Both the position numbers and the translations under genes were made by a program. Source: Tolypothrix carrinoi HA7290-LM1 (GTDB taxonomy: Bacteria; Cyanobacteriota; Cyanobacteriia; Cyanobacteriales; Nostocaceae). From it: a stretch of DNA of 56,240 nt. The stretch is taken from the NCBI GenBank assembly GCA_019358935.1, contig JAHHIK010000054.1, forward strand, positions 1 to 56,240, read 5' to 3'. The notes under the pieces are model-generated. The model did no database searches. It saw only the letters and a program-made list of their open reading frames with translations, and was not told where the DNA came from. This document shows, piece by piece, positions 1 through 56,240 of the stretch. Numbering within the stretch: position 1 is the first letter of the stretch; the number at the start of each line of letters is the position of its first letter.

Positions 1-134
1 GGAGTGAAAAATCAACCCTGAAAGCTATCGCAAAGTGCAAAATTCCAGATTCCAATTTTACGACCCAAATAGACCTTGCGATCGCAGCTTAATTTCCGCA
101 CCTTTTTTATGGTGACCTGTACTAAGTGAAAGAT

Positions 135-462
135 TGCCATCGACCATAACCGCCTATGTTGAGGTGAACTCAGCAAAGCACGTATGGTCGATGTGGAACC
201 AACTGAATAAACAGATCAAACGTTCCGGTGAAATAAATCGCAGACACGATTACTTTACCGTTTCTAACTGGAGTTTCCTAGCCAACCTCGAAACCGAGGA
301 AGCGTAAGCACTAGGAAAGAACGCTTTCACTTACACCGTGGAGTGAGGTATGGACAAATTATCTAGCTAGTGGTAGTTCTGTCCACACATTTAGAAGCGG
401 TAGTTGGCATGGGAATTACTTAAGAGACCCGATGAATAAATTTCTTATCTAGTCATCAGGAG
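135..462 (+). ncRNA. Candidate highly structured RNA / 5' leader upstream of TerB-like gene (family not recognised)
   Basis: Consecutive stems: 138-148/183-193 (11-bp perfect) with inner 157-163/169-175; 195-199/222-226; 226-232/254-260 with inner 236-240/247-251; 274-281/311-318 enclosing two small hairpins; 325-334/338-348; 351-363/372-385; long-range 256-267/391-402; 431-435/453-457 directly before SD AGGAG (458-462). Confidence 0.55.
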
Positions 463-467
463 TAAAC

Positions 468-950
468 ATGGCTACTGACAATGCAGGTTTGTTGTGGTTA
501 TTAAAAGAAAAATACACTTTTAGCAAAGTTCCAAGCCCTGAAGCTTATGATGGTTACTTGAAGTCTGTTCTCATTTGTGCTAACGGAGACGGTAAATTGG
601 CTCCAGAAGAGAGAGACTGGGTTGTTGGGTTTGCTTGTGCCTATGGCGCATCAGATTCATTAGTCGAGGAACTCAAATCTTACGAAGCTACAGAAGATAT
701 TGAGAAGGTTATTTCTGTAGCTGTGGAATCAGATGGTTCGCGGCGTTATCTTGTTTACGAGGCTATTAAAGCTTGCAGTGCTGATGGGGAATATAGCGAT
801 CCAGAAAGGGCAACTGTAGCAAAAATGGCAGCTAAACTGGGCATTTCTTGTGATGTCGTCAAACAAATTGAAGAAATCTGTATGGAAGAAGCCAAACTAC
901 GGGAGAAAAGACTGGCTTTGATGTATCCGGAGGGACCACCTATCTTCTAG
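468..950 (+). CDS. TerB-like (tellurite-resistance TerB fold) protein
   Basis: Two TerB-type motifs (ANGDGKLAPEER; SADGEYSDPER) and KLGIS end motif; SD AGGAG 5 nt before ATG. Confidence 0.7.
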   Translation: MATDNAGLLWLLKEKYTFSKVPSPEAYDGYLKSVLICANGDGKLAPEERDWVVGFACAYGASDSLVEELKSYEATEDIEKVISVAVESDGSRRYLVYEAIKACSADGEYSDPERATVAKMAAKLGISCDVVKQIEEICMEEAKLREKRLALMYPEGPPIF

Positions 951-990
951 CCGTTTTTTTAACCTTCTTGTGGTTGAGTAAAAATCAAGG

Positions 991-1326
991 CTAAAGAATG
1001 TACAATTTAGCCAAAAACGGTCTTAACCCATTATTCAACACAGCGATCGCAATTCCCCCCACACCAATCACGAGAAGCACCCACATCGGGACCGGCGGCT
1101 TTGAGAACTTCGCGGGTCGTTCCAAATAAACTATAAAGAGAGGAACTTCGCTTCAAAGTACCAAACCCTGGTCAACTTCCAAAGGTTATACAGCAATGCG
1201 CGTTACCAATTCCACATAAAGCGACCAAGCGGCTTTCTTTTGTGTGGTGTCAACTTTCCAAGCCATCGAACCAATGCCAAAAGGCAGACTTACAGATACA
1301 GTTTCTAAGGAAACGCGATCGCGCAT
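991..1326 (-). pseudogene. Pseudogene of a conserved hypothetical protein (copy 1)
   Basis: Manual translation MRDRVSLETVSVSLPFGIGSMAWKVDTTQKKAAWSLYVELVTRIAV*PLEVDQG, then frameshifted SSLYSLFGTTREVLKAAGPDVGASRD and GGIAIAVLNNGLRPFLAK; premature TAA at 1186-1188. Confidence 0.7.
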
Positions 1327-1330
1327 ATTT
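1058..1330. repeat. 273-bp direct repeat, copy 1 (copy 2 at 3037-3309)
   Basis: Identical to 3037-3309 by eye except 5 substitutions at 1238, 1239, 1242, 1247, 1248. Confidence 0.92.
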
Positions 1331-1489
1331 CTAGTAAGCAAATTTAACTAAATTATTTAGGTTTATTATAGTAAAATTGCTCATCATAGCTGCAAAATCA
1401 GCCTTAAATCATATTGTCGCAGCAACGGGCGCGATCGCACCTTGGATTGATCAATGATAACGCGATCGCGCATTTGGTAAAATTTCAAC

Positions 1490-1828
1490 ATGGAAGTTCA
1501 ACCAAAAGAAATCAGGAATTATTTAAGATTTGATGGTATAGATATTTTTTATGAGTGGTTTGATTCTCTGCGGGATAGAAAAGCAAAAGCTAAAATTAGA
1601 GCAAGGCTTGACCGAGTAGAGGAGGGTAATTTAGGTGATTGTAAATCAGTTGGTGATGGTGTTTTTGAACTCAGAATAGACTATGGTTCTGGCTACCGCA
1701 TATACTTTGGGCAGGAAGGGTCAACAATTATTATTCTTTTGTGTGGTGGCGATAAAAGCACTCAAGATAAAGATATTGCTAAAGCCAAGAAATATTGGAA
1801 AGACTATAGGAGTAGAGATGATGCCTAA
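1490..1828 (+). CDS. Type II toxin, RelE/ParE superfamily (addiction module killer, HigB-like)
   Basis: ARLDRVEEGNLGDCKSVGDGVFELRIDYGSGYRIYF...LLCGGDKSTQDKDI signature. Confidence 0.9.
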   Translation: MEVQPKEIRNYLRFDGIDIFYEWFDSLRDRKAKAKIRARLDRVEEGNLGDCKSVGDGVFELRIDYGSGYRIYFGQEGSTIIILLCGGDKSTQDKDIAKAKKYWKDYRSRDDA

Positions 1829-2114
1829 AAGTACAAGTTATCATGAAAAACTGATTCAAGACTTAAAAAATCCACTAGAAGCAGCAGTTTATATCGAAGT
1901 TGTTTTAGAAGAAAGCGATCCGAAAATGTTAAGTAAGGCGTTGAAAAATGTCATAGAAGCGCATGGTGGAGTTGATCAGCTTTCTGCACAAGTCAAGGAA
2001 CTCTACAATAAACTTGACCAGATGCTATTAGAGAAAGGCGAAATTGAGTTTTACAGTCTAAATTCTTTGTTGGATGCTTTAGGGTTACATTTGGCAGTAA
2101 CAGTAAAGCCGTAA
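1818..2114 (+). CDS. Cognate antitoxin (addiction module antidote-like)
   Basis: Overlaps the toxin stop; LKNPLEAAVYI...DPKMLSKALKNVIEAHGG...LLDALGLHL pattern; start at ATG 1818 or 1821 rather than 1683. Confidence 0.8.
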   Translation: MMPKSTSYHEKLIQDLKNPLEAAVYIEVVLEESDPKMLSKALKNVIEAHGGVDQLSAQVKELYNKLDQMLLEKGEIEFYSLNSLLDALGLHLAVTVKP

Positions 2115-2150
2115 TTCGCAATTCGCAATTCGCAATTCGCAATTCGCAAT
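2113..2150. repeat. STRR heptamer array (AATTCGC)n
   Basis: About 5 tandem copies between the convergent antitoxin and four-helix-bundle stops. Confidence 0.9.
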
Positions 2151-2527
2151 TAACTAGATAGGTTGCCGTTAATTTTATTTTTTATTTTTCGGGTAGAAGC
2201 GACTAGAATTTTACCAATTTCTTTAGTTTCTTGGAGAAGAGACTCAAATTTATTTTTTTCAACTAATTCCGACTCTATTAATATTTCTAGCCAATATTCT
2301 GTTTCTCTTTCTTCCTTAAGTGCAATTTCCAATTTGTGAAGGAAATCTTTATTAGATTGAGCAGATTGAGCTTCTCTGACATTTGCACCAATGGAAGTAC
2401 CACTACGTAGTAGTTGATTTGATAATGTTCGACAAACTCCAGGCTTTTCATCTAAGAAACTACAAGCTTTAACTATCCTGATTGCCAAGGCTTTCGTTCT
2501 ATCGCTAATAGAAATATTTTGATTCAT
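2150..2527 (-). CDS. Four-helix-bundle protein (23S rRNA IVP-like family)
   Basis: QLLRSGTSIGANVREAQSAQSNKDFLHKLEIALKE..ETEYWLEIL signature; likely ATG at 2527 (MNQNIS). Confidence 0.88.
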   Translation of the reverse strand: MNQNISISDRTKALAIRIVKACSFLDEKPGVCRTLSNQLLRSGTSIGANVREAQSAQSNKDFLHKLEIALKEERETEYWLEILIESELVEKNKFESLLQETKEIGKILVASTRKIKNKINGNLSS

Positions 2528-2571
2528 ACATTTGAGTCTAAACTGATAATACTTTTCACCAGACTTAAACC

Positions 2572-2763
2572 AATTCGCAATTCGCAATTCGCAATTCGCA
2601 ATGGGCTACGCTAACGCAATTACGTTTTGTGACGGGGATTTAGACCCCTACACAAAACGCGCTGCCCTTCTTAGGCAGGGGACTTAAATCCCTAAAGTTT
2701 GTTAAATGTTATTTATTTTACTCTAAACAAATTGCGAATTGCGAATTGCGAATTGCGAATTGC
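2572..2763. mobile_element. Inverted-STRR-armed, hairpin-core element (MITE-like)
   Basis: (AATTCGC)n left arm, (TTGCGAA)n right arm; core hairpins CGTTTTGTG...CACAAAACG, CTGCC...GGCAG, GGGA...TCCC. Confidence 0.5.
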
Positions 2764-2848
2764 ACCGTGCCAGGTATCGGAATTATGAAATGTAGATTCT
2801 ACCGTGCATCTGGGGTTGGTAATAAATCTTTATAAATATCGGAAAGCC

Positions 2849-3046
2849 TTAGATGTTACACTTTACAAGTCTCGATGCGAGAGATACGAACCCCCACTCA
2901 CCCCTAATAAATACGCGACTGGGGAGGTGTCCTCTTGGGGAAGAGGTATCAAATGGGGAAGAGGTATCAAAAGTTCCTACCGAGTAATTGATCCAACTAC
3001 TTTCCACTCTCCATCCTACGCGATCGCCAAACTTCTCCCACACCAA
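2849..3046 (-). pseudogene. C-terminal remnant of a GUN4-domain protein
   Basis: WEKFGDRVGWR...W..Y...FD..SPRGHLP...SLASRLVKCNI is the GUN4-domain tail; the N-terminal part is missing; 18-bp tandem duplication at 2936-2971. Confidence 0.75.
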
Positions 3047-3309
3047 TCACGAGAAGCACCCACATCGGGACCGGCGGCTTTGAGAACTTCGCGGGTCGTT
3101 CCAAATAAACTATAAAGAGAGGAACTTCGCTTCAAAGTACCAAACCCTGGTCAACTTCCAAAGGTTATACAGCAATGCGCGTTACCAATTCCACATAAAG
3201 CGACCAAGCGGCTTTCCGTTCTGTGAGGTCAACTTTCCAAGCCATCGAACCAATGCCAAAAGGCAGACTTACAGATACAGTTTCTAAGGAAACGCGATCG
3301 CGCATATTT
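3037..3309. repeat. 273-bp direct repeat, copy 2 (5' part of the same minus-strand pseudogene, ATG at 3305)
   Basis: Matches 1058-1330 including the same premature stop (3165-3167) and frameshifts. Confidence 0.92.
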
Positions 3310-3409
3310 ACTCACTCTTTAACCTAAAGTTTTATGGTAATATCTGGATATTTTGAACTAATTCAGATAAACTAACACATTTGTCCGTTGCATCACCTTA
3401 TGATTGTAT

Positions 3410-3727
3410 ATGTCTAAAACTTACACCGTTGAAATTTTACACCAAGGCAAAACTCACAGTTTGCAAGTTGCTGAAAATGAAACCGTCTTATCAGTTGCCG
3501 ATGCTGCTGGTTTAGATTTACCAAGTTCTTGTCATGCAGGTGTTTGCACAACTTGTGCGGCTCAAATTAGTCAAGGAACTGTAGATCAAACTGATGGCAT
3601 GGGTGTTAGTCCAGAATTACAAAAACAAGGTTATGCTCTACTTTGTGTCGCTTATCCGCGTTCGGATTTAAAAGTGGAGACAGAAAAAGAAGATATCGTT
3701 TATCAGTTACAATTTGGTAAAGAATGA
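3410..3727 (+). CDS. 2Fe-2S plant-type ferredoxin (Fed3/FdC1-like)
   Basis: PSSCHAGVCTTC...LLCVAYPRSD cluster motif with acidic C-terminal extension EKEDIVYQLQFG; ATG at 3410. Confidence 0.92.
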   Translation: MSKTYTVEILHQGKTHSLQVAENETVLSVADAAGLDLPSSCHAGVCTTCAAQISQGTVDQTDGMGVSPELQKQGYALLCVAYPRSDLKVETEKEDIVYQLQFGKE

Positions 3728-3869
3728 TAAATGTTAGTTGTTAATTGTTAGTTGGCAAAAAAGTCTTACTAAGTACTATAGATTAACGACTAAAAATTAT
3801 TTCAGCAGGATTACAGTTAAATATTAATCAAGCTATTCACGCTCAAACACTAATCAAGCATAAACTAAG

Positions 3870-4049
3870 ATGACTACACATTTTATAACCGCAGAAATTG
3901 ACTTGCAAGAAACAAACTCAGAATTACAAAAAGCAATTGAGACAGAGTTGCAAAAAGAGGGAGAACCTCTGAGATGGGCAATTACTTCTGTAGATGTTGA
4001 AAAAGAATCATGCACTGTTGAAGCTGTTGTAACTAAAGTTGAGAGTTAG
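3870..4049 (+). CDS. Small hypothetical protein (59 aa), not in the ORF track
   Basis: MTTHFITAEIDLQETNSELQKAIETELQKEGEPLRWAITSVDVEKESCTVEAVVTKVES; GEPLRWAIT motif recalled from small cyanobacterial proteins next to this ferredoxin. Confidence 0.8.
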   Translation: MTTHFITAEIDLQETNSELQKAIETELQKEGEPLRWAITSVDVEKESCTVEAVVTKVES

Positions 4050-4282
4050 TTGTTGGTGGTTAGTTGTTGGTGGTTAGTTGTTGGGCAATGGGCAATGGGC
4101 AATGGGCAATGGGCAATGGGCACGCTCGCATTGAAAATTAGGAATTGAGAATTGGGAATGCGTTTTTTACCATTACCCATGCCCTATGCACCATGCACCA
4201 TGCCCCATGCCCCATGCCCCATGCCCCATGCCCACTATCCACTATCCACGCTCCTCTTAACTCCTCACTCCTCACTCCTCAC
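4044..4282. repeat. Mixed STRR arrays
   Basis: (TAGTTGT/TGGTGGT), (GGGCAAT)n, (ATGCCCC)n and (ACTCCTC)n heptamers. Confidence 0.9.
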
Positions 4283-4305
4283 TTTTAATTAAAGCGAAGC
4301 AATTA

Positions 4306-5370
4306 ATGCGTCCATATACTGCTATTTTAATTGTACCAACTGGCGTTGGGGCAGAAATTGGGGGTTATGCAGGAGATGCATTGCCAGTTGCTTCATGTGT
4401 ATCTCAAGTTTGCGATCGCCTAATTACTCATCCCAATGTCCTCAATGGTGCAAGTTTATATTGGAATCTACCCAACGCTTTCTACGTTGAAGGTTATGGG
4501 CTTGACAAATTTGCCGCCGGATGCTGGGGTTTGCGTCCAGTTCATCAAAACCGCATAGGTTTGCTTTTAGACCAAGGAATTGAGCCAGAGTTGCGACTGC
4601 GACATCTGCAAGCAGCGGATGCCGCCAGAGCCACTTTAGGATTGTCGTTGACAGATTATGTAATAAGTGATGCACCTTTAGAAGTAGAATTGCGGTCATC
4701 GGCATCGGGTGCGAGTTGGGGGACAATTGGCAACCCAGATAGCTTGTTAAGGGCAGCGTCAGTACTGATAAATAAAGCTGGGGCGCAGGCGATCGCAGTT
4801 GTTGCCCGTTTCCCCGATAATATTGATGAACAAGCCGATCAAAACTACCGCCACGGTAAAGGAGTCGATGCGATCGCTGGGGCAGAAGCCGTAATTAGCC
4901 ATTTAATAGTGCGAACCTTTCAAATTCCTTGTGCCCATTCCCCCGCGCTTTCTCCCGCACCTTTAGATCCCGATTTATCTCCACGTTCCGCCGCCGAAGA
5001 ATTGGGCTATACTTTCTTACCATGCGTGCTTGTCGGTTTGAGTCGCGCACCCCAATTTATTGTCCCCCAAACTCATCAATTGCCCGAACCGACTGACATT
5101 TGGGCTAATCAAGTTGATGCCGTCATCGTACCCGCAACCGCCTGTGGTGGTAGCACTCTGTTAAGCTTGAATAATAGACGATGCCAAATCATCACCGTCC
5201 TTGAAAACAAAACTCAGATGCAAGTTCCTCCCGAACCCTTGGGAATCAAGTGCATACAGGTAAACTCATATTTAGAGGCAGTAGGTGCATTAGTAGCACA
5301 CAAAGCAGGCATCAACTTATCTGCCCTAAGCTCAAAAATATCGTCTTTGCAGTCATTTGTTAGTGGTTAG
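4306..5370 (+). CDS. DUF3326 family protein
   Basis: IVPTGVGAEIGGYAGDALP, ITHPNVLNGA, GVDAIAGAEAVISH, AAEELGYTFLPCVL motifs. Confidence 0.88.
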   Translation: MRPYTAILIVPTGVGAEIGGYAGDALPVASCVSQVCDRLITHPNVLNGASLYWNLPNAFYVEGYGLDKFAAGCWGLRPVHQNRIGLLLDQGIEPELRLRHLQAADAARATLGLSLTDYVISDAPLEVELRSSASGASWGTIGNPDSLLRAASVLINKAGAQAIAVVARFPDNIDEQADQNYRHGKGVDAIAGAEAVISHLIVRTFQIPCAHSPALSPAPLDPDLSPRSAAEELGYTFLPCVLVGLSRAPQFIVPQTHQLPEPTDIWANQVDAVIVPATACGGSTLLSLNNRRCQIITVLENKTQMQVPPEPLGIKCIQVNSYLEAVGALVAHKAGINLSALSSKISSLQSFVSG

Positions 5371-5597
5371 TTGTTAGTAGTTAGTAGTTAGTTGTTAGTT
5401 GTTAGGTGTTAGTAGTTAGTAGATAGGTATTGGGCATTTATCCCCCCTGTCCACGGACACCTTCCTCACTCCTCCACCCCCGCACTCGCGCTCGTCCTCC
5501 CCTTGTCCTCCTTGTCCCCCCTGTCCTCCTTGTCCCCCTGTCCCCCTGTCCCCCCCTCTCAAGAACTCTCCCTCTCCCCCCTCCCCCCTCTCCTCCC

Positions 5598-6179
5598 GTG
5601 GAACAACAACAAAAGCAAGAACCAGAAATTCCCTACTTGACACGCACCCAAGTGCTTGTGGCAATGGGTGTGACTGCAATAATTTTGTGGATAATTGCCA
5701 AGTTGTGGTTGCGCTTTGGCAACGTGGCGATATTTTCTTGGCGCTGGCAAGAAAAAGATTTACTTTTAGGAATAGCCTTAGGATTAATCATCACCGCTGT
5801 GAGTGGATTAGCTTATCGTTTTTGGGCTGCTTACCGCAAAAGTGCAGATTATTACTTAGAAATAGTACTTAAACCTTTAGCTTTACCAGACATAATTTGG
5901 CTGGGGTTGCTACCAGCATTAAGTGAAGAATTGTTATTTCGAGGTGTAATGTTGCCGGCTTTGGGAGGAGATCATGTAGCGGTAATTGTATCGAGTCTCT
6001 GTTTTGGCGTCTTACACCTTAGCAGTCCCCAACAATGGACTTATGTAATTTGGGCAACTATTGTTGGGTTAATATTAGGGTACAGCGCTGTTATTAGTGG
6101 TAACTTGTTAGTGCCGATTGTTGCTCATATGTTGACGAATTTGATTTCTAGTTATTTCTGGAAAATTCGGCGATTGTAG
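5598..6179 (+). CDS. CPBP (CAAX/Abi) family intramembrane metalloprotease
   Basis: EELLFRG, FGVLH and AHMLTN motifs; likely GTG start at 5598 because the upstream in-frame part is STRR repeat. Confidence 0.9.
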   Translation: MEQQQKQEPEIPYLTRTQVLVAMGVTAIILWIIAKLWLRFGNVAIFSWRWQEKDLLLGIALGLIITAVSGLAYRFWAAYRKSADYYLEIVLKPLALPDIIWLGLLPALSEELLFRGVMLPALGGDHVAVIVSSLCFGVLHLSSPQQWTYVIWATIVGLILGYSAVISGNLLVPIVAHMLTNLISSYFWKIRRL

Positions 6180-6211
6180 GTAATTTAACATTTTGCATTT
6201 CGCCGAACGAT

Positions 6212-6271
6212 TTAGACCAATTTCCCCAAGCTTTGGCAATTCATAGACAAGTAGACGATCGCACTGGAGAA
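6212..6271 (+). pseudogene. Tiny TPR-gene remnant
   Basis: Translates LDQFPQALAIHRQVDDRTGE, resembling the cyanobacterial TPR repeat (QQALAI.R.VGDR.GE). Confidence 0.35.
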
Positions 6272-6438
6272 ACCAGTGTAATAAAGCTTCGTCTTCTTTT
6301 TGATGTATAGAAACAGAGCCTAATACGATAAATACGTTAATATTTTCTCGAAAACACGTATTAATAGTTGTTAAAACGAGTAAAAGTTTTAATGTCTACG
6401 GTAGTATAAGGATACTTTGCTAACTGATATTTTCAGTA

Positions 6439-7731
6439 TTGTTACCTGTGAAACTACCCAAGTTAGTTGCTCTCCTGTTGACCATTTCCCTTTCTGTAAT
6501 TCCTCAGATTGCTGTTGCCCAAACATATGAGCAGCTAATTCAGCAAGGCAAGAATGCTTCAACCGCAGGAGATTTTGTTAAGGCAGAAGCCATTTGGCGA
6601 GAAGCTCTTCGGCGCAAGCCTAAAGACCCTAATGTGTGGGTTTTTCTAGGCAGATCCTTACGTCTTCAAGATAAACTGGATGAAGCTCTTACCGCCTACA
6701 GAAAAGCAATCGAACTCAACCCTCAAAACCCTTATGCGTTTAACGGTCTAGGGAACACGTTAGCATCTCAAGAAAACAGACTTGATGAGGCGATCGCTGC
6801 TTATCGTAAGGCAATTCAAATCGATCCCAAATTTGGGTTTGCTTACACTGGTTTGGGAAATATACTGTACGCTCAAAACAAAATACCAGAGGCGATCGCT
6901 TACTATCGTAAGGCTATTGAACTAGACCCCAAAGATCCGATTCCTCGAAACAACTTGGAGGAGCTTCAAAGAGAGTTAGCTTTGCGGCAAAATCCACAGT
7001 ATGTAACTCAGCAGCAAGGTCAGCAGCAAACTGTTATAATCAGTACACCTGGAAATTATCAAATTGCAACTGGTTTACCAGAAAAGCCTCTGCCGCTACC
7101 TTTCGCTTCAGTAGTCAGAGTTGTAGCTAAGAATCCAGGGACTAACTATGGTACTGGATGGGTTTTAAAGCGTGATGAAAATCGTGTTTGGATTCTCACA
7201 AATCACCATGTCTTAATAGACACCAATAAACAACCTTATAAGGAAATTGCAGTGGAGTTTTACAGCCCTAGCAGAATACCACCACGGTTTGCTGCCAAGA
7301 TTGTGCAGCCTACCAAAAAGAATGATTCTAATGACTCCCTTGATATTGCAATCCTAGAAGTAATGAATGTTCCTAGTAGTATGAACATTCCGGCTCTCCA
7401 AATGTCTTCTATAGATGTTTCTTCAAATACTGTTCCAGTACCAGTACGAACCATTGGTCACCCTAACGTTACCGAGGTATCAGACTGGACTCCCGATAGT
7501 GGAGAGATCAATAAAATAACACCCCAGCGGTTACAACTATCTAAGTTCACTCTGTATGAGGGTCATTCAGGCTCACCTGTGTTGGATCGGCAAAATCATG
7601 TAGTTGGTATTGTCTATGCCATAAGTACTCCTGACGTTGAAAAGGGAAAGACTGGCACTGGTGGTTATGGATTTGCCTACCCAATAGATTTAGTAAAAAA
7701 TCAACTACGTACCTGGGGCTATGAATTCTAG
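6439..7731 (+). CDS. Secreted TPR-repeat + trypsin-like serine protease
   Basis: Signal peptide (..IAVA-Q), about 4 TPRs (AYRKAIELNP/DP), protease triad motifs TNHHV, DIAIL, GHSGSPV. Confidence 0.88.
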   Translation: MLPVKLPKLVALLLTISLSVIPQIAVAQTYEQLIQQGKNASTAGDFVKAEAIWREALRRKPKDPNVWVFLGRSLRLQDKLDEALTAYRKAIELNPQNPYAFNGLGNTLASQENRLDEAIAAYRKAIQIDPKFGFAYTGLGNILYAQNKIPEAIAYYRKAIELDPKDPIPRNNLEELQRELALRQNPQYVTQQQGQQQTVIISTPGNYQIATGLPEKPLPLPFASVVRVVAKNPGTNYGTGWVLKRDENRVWILTNHHVLIDTNKQPYKEIAVEFYSPSRIPPRFAAKIVQPTKKNDSNDSLDIAILEVMNVPSSMNIPALQMSSIDVSSNTVPVPVRTIGHPNVTEVSDWTPDSGEINKITPQRLQLSKFTLYEGHSGSPVLDRQNHVVGIVYAISTPDVEKGKTGTGGYGFAYPIDLVKNQLRTWGYEF

Positions 7732-8467
7732 AATCTTATCAATATCAACTTTTTTTGTCAGTTTTGTGCTAACGAACCTGAGTTCTCTGCCTACTCAGGC
7801 TTGTTCTTCTGGCAACGCTCGTGAAACTACCTACCAACGTCGAGATGGCAATCGTTGTGAAGGTATCAAGCCTTCTATTCGAGTCAGTGGAGGTCTAAAC
7901 CTCATCTCTATAGCGACCCGTCGCATTTCTGAACCGCTCAATGACACTATAAACTTGAAAGTGCCTCGCTTACGTGGTGGTGGCAATCCAGAAGTGAGCT
8001 TAAGTTCAGTAATTAAGCGATACCAGTTAGATAATTTATCTCTCAAATCCGAGTCATCTGGCTTCACTTTTGGTTGGTCTACATATGTACTGAAAAAAGG
8101 AGAAGTCCCTGTCAATACTCTACGCGCCCTTGCTTCATTTAACCAAGGTTCTCACCGAGTGTACATGCCTGTAACAATTGGACAGTCCTCTGGTAAGTAT
8201 GAGTTTGTTATCTTCTCTAACGGTCCTGCAAAAGTTCGTAGCTTCCAAATCCGCCTAAATGGGCAAGATATTTACACTAGCCCTTCCCGTTCATCTCAAG
8301 GCGGCGAGATCATTTTTACTTGGGATGGACGCAAAAAGGATGGAAGCATCGCTCCATCTGGTCAATACGAACTGAAGGTATTGGCTGAACAAGAGAAATA
8401 TGATAGACAACCAGAACAAAGCAAAATTCAGATACAGTTTGCACACAATCCAAATTGGCTCAAATAA
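7721..8467 (+). CDS. Secreted hypothetical protein with C-terminal FlgD-type Ig-like motif
   Basis: Signal peptide (TQA-C), Cys pair near the N-terminus, FTWDGRKKDGSIAPSGQYELKV; overlaps the upstream stop. Confidence 0.75.
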   Translation: MNSRILSISTFFVSFVLTNLSSLPTQACSSGNARETTYQRRDGNRCEGIKPSIRVSGGLNLISIATRRISEPLNDTINLKVPRLRGGGNPEVSLSSVIKRYQLDNLSLKSESSGFTFGWSTYVLKKGEVPVNTLRALASFNQGSHRVYMPVTIGQSSGKYEFVIFSNGPAKVRSFQIRLNGQDIYTSPSRSSQGGEIIFTWDGRKKDGSIAPSGQYELKVLAEQEKYDRQPEQSKIQIQFAHNPNWLK

Positions 8468-8470
8468 ATC

Positions 8471-9718
8471 GTGAAACCCCGACGAAATCACCGACAAAGG
8501 TTCCTAAAGCCTATCATTGAAAGCGTGCGGAAAATTAGCACTTATCTGGGACAACGAAGGCGGGCAATTCTTGTTGTGATACTTCTACTCCTATCTTTTG
8601 GCATTGTTCTTGCAGGTATTTTGCCTAGTCGTCAAATTTTTGAAGGTAACTTAGTAGTCACAAATCTTAGCTTTACTTACATTGGCGAAGAACCTAACAA
8701 ACTATTTCTTAATAATATCCGAGGGATTTCTCAACTTGAGGGAGAGGGTAATCAAACGCTTATATTGAACGGTAGATTTTCCACCCCCTCAAATCAAGCT
8801 TTAAACAAACAATTACTTCAACGTAATTCCCTGACAATTAAATTACCCCATGAAAAAAGTCAATGGATAATTAATCCGGCGACAAACAAGCAACCGAGTG
8901 AATTAAAAATATCAGAATTAAAACTTCAGACAAACACATCTATTGATTCCCTCAGCTACAAGCCTTACAATCGGAAATTGTCGCTGTCAATTAAATCAAG
9001 TGAAGCTGCTCAACTTGCCCTTGAGCTAGGAGAATACCCAATTAAATTTACCTTCACAGGTTATCAGTTAGAAGAATTGAAATTAAAGGATAGTCCAGAA
9101 AGCCTTGAATTAGTTTTTCAACCAAATAATCCTCAGCTTAATCTTTCCCTTACCAAATTAACCCGTTTATCAGTTAACTTGCCCGATCCTCGCAAAGTTA
9201 GTTCTGAAGATTGGCTATGGGGAGATTTAGCAGTTAAAAATGTACATTTTGAACAATCAAAGCAAACAGGAAGAAACGTCAATGATGAAAAATATAACTC
9301 TACTATAATTAAAGGGCAAATTCGTATGGGTGAGCGAGAACTGAAAGTTGAATCTAATCAGTTTCTCCTCATTAGCAAACCAGGAATTAAGCGCTTACTC
9401 AACTTAGAAGTTATTCCACCCAAACCACCTCAAGAAATTAATGTCCAAATTGCGGGTGAAACTGTAGAAGTATCTGCTCCCCCTGAAGGGTTGGAAGTTC
9501 GGCTTGTAGGTGAGGCAGACCAGATTCAAGTTGGGCTAGACCGCCGGTTCCCAGTAAGGAGCATTAAGTCAAGTTTCCTAGCAAACTTTTTCTCCAATGA
9601 TGTCTTAATTGCTATAATTTCCTTTTTCAGTGCTGCTGTAGTTTCTTTATTAACGTGGATAGTCAATGACTTTCTATCCTGGTTATCTGCTAATTCTCAA
9701 TCAGCGGCAAAACCTTAA
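8471..9718 (+). CDS. Hypothetical membrane protein (N- and C-terminal TM, large beta-rich extracytoplasmic domain)
   Basis: Basic N-terminus plus hydrophobic helix; second helix near the C-terminus; starts 3 nt after the previous stop. Confidence 0.75.
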   Translation: MKPRRNHRQRFLKPIIESVRKISTYLGQRRRAILVVILLLLSFGIVLAGILPSRQIFEGNLVVTNLSFTYIGEEPNKLFLNNIRGISQLEGEGNQTLILNGRFSTPSNQALNKQLLQRNSLTIKLPHEKSQWIINPATNKQPSELKISELKLQTNTSIDSLSYKPYNRKLSLSIKSSEAAQLALELGEYPIKFTFTGYQLEELKLKDSPESLELVFQPNNPQLNLSLTKLTRLSVNLPDPRKVSSEDWLWGDLAVKNVHFEQSKQTGRNVNDEKYNSTIIKGQIRMGERELKVESNQFLLISKPGIKRLLNLEVIPPKPPQEINVQIAGETVEVSAPPEGLEVRLVGEADQIQVGLDRRFPVRSIKSSFLANFFSNDVLIAIISFFSAAVVSLLTWIVNDFLSWLSANSQSAAKP

Positions 9719-9814
9719 TAATCTATAATGTGGTTTTACCTATTATTCAAGAAAAGCTGATACTCTGGGAAAATATTCTTCGCCTCTGGCAGGGAGAAAG
9801 TAAGAATTTTTAGG

Positions 9815-9880
9815 TCATGCAAGAGTAGCTGTTTGACTTTGTGCCGCGAGAGCGATCGCCTGTGGTAAAATTCGATGTTC
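9815..9880 (-). pseudogene. purN: Duplicated 3' end of purN
   Basis: Translates EHRILPQAIALAAQSQTATLA*, versus EHRILPIAIALAAQRQPQATIMSS* in the intact purN; 17-bp identity 9864-9880 = 13030-13046. Confidence 0.8.
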
Positions 9881-10159
9881 TAAGACTTACGCACTGTACA
9901 AATAAACCATTAGTGCATCAACGACACTGCGCCAAGCCGCACGGATGCAGTTCACAATATAGCACGCACGTCAAGACGCGAATTTAATTAAGCAAACGAT
10001 AGCTTATACTATATTTTACATTTAGTTCCACCTATGGAAACATATAGGTCTGACTCAGTTTTCCTAGGCGTTGGATACTTCTACAAATCGGTGTGGCGAT
10101 CGCCTCTTTATCCAAGCAACATAACCAAACCTTATCGCACCAACTACAGAATAGCCGAA

Positions 10160-10720
10160 GTGTTTCTTGCTTTAATTACTTTTGGTTCTAACTATGAAGC
10201 TAAGTCCAACCTGGTCAAAGCGTTAAAAGCTCTCAATCAACAGGTACAGATATTGGCTGTATCTCCAGTATACGAAAACCCAGCCATTAGCAAAACGACT
10301 GCAACACCTTATCTCAATGGTGCCTGCTTAGTAAAGACAAGTTTACAAGCACTTGAGCTGCATGAGCAAGTGTTGCGCCCTATAGAGGATAGTTTAGGTC
10401 GAATTCGGGGAGAGGAAGGCAAAGTTAAATGTAGCATCGACCTAGACCTTGTACTTTACGACAAACAAATTCTGTCAACTCCTGACCTGCAATTGCCAGC
10501 GCCGGATATTTTACAATACGCCTATGTAGCTCTGCCACTAGGGTTTCTGGTGCCTGATTGGATTCATCCAATAACAAAACAGACGATGGCTGAAATCGCA
10601 AATCGATTTTTCCAACAAAAGGCTACCTTTTATCATCAAGTAGAGGTGAATGAAGCGATCGGCGCTAGCCTTCGGCAACGCCAAGGGCGAACGCTGCTGC
10701 GCTTCGCGCTTCGCAGCTGA
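10160..10720 (+). CDS. folK: 2-amino-4-hydroxy-6-hydroxymethyldihydropteridine diphosphokinase (HPPK)
   Basis: ALITFGSN, VSPVYENPA, YLNGAC, IEDSLGRIR, IDLDLVLY motifs; start uncertain (GTG 10160 preferred); C-terminus carries a small repeat insertion. Confidence 0.82.
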   Translation: MFLALITFGSNYEAKSNLVKALKALNQQVQILAVSPVYENPAISKTTATPYLNGACLVKTSLQALELHEQVLRPIEDSLGRIRGEEGKVKCSIDLDLVLYDKQILSTPDLQLPAPDILQYAYVALPLGFLVPDWIHPITKQTMAEIANRFFQQKATFYHQVEVNEAIGASLRQRQGRTLLRFALRS

Positions 10721-10745
10721 GTTATCTGCCTATACCCTATCAACC

Positions 10746-12236
10746 ATGAAACCGATACAACCTTGGCATTTTAGAAAGCTGCCTCTTTTTAAACTTAGTG
10801 GAGCGCAAGTCTTCGAGGCACTATTTCTCAATCCTAGAGGTGAAACCAGCAATTGTCATGTGTCATCGTTGCAGGGTCGTTCCCGTCAGCGTATTGCAAC
10901 TCTTCTAGAAAGCCCAGTTACGCCTAGCACTCACCTAGCTCGATATTCTATTTGTGCAGGTTCTCCCCGCTTGATAGAGGGTCAACAGAGGCTATGGACA
11001 CCGCCTTTAGGAGATATTCTTCCGTTTTTGCGCTGTCTGCTCAATCATCAAAATGAAGACGCGAGTATAAATGCAGAATCGATTGTGCCTTGTGAACTTC
11101 CCTTTACAGGTGGTTGGTTGGGATGGCTCGGATATGACTTGGCATGGGAGATTGAGCAATTGCCCCAACACAAAGTTGATCCGCTTCCTTTCCCGATCGC
11201 CTACTGGTATGAACCCGAATCGTTTGCAGTCGCAGATCATCAACAGCAAATTCTTTGGTTAGCCGCTACTGACTTGGCTCAACTTACAGTAATGCAAAGT
11301 CAGCTAGAGCAAGCAGATGAAGAGAGGGGAACGCAAAATTTACCGCCGGATGTCAAAACTAATCCTGTAACTTGCATTTTCCAAATGTCTCAGGAAGATT
11401 ATATAGCGGCGGTGCAGCAAGCTAAAAAATATATTCAAGCTGGCGACATCTTTCAGGCTAATTTGTCCTTAAGGTTTGAAGCGCATACCCCTTTTGATAG
11501 CTGGTCAATTTATCGAGCTTTGCAGCAAATAAATCCTTCCCCCTTTGCTAGTTATTGGCAGACTCCTTGGGGCGCAATTATTAGCTGTTCACCTGAAAGG
11601 CTGGTACAGTTATCAGGAAGGCAAGTTGAAACTCGACCGATCGCCGGAACGCGATCGCGTGGCGCCACCCCCACGGCTGATGAGCAGTTAGCACAAGAGT
11701 TAATCAGCAACACCAAGGAAAGAGCGGAACACATCATGCTTGTTGACTTAGAGCGCAATGACATCGGCAGAGTCTGCGAGTGGGGGTCTGTAAAAGTCGA
11801 TGAACTTTTGACAATTGAACGCTACAGCCATGTCATGCACCTTGTCAGCAATGTTATTGGTACGCTACATCCAAACTATGACGCTGTAGATTTGATTCGA
11901 GGTGTGTTTCCTGGGGGTACGATTACTGGCTGTCCGAAAGTTCGTTGTATGGAAATTATTGAAGAACTCGAACCTGTAAAGCGCAACTTATTTTACGGTT
12001 CCTGCGGTTATCTGGATTGGCGGGGAAACCTCGATTTAAATATTCTGATTCGCACGCTCCTATATACTAATATGAGCGATTCTACATCTGAGGCAATTGT
12101 TTGGGGACAAGTTGGTGCTGGCATTGTTGCAGATAGCGACCCTCAAAAAGAATGGTATGAGTCTCTACAGAAAGCACAAGCTCAACTCAATGCTCTAAAC
12201 CTGGCTGTTGATATTTCATCAAAATACCGCCAGTAA
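10746..12236 (+). CDS. pabB: Aminodeoxychorismate synthase component I / anthranilate synthase I family
   Basis: FTGGWLGWLGYDL, GDIFQANLS, SPERL, RPIAGTRSRG, KERAEHIMLVDLERND, FPGGTITGCPK; adjacency to folK favours PabB over TrpE. Confidence 0.8.
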   Translation: MKPIQPWHFRKLPLFKLSGAQVFEALFLNPRGETSNCHVSSLQGRSRQRIATLLESPVTPSTHLARYSICAGSPRLIEGQQRLWTPPLGDILPFLRCLLNHQNEDASINAESIVPCELPFTGGWLGWLGYDLAWEIEQLPQHKVDPLPFPIAYWYEPESFAVADHQQQILWLAATDLAQLTVMQSQLEQADEERGTQNLPPDVKTNPVTCIFQMSQEDYIAAVQQAKKYIQAGDIFQANLSLRFEAHTPFDSWSIYRALQQINPSPFASYWQTPWGAIISCSPERLVQLSGRQVETRPIAGTRSRGATPTADEQLAQELISNTKERAEHIMLVDLERNDIGRVCEWGSVKVDELLTIERYSHVMHLVSNVIGTLHPNYDAVDLIRGVFPGGTITGCPKVRCMEIIEELEPVKRNLFYGSCGYLDWRGNLDLNILIRTLLYTNMSDSTSEAIVWGQVGAGIVADSDPQKEWYESLQKAQAQLNALNLAVDISSKYRQ

Positions 12237-12341
12237 GTGATTTGTGCGATCGCTGTTTTAGCTACATAGGAACATGGTTTGATGGTTTTACATAAGAGTT
12301 TCTTCTTTGATCCTACGGTTAGTCAGATCCTCGGTGAACTC

Positions 12342-12842
12342 ATGGATATTAGACGTGGCTACCAAAGCTGGTTGGGAGTTACCTACGCGCACCATCACGA
12401 CAGTACCGGAAAGGCGCAGCCAATCAGGACGTTTCCTAAAGAAACCGTCTCAGTGTATGATGCTCGCTGGGGAACGACCCAGTGCTTCAGGGACGGCATA
12501 GACTCAAGCGGTTTGTACGAAGTGTCATGGACCTGCGTTGACGGTCAGGTTAGAGTTGTAGCTTACTCCACAGTTGACGTTGGCAGAGGCGATACTGTAG
12601 AGCATTCCTTACTCGAACGCTACCTTCCCAGACTGCAAGGGTATGGAGATGGGGTGGAAATATTTGCATTTAACAAAAATGTCCCTCTCCAAGGGAAGGT
12701 GCTATTCGAGAGCGAGCATAGTTTCGGAGTCCGAACACAAAGCGCCTGCGCCGAGCGGCTGAAGGACAGCATCCCTAGAGGGTGGTACGACCGGGATTTT
12801 AAAGTCGTCATTCGATACAGCAAAGAGCTAGTACCGATGTGA
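12342..12842 (+). CDS. Hypothetical protein (ORFan-like, GC-richer than its neighbours)
   Basis: Open frame 12279-12842, ATG at 12342; no motif recognised. Confidence 0.5.
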   Translation: MDIRRGYQSWLGVTYAHHHDSTGKAQPIRTFPKETVSVYDARWGTTQCFRDGIDSSGLYEVSWTCVDGQVRVVAYSTVDVGRGDTVEHSLLERYLPRLQGYGDGVEIFAFNKNVPLQGKVLFESEHSFGVRTQSACAERLKDSIPRGWYDRDFKVVIRYSKELVPM

Positions 12843-12971
12843 TTAATTGTATTCGCTCATGCTATCTTTTCTACCCTGGACGATCGCACAAATTTTTTCT
12901 TGGAACCGATGAAATGCACAAAAGTTGCTCTCGTTCCCTACCTGAGTCATAAAACGATAAAGTAAGTATTT

Positions 12972-13634
12972 TCACGAGGACATTATTGTAGCCTGTGGTT
13001 GACGTTGTGCTGCCAGGGCGATCGCAATCGGTAAAATTCGATGTTCCTCAACTTGAATTCTGGCGTGAAGCGTTTCTGGTGTATCATCAGGCAATACTGG
13101 CACCGCTGCTTGCATCAAAATTGCACCGCTATCCATTTCCAAACACACCAAATGCACCGTACAGCCTGCAATTTTCACACCAGCGGCAAGAGCTTGTTCT
13201 ACGGCATTAACTCCTTTAAAACTGGGTAACAAACTCGGATGAATATTGATAATCTTATCAGGAAAGGCATCAATTAAAACCGGTGTCACCAATCGCATCC
13301 AACCTGCCATAATCACCCATTCTACATCATATTGCCGCAAAGTTTGCACAATTTCTCCATCAAATTCTTCGCGGTTTTTGTATCTGCGGTGGTCTAAAAA
13401 TACAGATGGTACGCCCCAATTTTCAGCGCGTACAGCTGCTTTCGTCGAGGAATTATTGTAAATCAAAACTTGAATTTGAGCCGCAAGTTCCCCATTTTTA
13501 ATTGCTTCGGCAACAGCTTCAAAATTGCTGCCATTTCCAGAAGCCATGATTCCCAATTTTAAAGGTGCTGACATCAGCTTTTTGGGAAAAACATTGGGTG
13601 ATATCAAGCTGGGGGTTACTGAATTCATACTCAT
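12972..13634 (-). CDS. purN: Phosphoribosylglycinamide formyltransferase
   Basis: MASGNGSNFEA, MAGWMR, NIHPSLLPSFKG, GCTVH, DSGAILMQAAVP, EEHRIL. Confidence 0.96.
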   Translation of the reverse strand: MSMNSVTPSLISPNVFPKKLMSAPLKLGIMASGNGSNFEAVAEAIKNGELAAQIQVLIYNNSSTKAAVRAENWGVPSVFLDHRRYKNREEFDGEIVQTLRQYDVEWVIMAGWMRLVTPVLIDAFPDKIINIHPSLLPSFKGVNAVEQALAAGVKIAGCTVHLVCLEMDSGAILMQAAVPVLPDDTPETLHARIQVEEHRILPIAIALAAQRQPQATIMSS

Positions 13635-13640
13635 GCTTTG

Positions 13641-14576
13641 TTAACGTAGAAGACTGGAACCAGCAGGACATTGAATTTGCCCCCCTTCCTTACTAGGGAT
13701 AAATTTTAGCATTACTGGTGGTATTTTTGAAGGACTATTAGTTTCACAAATTCCAGCAATTGTCAAGTTTTCTTTATTAACTTTAGTTGCAAATACAGCA
13801 CTAGTATAGCTTTTGCTTTCCGGACTTTTGGCAGTAGCTGTCATCATCACCCTGGAAGTTGATTTGCCTTGAGGTAGAATTTTGTATTGATAACTTTCAG
13901 TTTCTGGCTTGATACCAACAGCAAGTTGCTCAATTGTTGTCGCAAACTTATTGTTTTCTAAATAATAAGCTTGCTGTGCGCGGTTCATAGCGGTAATAAT
14001 TTGTTTACCTTCCACTGCTGTCTGACTGCTAGCTTGCTTTTCTGGTTCACCATTGAAAACTTGCACATTTTCTGGCAAAGTCGTTGCATCAGAAACTTTT
14101 TCAAATATCATTGCGTTAGCAGAAAAAGCATTTGGTCTAGGTTGTCCCGGATTAGTACCATGTAACTGCAACCGCATTTTACCATCAGCAAGAAACTCAA
14201 AAATTGTTAATACCGGTTCTGCACTACTTGGTATTGTTACATCCAAGTGCATCGGTTTGAAAGTCGGATTAATGCGATACTGAAATTCTAAGGCAACAGG
14301 AGTATTCGAGTTAGATGGTAGCGAGAATAATTTTCCTTGTGGAGTGAAAATGAAAATTAAGGTTTCTGAGGATGAAGGGTCTTTAGCTTTCCATTGCCCT
14401 AATAATTTCTGGTTAACATTTGTAGCATTACCTCTTTGAGATTGGGGCGGTAAGGGTGTAATTTGGTTTTCAGCTAGTACTGTTGTGTTGAGTGTAGCCA
14501 GAAGCCCGATAATTATGCTATTGGTCAGCAATTGAAGAGTGTGCCGTTTGTTAATTTTTAGTAGGTTTGGATACAT
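13641..14576 (-). CDS. Secreted protein with C-terminal type IV pilin-like G/H domain
   Basis: AMNRAQQAYYLENNKFATTIEQL.GIKPETESYQY...KSYTSAVF...ICET...CPAGS; N-terminal signal and LLGQWK beta domain. Confidence 0.8.
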   Translation of the reverse strand: MYPNLLKINKRHTLQLLTNSIIIGLLATLNTTVLAENQITPLPPQSQRGNATNVNQKLLGQWKAKDPSSSETLIFIFTPQGKLFSLPSNSNTPVALEFQYRINPTFKPMHLDVTIPSSAEPVLTIFEFLADGKMRLQLHGTNPGQPRPNAFSANAMIFEKVSDATTLPENVQVFNGEPEKQASSQTAVEGKQIITAMNRAQQAYYLENNKFATTIEQLAVGIKPETESYQYKILPQGKSTSRVMMTATAKSPESKSYTSAVFATKVNKENLTIAGICETNSPSKIPPVMLKFIPSKEGGQIQCPAGSSLLR

Positions 14577-14711
14577 TATGCTTACATACTAGTTGAATAA
14601 CAGGATCTTAAACTCTTGTGAATTGATCCGCTACTCAGCAAACAGCCAGGATAACTACCTGTAAAGGATTATAGCTTTTTCAACTAAAATTTTGAATATT
14701 AACAAGCTTTT

Positions 14712-15593
14712 ATGACATTACCACGATCGCGTCAATTTTTAGATAACGATACAGTAGCTGCCTGGATTTTTCTTACCCCAGCATTGATTTTACTATTCAT
14801 CTTTCTTCTTTACCCGATCGCCTATTTATTTTTCCTCAGCTTCACCGCTGGTAGTTTCACTTCCACAGGCATTTATTGGGTAGGATTGAAAAATTACTCG
14901 CGTTTGTTAATCAACCCGGATTTTTGGCAAGTTCTCAATAACACGTCTTATTTTGCGATCGCCAGCGTCATTCCCAGTATAATTATTCCTTTAGGATTGG
15001 CGGCGTTATTAAATCGCAACTTGCCATTGCGAGGAATTCTCCGAAGTGTTTATTTTCTCCCTTCAATTATCTCTTTAGTTGCGGCTGGTTTAGGATTTCG
15101 CTGGTTATTTCAAACCTCAGGACCAGTTAACGCAGCTTTAAATTTGTTTGGTATTTCTCCTATTCCTTGGTTGGGAGATACATTTTGGGCAATGCCAGTA
15201 TTAATTTTATTAAGTATTTGGAAACAACTTGGTTTCAATATGGTGGTATTTTTGGCAGGGTTGCAAGCCATTCCCCCCAGTCGTTACGAAGCAGCCGAAC
15301 TTGATGGCGCAAATGCTTGGCAACAATTTTGGTATATTACTTTACCAGGATTGCGACCGACTTTAATCTTTGCGATCGTTACTACTGTGATTTTCACATT
15401 GCGGAGTTTTGAGCAAGTTTATGTAATTACAGGTGGTGGTCCATTGAATTCTACCAATTTATTAGTTTATTACATATACCAAGAAGCATTTGGTCAATTT
15501 GATTTTGGTTACGCAGCAGCAGCAGCAACAGTATTGTTAGCAGTGACGCTGGTATTAGTTTACTTGCAATTGCGAACTTGGGGCGAGGATTGA
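14712..15593 (+). CDS. Carbohydrate ABC transporter permease
   Basis: EAA loop YEAAELDGANAWQQFWYITLP; TGGGP; six TM helices. Confidence 0.93.
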   Translation: MTLPRSRQFLDNDTVAAWIFLTPALILLFIFLLYPIAYLFFLSFTAGSFTSTGIYWVGLKNYSRLLINPDFWQVLNNTSYFAIASVIPSIIIPLGLAALLNRNLPLRGILRSVYFLPSIISLVAAGLGFRWLFQTSGPVNAALNLFGISPIPWLGDTFWAMPVLILLSIWKQLGFNMVVFLAGLQAIPPSRYEAAELDGANAWQQFWYITLPGLRPTLIFAIVTTVIFTLRSFEQVYVITGGGPLNSTNLLVYYIYQEAFGQFDFGYAAAAATVLLAVTLVLVYLQLRTWGED

Positions 15594-15897
15594 GGGGGAG
15601 AGTGGGGGACAAGGGGGACAAGGGGGACAAGGGGACAAGGGGGACAAGGAGACAAGGGGACAAGGGGGACAAGGAGACAAGGAGACAAGGAGACAAGGGG
15701 GACAAGGGGGACAAGGAGATAATTAACTCCTAACAACTAACTCCTAACTCCTAACTCCTAACAACTAACTCCTAACTCCTAACTCCCAACTCCCAACTCC
15801 TAACTCCTAACTCCTAACTCCTAACTACTAACTCCTAACTACTAACTCCTAACTACTAACTCCTAACTCCTAACTCCTAACTACTAACTACTAACTA

Positions 15898-15903
<6 letters not shown>
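15594..15903. repeat. STRR arrays (GGGGACAAG)n and (CTAACTC)n
   Basis: Long tandem arrays between convergent genes. Confidence 0.92.
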
Positions 15904-21384
<5,481 letters not shown>

Positions 21385-21507
21385 TTTCAGGGGTTAAATC
21401 AAAGGAGTGGGAATTTTTTGTCCAATATTAACCTACATTTAGGGTAATCTATTCTGGAGATACCGCTTCGGGCGATCGCAACCGTCCATATAAATTTTTG
21501 ACGAATC

Positions 21508-21559
21508 GTAGAGACGTTCTACTAGAACGTCTCTACAATCGGCAGAACGTCTCTACAAT
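21508..21559. repeat. GTAG-type REP-like palindrome plus partial copy
   Basis: GTAGAGACGTT-CTACTAG-AACGTCTCTAC; a related copy at 31368-31397. Confidence 0.75.
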
Positions 21560-21626
21560 ACGTTGATATCAACATATATTGCAAAATCATCCCGTAAAAA
21601 AGCAACGCCAATTTTTTTACTTATAT

Positions 21627-22328
21627 TTACAAAGAAGTGTTAATAAATTCGCGTCTTTGCTCTCTAGCCTGCTCTATATTATGTAGAGTGTTCAAAGACA
21701 AAAAGCCAAAACCGACTTTAGAGGCAAGATCCAGCAACGTAAAAAACATTGTTTCCGCACCTTGAGCAAAAACGTTAAACCCCTCTGTTCCTAAAATCCA
21801 CACAACCGGATAAAGCGTCCACAATACTAAATGCACTGTCACCAACTTGCGGAATGCTTGCTTTGATTTTGGGTGATTGCGTTCAGCCTCAATCCGATAC
21901 TGATTTAACAACATATAAGCAACTGCAAGATAAGCAGCGCAACTGACAATATACCAGATATAGCTAATAGGTTTAGGTGAAATCGTCGCCACAAAACCAG
22001 TAGCAATCATATAGGCATTTGCTCCTAACAAGCTACCAGTAATTGGTAAACTAGTTCTGCCTAAAAAAGTCAGATCCAGCAGCAACAGCGGAGTTGACAA
22101 AAACCAAGTTACATATCGTACCCAATAAGTAGGGCGATCGTTAATAATATTAACACCTTGTTTAAGTGCCATAGCTAGATAAAGTCCAGCAGCAATCAAG
22201 CAAATAAAGAAATTCAGTGTATATAATATTTTCCACTGCTCATTTTTAGCATTGTGTGCGCCAAATCCGAAAAAAATTCCACCCAAAGCCATACCGATAA
22301 CACCAGTCCACAGCCAAGCTTGAATCAT
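21627..22328 (-). CDS. Microbial rhodopsin, cyanobacterial halorhodopsin type (TSD motif; predicted light-driven Cl- pump)
   Basis: Seven TM helices; helix C RYVTWFLSTPLLLLD gives T74/S78/D85; retinal lysine in DLASKVGFG; strongly resembles Mastigocladopsis repens rhodopsin as recalled. Confidence 0.93.
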   Translation of the reverse strand: MIQAWLWTGVIGMALGGIFFGFGAHNAKNEQWKILYTLNFFICLIAAGLYLAMALKQGVNIINDRPTYWVRYVTWFLSTPLLLLDLTFLGRTSLPITGSLLGANAYMIATGFVATISPKPISYIWYIVSCAAYLAVAYMLLNQYRIEAERNHPKSKQAFRKLVTVHLVLWTLYPVVWILGTEGFNVFAQGAETMFFTLLDLASKVGFGFLSLNTLHNIEQAREQRREFINTSL

Positions 22329-22443
22329 ATTTAATTTCTCACTAATATTAATTAATCAAGTAAATTTTCACATCGGAAAGCTTATTTTTAATTTTGCCAG
22401 ACTTACTCACTTCAACAATACTTCTAAATACATATTTTTGTAG

Positions 22444-24591
22444 TCAGCGCAGAGAGCGCTTAACTTCCCCCAAATCACTCTTCCAAGGAATTCTCACAGT
22501 AAAAGTAGTACCAACCCCCACTTTACTTTCTAGCTTAATACTACCACCGTGCAATTCCACACACTTTTTCACCACAGCTAGTCCTAAACCAGTCCCAGTC
22601 ACATCCCCAACATTTTCCCCTCTTTGAAAAGCTTGATAAAGTTGTTCCTCTTCTTCTTGACAAATTCCAATTCCTTGGTCTTGTATCTGAAAAATAGCTT
22701 GTCCTGACTCAGCCGCAAGTGTGAAAGAAATTTGGCTATCATCTGGAGAATACTTAATGGCATTATCAACCAAATTAGTCACAATCGAACGCAACATTCT
22801 TTCATCCATCCAAGCGATTCTTTGAGAACATTCGCTGACAAAAAGTATGTCTTTTTCAGCGCGAGTACTAAACTTAATTTCTTCTAATAACGAAAAGCAA
22901 AAATCTTCTACATCTAAAGGTTGCGGTCTAAATTCTAACTTACCAGCTTCCGCTCTCGTTAAAGTCAGAATATCTGTTAACAATTGTGTCATCGTTTTCG
23001 CCGAAGATTGAATTCGATGAAGATTTTTCAGCTTTTTCTCTTCCGACCATTCTTTATTAGAGTTCTCTAAAAGTTGTGCCGAAATTAAAATAGTACTTAA
23101 AGGAGTGCGAAACTCATGAGAAACCATTGAAAAGAAACGAATTTTTAGTTCATTTAATTCAAGTTCTTTTTCTAAATTTCGCTGAACTTCTTCCGCTCGC
23201 TTTCGTTCAGTTATATCTTGTGTAACTACAGCTCGACGATAGACTTTTCCTAACCTATTTTTAATCGGGAAACTGTGTTCCCAAACCCAGCGCACCGAAT
23301 CATCTGGACGCACAATGCGGTATTCAATTTCAAATTCTTTTTTAATGTTGTTCTCAAGGTTAGCAATCACACGAGATTTATCTTCTGGATGAACAGCATC
23401 TAGAAATGATTGGGGATTTATATACAAACTCTCACAACTGCGTCCCCAAATTTTTTCATAAGCCGGATTAACATATAAAACTATGTCGGCTTTAGCATCC
23501 CTCATCCAAAAAATTTCATGAATATTTTCGGCAATTTGACGAAACTTTTCTTCACTGGCAGCTAGCGCTGACTGTGCTTGCTTTTGTTGAGTAATATCGC
23601 GTGCTAATACTAATCTAGCAGGTCGTCCTTTAAATGTTAATTCGTGAGAGGTAATTTCTACATCAATTTCTGTTCCATCCCGCTTTTTGTGTCTCCTAGT
23701 TGCGAATCGCTTATCTGCCCAACGTAGCCCAGGAATTCTATTAAGAAGGGCTGGTACTTCTTCGGGTGGACGAATATCTTTAATTGTCATAGATAGAAAT
23801 TCGCTTTGTGAGTAGCCATACTGTTTGATAGCTACTTCATTAACAGCTAAAAAATTTAAGTTTTCTAAATCGTAAACCCATAAAGGATGAGGATTAACTT
23901 CAAATAAATTTCGGTATCGTTGTTGACTTTCTCGTAAAGTATCTTCTAATTGTTGACGAGTGCTAATTTGTCGATGTAATAATGAATAAACTATAAATAA
24001 TAGGGCAAAGCTAACCCAATAACCAGTTATTTTAGCTACAATTGTGAACCGAAAACTTGCATCGGAACGGGCTTGGTAATGCTGTACTAATGATTGTTCC
24101 TCTTTCTCCATTTCGCTAATCAGCTGCCAAATTTGGTCTTGAATTGTAATGCTTTTATCTGTAAAATATAATTGAATTGCTGTGTTAGATTTATCTCGGT
24201 TGTAAAAGTCAATAGACTGTTTGAGCAAACTTACTCTCTGGGCAATCAAAGGTTTGATAATATCTAGTCTCTGCTGCTGTGTGGGATTATTGGTAGTAGC
24301 GCGTTGAGCATCTGTTAATTTAGCTTCAATGCTTTGAATTGCCGTGTTGTATGTTTCTAAATAAGAATTGTTTCCGGTAGTAATGTAGCTGCGTCTAGCT
24401 TTTTCAGCATCTCGCACTGTAGTTAGCACATCTCTAACTTTTTGTATGACTTCGTAGGAATATTCTAATTGTCTTTCTCTAGCGAATAATTTTTCTGTAT
24501 TTTGATATGAAATAATGTTAACGATCGCAATAATCAGCACCGCCAATCCAAACCCGACAGCAATGATTTTTCTTTCCAATGACCATTTCAT
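22444..24591 (-). CDS. Membrane sensor histidine kinase (CHASE3-PAS-PAS-HisKA-HATPase)
   Basis: TM-CHASE3 (DAEKARRSYITTGN.SYLETY)-TM, two PAS, SHEFRTPL, NAIKYS, GTGLGL; ATG at 24591 (upstream frame is STRR). Confidence 0.9.
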   Translation of the reverse strand: MKWSLERKIIAVGFGLAVLIIAIVNIISYQNTEKLFARERQLEYSYEVIQKVRDVLTTVRDAEKARRSYITTGNNSYLETYNTAIQSIEAKLTDAQRATTNNPTQQQRLDIIKPLIAQRVSLLKQSIDFYNRDKSNTAIQLYFTDKSITIQDQIWQLISEMEKEEQSLVQHYQARSDASFRFTIVAKITGYWVSFALLFIVYSLLHRQISTRQQLEDTLRESQQRYRNLFEVNPHPLWVYDLENLNFLAVNEVAIKQYGYSQSEFLSMTIKDIRPPEEVPALLNRIPGLRWADKRFATRRHKKRDGTEIDVEITSHELTFKGRPARLVLARDITQQKQAQSALAASEEKFRQIAENIHEIFWMRDAKADIVLYVNPAYEKIWGRSCESLYINPQSFLDAVHPEDKSRVIANLENNIKKEFEIEYRIVRPDDSVRWVWEHSFPIKNRLGKVYRRAVVTQDITERKRAEEVQRNLEKELELNELKIRFFSMVSHEFRTPLSTILISAQLLENSNKEWSEEKKLKNLHRIQSSAKTMTQLLTDILTLTRAEAGKLEFRPQPLDVEDFCFSLLEEIKFSTRAEKDILFVSECSQRIAWMDERMLRSIVTNLVDNAIKYSPDDSQISFTLAAESGQAIFQIQDQGIGICQEEEEQLYQAFQRGENVGDVTGTGLGLAVVKKCVELHGGSIKLESKVGVGTTFTVRIPWKSDLGEVKRSLR

Positions 24592-24614
24592 ATGCAATGC
24601 TTGTATGGTAAAAA

Positions 24615-24818
24615 AATGGGGAATCGGTAATGGGTAATGGGTAATGGGTAATGGGAATGGGGAATGGAAAATGGAAAATGGGGAATGGAAAATGGAAAAT
24701 GGGGAATGGAAAATGGAAAATGGGGAATGGGGAATGGGGAATAGAAAAATAATTACCAATTACCACGTTCCCAATTACCACGTTCCCAATTACCACGTTC
24801 CCAATTACCACGTTCCCA
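24615..24818. repeat. STRR arrays plus a 15-mer (ATTACCACGTTCCCA)x3
   Basis: They fill the divergent kinase/regulator intergenic region. Confidence 0.88.
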
Positions 24819-24846
24819 TCTCTGTTAAAGTTATTTTGTAATTAAT

Positions 24847-25524
24847 ATGCGAATTCTACTTGTTGAAGACAATGCGCGTTTGGCGGAAGCGCTTTTAGAA
24901 GCTCTAACTGACCAATTGTATGTGGTAGATGTAGTCAAAGATGGGGAGTTCGCTTGGGATCAGGTTAAGGCGATCGCCTACGATTTGATTTTGTTAGATG
25001 TGATGCTTCCGAAACTAGATGGGATCAGTCTTTGTCAACGCTTACGTCACCACGGTTATTCTCTACCAATTTTGATGTTAACGGCTCGTGACACCAGTAC
25101 AGATAAAGTTAATGGCTTAGACGCCGGCGCGGATGACTATGTGGTTAAACCCTTTGATTTACAAGAGTTATTAGCTCGTATCCGCGCTTTATTGCGTCGG
25201 GGAAGTTCTGCTTCTCCACCTATTCTGACATGGGGGAAGTTGCTTCTCAATCCTAGTACCTACGAAGTCACCTATTTGGATGTGCCTTTGCAGCTAACCC
25301 CCAAAGAATTTAGTTTGTTGGAACTATTACTTCGCAATGGTCGTCGCGTCCTTAGTCGTGCTGTAATTATTGATAGCCTGTGGAAGAGTGAAAGTCCACC
25401 GGAAGAAGATACTGTTAAGGCTCATATTAAAAGTTTGCGTCATAAACTTAGAACTGTAGCCGCTCCGGAAGATTTCATCGAAACGGTTCATGGCTTGGGA
25501 TATCGTTTGAAGCAATTGTCTTGA
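24847..25524 (+). CDS. OmpR-family response regulator
   Basis: MRILLVED, LLDVMLP, GADDYVVKPF, winged helix LTPKEF...IETVHGLGY. Confidence 0.95.
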   Translation: MRILLVEDNARLAEALLEALTDQLYVVDVVKDGEFAWDQVKAIAYDLILLDVMLPKLDGISLCQRLRHHGYSLPILMLTARDTSTDKVNGLDAGADDYVVKPFDLQELLARIRALLRRGSSASPPILTWGKLLLNPSTYEVTYLDVPLQLTPKEFSLLELLLRNGRRVLSRAVIIDSLWKSESPPEEDTVKAHIKSLRHKLRTVAAPEDFIETVHGLGYRLKQLS

Positions 25525-25592
25525 AAATTGGGCATTGGGCATTGGGCATTGGGCATGGGGCATTGGGCATTGGGCATTGGGCATGGGGCATT

Positions 25593-25686
25593 GGGGAGGC
25601 AGTGCGTTGGGGAGGCAGTGCGTTGGACGGGTTTCCCGGCTTGAAGCACCTGCCGTCGGCTCCGCCGACTTGAAGCACCTGCCGTC
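25593..25686. mobile_element. Nested small dispersed hairpin repeat in STRR
   Basis: The reverse complement shows a 45-nt unit inserted in a near-identical unit at the same position as at 19421. Confidence 0.7.
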
Positions 25687-26001
25687 ATCGGCTAGAGAAA
25701 GTTTATTTTCATCGCTTTGTTGTATGATGGGTTTTTCTTGGGGATCGATCTGAAATTGGTAATAGCTGTTAACTATTACATTTTTTTTACATTATCAATC
25801 TTTGCTGACAGAAGTCAGCCTTTTTTATTTTTGAAAGTACTTGTAGAGCGCATTTGCAGGTATCTTCCCGATTTCTTCCCGATATTTTCTCCATATTTTC
25901 TCGATTCTTTCCTCAGCTTATATACTTCTGCGGTGTAACCTCAATATACAGTAACTATCATCACGAACGATTGATATAAGTGACACCCAGAGGTAAAGAT
26001 C

Positions 26002-26658
26002 ATGAGGAATTATGCTGATACACAGGAATTCATTCTAAGTCAAATTACACAAAAATCTTTTGAACGAGAAGATTTTAGTGGATGTGACTTGAGCGGAATC
26101 GACCTAAGGGCAGTTGACTTAAGTGGAATTAATTTGATAGGAGCAGATTTAAGTGGGGCAAATTTGAGTGGATCTGTGCTTGTTGGGGCAAATCTTAGCG
26201 GTGCAAATTTAAGCGGAGCCAATTTGCAGTCAGCTTATTTATATGAAGCTTCATTATGTGAGGCTAATTTGAAGAATGCTGATTTAACGCGAGCCAACTT
26301 GTGTGGTGCTTTTTTGTGGCGAGTAAATTTGACAAAAAGTAAGCTTTGGGGAGCATCGTTATGCGGTGCAGATTTGAGCGAAGCAAATTTGAATGAAGCT
26401 AACTTAATTGAAGCATCATTAATTGAAACAAACTTAATGAGAGCAAATTTAATCCAAGCCAAGCTATGTGGCGCGATTTTGCTCGAAGCTAATTTAAAGA
26501 AAGCCAATTTAACTAGTGCAGATTTAACATCAGCAAACTTAACCGAGGCAAACTTAAGTGGAGCCAACCTTTGGGAGGCAAACTTAATTCATGCCAAGCT
26601 ATGGGATACTATTATGCCTGATGGAACGATTCAATATCCTCAAATCATGTTTTGTTAA
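26002..26658 (+). CDS. fraF: Pentapeptide repeat protein (FraF-like)
   Basis: A(N/D)LxX repeats, MPDG end; convergent with fraE as in Anabaena; the symbol is assigned from synteny. Confidence 0.8.
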   Translation: MRNYADTQEFILSQITQKSFEREDFSGCDLSGIDLRAVDLSGINLIGADLSGANLSGSVLVGANLSGANLSGANLQSAYLYEASLCEANLKNADLTRANLCGAFLWRVNLTKSKLWGASLCGADLSEANLNEANLIEASLIETNLMRANLIQAKLCGAILLEANLKKANLTSADLTSANLTEANLSGANLWEANLIHAKLWDTIMPDGTIQYPQIMFC

Positions 26659-26730
26659 TGGGTGATGAAGTCATTAGTCATTTATTATTGTCGTATTTTG
26701 GACTCATAACTAATGACTAATAACTAATAA

Positions 26731-27510
26731 TTAAAACTCACGTTTGGAGAAGATGAAGATAGCGATCGCTAACAAAATGACGCTGTAAAGCAAGGCATAG
26801 CCAGCATTCGTAATTAGTGCCATTGAGTCAGGTAGCGCTGCAACACCATAAACAGCATCATTTTTTAAATCTAATCGAGATAAATCAGGCAAGAGGAGAT
26901 ACAAGCCTTGAGTCAGGCTTTCAATACTCTTGTTGTTTCCCAAACGACCAAGTTTTACTAAATCTTGAGTAATGTTCCCGATTAAATACACTGCAAATGT
27001 TAAAGCAGTCGCTAACAGGGAACTAGTAAACACACCTAAGGCAATAGCTACAGCGGTAATTAAGGCTAGTTGCAAGAATAAGAAAATGACAGCAATTAAA
27101 ATGCTTGCAGTGGAATGAGGAACATTTCCAAACTGCAAAAATGCTAGATAAATCGCCGTCATAGCTGCGATAAGTGCAGCTAGTACTGTTAATAACCCGA
27201 AATATTTACCAGTGATAAATTCACTGTGGCTGACTGGTTTGGTAATTAACACTAAAACAGTGCGTTTCTCAATTTCTTTGTTAACTAGTCCTGTACCCAC
27301 AAATATGGCAACAATTAAGCCGAGGATATTCATCACTGCCAGACCAAAGTCTAAAAACATTTTATCTTCTGTCGAAGCAGCAAATTCAGGAAGTAAGCGG
27401 ATGGCGACGGCGAGTATTACCGTATAAAAACCGATAATATAGAGAATGCGATCGCGTACCACTTCCCGAAACACATTCGTAGCTAGCACAAAAATTCTGC
27501 CCAAATTCAT
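26731..27510 (-). CDS. fraE: FraE, ABC-2 type permease-like filament integrity protein
   Basis: NVFREVVRDRILY, NKEIEKRTVLVLITKP, LLPDLSRLDLKN; third gene of fraCDE. Confidence 0.85.
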   Translation of the reverse strand: MNLGRIFVLATNVFREVVRDRILYIIGFYTVILAVAIRLLPEFAASTEDKMFLDFGLAVMNILGLIVAIFVGTGLVNKEIEKRTVLVLITKPVSHSEFITGKYFGLLTVLAALIAAMTAIYLAFLQFGNVPHSTASILIAVIFLFLQLALITAVAIALGVFTSSLLATALTFAVYLIGNITQDLVKLGRLGNNKSIESLTQGLYLLLPDLSRLDLKNDAVYGVAALPDSMALITNAGYALLYSVILLAIAIFIFSKREF

Positions 27511-27612
27511 CGCTATTCAGTTGTTAGTGGATAGTGGATAGTGGATAGTGGGAGCGTGGATAGTTGTTAGTGGTTAGTTGTTAGTGATTAGTTAACAAAA
27601 AGTATTACCGAA

Positions 27613-27820
27613 GAAAGGCAGAGGGCAGAGGGCAGAAGGCAGAAGGGAAGAATTTATTTTCGCTCTGCCAATATGGGTACAAGCCCCTAAATTTATTTAT
27701 GAAAAACAAAACAAGATGTATTTCGAGACGCGCAGCGCAAGAAATACGGCATCCAAATTAAATCCCCTAAATTTATTTATGGGGATTCCTTCTGCCCTCT
27801 GCCTTCTGCCTTCTGCCTTC
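27613..27820. mobile_element. Inverted-STRR-armed element
   Basis: (GGCAGAG/A)n left, (TCTGCCT/C)n right; core with CCCCTAAATTTATTTATG twice and hairpin ATCCCC...GGGGAT. Confidence 0.5.
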
Positions 27821-27905
27821 TTAATAACTTTCCCCCTTGTCCCCCTTGTCCCCCTTGTCCCCCTTGTCCCCCCTTGTCCCCCCTGTCCCCCCTGTCAAGA
27901 AAGTC

Positions 27906-28937
27906 CTATTGCTGCGCTGGAGGTGAGCCGGCAATAAATTTACTAACGCGATCGCATTCAATTTCTGCTACGGTGGCTTTATCTGGTTTGCTGACGTTGG
28001 CAATGCTTGAGTTTGCCCTGGCTGCGATTGGGTCAACCCGACAAGACTTTTTCAGGTAAAATCCGCGTGGGTTAGAACTCGGACCCGTCCAGATACTTAA
28101 CAAATCTAATGTATACCCAGATTTTGTATTAACTACACGCGGTCTAACAACCCACAATTCTTTCTCTTCATATTTTGCTAAATTTCTTTCTACGACTCGT
28201 CTACCCAAATTTCCTACTTGTTGATCCGCATTTATTAGCCATCTTTCCACTTGCGACCAAGGTCTTCCAGCTACTTGTTCTTCTACTAATGGCTGAAGTT
28301 TATCGAGAATCACCACGCCATTTGCCGGTATTTTCTCTGGGGATTCGGTTCTAATCACAAATGTACTTTGCTTAAAATTATCTGCCTGCAAACTCGGATA
28401 TTGTCTTAACCAATTATCCATAACAAAGTAAAACTGAATCCAGCAACTTAGTATCATACAACTGGCAACCATGACTATTAGTCTTTGGCGAATTTCTGGC
28501 TTAGGAATTTGTGTTTGCACATCAGTACCACTTCCTTCAAAAAATTCGGGAATTGCTGTAATTAATGCTGAAATCGTTGGCCAAAGCACGATTGTTCGTG
28601 GTGTAATTACATCTTCCCCTTGTCCAAAAGCAAAAACACTCACTAAAAATCCCGTTATTACTGCCCCTACTGGCATAAATGTACCGGGAATTCTTAAAGG
28701 ATCGTCAGTGGTATACCAAGATGTACCAGCAATTAAAAATAACCAGCCGAAAAATGAAATTATATCTTTTATATAACCTACAGCCAATGATGAGGCGAAC
28801 CAAGAAAAAATACTCAAATAAATTAATGTTTGCCAAGAGTAAGCTTTGGGCGGAACCAACAACCTTCTTACTCGCTCATAAACTCCTTCGAGAAATTTAA
28901 ATACGCCAAATAAATCTTTTAAAAACAAGAAATTCAT
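27906..28937 (-). CDS. fraD: FraD septal junction protein (DUF5357)
   Basis: PPKAYSWQTLIYLS, N-terminal TM helices and a periplasmic C-terminus; lies between fraC and fraE. Confidence 0.88.
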   Translation of the reverse strand: MNFLFLKDLFGVFKFLEGVYERVRRLLVPPKAYSWQTLIYLSIFSWFASSLAVGYIKDIISFFGWLFLIAGTSWYTTDDPLRIPGTFMPVGAVITGFLVSVFAFGQGEDVITPRTIVLWPTISALITAIPEFFEGSGTDVQTQIPKPEIRQRLIVMVASCMILSCWIQFYFVMDNWLRQYPSLQADNFKQSTFVIRTESPEKIPANGVVILDKLQPLVEEQVAGRPWSQVERWLINADQQVGNLGRRVVERNLAKYEEKELWVVRPRVVNTKSGYTLDLLSIWTGPSSNPRGFYLKKSCRVDPIAARANSSIANVSKPDKATVAEIECDRVSKFIAGSPPAQQ

Positions 28938-29092
28938 CTTTCACTCCTCTTAATTACTCTTTGATATTTACCTTTTACTTACTCTTTATTTATCATTTAA
29001 GGAAACAAGTAAATAAAATTGCTCTTGACTAGTTGATTTGTTTGACATTCAACATTTTTTAATTAATGAAATGATGTTTGATGCCAACAGAC

Positions 29093-29629
29093 TTATCTAG
29101 AGCGAATCAACAAAATTATGGCAATTGCACTATAACTAAGTGAATTTGCTATTAGTATAGTAGTCACTAAATTTGTATTTTGCAATTTAGCTTTGCTAGC
29201 ACGCCGGAAATTGCGACGTGGATATGGTTGAAGTTCTAATTCATTTTTGATTGGTTCAGCTAATGATAGCAAGACAAGCTTTAGTAGAAAGTATTTCAGC
29301 AAGAAAGTAGCGAAGAAAATTATAAAAGCAACCAAAATCATTAAGGACTGGACATTATTAGTCCGAAATTGATTAAAAAAGACATAATTGATGAGTTGTG
29401 ATTTTAAATTAACTGGTAAAACTGGCTCAATAAAGAAAAAAGTTATCCAACCAATCACAGCAGTAAATAGATTGATACAGATGGCATAAAAAATGCTAGT
29501 TTTTTTGTCAAATCTTAACCTAACATTCAAAACATATCCTTCTATGGGTATGGCTACCAATAAAAATAAAAAGTCAAACAAAATGGCACCAAGCGGAAAA
29601 GTTGTCGGAAGTTCAGGAAGTTCAAACAT
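29093..29629 (-). CDS. fraC: FraC filament integrity protein
   Basis: [23 protein letters not shown]...[11 protein letters not shown]...[13 protein letters not shown]. Confidence 0.9.
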
Positions 29630-29915
29630 AAAAGGGTGAGCGCTAAGGGTTGACTTGAGAGAGTAAACTAGTGAGATTGAGAATGATGGGGAAAATTATC
29701 TCATTCTTCCAGTCTTTTACCATCTTTTTGTTCTTTTGGTTATGGCAAAAGCAAAACTTTACCAAATTGAGGCATGGGGCATGGGGAATGGGGCATGGGG
29801 CATCGGGCATGGGGCATAGGGCATAGGGCATGGGGCATGGAAAGAATCGTATTTATTCACTCACTCGCTTTCTTGAACTTCTTTAATTCCCAATGCCCAA
29901 TGCCCAATGCCCCAT

Positions 29916-30012
29916 GACGGCAGATGCGCGTCTGCCGGGAAACCCGGACGCGGCTACGCCTCAAGTCGGCAAAGCCGCCCACGGCGCTGGCGATCCAACG
30001 CACTGCCTCCCC
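29916..30012. mobile_element. Composite small dispersed repeat within (CCCAATG)n
   Basis: GACGGCAGATGC...CCAACGCACTGCCTCCCC ends, with additional internal inserts. Confidence 0.65.
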
Positions 30013-30129
30013 AATGCCCAATGCCCAATGCCCATTGCCCAATGCCCAATGCCCAATGCCCAATCCCTAGCCGATAGTGCAAAACGTTCGGTAAGATGAA
30101 ATACTGCCACGTTACAGCTTTTGGCTCTT

Positions 30130-31266
30130 ATGACAAGGAACGGCGTAGGTATTCGCACGGCACAAGTGCGTTCTCAACGGCTCACTGGTCAAATTCACGT
30201 TTATGATGGCGTGGGGAAAGGTAAATCCCAAGCTGCTTTAGGGGTGGTTTTGCGATCGATTGGCTTGGGGATAAATACACCCAGCAATTCCAACCGAGTT
30301 TTACTGCTGCGGTTTTTAAAGGGACCAGAACGTGATTATGACGAGGATGGGGCGATCGCAGCTTTACAGCGCGGTTTCCCTCATTTAATCGATCAAGTTC
30401 GCACAGGTCGTGCCGAATTTTTTGGTCACGACGAAATTACTGCTTTTGACCGAGATGAGGCAGCGCGGGGTTGGGATGTAGCGAAAGGGGCGATCGCCAG
30501 CGGTTTATATTCGGTTGTCGTTTTTGATGAAATTAACCCCGTTCTGGATTTGGGTTTGCTGGATGTGGATGAGGTGGTGCAAACTCTCAAAGCCAAACCC
30601 CAAGAGTTGGAAATTATTGCTACTGGACGCGCAGCACCGCAAAAGTTGCTCGACATTGCCGATCTGCACTCGGAAATGAAACCCCAACATCACCCAACCG
30701 CAAAAGCACTCTTCATTGAAGGTATTGAAATTTACACTGGTGCTGGCAAAGGTAAGTCTACCAGCGCTTTGGGTAAAGCGTTGAAAGCCATTGGTAGAGG
30801 TATCAATCATCCTGGCTCTACTCGCGTATTGATTATGCAGTGGCTTAAAGGTGGTAGTGGCTACACAGAAGATGCTGCGATCGCCGCTTTGCAACAGTCA
30901 TATCCAGAGGTGGTAGATCATCAACGCTGCGGACGAGATGCGATCGTCTGGCGCAATTCTCGACAAGAATTAGACTATTTGGAAGCCGAACGCGGTTGGG
31001 AAATCGCAAAATGTGCGATCGCTTCGGGACTCTATAAAACCATCATCCTTGATGAACTCAATCCCACCGTTGACTTGGAACTACTCACAGTTGAACCAAT
31101 TGTTCAAGCTTTGCTTCGTAAACCCCGCGATACAGAAGTTATTATCACCGGTCGCTGCCAAAATCAACCCGCATACTTTGACTTGGCGAGCGTTCACTCT
31201 GAGGTATACTGCCACAAACACTATGCCAATCAAGGCGTAGAACTCAAACGTGGGGTAGATTTTTAA
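30130..31266 (+). CDS. cobO: Cob(I)yrinic acid a,c-diamide adenosyltransferase (tandem CobO/BtuR domains)
   Basis: Two P-loop repeats YDGVGKGKSQAALG / YTGAGKGKSTSALG; DEINP/DELNP; TGR motifs. Confidence 0.88.
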   Translation: MTRNGVGIRTAQVRSQRLTGQIHVYDGVGKGKSQAALGVVLRSIGLGINTPSNSNRVLLLRFLKGPERDYDEDGAIAALQRGFPHLIDQVRTGRAEFFGHDEITAFDRDEAARGWDVAKGAIASGLYSVVVFDEINPVLDLGLLDVDEVVQTLKAKPQELEIIATGRAAPQKLLDIADLHSEMKPQHHPTAKALFIEGIEIYTGAGKGKSTSALGKALKAIGRGINHPGSTRVLIMQWLKGGSGYTEDAAIAALQQSYPEVVDHQRCGRDAIVWRNSRQELDYLEAERGWEIAKCAIASGLYKTIILDELNPTVDLELLTVEPIVQALLRKPRDTEVIITGRCQNQPAYFDLASVHSEVYCHKHYANQGVELKRGVDF

Positions 31267-31299
31267 ATTGGTTATTGGTTATTGGGAGCGTTGATAGTG

Positions 31300-31530
31300 G
31301 TTAGGAGTTAGGAGTTAGGAGTTAGGAGTTAGGAGTTAGGAGTTAGGAGTTAGGAGTTAGGAGTTAGGTAGAGACGTTCCACACCGAACGTCTGTACAAA
31401 AGGCGCGGAGTTAGGAGTTAGGAGAATAATCAGCAACTATCAACTATCAACTATCAACTATCAACTATCAACTATCAACTATCAACTATCAACCATCAAC
31501 CATCAACCATCAACCATCAACTATCAACTA
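31300..31530. repeat. STRR (GTTAGGA)n with an embedded GTAG palindrome, then (CTATCAA)n
   Basis: Direct reading of the tandem arrays. Confidence 0.9.
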
Positions 31531-31540
31531 ACAATTAACA

Positions 31541-31648
31541 ATGGACACTAATACACTCGACTTAATAACAGCAGGATTGGCGATCGCCTTACTTTTAGGC
31601 GGGTTTTTGATGATGTTTACTACCATCTTCACTACCAAACGCAAGTAA
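31541..31648 (+). CDS. Small single-TM protein (35 aa), not in the ORF track
   Basis: MDTNTLDLITAGLAIALLLGGFLMMFTTIFTTKRK: one hydrophobic helix with a basic tail. Confidence 0.6.
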   Translation: MDTNTLDLITAGLAIALLLGGFLMMFTTIFTTKRK

Positions 31649-31660
31649 TTTAGGCGTTTC

Positions 31661-32041
31661 TCATAATAATGTCTTGATTCTAGAAAGCAATTCTTCAAAA
31701 TCCACGGGTTTGCGAATAAAATCGTTTGCCCCGACTGATAATCCCTCGTTAATATCTACTTGATCGAATGCTGTAATCAACACTATAGGTATGTGAGATA
31801 GCTGTTGGTTTTGTCGAATTTGTTGCGTTACTTCACACCCGTTCATATCCGGCATCATCACATCCAGCAACACCAAATTCGCAGGGCAGTTTTGAAGAGC
31901 CGTCAATGCTGCTCTACCAGAATCAGCTGTCTCTACCTCATATCCCTCAGCTTCTAAAAGTGTTTGAAGCAAAAATAAATTATCTGGCAAATCATCTACA
32001 ACCAAGATACGACGGGAGTTAGAGGTTTTTATGTAATGCAT
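31661..32041 (-). CDS. Single-domain response regulator (CheY-like)
   Basis: RILVVDD, LLDVMMP, LITA, FIRKPVD; likely ATG at 32041. Confidence 0.9.
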   Translation of the reverse strand: MHYIKTSNSRRILVVDDLPDNLFLLQTLLEAEGYEVETADSGRAALTALQNCPANLVLLDVMMPDMNGCEVTQQIRQNQQLSHIPIVLITAFDQVDINEGLSVGANDFIRKPVDFEELLSRIKTLL

Positions 32042-32487
32042 TATAACTGGAGTTTTTTTTGTAGTGCAATACACATAATTTCTTCTTAAATAGTTAGTTA
32101 CACCATCCGTTAGATAGATTTTTAGAAAAAATGCCGAATTTGTTAGAAAAAATTCTGACAGTTTTGTGGTATAGGCAATATCTGAAGTCGGCTTGATTTG
32201 GAGAAGGCGATCGCTTCGGGCATGACCAATCAATACTTTTTATCCTTTTCCAGCATCCTCTAACAGATAATTTTTATCTACCTATAGATAGTGGCAAAAT
32301 TACTATTTTTAGGTTAAGCCACTATTATCATATAAAATTAAGCTGTTTACAACTTAATTTTACTTGCTACTAAAACTAAAGTATATATATAATTTTTTTG
32401 ATAAACTTGTATATTTCTAACAAGTATTTTTGCCAAAATTATTTCATTTACCAATTTTATTTATCAAAAAGGGCATCGAACTTGCTA

Positions 32488-34548
32488 ATGGACAGTCCTA
32501 TTATTGCATTTACAATTCTTCTGACAGTAATCTTTACTGTACCCCCTATTTTTGAGAAACTGCGACTACCGGGATTAGTCGGTTTGCTGGTAGCCGGTGT
32601 AGTATTAGGACAAAACGGACTTAAGCTACTAGACTCTGAGTCTGAAACTATCAAATTGCTATCGGAAATCGGCAAGCTTTATTTGATGTTTGTCGCTGGT
32701 TTAGAAATTGATTTAGAGCAGTTTCGCAAAACCAAAAATCGCTCAATGGGTTTTGGAAGTCTGACCTTTTTAGTCCCATTAGTTGCTGGTATTCTTGTCG
32801 GTAAGTTATTTAACTTTAGCTGGAACTCTTCCTTTTTGATAGGTTCTTTGCTTGCCTCACATACTCTTTTGGCATATCCAATTGTCAGCCGCTTGGGAGT
32901 GGTGACAAATGAAGCTGTAACAGTCACGATTGGGGCAACGATTTTTACCGATACTGGTGCTTTACTAGTGCTAGCAATTTGTGTCGGAATTCACGCAGGA
33001 GAATTCTCGGCTTTAAGTTTAGTTACTTTGTTGGGTGGATTAGCAATTTACTCTGCTGTTGTCTTATTCGGCTTTGACTGGGCAGGAAAAGAATTCTTTA
33101 AACGTTCTGGTGATGAAGAAAGTAACCAGTTTTTGTTTATCTTACTGGCGTTATTTTTGGCATCTGTGGGAGCGCAGGTAATTGGAGTTGAAAAAATTGT
33201 CGGAGCGTTTTTAGCAGGTTTAGCCGTCAACGACGTTTTAGGACGTAGCCCAGTTAAAGAAAAAATTGAGTTTATTGGTAGTGTTTTGTTTATCCCTTGT
33301 TTCTTTGTAGACATGGGATTGTTAATTGATATTCCCGCATTTATCAAAACTCTCAGTTCAATTTGGCTAACTGTCGCAATTGTCGTGGCTTTGATTGGCA
33401 GCAAATTTTTAGCGGCATTTTTAGCTAAACTTCTCTATCGTTACAATACAGCAGAATTGCTAACAATGTGGTCATTGTCTTTGCCACAAGTAGCAGCTAC
33501 CTTAGCAGCAACGTTAGTTGCCTATCAAAGTTTAAATCCTGCTGGTGAGCGGCTAATTAGTGAGGGTGTGTTAAACAGTGTAATTGTTCTTATGCTGGTT
33601 ACTGCTATTTTGGGTCCAGTGATTACAGCACGAGTTGCTACTTCGCTACAAGTTAGCCAAACAGATGTTGAAACAGATCGTCTTTCAACTTGGTGGGATT
33701 CTGAGGAGGAAATATCAGAGGAAACTGATAATTTATTCACTGTAGTTGTTCCGATATACAACCCGCAAACCCAACGCAATTTAATAGAAATGGCTGCACT
33801 GTTGGCACGTCACGAACACGGACAAATTGTGCCATTAGCTATTACAAAAGCTTATGTGAATATGGATGCTCCGGAATTAATCACAGCACTTGATAAAAGT
33901 AAACAAAGATTGCAATTTGCTAGAGAAATCAGTCAAGAATTTGATGTGCAAGTGTCACCGGCAATTCGGATTGATGACGATATAGCTTTGGGAATTAGCC
34001 GTACTAGTCGAGAACAAAATGCTAGTTTAGTAATTATGGGTTGGTCGCGTACCACTGGCTTGCGTGCCCGTTTATTTGGTAGTGTAATTGATAGCGTTTT
34101 CTGGTCTTCTCACTGTCCGGTAGCAGTAACACGCCTTTTAACTAGTCCGACAAAAATTAAGCGAATTCTCGTACCAGTTGGAGACTTAACGCGACAAACT
34201 GTAGGTGCTGTGCGGTTTGCCCAAATTTTGGCTGATACAAATCAAGCGGAGATTGTGCTGTTACATGTGTGCGATCGCAAAACGTCTCAAACTCTAGTAG
34301 ACAAATTTGCATCTGGGTTATCTGCTATTGCTGCTCAAAGCAAGTTACAGGTGAATACAAATATCCAAACAATCAGGGGTGATTATATTGCCAGAGTAAT
34401 TATTCAGCAAGCTCAAGCGTTTGATTTAGTAGTTTTGCGTTCCGTCCGCTATCGCACCGCTGGAGGATTATCTGTAAGCGAAGTGACTACGCAGGTGATT
34501 AAAGAATTGAAAGGTTCGATTGTGTTACTGGGAGAACCTAACTCATGA
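32488..34548 (+). CDS. Cation:proton antiporter (CPA2) with C-terminal USP-like domains
   Basis: LMFVAGLEID, LLASHT, ATIFTDTGALL, GAFLAGL; soluble tail IMGWS...FGSVIDSV...HCPVAV; ATG 32488. Confidence 0.9.
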   Translation: MDSPIIAFTILLTVIFTVPPIFEKLRLPGLVGLLVAGVVLGQNGLKLLDSESETIKLLSEIGKLYLMFVAGLEIDLEQFRKTKNRSMGFGSLTFLVPLVAGILVGKLFNFSWNSSFLIGSLLASHTLLAYPIVSRLGVVTNEAVTVTIGATIFTDTGALLVLAICVGIHAGEFSALSLVTLLGGLAIYSAVVLFGFDWAGKEFFKRSGDEESNQFLFILLALFLASVGAQVIGVEKIVGAFLAGLAVNDVLGRSPVKEKIEFIGSVLFIPCFFVDMGLLIDIPAFIKTLSSIWLTVAIVVALIGSKFLAAFLAKLLYRYNTAELLTMWSLSLPQVAATLAATLVAYQSLNPAGERLISEGVLNSVIVLMLVTAILGPVITARVATSLQVSQTDVETDRLSTWWDSEEEISEETDNLFTVVVPIYNPQTQRNLIEMAALLARHEHGQIVPLAITKAYVNMDAPELITALDKSKQRLQFAREISQEFDVQVSPAIRIDDDIALGISRTSREQNASLVIMGWSRTTGLRARLFGSVIDSVFWSSHCPVAVTRLLTSPTKIKRILVPVGDLTRQTVGAVRFAQILADTNQAEIVLLHVCDRKTSQTLVDKFASGLSAIAAQSKLQVNTNIQTIRGDYIARVIIQQAQAFDLVVLRSVRYRTAGGLSVSEVTTQVIKELKGSIVLLGEPNS

Positions 34549-34699
34549 TCTTCAGCCATCGCTAATCTACAACAATTTAATTTACGCGCTTCGCGATCGC
34601 CACAATAATACTTTAATTACATTACAGCACAAGGCTTTTTTGTCAAGATGTGCGCGTGCTGCATTTTCGCTTTTGTCAAAATCCGCTTTGACCAAAACT

Positions 34700-34884
34700 A
34701 GGGTGTAGGGTGCAGGGTGTGGGGTGTGGGGGGGGAAGAGAAAATCGTATTTTTGTACTCCAGGACCCGAAACCAACAGGGGTACTTGCGTTCCCCCAAA
34801 TCGTAGATTTGGTGGTCTTTAATTGGTGGTGGGTTCTTGCGAACACCAATTACCCTACACCCCATACCCCACACCCCACACCCT
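34700..34884. mobile_element. Inverted-STRR-armed element
   Basis: (GGGGTGT)n left, (ACACCCC)n right; core hairpins CCAAATC-GTA-GATTTGG and TAATTGGTG...CACCAATTA. Confidence 0.5.
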
Positions 34885-34982
34885 TCCTTTTGACAGGGAT
34901 GGGTAATCTAATATATAATCTACGGTAAGTCTATCGAGTTACAGTAATTAAAATTTTAGTTTGATTGAAAGGAGCGGTAAAA

Positions 34983-35213
34983 ATGGCGATCGCCCAACAT
35001 ATCAAAATTCATCCTCAGAAGCGCATACATCAAAGTCAACAGTGGAAATTTTTAGAATCGAGTGCAGCAGCAATACATCGGCTGTGGTGGCATAGTAAAG
35101 CATATGCAACAGTTTTAGGCATCATGCTGTTAACTTTTGCCAGCTTAGGCTTTCTCTACATTCATTGGTCTGGACGCACTTTGGTAAGTGCAAGGCAGAA
35201 TAAAAAATGCTGA
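34983..35213 (+). CDS. Small hypothetical membrane protein
   Basis: AGGAG upstream of ATG 34983; one hydrophobic segment. Confidence 0.5.
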   Translation: MAIAQHIKIHPQKRIHQSQQWKFLESSAAAIHRLWWHSKAYATVLGIMLLTFASLGFLYIHWSGRTLVSARQNKKC

Positions 35214-35349
35214 AAGCAGAAGGAAAAATGCTGATATTGACTGCTTTTTGGTTGTTAATATTTACCCTAAGTCTAAGTTTTTATACTTAGGTTTATTGTT
35301 TAATAGTTGCAGCATCACAAGCCAAAGTTAGAAAAAGAACTTGAATTAA

Positions 35350-36162
35350 ATGACCATACCTTCAAAGCTGCGTGTTATATCTTATTTAGCTCCGAATTAC
35401 TTTGATTTCTACGCAGCTATTACAGCTTATCTCGGTCGTGTATTGCAATTAGAAACACAGTTACATCAAGGTGAATGCGACCCCCTGGAAGATCCGTTAT
35501 TATTACAAGATCAACTTGATTTAGCATTCATTTGTGGATTACCCCTGATTCGATATTGTCAGGTGGTTTCAGACCAATTGCAGACATTGGTAGCACCTGT
35601 GATGCTTGGGTCGCGCTATAAAAACCAAGCGATTTACTTTGCAGATGCGATCGTTAATGCTTATAGCGATCTTAAAGTATTTGCAGATTTGGCGGGTAAA
35701 ACTTTTTGCTACAACGACCTTGGTTCTAATAGTGGCTATAATTTGCTGCAACATCGCTTAATTCAAGACGGACATCACCAAAGTTTTTTTAACAAAGAAA
35801 TACAATCAGGTTCGCATCAACGTTCTATTCGCTGGGTAGTTGATGGCAAAGCAGATTGTGCGGTAATTGATAGTGTAGTCTTAGAACAAGAATTACGCGA
35901 TTTTCCCGAATTGTCTAAGCAATTGCGTGTAGTGGAGGTATTGGGACCATCTCCTATGCCACCTGTCGTAGTAGCGCAGCGTTTGGGTAAATCGTTGATT
36001 CAGCAGATGCGCTACAGCTTACTCCAACCAGATACAGAACTGCAAAAAGCGATTGATAGATTCGGGGTGAAGCGTTTTGCAGCGGTGGAATTAAAAGAAT
36101 TCAGCGTGCTGTTGTCGGGGAACGAACATAGAATAGAAGCCAGGAGTCAACATAATTCATAA
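35350..36162 (+). CDS. PhnD/SsuA-type substrate-binding-fold protein (no signal peptide)
   Basis: DLAFICGLP, YNDLGSNSGY, SGSHQRSIRWVVDGKADCAVIDS, GPSPMPP. Confidence 0.85.
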   Translation: MTIPSKLRVISYLAPNYFDFYAAITAYLGRVLQLETQLHQGECDPLEDPLLLQDQLDLAFICGLPLIRYCQVVSDQLQTLVAPVMLGSRYKNQAIYFADAIVNAYSDLKVFADLAGKTFCYNDLGSNSGYNLLQHRLIQDGHHQSFFNKEIQSGSHQRSIRWVVDGKADCAVIDSVVLEQELRDFPELSKQLRVVEVLGPSPMPPVVVAQRLGKSLIQQMRYSLLQPDTELQKAIDRFGVKRFAAVELKEFSVLLSGNEHRIEARSQHNS

Positions 36163-36302
36163 TTAATAATTCATAATTCAGGCATTACAATCAGTTAATT
36201 CCTTGAAAGAGTGAAGCTGATTGTTGACCACTGAAATCGGGGAATTCAGTGTTCGCTCTTTACCCATTTAATTATAAATTATGAATTATGAATTAGTAAT
36301 TA
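36152..36302. mobile_element. Inverted-STRR-armed element
   Basis: (AATTCAT)n left, (ATGAATT)n right; core hairpins ACAATCAG...CTGATTGT and CACTGAA...TTCAGTG. Confidence 0.5.
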
Positions 36303-36582
36303 TTTGGTCAAAGAGTAAATTACACCACAGAGCGTTTGAAATTTCATTCCGGCTAACTTCTTTAGATTTATTTACATAGTTAGGTATTTTTTCACCCACC
36401 TAGTTATCAACTATTGAAGAACCGTTTTTTTGAAAGCACGGGCTACCGCGTTCCATGCCAATTTGTAGTTCATATCTGCATTAAGTCGCAACTATTGACT
36501 TCAGCACCATCTTGTCGGTGTGTATCTTAATGAGACTTATGCAGTTTAAGCTTAAAAAAGGTAACCTTAAGCCTTGGTTGGG

Positions 36583-36820
36583 CTAAATGGCGATCGCATC
36601 ATCATATACTTGGTTGGGATGACCGGGGTTGAGTTTTTCGCTCTTGTTCCCTTAAGTAGCGCGTGAGGAGGACTTTGCGTTTATCTTTGCGTCCGAGTGT
36701 ACCGTTATCGCCGAAGGTTTCCTTATTGTAGGCGTAGACTGAGTGCCATTTCAGGTTATTTTCAAAGTAGTCAGCGGTAGTTTGTTGTACAAGCTTATCT
36801 TCGGAATATTCGGCGCTCAT
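36583..36820 (-). pseudogene. hsdR: N-terminal remnant of type I restriction subunit R
   Basis: SEDKLVQQ...W.SVYAYNKETFGDNGTLGR..RKVLLTRYLR, then a frameshift to EKLNPGHPNQVYDDAIA, ending at HIP1 36590-36597. Confidence 0.75.
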
Positions 36821-37177
36821 CGGCGGTTTTCGGTAATATGGGTAGCTATTCTATTGATAGCCTTGCTGAGATAAAAGTAACAAGTATCACTGATAACCCC
36901 AGCTTAATAAATCTATATTTTATCTCTCCTCCCCTTGAAAAGGGCAAGGGTAGGGGTGGGGTTTGAATGGTTTATCATATAAATATCCTGTTCTTGAGAT
37001 TCGCCCAAAAAGTAATGTTTTGTGGATATGTAACGGGCGTAGCAACGAAATTAAATGCAAGCTTTATGGTTGGATTTTGCGAGTTGGAAAAATTAGATGA
37101 ATGCACCTCATTTTTACCTGATTAACAGTTTTTTACTTATACCTTATTGTGGATATATTAAGAGGTTGAAAAATTAG

Positions 37178-37636
37178 ATGACAGCACCTCAACCAACAGT
37201 CTTTACATCAAAGCTTTACGAACAAGATTTTTATCTGTGGATAGAAACGACTGCTAGGCAGTTAAAAGAAGGGAAATTTGCTGAAGTTGATTTAGCAAAT
37301 TTGATTGAAGAAATCGAAAGTATGGGGAGAAGTGAAAAAAGAGCTTTAGAAAGCAATTTAGTAGTTTTATTAATGCACCTCCTAAAATACAAATATCAGT
37401 CAGAAAAACGCACTAATAGTTGGCTTTCTACTATCTTTGAACATCGACGCAGATTAAATAAAAATTTGCAAGATAGCCCAAGTTTGAAAAAGTACTTCGC
37501 TGAAAACTTTATGGAATGTTATCAAGATGCACGTCAGCTAGCAGCTTTAGAAACTGGGTTAACCCTTGATACTTTTCCTGTAGAGCCTTTTTTGACTGCG
37601 GATGAATGTTTGAATCAAGAGTTTTTACCTAATTAA
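37178..37636 (+). CDS. DUF29 family protein
   Basis: LYEQDFYLWI, NLIEEIESMGRSE, LLMHLLKY, SW..TI.EHR, DSPSLK, ETGL..FP. Confidence 0.93.
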   Translation: MTAPQPTVFTSKLYEQDFYLWIETTARQLKEGKFAEVDLANLIEEIESMGRSEKRALESNLVVLLMHLLKYKYQSEKRTNSWLSTIFEHRRRLNKNLQDSPSLKKYFAENFMECYQDARQLAALETGLTLDTFPVEPFLTADECLNQEFLPN

Positions 37637-37743
37637 TTTAATTAGGACTTAGACAAAATTGTCAGAAAACTCGTTGTTTGTAACTCATGTGATAGAAAAG
37701 CGATAATAAAGCAAGTTATGACTTTTAGAGAAAGGATTTAACG

Positions 37744-38109
37744 ATGACAGAAGCTAAAAACGTACTTTCTGAACAACTTGAGCCTTGCTGCACTTCCCCC
37801 ATGACTGGATATTACCGCGACGGATTTTGTCGTACAGGTGGTCAAGATTTTGGGGTACACGTTATTTGCGCTCAGGTAACAGCCGAATTTCTAGAGTTTA
37901 CCAAGTCGCGGGGCAACGATTTGAGCACCCCACATCCAGAATATCAATTTCCCGGTTTGAAAGCAGGCGATCGCTGGTGTTTATGTGCTTCTCGTTGGCA
38001 AGAAGCTCTTGATGCTGGTGTTGCTCCACCAGTCGTGCTTTGTGCCACTCATGCTAGAGCCTTAGAAGTCGTTTCCCTAGACGATTTGAAAAAAAACGCC
38101 CATCAGTAG
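37744..38109 (+). CDS. DUF2237 family protein
   Basis: NVL..LEPCC..PMTGYYRDGFC, GNDLSTP, GLKAGDRWCLCASRW. Confidence 0.92.
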   Translation: MTEAKNVLSEQLEPCCTSPMTGYYRDGFCRTGGQDFGVHVICAQVTAEFLEFTKSRGNDLSTPHPEYQFPGLKAGDRWCLCASRWQEALDAGVAPPVVLCATHARALEVVSLDDLKKNAHQ

Positions 38110-38186
38110 TAACGCAATGAAAGCAGCGTTATTCTTACGATCGCTTTCTTGGTATATTCTGTAAGCTAAAACCTCATGGCTAAACT

Positions 38187-38429
38187 ATGTCCACAGAATT
38201 CGCCATTAATAGTAAAGTCCGAGTTGTGGCACTACCGCCCTACGTAAAAACCGCTGACCCCATGCCCATGCTGCGCCCCCCCGATGTCATTCACATTGGC
38301 GAAGAAGGGACAGTCATTGACCGTCGTCCCGGAGGATATTGGGGTATCCGTTTTGCTAAGGGAACCTTTCTCCTCGATAGCCAATACATCGAAAGCGCAG
38401 ACACCCCGGATATATCTCACAAAGAGTGA
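38187..38429 (+). CDS. sipA: SipA (NblS-interacting protein, DUF3148)
   Basis: PPYVKTADPMPMLRPPD...GEEG...RRPGGYWGIRF..GTFLLD. Confidence 0.88.
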   Translation: MSTEFAINSKVRVVALPPYVKTADPMPMLRPPDVIHIGEEGTVIDRRPGGYWGIRFAKGTFLLDSQYIESADTPDISHKE

Positions 38430-38485
38430 GAATAGCAGCCACCAAAAATTGTAAACTTATGTAAAGTTATAATTTTGGTCTGCAC

Positions 38486-39037
38486 ATGATTTCTCGTCGC
38501 ACTTTTTTGAGTATATTATTTGCCAGCTGCTTTGCTGTCATTACTTGGTTGAATTTTACCCCTGCTGCTAATGCTTTAGGAGGCAAACTCCCAGCAATTA
38601 ATCAACCCGCACCTTTATTTACCTTGCCAACCAACACTGGTGATGGTGAAATTTCTCTGTCTGACTTGCGTGGTAAGTGGACAGTCCTCTACTTTTATCC
38701 CAAAGACTTCACCTCTGGTTGCACCATCGAAGCGCGTCGTTTTCAGCAAGATTTGCCCAAATATGTCGAAAAAAACGCGCAAATTATCGGTGTTAGCGCT
38801 GATAACGTTGATTCACACGCCGAGTTTTGTGATTCAGAAGGGTTAAAATTCCCCTTATTGGCTGATACCACCGGATCGGTTAGTAAAGCTTACGGTTCTT
38901 GGATTGGCTTTGTCTCGATGCGCCACAGCTTTATCATCGATCCAAACGGCATCCTGCGCGAGACTTTTGTCAAAGTCAATCCAAGCATCCACAGTACAGA
39001 AGTTCTCGCAAAACTCGAACAACTGCAATCGTCTTAG
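38486..39037 (+). CDS. Peroxiredoxin Q/BCP family with Tat-like signal
   Basis: SRRTFL, YFYPKDFTSGCTIEA, second Cys in HAEFC. Confidence 0.92.
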   Translation: MISRRTFLSILFASCFAVITWLNFTPAANALGGKLPAINQPAPLFTLPTNTGDGEISLSDLRGKWTVLYFYPKDFTSGCTIEARRFQQDLPKYVEKNAQIIGVSADNVDSHAEFCDSEGLKFPLLADTTGSVSKAYGSWIGFVSMRHSFIIDPNGILRETFVKVNPSIHSTEVLAKLEQLQSS

Positions 39038-39185
39038 GGAATAGGTAATAGGGAATAGGTAATAGGTAATAGGTAATAGAAAGAAATTATCCCCCTTGTC
39101 CCCCCCATCCCCCCACTCTCCCACTCCCCCACTCCCCCACTGATTCGCTACGCTATTGATATCCTGGTTTATTCAAGCAGGTGCT

Positions 39186-39662
39186 ATGGATTTTCAACGC
39201 AAAACTACAGGCGAAAGTGCGACAAATAATATAGAATTTGCTCAAGCAACTACTCGTAAGCCACTGGAATTGCTGCGGGATACTGAAGCTTTGCTACGTC
39301 GCCCTACCGTAGCAACACTGATGCCGATTTTGCCGCCTAAGTTAGGAAATAGATTGCAAGAACTGCAAGAAGTAGCAGAAGATTCGTTGACAGATTTGGC
39401 GTTGATTGATCTGGAGAAAATTAGCGATTGGGAAATGCGATCGCCACGAATTCGCCTTGGTTTAACCTTTATTGGCTTTGGGGCGCTGATGATTGTTGTG
39501 TTGCTGTTATACTTGAACACGCTACACCCAGAACTCAGTACAATTGAGCAGATTCGGCAATACTGGTATCAATATGTTTGGTTTGTCAACTTGGGCGTGG
39601 CAGGGATGTTTATGCTTGGTCGAGAAGCAATGCGTCCTTTGAAAGTGGGGAGTAGGGAGTAG
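39186..39662 (+). CDS. Hypothetical membrane protein
   Basis: Two C-terminal hydrophobic helices; ATG 39186. Confidence 0.65.
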   Translation: MDFQRKTTGESATNNIEFAQATTRKPLELLRDTEALLRRPTVATLMPILPPKLGNRLQELQEVAEDSLTDLALIDLEKISDWEMRSPRIRLGLTFIGFGALMIVVLLLYLNTLHPELSTIEQIRQYWYQYVWFVNLGVAGMFMLGREAMRPLKVGSRE

Positions 39663-39817
39663 GGAGTGGGGAGTAGGGAGTAGGGAGTAGGGAGTAGGGG
39701 GGCAGGGGGGAATTAAAGAAAAATTAATTTTTTTGAGGTATTATTTTTAATTTGGAATTAAAGCGAAGCAACAGTCAAAATAGTATCTTGGTATTGTGAA
39801 TTTTAAATTTATGACTT

Positions 39818-40687
39818 ATGAATCATGACGCTTTTATAGTTCGACCTGGAGCAAAGATTTCTTTGCAAAAAGACTACGACCCAGCTTATAAGGATGATTA
39901 CCAGGATAAAGCTGAGGCAGAAATAAAATTGCAGGCAGATGTTGAACGATTAGCAAAATACCAAAATATTCTTTATGCTCAAAACACCTATGCGTTGCTG
40001 ATTATCTTTCAAGCAATGGATGCGGCTGGAAAAGATAGCACTATCAAACATGTAATGTCTGGTGTTAATCCCCAAGGATGTCAAGTATTCAGTTTCAAAC
40101 AACCGAGTGCGGAAGAACTTGACCACGATTATCTTTGGCGCAGTATGAAAGCTTTGCCAGAACGGGGTCGAGTCGGGATATTCAACCGCTCATATTATGA
40201 GGAAACTTTAGTAGTTCGCGTGCATCCAGAACTGCTGAAAAAGCAACAACTTCCCTACATTCCTGAGGATAATCGAATTTGGCAGCAGCGCTTTGAAGAA
40301 ATCAATAATTTTGAAAAATATTTGGTAAGCAATGGAATAATCATCCTTAAGTTTTTTCTGAATGTTTCTAAATCAGAACAGAAAAAACGCTTTTTAGCAC
40401 GCATTGAAACGCCAGAAAAAAATTGGAAGTTCTCTGCCAGCGATGTGATTGAAAGAGCGTTTTGGGATGATTACATGCAAGCTTACGAAGATATTTTTAA
40501 TCATACCAGTACTGAATCAGCACCTTGGTATATTATTCCTGCCGATCGCAAATGGTTTACACGTCTAGTAGTTGCCGACATCATCTGTAGCAAATTAAAA
40601 GAACTTAATCTCAGATATCCCACCGTTAGTGAAGAACATCAGCGGCAACTTCTCAAGGCAAAGCAATTATTGGAAAATGAGGATTGA
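39818..40687 (+). CDS. ppk2: Polyphosphate kinase 2 family (class III-like)
   Basis: FQAMDAAGKDSTIKHV, FKQPS..ELDHDYLW, FNRSYYEE, KNWKFS, APWYIIPAD.KW. Confidence 0.94.
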   Translation: MNHDAFIVRPGAKISLQKDYDPAYKDDYQDKAEAEIKLQADVERLAKYQNILYAQNTYALLIIFQAMDAAGKDSTIKHVMSGVNPQGCQVFSFKQPSAEELDHDYLWRSMKALPERGRVGIFNRSYYEETLVVRVHPELLKKQQLPYIPEDNRIWQQRFEEINNFEKYLVSNGIIILKFFLNVSKSEQKKRFLARIETPEKNWKFSASDVIERAFWDDYMQAYEDIFNHTSTESAPWYIIPADRKWFTRLVVADIICSKLKELNLRYPTVSEEHQRQLLKAKQLLENED

Positions 40688-40989
40688 GTGGAAATGGGGC
40701 ATGGGTAATTGGTAATTGGTAATTGGTAATTGGTGAGCCAGCGCGGTCATGTTCGTTACCCCCATGAGCGACTGGCGAACCCCGAAGGGGTAATTGCTAA
40801 TTGCTAATTGCTAATTGCTAATTGCTAATTGCTAATTGCTAATTGCTAATTGCTAATCGGGACGCTTGGAAGCTTGAAAAGAATTATTACCATTCCCCTT
40901 CCCCATTTTCGCGTTCCCCTGCAACAAAGAGTCGCCTTATGTGGACAGGCTTGTGAGCGTAGATCCGCTGCTGTTACTACAGTTCTTAA

Positions 40990-41063
<74 letters not shown>

Positions 41064-41074
41064 GCAATTTGTCT

Positions 41075-41103
41075 ATTATAGCATAGTTTTTTTGAATATG
41101 CAA
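41075..41103 (-). promoter_or_regulatory. Sigma70-type promoter of tRNA-Val
   Basis: Minus strand TTGCAT-17 nt-TATAAT with extended TG, 11 nt upstream of the tRNA. Confidence 0.75.
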
Positions 41104-41109
41104 ATATTA

Positions 41110-41155
41110 ACAGCACGCGATCGCCTAATCTTATTCGCGCTCGATCGCGTGCTGT
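41110..41155 (-). terminator. 14-bp hairpin after the upstream gene
   Basis: ACAGCACGCGATCG...CGATCGCGTGCTGT, 6 nt past the stop at 41162; weak U-tract. Confidence 0.5.
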
Positions 41156-41161
41156 AACTAA

Positions 41162-42656
41162 TTATTTGAGTTTTTTATATGCTGCTGTAAGCAACTGTTG
41201 TGCTTCAGCGTAAGCGGTTGTTCCAGGTTTGATAGTTCTTAGTTGATTGATGATACCTTGCATTTCCCCTTTAAATTGATTGCGATCGCTTGGGGGTGAA
41301 GCGATTAAATTTTGAATTTGCCGATTTGCAATTATAGAGAATTTCTTGTGATTCTTGTTCTGCTGAAAAGCGAGTTTGCACAATTCCCACATTGGTTTGG
41401 TATGTCGCAAGTAATTTTTGCGCTTCCAGATAACCCGGTTCTTCAACTCGGATGCTTTCTAACTGTGCGATCGCTTTTTCCCACAAATTTTCAACTTGCT
41501 TCCACTCAATCGCGCTGTGGGGTGGATTTTGTGATGCTTTTGCGGCAGCGAAGGCAAATTGCTTGGCACTTTCTATTAATGTACCGCTGCGTTGATCGAC
41601 AACGCTACTAATTTTTATTTGGTAGCTGGTGAGTAACTTTTGTGCCTCAAGATAGCGTGGATTTTCCTGAGGAATTTCGCCCAGACGAGTAATAGCTTGT
41701 TGCCATAATTGAGATGCTGCTTGTGGTTGCTTTTGTTTAATTTGCTCCGCTTCGATGTCAAATTCTTGCGCTGCGGCAATAAATGTACCGATGCGAGCAT
41801 TTTCAAAGTCGCGTTTGTAAGCTTTGAGTTTGATTTCGGCGGTTTCGGCAGAGAGAGTCACATTGGGAATTTGTTCTAAAGAATCAATTGCAGCTTGCCA
41901 AGAGGCGATCGCTTTCTCTCGCTCTGAAGCATTTTTCGCTTGTTGATATTGCTGCTTTGCACCTTCGAGCGTTTCTTCACCTTTATTGAGTGACCCAAAC
42001 GCATTCTTTTCTTGAAAAACTTTAGCATCCATCCGCGCTACTTGCTGACGAGCTTGTTCAAACTCATCTAAAGTGAACTTCCAAGTGCAAGCAAATAAAC
42101 CGCAATAAGTTTGAGGATAGTAGCCTAAAAACCAAACTGGCAAATTGTCAAGATGTTTTTGTGCTTCTTTAACTTTTCCTGCACCGCGTTCGATATCAGC
42201 TAGGCTAGTAGCTTTATTAACCAGTTGATCTGCTTGCTCAACAGCGTTAATTGCCCCACGATAGTGATAGTCTATACTCATGTAGCTCGGTAAAAGTAAA
42301 ATCGGGGCATTTTTGGCAATAGGACGGCGAATCATCGGAAAAGGCAAATTTACTAGCCAAATCACCCCGGCAGCACTTGTCAAAAGCATCATCGTCCATT
42401 TGATTTTGCTGAAAATACCAGGTGGTTGATTAGCTCGTGCAGCTTGCTTGAGAGCCTTTTCGTTGAATTGCGGATACACGTCAACCACTGTATCGCGCAA
42501 TTCATCTAAAGTCGCGGGAGCTCCTTTTTCCTGTCGCATTTTTTCCAAGCGCTTGATTACAAGTTGCTGCTCGATTTTGCTAACCTGATCGACACCACTA
42601 CAATTTTGAACTTCAGCACGCAAGATTTCAAAAGCTCGATTGTTAAGACAGTACAT
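41162..42656 (-). pseudogene. Helical-repeat membrane-anchored hypothetical protein with a frameshift near the 3' end
   Basis: ORF 41271-42656 has repeats ending Y.EAQKLL; the next repeat (TIKPGTTAYAEAQQLL) lies in the overlapping frame ending 41162; shift at about 41331-41340. Confidence 0.7.
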
Positions 42657-42827
42657 ACACGCTTATGGGTAACTTATAATTCTAGTATTCCCACTTGCGG
42701 CAGCTAACTTACATAGAATACTGAGTGCTACATTCACTATAATTGCGAATATAACTCTAGACGGTTAAAACTAAAGCCCCACTATCGTTAGTATTTAGAA
42801 AATGTTGAAAAAATTATCCTAGATATA

Positions 42828-43607
42828 ATGTCAACTGCTTTAATAACTGGTGCTTCTGGTGGTATTGGTAAAGCCTTTGCCGAAGAACTTGCTAAACGCA
42901 ACACAAATCTTGTTTTAGTCGCTCGTTCCGAAGAAAAACTGAAGGAATTAGCCTCACAATTGCAAGAACAACACAAAATTCAAGTAGATATTATTGTCTT
43001 AGACCTCACCGAAACTGGTGCAACCGATGCTTTATTTAATGCCACAAAAGAAAAGGGATTAACAATTGATTTGTTAATTAACAACGCAGGTTTTGCAGAG
43101 TATGGCGATTTTGCCGAAACAGATGGAGAACGGCAAGTCAAAATAGTGCAATTAAACATTCTGGCATTAGTAGATTTAACTCATAAATTTTTGCCTTTGA
43201 TGCGGCAACGTCGTTCTGGAAGCATTATTAATGTGTCTTCCCTCACCGCATTTCAACCGATGCCTTACCTTTCTGTTTATGCTGCCAGCAAAGCGTTTAT
43301 TGTCAGTTTTAGTCAGGCACTGTGGGCAGAAAATCGTCAATATGGCGTGCGCGTGCTAGTTACTTGCCCAGGCCCAGTTGAGACAAACTTTTTCACAGTA
43401 GCTAAATTCCCCCCAGCCCTTGCCGCTAGAACAAATAAAATATCCACTTCAGAAGCAGTAGTGCGCGAATCTCTAAAAGCTTTGGAAAAGAAAGATTCTA
43501 TCGCTGTGATTGGCGGTATTACTACTCACTTAATCACTAAATTAGCCCCGTTCGTTCCGCGCAAAACTCTACTAAATATTTTGGAAAAACAGTTTAAGGT
43601 GGGTTAG
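42828..43607 (+). CDS. Short-chain dehydrogenase/reductase
   Basis: TGASGGIG, NNAG, YAASK. Confidence 0.95.
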   Translation: MSTALITGASGGIGKAFAEELAKRNTNLVLVARSEEKLKELASQLQEQHKIQVDIIVLDLTETGATDALFNATKEKGLTIDLLINNAGFAEYGDFAETDGERQVKIVQLNILALVDLTHKFLPLMRQRRSGSIINVSSLTAFQPMPYLSVYAASKAFIVSFSQALWAENRQYGVRVLVTCPGPVETNFFTVAKFPPALAARTNKISTSEAVVRESLKALEKKDSIAVIGGITTHLITKLAPFVPRKTLLNILEKQFKVG

Positions 43608-43734
43608 TTGTTAGTTGATAGGGGGCATTGGTAATGGGTAATTGGTAATTGGTAATGGAAAACGCTTTTTATTCCTTTCCCCTTTCCCCCATCCCCAATT
43701 CCCCATTACCCATTACCCATTACCCATTACCCTA

Positions 43735-44514
43735 TTACATATACCTTGTCAACTGCACGCGATATCTATCTTTTTTAGTGACGGCAATTTCGCCAATTTC
43801 TAAGCGTCCTTTACCGCGAATGGCGATTAAGTCGCCTGATTTTACTTGAGAACTTGCTTGGGTGATATCCTTCCAATTGACGCGAACATCACCGGAGTCG
43901 ATTAAATCAACCATTTTGCTGCGAGACATGCCAAAACCAGCGGAAGCGATCGCATCTAATCGCAAAGAAGCTTCCACGGTGGTTAATTCTTTCTTCTTCG
44001 GTTCGCGAATCTTTAACTCGCTGACATCAATCGGCTGAGTTTTTACCGGAACCGATCGCACTTGTTGGAGATTCATTCCTAAAAATTCTACCAACTCCGG
44101 CACAACAATTGCCTGCGCTCCGCGTTCGCCGAGTACAATCACATCGCCAGTTTTTTCGCGGACAATGCCAGTACCTAGCATAGCGCCTAAAAAGTCGCGG
44201 TGAGTGGCAGTATCAAAGAGGAAATTTCCAGCAATTTCTAAGACAGCGATCGCAACTTGAGATTGATCTAAAGGAATTTCAGCGCGAGCGATCGCTATTC
44301 TTTGGCGTTCAGCTTGCGGATATCCACCCCACGCCACCAATTGTACCTCTGTTAAACGGCTAAACACCCGCTGAATTTCCGCCAACTCTGGCGGAGACAA
44401 AAAATCCGTCAAAACAACTTCCCAAGTTTTGATTGCTTGATCCGCTTGATCGATTACACGCGCTACAGTATCTCGATTTTCAACACCCTTTAAAATTTCT
44501 TCTCTTGGCAACAT
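43735..44514 (-). CDS. Photosystem II S4-domain protein (Sll1252/YlmH family)
   Basis: TDFLSPPE, WGGYPQAERQR, THRDFLGA, EASLRLDAIASAGFGMSRSK, IRGKGRL. Confidence 0.92.
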   Translation of the reverse strand: MLPREEILKGVENRDTVARVIDQADQAIKTWEVVLTDFLSPPELAEIQRVFSRLTEVQLVAWGGYPQAERQRIAIARAEIPLDQSQVAIAVLEIAGNFLFDTATHRDFLGAMLGTGIVREKTGDVIVLGERGAQAIVVPELVEFLGMNLQQVRSVPVKTQPIDVSELKIREPKKKELTTVEASLRLDAIASAGFGMSRSKMVDLIDSGDVRVNWKDITQASSQVKSGDLIAIRGKGRLEIGEIAVTKKDRYRVQLTRYM

Positions 44515-44521
44515 TCTTAAA

Positions 44522-44850
44522 AGTTGTTAATTGTTGGTTGTTGGTTGTTAATTGTTGGTTGTTGGTTGTTGGTTGTTAGTTGTTGGTTGTTGGTTGTTGG
44601 TTGTTGGTTGTTAGTTGTTGGTTGTTGGTTGTTAGTTGTTAGTTGTTAGTTGTTAGTTGTTGGTTGTTAGTTGTTAGTTGTTAGTTGTTGGTTGTTGGTT
44701 GTTGGTTGACGGTTATCGACTAACCACTATTTACTAACCAATATCCACTATCAACTATCCACTATCAACTATCCACTATCAACTAACCACTATCAACTAA
44801 CCACTATCAACTAACCACTATCAACTAACCACTATCAACTAACCACTAAC
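44522..44850. repeat. Long STRR arrays (GTTGTTG/A)n and (CAACTAACCACTAT)n
   Basis: About 330 bp of tandem 7/14-mers in opposite orientations. Confidence 0.92.
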
Positions 44851-45352
44851 TAACTGTTGTGTCAGCATAACCCTGAAGATTTTCTGGATCGAACTGACGT
44901 AAAACGCGGGTTGCTTGACGGGTAACATTTTCAGCATCCTGAACCACAATCAAGTATTTGCCAGCATCCAGACGGTTGCGGTAGGGTAAAGCATCACCAC
45001 CACCAATAATTAAACCGACTCCACCACCAGAAACTACACTACCCAAAGCACCACTAACAGCACCTAGCAATCCGCCAATAATATGATTGCCAATTTCACC
45101 TGCCCAAGCAAAGGTTTCTAAACCGGTGATGAAGCTGAAGGTAAAACCAGCAAAAAAGCCGAATGGGACAAGCCAAACAGCCATCAGCCGCACTTGTTTT
45201 TTAGCTTCTTCGTTGGGGTCAATCAAGCCAAACTCGTCAGCACTTTTGTACCCCCTACCCAGGATAGTACTTTTTATGCCTTCTTTTTCTAACGCTAAGT
45301 AAGCAGCTTCCGCTTGGATGCGATCGCCTAATACGGCAACAAGGTAATTCAT
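44846..45352 (-). CDS. Conserved hypothetical membrane protein
   Basis: MNYLVAVL.DRIQAEAAY..LEKEG, glycine-rich TM hairpin, LPYRNRLDAGKYL. Confidence 0.8.
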   Translation of the reverse strand: MNYLVAVLGDRIQAEAAYLALEKEGIKSTILGRGYKSADEFGLIDPNEEAKKQVRLMAVWLVPFGFFAGFTFSFITGLETFAWAGEIGNHIIGGLLGAVSGALGSVVSGGGVGLIIGGGDALPYRNRLDAGKYLIVVQDAENVTRQATRVLRQFDPENLQGYADTTVS

Positions 45353-45568
45353 TGATACACAAGACTATTCTAGTAATAGAAGTTTCCCTTTTACTACCAG
45401 CCTACCAGTGCCGGTCGAATCAATGCCTATGCCTAAGGAATGGGGAGAGGGGGAGAGTGGGGGAGGGGGAGAGTGGGGGAGGGGGAGATGAGGAAGATAA
45501 AAGACAATTCTCTGTTTCAATTACCCATTACCCATTACCCATTCCCCATTCTCCATTCCCCACTTCCG

Positions 45569-45946
45569 TCACTTTAGCAAATCGAGAGGTTCACAAAAAT
45601 TGTTCACGCCTTGTTTAAGGACATAAATTAAAACTGGCGTTGCTAAAATCTGAGGAAACGCGGGCATTGTTATGAGATGTTCCATCATCTGCTTAACTGA
45701 GCCATCAAGCAAGTTGTCTCGAAATTCTTCTTGGCAAATGACAGCACGCCATTTTCTCGCCAAAGCATCTAACCATTCTGAATTTGCTCTTTCTGGTTCT
45801 TGTCCCGCCTTAATGGCTAGCGTCATTGCTGCATCTTCTAAATCTCCCTCACAGTCCTCAATTAAGTCAAGTGCTTCCATCGCTTTTGGATCATCTGCCA
45901 ATTGAGAACGGAACTGTGCAATTTCTTGGGATGTAACTGTAGTCAT
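45569..45946 (-). CDS. Conserved hypothetical protein
   Basis: ALDLIEDCEGDLEDAA, LATPVLIYVLK.GV..FC motifs. Confidence 0.78.
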   Translation of the reverse strand: MTTVTSQEIAQFRSQLADDPKAMEALDLIEDCEGDLEDAAMTLAIKAGQEPERANSEWLDALARKWRAVICQEEFRDNLLDGSVKQMMEHLITMPAFPQILATPVLIYVLKQGVNNFCEPLDLLK

Positions 45947-46305
45947 GAGATTATTTTTTACTAGCCGAGCAGTTGACCACTCAGCTATGTTATTCCAATT
46001 TGACTCCCAGAATCAAAAAATCTGCTGTAAGAGAGAGGGAGGGGGGGAGGGGGGGAGTGGGGGATGGGGGGACAAGGGGGACAAGGGGGACAAGGGGGAC
46101 AAGGGGGATGGGGGGACAAGGGGGACAAGGGGGACAAGGGGGACAAGGGGAGGCAGGGGGGCAATCTTATCGCTTTCTTGAGAAATATTTCTTCTTTCTT
46201 ACCCATTACCCATTACCCATTACCCATTACCCATTACCCATGCCCAATGCCCAATGCCCACTATCCACTATCCACCATCCACTATCCACCAACCACTAAC
46301 ACGCG

Positions 46306-48462
46306 CTAGCGCAACGCTCTAGAGGTAACGGAGCGTTGTAAACTAGCTAAAGCGCGGTTGTAATTCAAAATAGCTTCGACTCGGTTTCCTTCGGCTTGTG
46401 TAAGTGCGGTTTCAGCGTCAATGACTTCGGTTTGAGTACCTACACCAGCTTGAAATCGCAAACGCGCTAACCGCAGAGACTCTCTAGCCTGTTCTAGGCC
46501 GCCTGTGGCGGTGTTGACGTTCTGCAAATTAGATTGCAGGTTAGAATAGGCTTGTTCTACCTCAAAGCGGGTTAGATCGCGCTGTTGAGCAAATTGAGTT
46601 TCGGCGATCGCAATATCAGCTTTTCTTTGATTCGCCTGCGCTCTTGCGGCTCCCCCATCATATAAATTCAGGCTTGCTCGGAGTCGCACCGAATATTGAT
46701 CGCCTGCGCTGATGTTATCATTAAACGTATCTCCCAGATTGTAGGTGGCAAGCAAACTAACTTGTGGACCTAGTTGCGAAAGCGCTCTGCGTCGCTGTTG
46801 CTCATAAATGTTACGTTGTGCTAACTGCTGTTGCAATTCTGGACGGTTTTGGAAAGCTAAAATAATGCTTTGTTCCAGCGTTTGATTCCAAAGACCTGCT
46901 AATCTTACCGGATCTGCGGCAACGACATTCACCGACTGACTCAAATTCAACCGATTCACTAACTGGCGACGGGCAATTTGCTGCTGCGAGATAGAATTAG
47001 TCAAATCTTGTTGTGCGTTTGCTAAATTCACCTGTGATTGCAATACAGAGAAACGCGTACCCACCCCAGCTTGTTCTAAAGCTTGTGCATCTCGTAAACT
47101 AGCTTGGGCGTTAGTCACAGCCGCAGTGTTAATCCGAACTTGTTCATCTGCTTGTTGCAAATTGTAGTAATCAGTGGAGACATTCAGCCGGATTACTTCC
47201 GACTGACGCTCAACATCCAACTCTTGAAACCGTACCTGTTCTTCAGCCTGTCTAATGGCAGCTTGCCGGCTCCCAGAGGTATAAAGGTTATATGAGAGTT
47301 GCGCTGTACCACTTAAATTTGTAGCATCTGTATTTTGACCACTGAAATTTGTACCATCTGTATTTTGGTTGGGTAAGCCCGATTGTGATTGAGATTCTCC
47401 AATTAGAGCATTCCGCCCACTACGAGTTAGATCGGCGCTGAGGTCAGCATTGGGTAACAAAGCAGCTTGCTGTTCGCGTACAGCATATTGACTGCGTTGT
47501 AGCTGCAATAATGATATTTGTAAATCGCGATTATTTCGGCGTGCTAGTTCCAGCGCTTGTGCTAAAGTAATCGGCTGGATTCCCTGTAGCCTCACTTCTT
47601 CTGGTTTGGTAGGAAACTGTAGGGGGTTTGGGTTTTGATTGAGGTAATCGGGAATTTGTACTTCCGGTGTAGATACGGGGGTTACTGGTATTGGTGTTGG
47701 TGTTTGCACTCCTCCTCCGGGTGCGGGGGTAGGAATCGGTGTTATTGGTGCGCTTCTGGGTGTTTGTGCTTGAGTTCCCGAATTACCACCAGTAGAATTA
47801 TTTTGTCGGCAGGCTTTTAAGTCAATCACCCCATCGGTTAAGGAAAAGGTTTGGCTGTTTTGTGGTTTCTGGGGGCAAAACTGCTGTTTATCTTGTAAAC
47901 TTGCTGCTGTCGAATCAGAAGTTTGAACTTGTGATACTGTCTGCAACTGAGTAGCCGGATTTTTCTTGTTTGTCAACGCTGCCGGGAACGTAGTTGCTTT
48001 CTGGTCAGCAAAAGTCGGTGTATTTTGTGCTAATTTGAATCCGTAGACGCGCAGCGACTTGTCGTCAGACATCGCGCTTTGTTTTTCAAAAGCGATGCGA
48101 GAGCGAATTTTATCTCCTAACTCAAAATAATTTTCAGTCGGCACCCAACTGGATACTATACCTTTTTGTCCGATTAACACACCAGTCTTGCCCGTCACTG
48201 TTGCTGGAATACTGTTACTAATTAAAGGTTTAACTGTAGTCGAGGATGTAATTACGTCTGGTATACTATCTCTGGCAGTATTGGGCAGCCGTCGATCGAT
48301 CATGTCTGTAACGGAAGTTTCACTATGAGTGGAACTTGAGACATTACCAGAAGCAGCCAGCTGTACTTCCTCAGCTTTTACAGTTTCAGCCGAAGCAGGC
48401 TGAATTGCTAATATTACTATCACACCAGGCAAGAAGCTATGGAATAATTGCTGTCCTTTCAC
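46306..48462 (-). CDS. hgdD: TolC-family outer membrane efflux protein (HgdD-like)
   Basis: Two OEP repeats (ITLAQALELA, AGVGTRF, RLRFQAGVGTQTEV), long low-complexity N-terminus, directly downstream of kaiC as in Anabaena. Confidence 0.88.
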   Translation of the reverse strand: MKGQQLFHSFLPGVIVILAIQPASAETVKAEEVQLAASGNVSSSTHSETSVTDMIDRRLPNTARDSIPDVITSSTTVKPLISNSIPATVTGKTGVLIGQKGIVSSWVPTENYFELGDKIRSRIAFEKQSAMSDDKSLRVYGFKLAQNTPTFADQKATTFPAALTNKKNPATQLQTVSQVQTSDSTAASLQDKQQFCPQKPQNSQTFSLTDGVIDLKACRQNNSTGGNSGTQAQTPRSAPITPIPTPAPGGGVQTPTPIPVTPVSTPEVQIPDYLNQNPNPLQFPTKPEEVRLQGIQPITLAQALELARRNNRDLQISLLQLQRSQYAVREQQAALLPNADLSADLTRSGRNALIGESQSQSGLPNQNTDGTNFSGQNTDATNLSGTAQLSYNLYTSGSRQAAIRQAEEQVRFQELDVERQSEVIRLNVSTDYYNLQQADEQVRINTAAVTNAQASLRDAQALEQAGVGTRFSVLQSQVNLANAQQDLTNSISQQQIARRQLVNRLNLSQSVNVVAADPVRLAGLWNQTLEQSIILAFQNRPELQQQLAQRNIYEQQRRRALSQLGPQVSLLATYNLGDTFNDNISAGDQYSVRLRASLNLYDGGAARAQANQRKADIAIAETQFAQQRDLTRFEVEQAYSNLQSNLQNVNTATGGLEQARESLRLARLRFQAGVGTQTEVIDAETALTQAEGNRVEAILNYNRALASLQRSVTSRALR
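48041..48075. mobile_element. 27-nt small repeat inserted in a HIP1-like site, in frame in TolC
   Basis: Minus strand GCGAT[GTCTGACGACAAGTCGCTGCGCGTCTA]CGG, encoding AMSDDKSLRVY. Confidence 0.65.
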
Positions 48463-48532
48463 CGCGTCCCCTCACACGAAATCAAGCGGCAGAAACCCTT
48501 TACTCACCACAGAATATAGCACGATGCCAAGT

Positions 48533-50095
48533 TTAGGAATCGGAACTCTGTTTGTCTTCAAAACGTTTGACGATGCGAGAAAGTTCCGCCTTTTCATCGA
48601 TACTAACGCGGGTTGGCGCACCGCTGACAATTCTTTCGTAGTTCCTGAAAGAATCTTTAATTTCTGGACCGTCGGCAGTAATATTGTACTCCCGGATACC
48701 TTTATCATGCCATGAACCGCGCATTTTGAATACGTTAATGGCTCTTGACATCTCGCCTTTGATTTCTACATACTGCAACATGAGAATTGTGTCAGTAATC
48801 GTCGATATATGAGAATCTGTAATTGCATGAGAACCCATGAATTGGTCAGTTGTATTCGTAAAAAAACCTGTAATTTCTTCTTGTTTTGCGTAACCCGTCA
48901 CCCCAATTACAAATTGCCGAAATGCATTATTGCTTACTCCTCTTGCTAACGCTGAAAGAGAATCAATAGCAATCCGAGCCGGTTTAAACTCAGCAATCTC
49001 TGACTTGATAATTTGTAGGTGGTCTTCTAAACCCGTAGATTCCGGATAAGTACAAATTATTTTCAGCAAACCTTGATGTTCTAATTCTTCAAAATCAATT
49101 CCCCAAGATTGAGCGTTTCGAGACAATTGAGCGCGTGATTCTTCATAAGCAAATAATATTGAGCGTTCGTTGTTGAGGCAGGCTTCCTGGATGAACTGGC
49201 TAACTAATAAAGTCTTACCAGTGCCAGTAGCTCCTGTTGCCAAAATAATAGAATCTTTAAAGAAACCACCACCGCACATGTCATCTAAAGTTTTCACCCC
49301 AGAAGATACGCGGATATTAGAAGACCTTTGCGTCAAGCGCATTGCTCCCAGTGGAAATATGTTAACTCCGGCATTGGTTATAGTAAAAGGATACTCACCT
49401 TTCATATGAGTTGTACCGCGCAATTTGAGAATTTCAATTGTGCGGCGCCGGCGTTCTCCTTCTAAAACGTTGCGGACAATTGCGACATTATCAGAAACAA
49501 ATTCTTCTACCCCAAAAGAGGCTACAGGACCATATTCTTGAGCACGTTCGGTAGTTATAATTGTTGTGACATTTAGTTGTTTTAGACGTGCGACAAGGCG
49601 AAAAATTTCCCGTCGCACGACTGCGACAGCTTCATACTGTTGAAATACCGCTGTGATAGAATCTATTGAAACTCGTTTTGCTTTATATTTACGAATTGCA
49701 TATTGCAGTCGTTCAATCAGTGCTGAAAGGTCAAAGTTTCCTACTATATCTTGACCTTCCGGATCGGGAGAAGCATCAAGAATAAATAATTTGCCTTCAG
49801 CGATTAGGTGTTCTAAATTCCAACCAAAAATACCAGCATTTTTAATAATGTCACTCGGCGATTCTTCAAAGGTGACAAATACTCCTGCTTCATCAAAGTA
49901 GGTGATACCGCTATAGAGAAACTGAAGAGATAATAAAGTTTTGCCAGTTCCAGAGGTGCCGCTGACTAAAGTAGTTCTACCAACAGGTAAACCACCATGA
50001 CTTATGTCATCAAACCCCTCGATCATTGTGCGAATTTTTTCTAAACCCCCACTTGGGGAGGTATTGCTTTGCTTTGTTTGCTCGTTTTGACTCAT
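48533..50095 (-). CDS. kaiC: Circadian clock protein KaiC
   Basis: Two RecA domains (GTSGTGKT, GATGTGKT), EE motifs, phosphosites in HISTITDT. Confidence 0.98.
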   Translation of the reverse strand: MSQNEQTKQSNTSPSGGLEKIRTMIEGFDDISHGGLPVGRTTLVSGTSGTGKTLLSLQFLYSGITYFDEAGVFVTFEESPSDIIKNAGIFGWNLEHLIAEGKLFILDASPDPEGQDIVGNFDLSALIERLQYAIRKYKAKRVSIDSITAVFQQYEAVAVVRREIFRLVARLKQLNVTTIITTERAQEYGPVASFGVEEFVSDNVAIVRNVLEGERRRRTIEILKLRGTTHMKGEYPFTITNAGVNIFPLGAMRLTQRSSNIRVSSGVKTLDDMCGGGFFKDSIILATGATGTGKTLLVSQFIQEACLNNERSILFAYEESRAQLSRNAQSWGIDFEELEHQGLLKIICTYPESTGLEDHLQIIKSEIAEFKPARIAIDSLSALARGVSNNAFRQFVIGVTGYAKQEEITGFFTNTTDQFMGSHAITDSHISTITDTILMLQYVEIKGEMSRAINVFKMRGSWHDKGIREYNITADGPEIKDSFRNYERIVSGAPTRVSIDEKAELSRIVKRFEDKQSSDS

Positions 50096-50164
50096 TGCCA
50101 GTTAAATTAACAAATCGCAAGAAAACCTATTATGACTAAAGTTGCTAGTTTTTGATTAAATAAT

Positions 50165-50482
50165 CTATTCCCCAAAATAGTCTTCTTCAGCTAGTTCTTC
50201 ATAAAGTAAGTCCAATCCTATCAACACTTTTTCTCTGTCTGAAAGGTCGCCGATTATTTTGCGAACTGGTGGAGGCAAAATTTTCGATAATGTTGGTGTG
50301 GCTAAGATTTTGTCTTCTTCTGCTAGTTGCGGGTTTTTCAGTACGTCGATTACTTTCAAAGCATAAATACCTTGAAATTCTTGGTCTAATATGTTTTTGA
50401 GTATTTTTAACGCCCGTACTGAATTGGCGGTGTTCCCTGCTACATAAAGTTTGAGAACATAGGTCTTTCTGACTTTATTCAT
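50165..50482 (-). CDS. kaiB: Circadian clock protein KaiB
   Basis: [45 protein letters not shown] 50482. Confidence 0.97.
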
Positions 50483-50650
50483 AAAAGTACAGGCTATAGT
50501 GAATGAAATTACGCACTCATTGCGTTTGAAGTAGCGATAAGTCGATCTTGGTCTACGCACTGTAAATTCAGGCATTGAACGCGATCGCATGTTTACAAGA
50601 ACCTTTTCGACCCTCGGTAACTTTTGTACTGGTGTTCGCTCTTGTTCAAT

Positions 50651-50956
50651 TTATTTAGAAATCGAACTTCTATATGCTTCGCATAGGTGAGCCAAAACAT
50701 CAATCAGTGTCAGCCGATAATCAAGTAACGATTCATTGCTCCTTCCTTCTAATTTTAGCTGTTTGGAAAACTCTTCAATTAAATCCATGTGAATCTCTAT
50801 AATTTGCGGCACAGGAATATTAGCACAAAATACTGCATTGATAAATTTATCAATTTTTTCCTTCAGTGTTTTGTCTGTGGTAAAGTAATTTATAAGAATT
50901 TGTCGGTAATCTGATTTAAGTTGCTGCAACAATGCCTGCTTGTCGGCTCTCGTCAT
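50651..50956 (-). CDS. kaiA: Circadian clock protein KaiA (C-terminal domain only)
   Basis: YRQILINYF, IIEIHMDLIEEFSKQLKLEGRS, LLDYRLTLIDVLAHLCEAYR. Confidence 0.95.
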   Translation of the reverse strand: MTRADKQALLQQLKSDYRQILINYFTTDKTLKEKIDKFINAVFCANIPVPQIIEIHMDLIEEFSKQLKLEGRSNESLLDYRLTLIDVLAHLCEAYRSSISK

Positions 50957-51791
50957 CTGCTAAAAAAACTGCTGCGGTTTTGGGCTATGTAAATAAATCA
51001 TAATATTTGTCAAGAAGTTTTTCATATAGTTTTTTTGCATTTCTTTACTTCTTCTATGGCGATGGGTAATTATGTATGAAATCACCTCACATATATTGAG
51101 TGCTGAAATTTTGCTCTTATCATTAGGGTAAGTTTTGCCGACCAAGAATTATCAACGGATAACAAGTGGCAAAGCCTGCAAGTGAGACTGAGCGTGAAGT
51201 AAACTTATAGTCTCCCCAAATGTAAACTTTTATATCAACAGATGATGTTAACTACTTAACAAATGGCAGCTACTAAACTCTGAGATAATGGTAGTTGTTG
51301 AGTCAGGGTTGGTGGTGGAGAGAGCAGTGTTTAATTTTTTGTTAGGGTGTATATATCTATCTAAATATAGATTTTGGGAATTCACTCCTTGATAAGATAC
51401 TTAAACGAACTTAAAAAATTGTCGCATTCTAAATCATTATAATTCCTCAAGGTTCAAAAGCGAATCTTTATTACATAATTGTTCTAGCTACAGAATATTG
51501 CTTTCTCGATTTAAACACTAGGAGGATACACTTAAGGATGCTTGATTTCAGTGACGAGCGGCTTAGTTTGACACCGCCGTAATAATTGTTAACTTTTCAT
51601 TCATAAGTGCAGAACAGACACTATCGATTTGCGAGCTGCTATTCAAGAATGGCGTTGAAATTGTAACCACAAAGCGCGATCGCGCTTTGCTTCATACGTC
51701 GGATATTGCTTCGCTGTGAAACGCCATCGGCTACTTTTAAAGCAGGTGGTGATGCTGGAACTTCCACAGGAAGAATGACAACCAAAGTTTT

Positions 51792-54700
51792 ATGCCAATG
51801 TTACAGTACCCGCTTAATGATTTTGTGGCAACCGTACCGAGTTGTAGAGAAACAACAACTCTGGCAGTTTTGCTAGAAATATTTGCCCAACAACAGTGCG
51901 ATCGCGTCGTAGTGGTGAATGAGCAAGAATACCCAATAGGGTTGCTGTACTCATCGCGTTTAATACCACAATTTTTGGCGGCAAAACAACGCCAAGGAAA
52001 TTTTAAGTTTTTAGATTTACAGCAGCCAATCTCAATATTAGATAAAGCTTTAATTGAACCAATACAAATATTGTCCGCATCTTTAAATGTGGATCAATTT
52101 GGCTTGTTTTTGGCTTCTCAAAGTGGCGAAAGCAATAACTTAAATTGGGCGCTAATTGATGCCGATAAAAAATATTTGGGATTGGTAGATACAGTTAGCC
52201 TGTTACGATTGTTAGCGCAAGTGGAAATTGACGCAAGTGAGAGCGATCGCGACAACAGCAAAAAAACTGTACAGCAGAAAAAAGCTAGTAGTACGTTAAT
52301 TCCTAAGGGTAGACCCGCAGTCGCTTGTCGTCAATCGCCCAAACAAAAAGAATATCAAAAAGAGGGACACAAACCACTGGTGCAGTTATTGGAACGATTG
52401 CCTTGGCCCTTAATGTTGCAAACTAGTAGTGGCGAAGTAGTCACCCAAAACCCAGCATGGTGGCAACAATTAGGTGGATTGAAAGATCCAGAAGGAGTGA
52501 GGCAACAAGTAGGAGAAATATTAAATTCATCAACAAAATCAGAATATCCTACAGCCACAATTGGCAATATCATTAACACATGCAACGACCTGGACGACGA
52601 GGTATCTAGAGATATTCAACTTAATTGTCGAGAAAATACTTCCGAAGTAATAACTAAAAAAAGCTTGTCGCCACGGCGAAAATCAATACCAATAATCAAA
52701 AATTTACCAGAGCAAATATTTACCGAAGCTAATGCTGCAAATCGATGTTTGTTTGATAGCAATTTAGGAATATGCACCTGCATTTTAGAAGTGCAAAATG
52801 GTCAAGAGCGAGTTTGGCAATTTGCGAAAATTCCCTTAGATAGTATTGAGTTGAAAATTCTGAATCCTGAGTTAGAGATGCCCCAGACACAGGAATCAGA
52901 AGGCAATGAATTGTGGTTAGTCTTAGCAACTGACGTAACCGAACAGCAGCAACTTTGTAAAGAACTGGCGGCAAAAAATGCCGACTTAGTTCAATTGAAT
53001 CGCTTAAAAGATGAATTTTTAGCTTGTATTAGTCACGAATTAAAAACACCTTTGACTGCGGTTTTAGGATTATCAAGGTTGCTTGTAGATCGACAATTAG
53101 GAGAATTAAACGAGCGTCAAGCGCGTTACGCGGGATTGATTCATCAAAGCGGACGACATTTAATGAGTGTGGTCAATGACATTTTAGATTTGACCCGCAT
53201 GGAAACCGGACAGATGGAGTTGACTTTAACACCGGCAAAAATTCGGGCAGTATGCGATCGCGCTGCATCCGAAGCAAAAACCATCCACACTCAAAACAGT
53301 AAAACTCCAGTCAACGTCTCTCCTCAAGCTTCACGTTCACCCGACCATCAATTTACCCTTTCCATCGAACCAGGTTTAGACCAAATCATCGCTGATGAAT
53401 TACGCTTGCGGCAAATGTTGGTACATTTGCTTTCCAACGCTTTCAAATTCACCGAAACAGGTGGAGAAATTGGACTGCGGGTAAGTCGTTGGGAAGGTTG
53501 GATTGCTTTTACAGTCTGGGACACAGGTATAGGTATTCCCGAACATCAACAGCACTTAATATTTCAAAAATTTCAACAACTAGAAAATCCCCTCACCCGC
53601 CAATTTGAAGGCACAGGTTTGGGGTTAGTATTAACTAGAGCTTTGGCACGTCTCCACGGTGGTGATGTGAGCTTTCTCTCTCGTGAAGGCAAAGGCAGCC
53701 AATTTACTTTACTACTACCCCCCAGTCCTCCGAAAACAAACTTCGGCGATCGAGATATGGGGGTAGAAGACACCGCAGCGCACAAAATCGAAGATGCCGA
53801 TAGCTTCCCCGTCTTGCCTCGTTCTCGGAACTGCGTGTCTTCAACTCCTGCCAATCTTGCCGCTAGCGAACAACGTTTAGTGTTAGTAGTTGAGGCAGTA
53901 GCTCGATATATTGAAGAACTCACCGAGCAGTTGACAGGTTTGGGTTATCGGGTAGTGATTGCGCGATCAGGATGTGAAGCAGTTGAAAAAGCCCGTCGCT
54001 TGCAACCGAAAGCTGTATTCTTGAATCCATTGTTACCCCTTTTATCGGGTTGGGATGTGCTGACTTTAATTAAATCAGATGCTGCAACTTGTCACATCCC
54101 AGTGATTGTGACAGCTACAGGAGCCGAAAAAGAACAAGCATTTGCTAATAGTGCCGATGGTTTTATCAGCTTACCAGTGCAGCATCAGGTTTTGGCACCA
54201 CTTCTAGAAAAGTTGTGTGCAGCTAAAGAAGCGCAGCAACCGAGTAAAGATAATGCAAAAATCAATATTCATACCCCACTGCGAATTCTTCGGTTGGTCA
54301 ATTCCGAATTAGAATCTGTCAATCCCCATCCATCACTGCGAGAACATCGGGTAATCGAAGTTGATGATTTAGATCAGGCAGAACTTTTAGCGCGAGTTTG
54401 GCAGTTCGATGTAATATTGCTGGATAAAGAAATTTCAAAAGCAAAAGCTTATTTGCAACAACTCAGTCAACACCCTCGTTTGGCAGCTTTACCATTAGTT
54501 ACCTGCGATGTAGCAACGACATTAGAAGCTTCACAAGTGGATGGACTTTCTGTATTTCCTTGCTTGTCGTCATTTACCAACGATAAGAACAGTCAAACAG
54601 GGAAAACAGACGCTTTATTGTCAGTGCTGCAAATTGCTTCTGGGATGTGCTGTCCACCCAGCTTGTTAGTAGTCGATTTGACTATGTTGCCCGATCTGCC

Positions 54701-55175
54701 ACAGTTAACGCGCAAGCAGATTAGCGATTATGGATCGTCCAATAATTCCGCACTCAACAATTTAACGGAAGAGCGCGGTTCGGAGTGGTTTCAAGCTTTA
54801 ATTCAGTATCTGCAAACAGCAGGTTTGAAAGCCGCAATGGGTCGCTCTTGGGCAGAAATGCTACAACAAATTCGCCACCACAGCGTTGATTTATTGCTGA
54901 TTTGTTTAGGTGAATCTTCTAATGAAAAAGAAGCGCGAGCTGCACTGAAAACATTAGGACAATTGCCTTTTGATTTGCCACCGATTTTGGTACTCGACCA
55001 GCGATTAAATCCCCAAGAGGTTAGTTCAGCGCATAAGAAAAACCAGAAAAAAACTCAGGATAAATTGGAGTCAATAGAAACGGTTGTGGATGCGATCGCT
55101 ACTCAGATTTTGCCCCGCTCAATCTCGATGGAAGATTTATTAAATCAGATTAATCAAGCTTTGAAGAGGGGTTAG
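51792..55175 (+). CDS. Hybrid histidine kinase (CBS-like N-terminus, HisKA, HATPase, atypical receiver domains)
   Basis: SHELKTPL, NAFKFT, DTGIGI, GTGLGL; three receiver-like segments; divergent from kaiABC. Confidence 0.9.
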   Translation: MPMLQYPLNDFVATVPSCRETTTLAVLLEIFAQQQCDRVVVVNEQEYPIGLLYSSRLIPQFLAAKQRQGNFKFLDLQQPISILDKALIEPIQILSASLNVDQFGLFLASQSGESNNLNWALIDADKKYLGLVDTVSLLRLLAQVEIDASESDRDNSKKTVQQKKASSTLIPKGRPAVACRQSPKQKEYQKEGHKPLVQLLERLPWPLMLQTSSGEVVTQNPAWWQQLGGLKDPEGVRQQVGEILNSSTKSEYPTATIGNIINTCNDLDDEVSRDIQLNCRENTSEVITKKSLSPRRKSIPIIKNLPEQIFTEANAANRCLFDSNLGICTCILEVQNGQERVWQFAKIPLDSIELKILNPELEMPQTQESEGNELWLVLATDVTEQQQLCKELAAKNADLVQLNRLKDEFLACISHELKTPLTAVLGLSRLLVDRQLGELNERQARYAGLIHQSGRHLMSVVNDILDLTRMETGQMELTLTPAKIRAVCDRAASEAKTIHTQNSKTPVNVSPQASRSPDHQFTLSIEPGLDQIIADELRLRQMLVHLLSNAFKFTETGGEIGLRVSRWEGWIAFTVWDTGIGIPEHQQHLIFQKFQQLENPLTRQFEGTGLGLVLTRALARLHGGDVSFLSREGKGSQFTLLLPPSPPKTNFGDRDMGVEDTAAHKIEDADSFPVLPRSRNCVSSTPANLAASEQRLVLVVEAVARYIEELTEQLTGLGYRVVIARSGCEAVEKARRLQPKAVFLNPLLPLLSGWDVLTLIKSDAATCHIPVIVTATGAEKEQAFANSADGFISLPVQHQVLAPLLEKLCAAKEAQQPSKDNAKINIHTPLRILRLVNSELESVNPHPSLREHRVIEVDDLDQAELLARVWQFDVILLDKEISKAKAYLQQLSQHPRLAALPLVTCDVATTLEASQVDGLSVFPCLSSFTNDKNSQTGKTDALLSVLQIASGMCCPPSLLVVDLTMLPDLPQLTRKQISDYGSSNNSALNNLTEERGSEWFQALIQYLQTAGLKAAMGRSWAEMLQQIRHHSVDLLLICLGESSNEKEARAALKTLGQLPFDLPPILVLDQRLNPQEVSSAHKKNQKKTQDKLESIETVVDAIATQILPRSISMEDLLNQINQALKRG

Positions 55176-55229
55176 GGGTTGGTTGTTGGGCATTGGGCAT
55201 TGGGCATTGGGCATTGGGCATTGGGCATT

Positions 55230-55280
55230 GGGGAGGCAGTGCGTTGGAAAGGCTCTGCCGACAGTCACGCACCTGCCGTC
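55230..55280. mobile_element. Single copy of the small dispersed hairpin repeat in (GGGCATT)n
   Basis: GGGGAGGCAGTGCGTTGG...GCACCTGCCGTC. Confidence 0.65.
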
Positions 55281-55473
55281 ATTGGGCAATGGGCAATTGT
55301 TTAATGGGCAATGGGCAATTGTTTAATGGGCAATTGTTTAATGGGCAATGGGAATAAAAAGAAGCGATCGCGTATTTCACTTGCCTACTTGGACTATGCC
55401 CCATGCCCCATGCCCCATGCCCCATGCCCCATGCCCCATGCCCCATGCCCCATGCCCCATGCCCCACTATCCA

Positions 55474-56070
55474 CTAACTCTTCAAAGGCACTCTAATCAA
55501 TTGATAAGCACCACTGCTGCCTAAATTTTCGTAATCGGCTGGTTGCAAATTCATTTGTATCAACTTTTTCGGCTGAGAGAGAAGCAGCACTGAGTTCGGG
55601 TGTGCTTTCTTTGCTGCTTGGTTTTGGATATGCTCTTGAGCTAGCTCAGGAAATTTGAAGAAAGTTACGTTTTCATGGGTGTAAAATACCACAGTTGGTT
55701 TTTTAAAGCCAACCATGATTAATTCTTCATTTGGTTGTTTTGCTTGGACTGCGATCGCTGACAATTCTCTTAAGGGCAACTGACGCTCACGATCTACCAA
55801 AAACAAAGCAGGCATCAGCACAACAATTAAAAACGCCGTTAATCCCAGTAAATTTACACAGATAATAGGTAGCCAAAGGCGACGCAATAATAAAACCGCA
55901 ATAATCACCGCACAAAGCAGCCAAATTATACCTCCCAACATTGGTAAATTTAACTGTTGAAGTTGTTGGGGAAAGTTAGGTGCAGCTGGATCTTTACCTA
56001 ATAATTCCGGTAAGTGAAATAATGCCACTCCTACCGCCGATAAAAATGCTACATTTACCCAGCCACTCCA
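55474..56070 (-). CDS. 3' part of an ArnT/GT39-like membrane glycosyltransferase (5' end beyond the repeat and window edge)
   Basis: TM helices, then DRERQLPLRELS...MVGFKKPTVVFYT...GAYQLIR, typical of cyanobacterial GT39 C-termini as recalled. Confidence 0.65.
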   Translation of the reverse strand, partial: WSGWVNVAFLSAVGVALFHLPELLGKDPAAPNFPQQLQQLNLPMLGGIIWLLCAVIIAVLLLRRLWLPIICVNLLGLTAFLIVVLMPALFLVDRERQLPLRELSAIAVQAKQPNEELIMVGFKKPTVVFYTHENVTFFKFPELAQEHIQNQAAKKAHPNSVLLLSQPKKLIQMNLQPADYENLGSSGAYQLIRVPLKS

Positions 56071-56240
56071 GAGGGGGGGATGGGGAGAGGGGGGGATGGG
56101 GGGATGGGGGGATGGGGGAGACAAGGGAGACAAGGGAGAGGGGGGAGACAAGGAAGACGAGGAGACAAACTCCCCCGGGCCCGGGGGGCCCGGGGGGCCC
56201 GGGGGGGCGGGGGGGGGGGGGGGGGGGGGGGGGGGCGGGG

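Follow-up and report, generated by a model that had tools for sequence, protein, structure and literature searches.

IS607-family transposons are defined, in the accessible text of PMC6188088, by GG cores and by the lack of inverted repeats and of target duplication. The omega-RNAs of this family overlap the right end of the element, end in CGG and carry a pseudoknot (accessible parts of 10.1101/2023.08.09.552727 and 10.1101/2023.11.20.567912). Clade RIIIr-4 of TnpB is defined, in the portion of PMC10691335 available, by the loss of the zinc finger and by an Asp-to-His change. One ortholog labelled RIIIr-4 (ortholog 39) yields a 466-nt processed RNA and is given as inactive in the TAM screen in the accessible part of PMC10278001. 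No description of the cyanobacterial branch treated here, or of its RNA, was found in the literature covered, from which subscription papers are mostly absent; the supplements of PMC10691335 (per-branch downstream alignments) may include it.

The window is the whole analysed stretch of 56,240 nt (contig JAHHIK010000054.1 of Tolypothrix carrinoi HA7290-LM1). Its positions 123-400 (+ strand) are the right part of an IS607-family transposon, i.e. the 3′ end of tnpB and a right end at GG 399-400. From left to right, the element consists of a left end, a small ORF divergent from the next gene, tnpB and a right end. Three roles coincide in the stretch folded at about 140-400: it is coding sequence of tnpB up to 307, the right end of the transposon and a covarying RNA structure. 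An apparently non-autonomous IS607 element has inserted at GG, 67 nt 5′ of the start codon of a terB-like gene, and it is highly probable that the fold is the omega-RNA scaffold of its TnpB.

This system resembles ISXfa1 and CboIStron, as these are described in the accessible text, by tnpA located 5′ of tnpB in autonomous relatives, a GG core and the absence of inverted repeats and duplication, and also by an RNA lying over tnpB and the right end, a scaffold end in CGG and a predicted pairing of a loop with the last bases. Unlike both, as far as that text describes them, it has a TnpB of about 486 aa without zinc finger, and no intron. The scaffold as delimited by covariation has about 260 nt, versus 144 nt in ISXfa1 (10.1101/2023.08.09.552727, accessible part). 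The likely pseudoknot loop lies about 65 nt from the end; a single hairpin follows it and a multi-helix domain of about 190 nt precedes it, whereas the available text of the ISXfa1 and CboIStron papers places this loop in the first of three stem-loops. By analogy with these two elements, the RNA would be an omega-RNA and a guide would follow position 400. The RAGATH-18 reRNA of IS607 TnpB is likewise a conserved RNA downstream of tnpB (PMC11061315, accessible text), but neither the region nor six homologous loci match Rfam's RAGATH-18 meaningfully.

The sequence 274-403 recurs 15 times in the strain's own assembly, with 99-100% identity and every copy at a contig end. All 16 right ends of the genome diverge directly past GG 399-400 (+ strand), and their downstream flanks are unrelated. 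The 16 left ends all begin with GG+G and also lie at contig ends. GG is found at both ends (16/16 left and 16/16 right junctions), and a contig carrying the empty site starts at GG 399. The ends of the own-genome copies are not complementary, and a terminal inverted repeat is absent. As regards target duplication, flank matches for k = 3, 4, 5, 6 and 8 number 3, 3, 0, 1 and 0 of 16, versus 6, 2, 1, 0 and 0 in the control. Both ends share a 7-nt motif, in direct and inverted form, which is a putative transposase-binding repeat. In the left flanks of the own-genome copies, only GG is fixed; position -3 is G (8), C (4) or A (4) and never T, and position -4 is A in 10/16.

The element is recently active. 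Intact sister copies are suggested by the contig ends together with run X1. The assembly, whose smallest contig has 10,054 bp, was found to contain neither the middle of the element or an intact tnpB of this family, nor the left junction of the terB-adjacent copy. A search of the same assembly for the left flank of the empty site gave only a chance match with 2 mismatches, the control giving 2 matches. No copy number is derived from the read depths in run X1 (16,121 for the element versus 516 for the terB contig).

A scan of genome_contigs confirmed 182 of 224 candidate stretches; 80 loci were kept, and those with an organism given are from cyanobacteria. A right end is recognisable in 73 of these loci (7 have none), which were reduced to 51 at 93% identity. 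Among the 73 homologous ends, 70 finish with AGCGG, and conservation is lost past the +1 base. In relatives, the same tnpB is directly preceded by a gene for the IS607 transposase, a serine recombinase with N-terminal HTH (NF033518, 204 and 216 bits for a cut-off of 110, in L041 and L046). Of 54 relatives' loci with 1.5 kb of upstream flank, 19 carry tnpA, 10 a small left-end ORF, 25 neither and none both. The own-genome copies appear to be non-autonomous, since their left end is the end of an ORF of about 60 aa divergent from tnpB and not of tnpA; elsewhere, the genome has 7 matches to IS607 tnpA over the cut-off.

The ORF of about 60 aa (L038:1520-1702, - strand; 16 own-genome left ends) matches no Pfam or NCBIfam family and belongs to cyanobacterial Atlas clusters (0.96). 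Judged by eye, its product may resemble a ribbon-helix-helix protein. Homologues of this ORF are also found beside other TnpB types (contigs C105 and C85 of G000), and the ORF is also present at C7 and C50. In L092, L094 and L104 (about 1050-1475), an ORF of about 129 aa lies directly 5′ of tnpB and no tnpA was found; it is possibly a cargo or accessory gene.

The copy adjacent to terB is truncated: an IS630 insertion at TA cut its tnpB at codon 426. Positions 1-122 (+ strand) are the right end of an IS630-family element, and 1-126 are found again at 3 other contig ends and inside contig C89 of G000. The target dinucleotide TA is at 123-124 (+ strand), in tnpB codon Leu426; TA also flanks both ends of the C89 copy. 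The latter is a full copy of 1254 bp (L178:210-1463), whose transposase matches NF033545 with 173 bits (cut-off 100). In the contigs of intact copies (runs X1 and X2), tnpB extends further upstream, beyond 122. Two ORFs of 99 and 305 aa overlap in the IS630 copy of C89, which would fit a frameshifted transposase.

The gene downstream of the right end (468-950, + strand) encodes a TerB-like protein of 160 aa and is a bystander of the insertion. Its match to Pfam TerB is below the cut-off (E 0.0011); it belongs to an Atlas TerB-family cluster (0.96). The segment 401-467 (+ strand) is the native 5′ region of terB, including the Shine-Dalgarno sequence; it has no conserved structure (z +0.14), and in 9 terB orthologue loci only the AT-rich last 35 nt or so align. 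Metagenome X2, which is independent of X1, the possible source run, contains a contig that covers 399-1034 with 3 differences; before 399 it has foreign DNA, and it represents the empty site. In another contig of X2, 122-401 shows no difference, tnpB continues upstream and the downstream flank is a different one. RNA runs X11 and X15 gave few contigs, of low depth and from related organisms.

These data bear on the original prediction, in which the fold was the leader of the terB-like gene. A leader that serves this gene alone and regulates it in cis, as a riboswitch or an antiterminator, would fit a strong fold lying directly 5′ of terB on the same strand and matching no Rfam family. It is refuted by the empty-site allele in X2 and by the lack of linkage: the terB-like gene is found in 0/80 homologous element loci, and the element in 0/14 terB-like loci and 0/9 close orthologue loci. 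In addition, the sequence is the end of a transposon present in many copies, with 16 differing flanks; a transposon end is what the prediction itself had named as its refutation. The last stem, said to end exactly at the Shine-Dalgarno sequence, is at chance level (z +0.14, with 109/200 shuffles as good) and is not kept in the 9 terB orthologue loci. No terminator-like site was found in window 1-1100. A dedicated leader is hardly conceivable in view of these results, and a transposon end is not to be curated as a cyanobacterial riboswitch.

The element could also be a relic turned into a promoter or leader of terB in this strain, altering its expression by read-through or by loss of the native promoter. 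That it inserted only 67 nt ahead of the terB start codon, in the same orientation and with no terminator-like site between, is compatible with this; the lack of a + strand sigma-70-like site in 1-1100 is not in its favour. Over 122-401 there are 0 differences from an intact copy, and a close strain has the empty allele, which indicates that the insertion is recent and shows no trace of adaptation. Any effect on terB would moreover be a side effect and not the reason for the fold. Such a role is very improbable as an explanation.

As regards the fold itself, 135-467 has a predicted energy of -103.3 kcal/mol (z -4.66) and is more stable than all 100 dinucleotide shuffles, as had been anticipated. 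The signal comes from 138-401 (z -6.41), with 138-193 alone at z -6.05; 402-467 is at chance (z +0.14). The stems of the original prediction exist where it placed them: the perfect 11-bp stem 138-148/183-193, the GUGAA hairpin 157-163/169-175, and 274-281/311-318, 286-290/295-299, 302-303/308-309, 226-230/256-260 and 256-267/391-402. The last of these, a 12-bp long-range helix, is not kept in homologues: it is 77.8% paired, 214/500 shuffles match this value and a single pair shows two-sided changes. Alternative folds had been proposed for 256-260; covariation favours only the partner 226-230, so that one fold is left. The region had also been described as having no ORF. It contains an ORF of 57 aa (134-307), and the frame open from 122 encodes the C-terminus of TnpB.

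That the region matches no Rfam family holds for window 1-1500 at E ≤ 10, where the only 3 matches are weak, lie outside the region and are far below the gathering score; six homologous loci searched at E ≤ 1 gave one weak match, also far below it. G-U mismatches had been taken as a sign of a + strand RNA. The + strand is supported by the alternation of G-U, A-U and G-C pairs among homologues and by the orientation of tnpB; the energy of the single sequence gives no strand, the minus strand of 135-467 also folding strongly (z -4.21). A conserved, covarying + strand RNA without Rfam family is retained from the original prediction; its cis-regulatory, antitermination or leader function is not.

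The alignment comprises 51 ends, from the window and 50 loci (A2 does not include L072, which has too little flank). It provides the homologues and the covariation on which the prediction had made its case depend: most helices in 140-345 show compensatory changes. The codon test used 41 intact frames, 10/51 sequences having none. Synonymous identity is at least 0.9 for 10/30 scorable codons in 421-480, versus 1/253 before codon 420. Synonymous sites freeze from about codon 428, which sets the start of nucleotide-level constraint near window 128-140.

Compensatory branches were counted by parsimony, in a tree-aware manner, over 26,577 column pairs. The top pairs are 141-190 (10 branches), 163-169 (8), 161-171 (7), and 140-191, 162-170, 229-257 and 277-315 (6 each). 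A model of 50 pairs is 90.8% paired, with two-sided changes in 34 pairs; 0/500 shuffles reach this, and slid controls give 31-46%. This statistic leans towards the model, which was chosen partly from the same alignment. The tree-aware counts give the same helices and are the safer figure, given that choice and the non-independence of related sequences. A covarying RNA structure under selection, belonging to no Rfam family, extends from about 140 to 400.

All its parts are on the + strand. The 5′ domain (140-191), which overlaps the coding sequence, is a stem 140-148/183-191 with an internal loop and up to 10 compensatory branches per pair. Its inner parts, supported by pair counts, are 154-155/177-178 and the hairpin 157-163/169-175 with its GUGAA loop; pair 159-173, for instance, is UG in 21, UA in 15 and CG in 13 of the 51 sequences. 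The next part (226-273) consists of the helix 226-230/256-260, whose 5/5 pairs show two-sided changes (6, 5, 3, 3 and 2 compensatory branches), and the hairpin 261-264/270-273. A three-way junction (274-318), lying over the tnpB stop codon, is formed by 274-281/311-318, 286-290/295-299 and 302-303/308-309; compensatory branches number 6 for 277-315 and 3 each for 278-314 and 303-308, and the inner hairpin 286-299 is variable, poorly aligned and 73-77% paired. The short hairpin 330-343 has covarying closing bases (330-343: CG 37, GC 10; 4 compensatory branches), and its loop, 335-339, is likely to form a pseudoknot with 397-401. The 3′ terminal hairpin (346-392) varies in length and carries the 7-nt motif shared with the left end. 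It is supported by mononucleotide shuffles (37/51 segments at z ≤ -2, median -2.76), but the copy in the window is not significant by itself (z -1.82).

The loop 335-339 probably pairs with the terminal bases of the scaffold as a pseudoknot. The pairing 335-339/397-401 is 94.1% paired, with one two-sided change each at 337-399 and 339-397; this covariation amounts to one sequence per pair, plus locus L105, which agrees by eye. An invariant alternative partner of 397-401, at 149-153, is 92.9% paired and shows no covariation either way. The +1 base after GG (window position 401) is T in 14/16 own copies and in 57/73 relatives, and A335 is present in 50/51 sequences. T at +1 may pair with the near-invariant A335 and so lengthen the pseudoknot, in which case RNA folding would shape the choice of target; a preference of the transposase is the alternative.

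The protein encoded over this structure is represented in the window by the C-terminal 61 codons and the stop codon of a tnpB-like gene (122-307, + strand; residues 426-486), the 5′ part being cut off. By tblastn, the frame 122-304/307 shares 72-80% identity with the C-termini of three TnpB-like proteins of 486-510 aa. Pfam and NCBIfam gave only sub-threshold TnpB matches for the homologous proteins, and the search of A1 against solved structures by sequence gave only Cas-phi3 (E 0.21). An AlphaFold2 model of a full-length homologue (pLDDT 88.9) has Cas12f as its best Foldseek match (E 5e-9), TnpB 8iaz and Fanzor2 being lower. The likeness is that of a TnpB-family fold (best structures e.g. 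8j3r and 7wju; TM 0.36-0.46). Cas12f also has a long guide RNA with 5′ stems ahead of the pseudoknot. Unlike Cas12f, the present protein is encoded by a transposon and shares 12-14% identity with it; an inspection of the loci, which was not systematic, showed no CRISPR array.

RuvC residues are conserved among 41 close homologues: D283 (41/41), E342 (41/41) and D412 (40/41), the last of which starts helix 411-423 of the model. The wider family (A3) is a set of 77 sequences, i.e. 5 loci and 72 of 150 matches chosen for being near full length. None of the 77 has a CxxC between RuvC-II and RuvC-III, a segment of 20-21 aa. Residue 412 (RuvC-III) is H in 44, D in 16, G in 13 and A in 4 of them. One subgroup of A3 (31 rows; SH-aLRT 99 in a quick tree that is unrooted for H/D) has D, G or A and never H at RuvC-III, which suggests a repeated change or loss at this site.

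RIIIr-4, as defined in the accessible text of PMC10691335, shares with this family the absence of a C4 zinc finger (0/77) and, in 44/77 of its wider members, the His. Further likenesses are the length of the protein and that of the RNA, which overlaps the ORF (466 nt in ortholog 39; PMC10278001, accessible part). The close homologues differ from RIIIr-4 by Asp at RuvC-III (40/41), i.e. by a D-E-D triad (PMC10691335, same limit). The branch thus has the zinc-finger loss of RIIIr-4 and not its His, a motif-based placement made without a tree of reference sequences. Since Asp is kept where RIIIr-4 has His, this TnpB, which lacks the zinc finger and has a D-E-D triad, may be active as a nuclease.

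If the fold is the omega-RNA scaffold, the omega-RNA (reRNA) would be cut out of a read-through transcript of tnpB and bound by TnpB. Pairing of loop 335-339 with the terminal GCGG, as a pseudoknot, would close the scaffold. A guide of about 16-20 nt, copied from the host flank, would then follow. In the window, this predicted guide would be host DNA at 401-420 (+ strand), with a length taken by analogy from ISXfa1 (accessible part of 10.1101/2023.08.09.552727); conservation is lost after +1. The TnpB-RNA complex would cut empty donor sites beside the GG-ending motif, and cutting would bring the element back, as a copy, once a serine transposase provided in trans has excised it without leaving a scar. 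The terB-adjacent copy can no longer provide its own TnpB. Its RNA, if transcribed, could load the TnpB of sister copies, 122-401 being identical to an intact copy.

Points counted against the scaffold reading are the inactivity of the RIIIr-4 ortholog in the TAM screen, as given in the accessible text of PMC10278001, and the covariation of the pseudoknot, which comes from one sequence per pair and L105, with 149-153 as an equally well paired rival partner. The first of these would also suit a structure that serves the element otherwise, either as a DNA end for the transposase or as an mRNA-stability or translation element of tnpB, with an unguided nuclease. The 3′ hairpin does carry the motif common to the left end, and 17/77 wider relatives have G or A in place of D412. 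Against this, G-U pairs alternate with Watson-Crick pairs on the + strand only, and the IS607 intermediate is double-stranded, with ends that have short repeated motifs (PMC6188088, 10.1101/2023.11.20.567912; accessible parts). Constraint here extends 260 nt inward, and the bases just ahead of the flank are complementary to a loop. A structure without guide function is improbable on these grounds.

Under the omega-RNA scaffold reading, a scaffold defined by covariation, exact ends and target statistics would be available for a recently active element, which would make a direct activity test of a zinc-finger-less D-E-D TnpB easy. A zinc-finger-less, RIIIr-4-like TnpB with catalytic Asp, an undescribed scaffold of about 260 nt and a target requiring little beyond a GG end could be demonstrably active; this is put forward tentatively from sequence features, as something possible rather than expected. 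If true, it would add an active nuclease to a major TnpB group for which Nety et al. list one ortholog, without cleavage (PMC10278001, accessible part). Guide scaffolds of IS607 TnpB are already known; a long scaffold absent from Rfam and a D-E-D TnpB without zinc finger would be of mild interest.

Other features lie further downstream in the window. Positions 1490-2114 contain a pair of genes resembling an addiction module, in which Gp49/DUF891 (E 5.6e-9) precedes an HI1420-like antidote (E 0.004). On the minus strand, at 2150-2587, lies a gene of the 23S rRNA intervening-sequence type (four-helix bundle); it is flanked by short tandem heptamer repeats at 2115-2150, 2572-2600 and 2732-2763.
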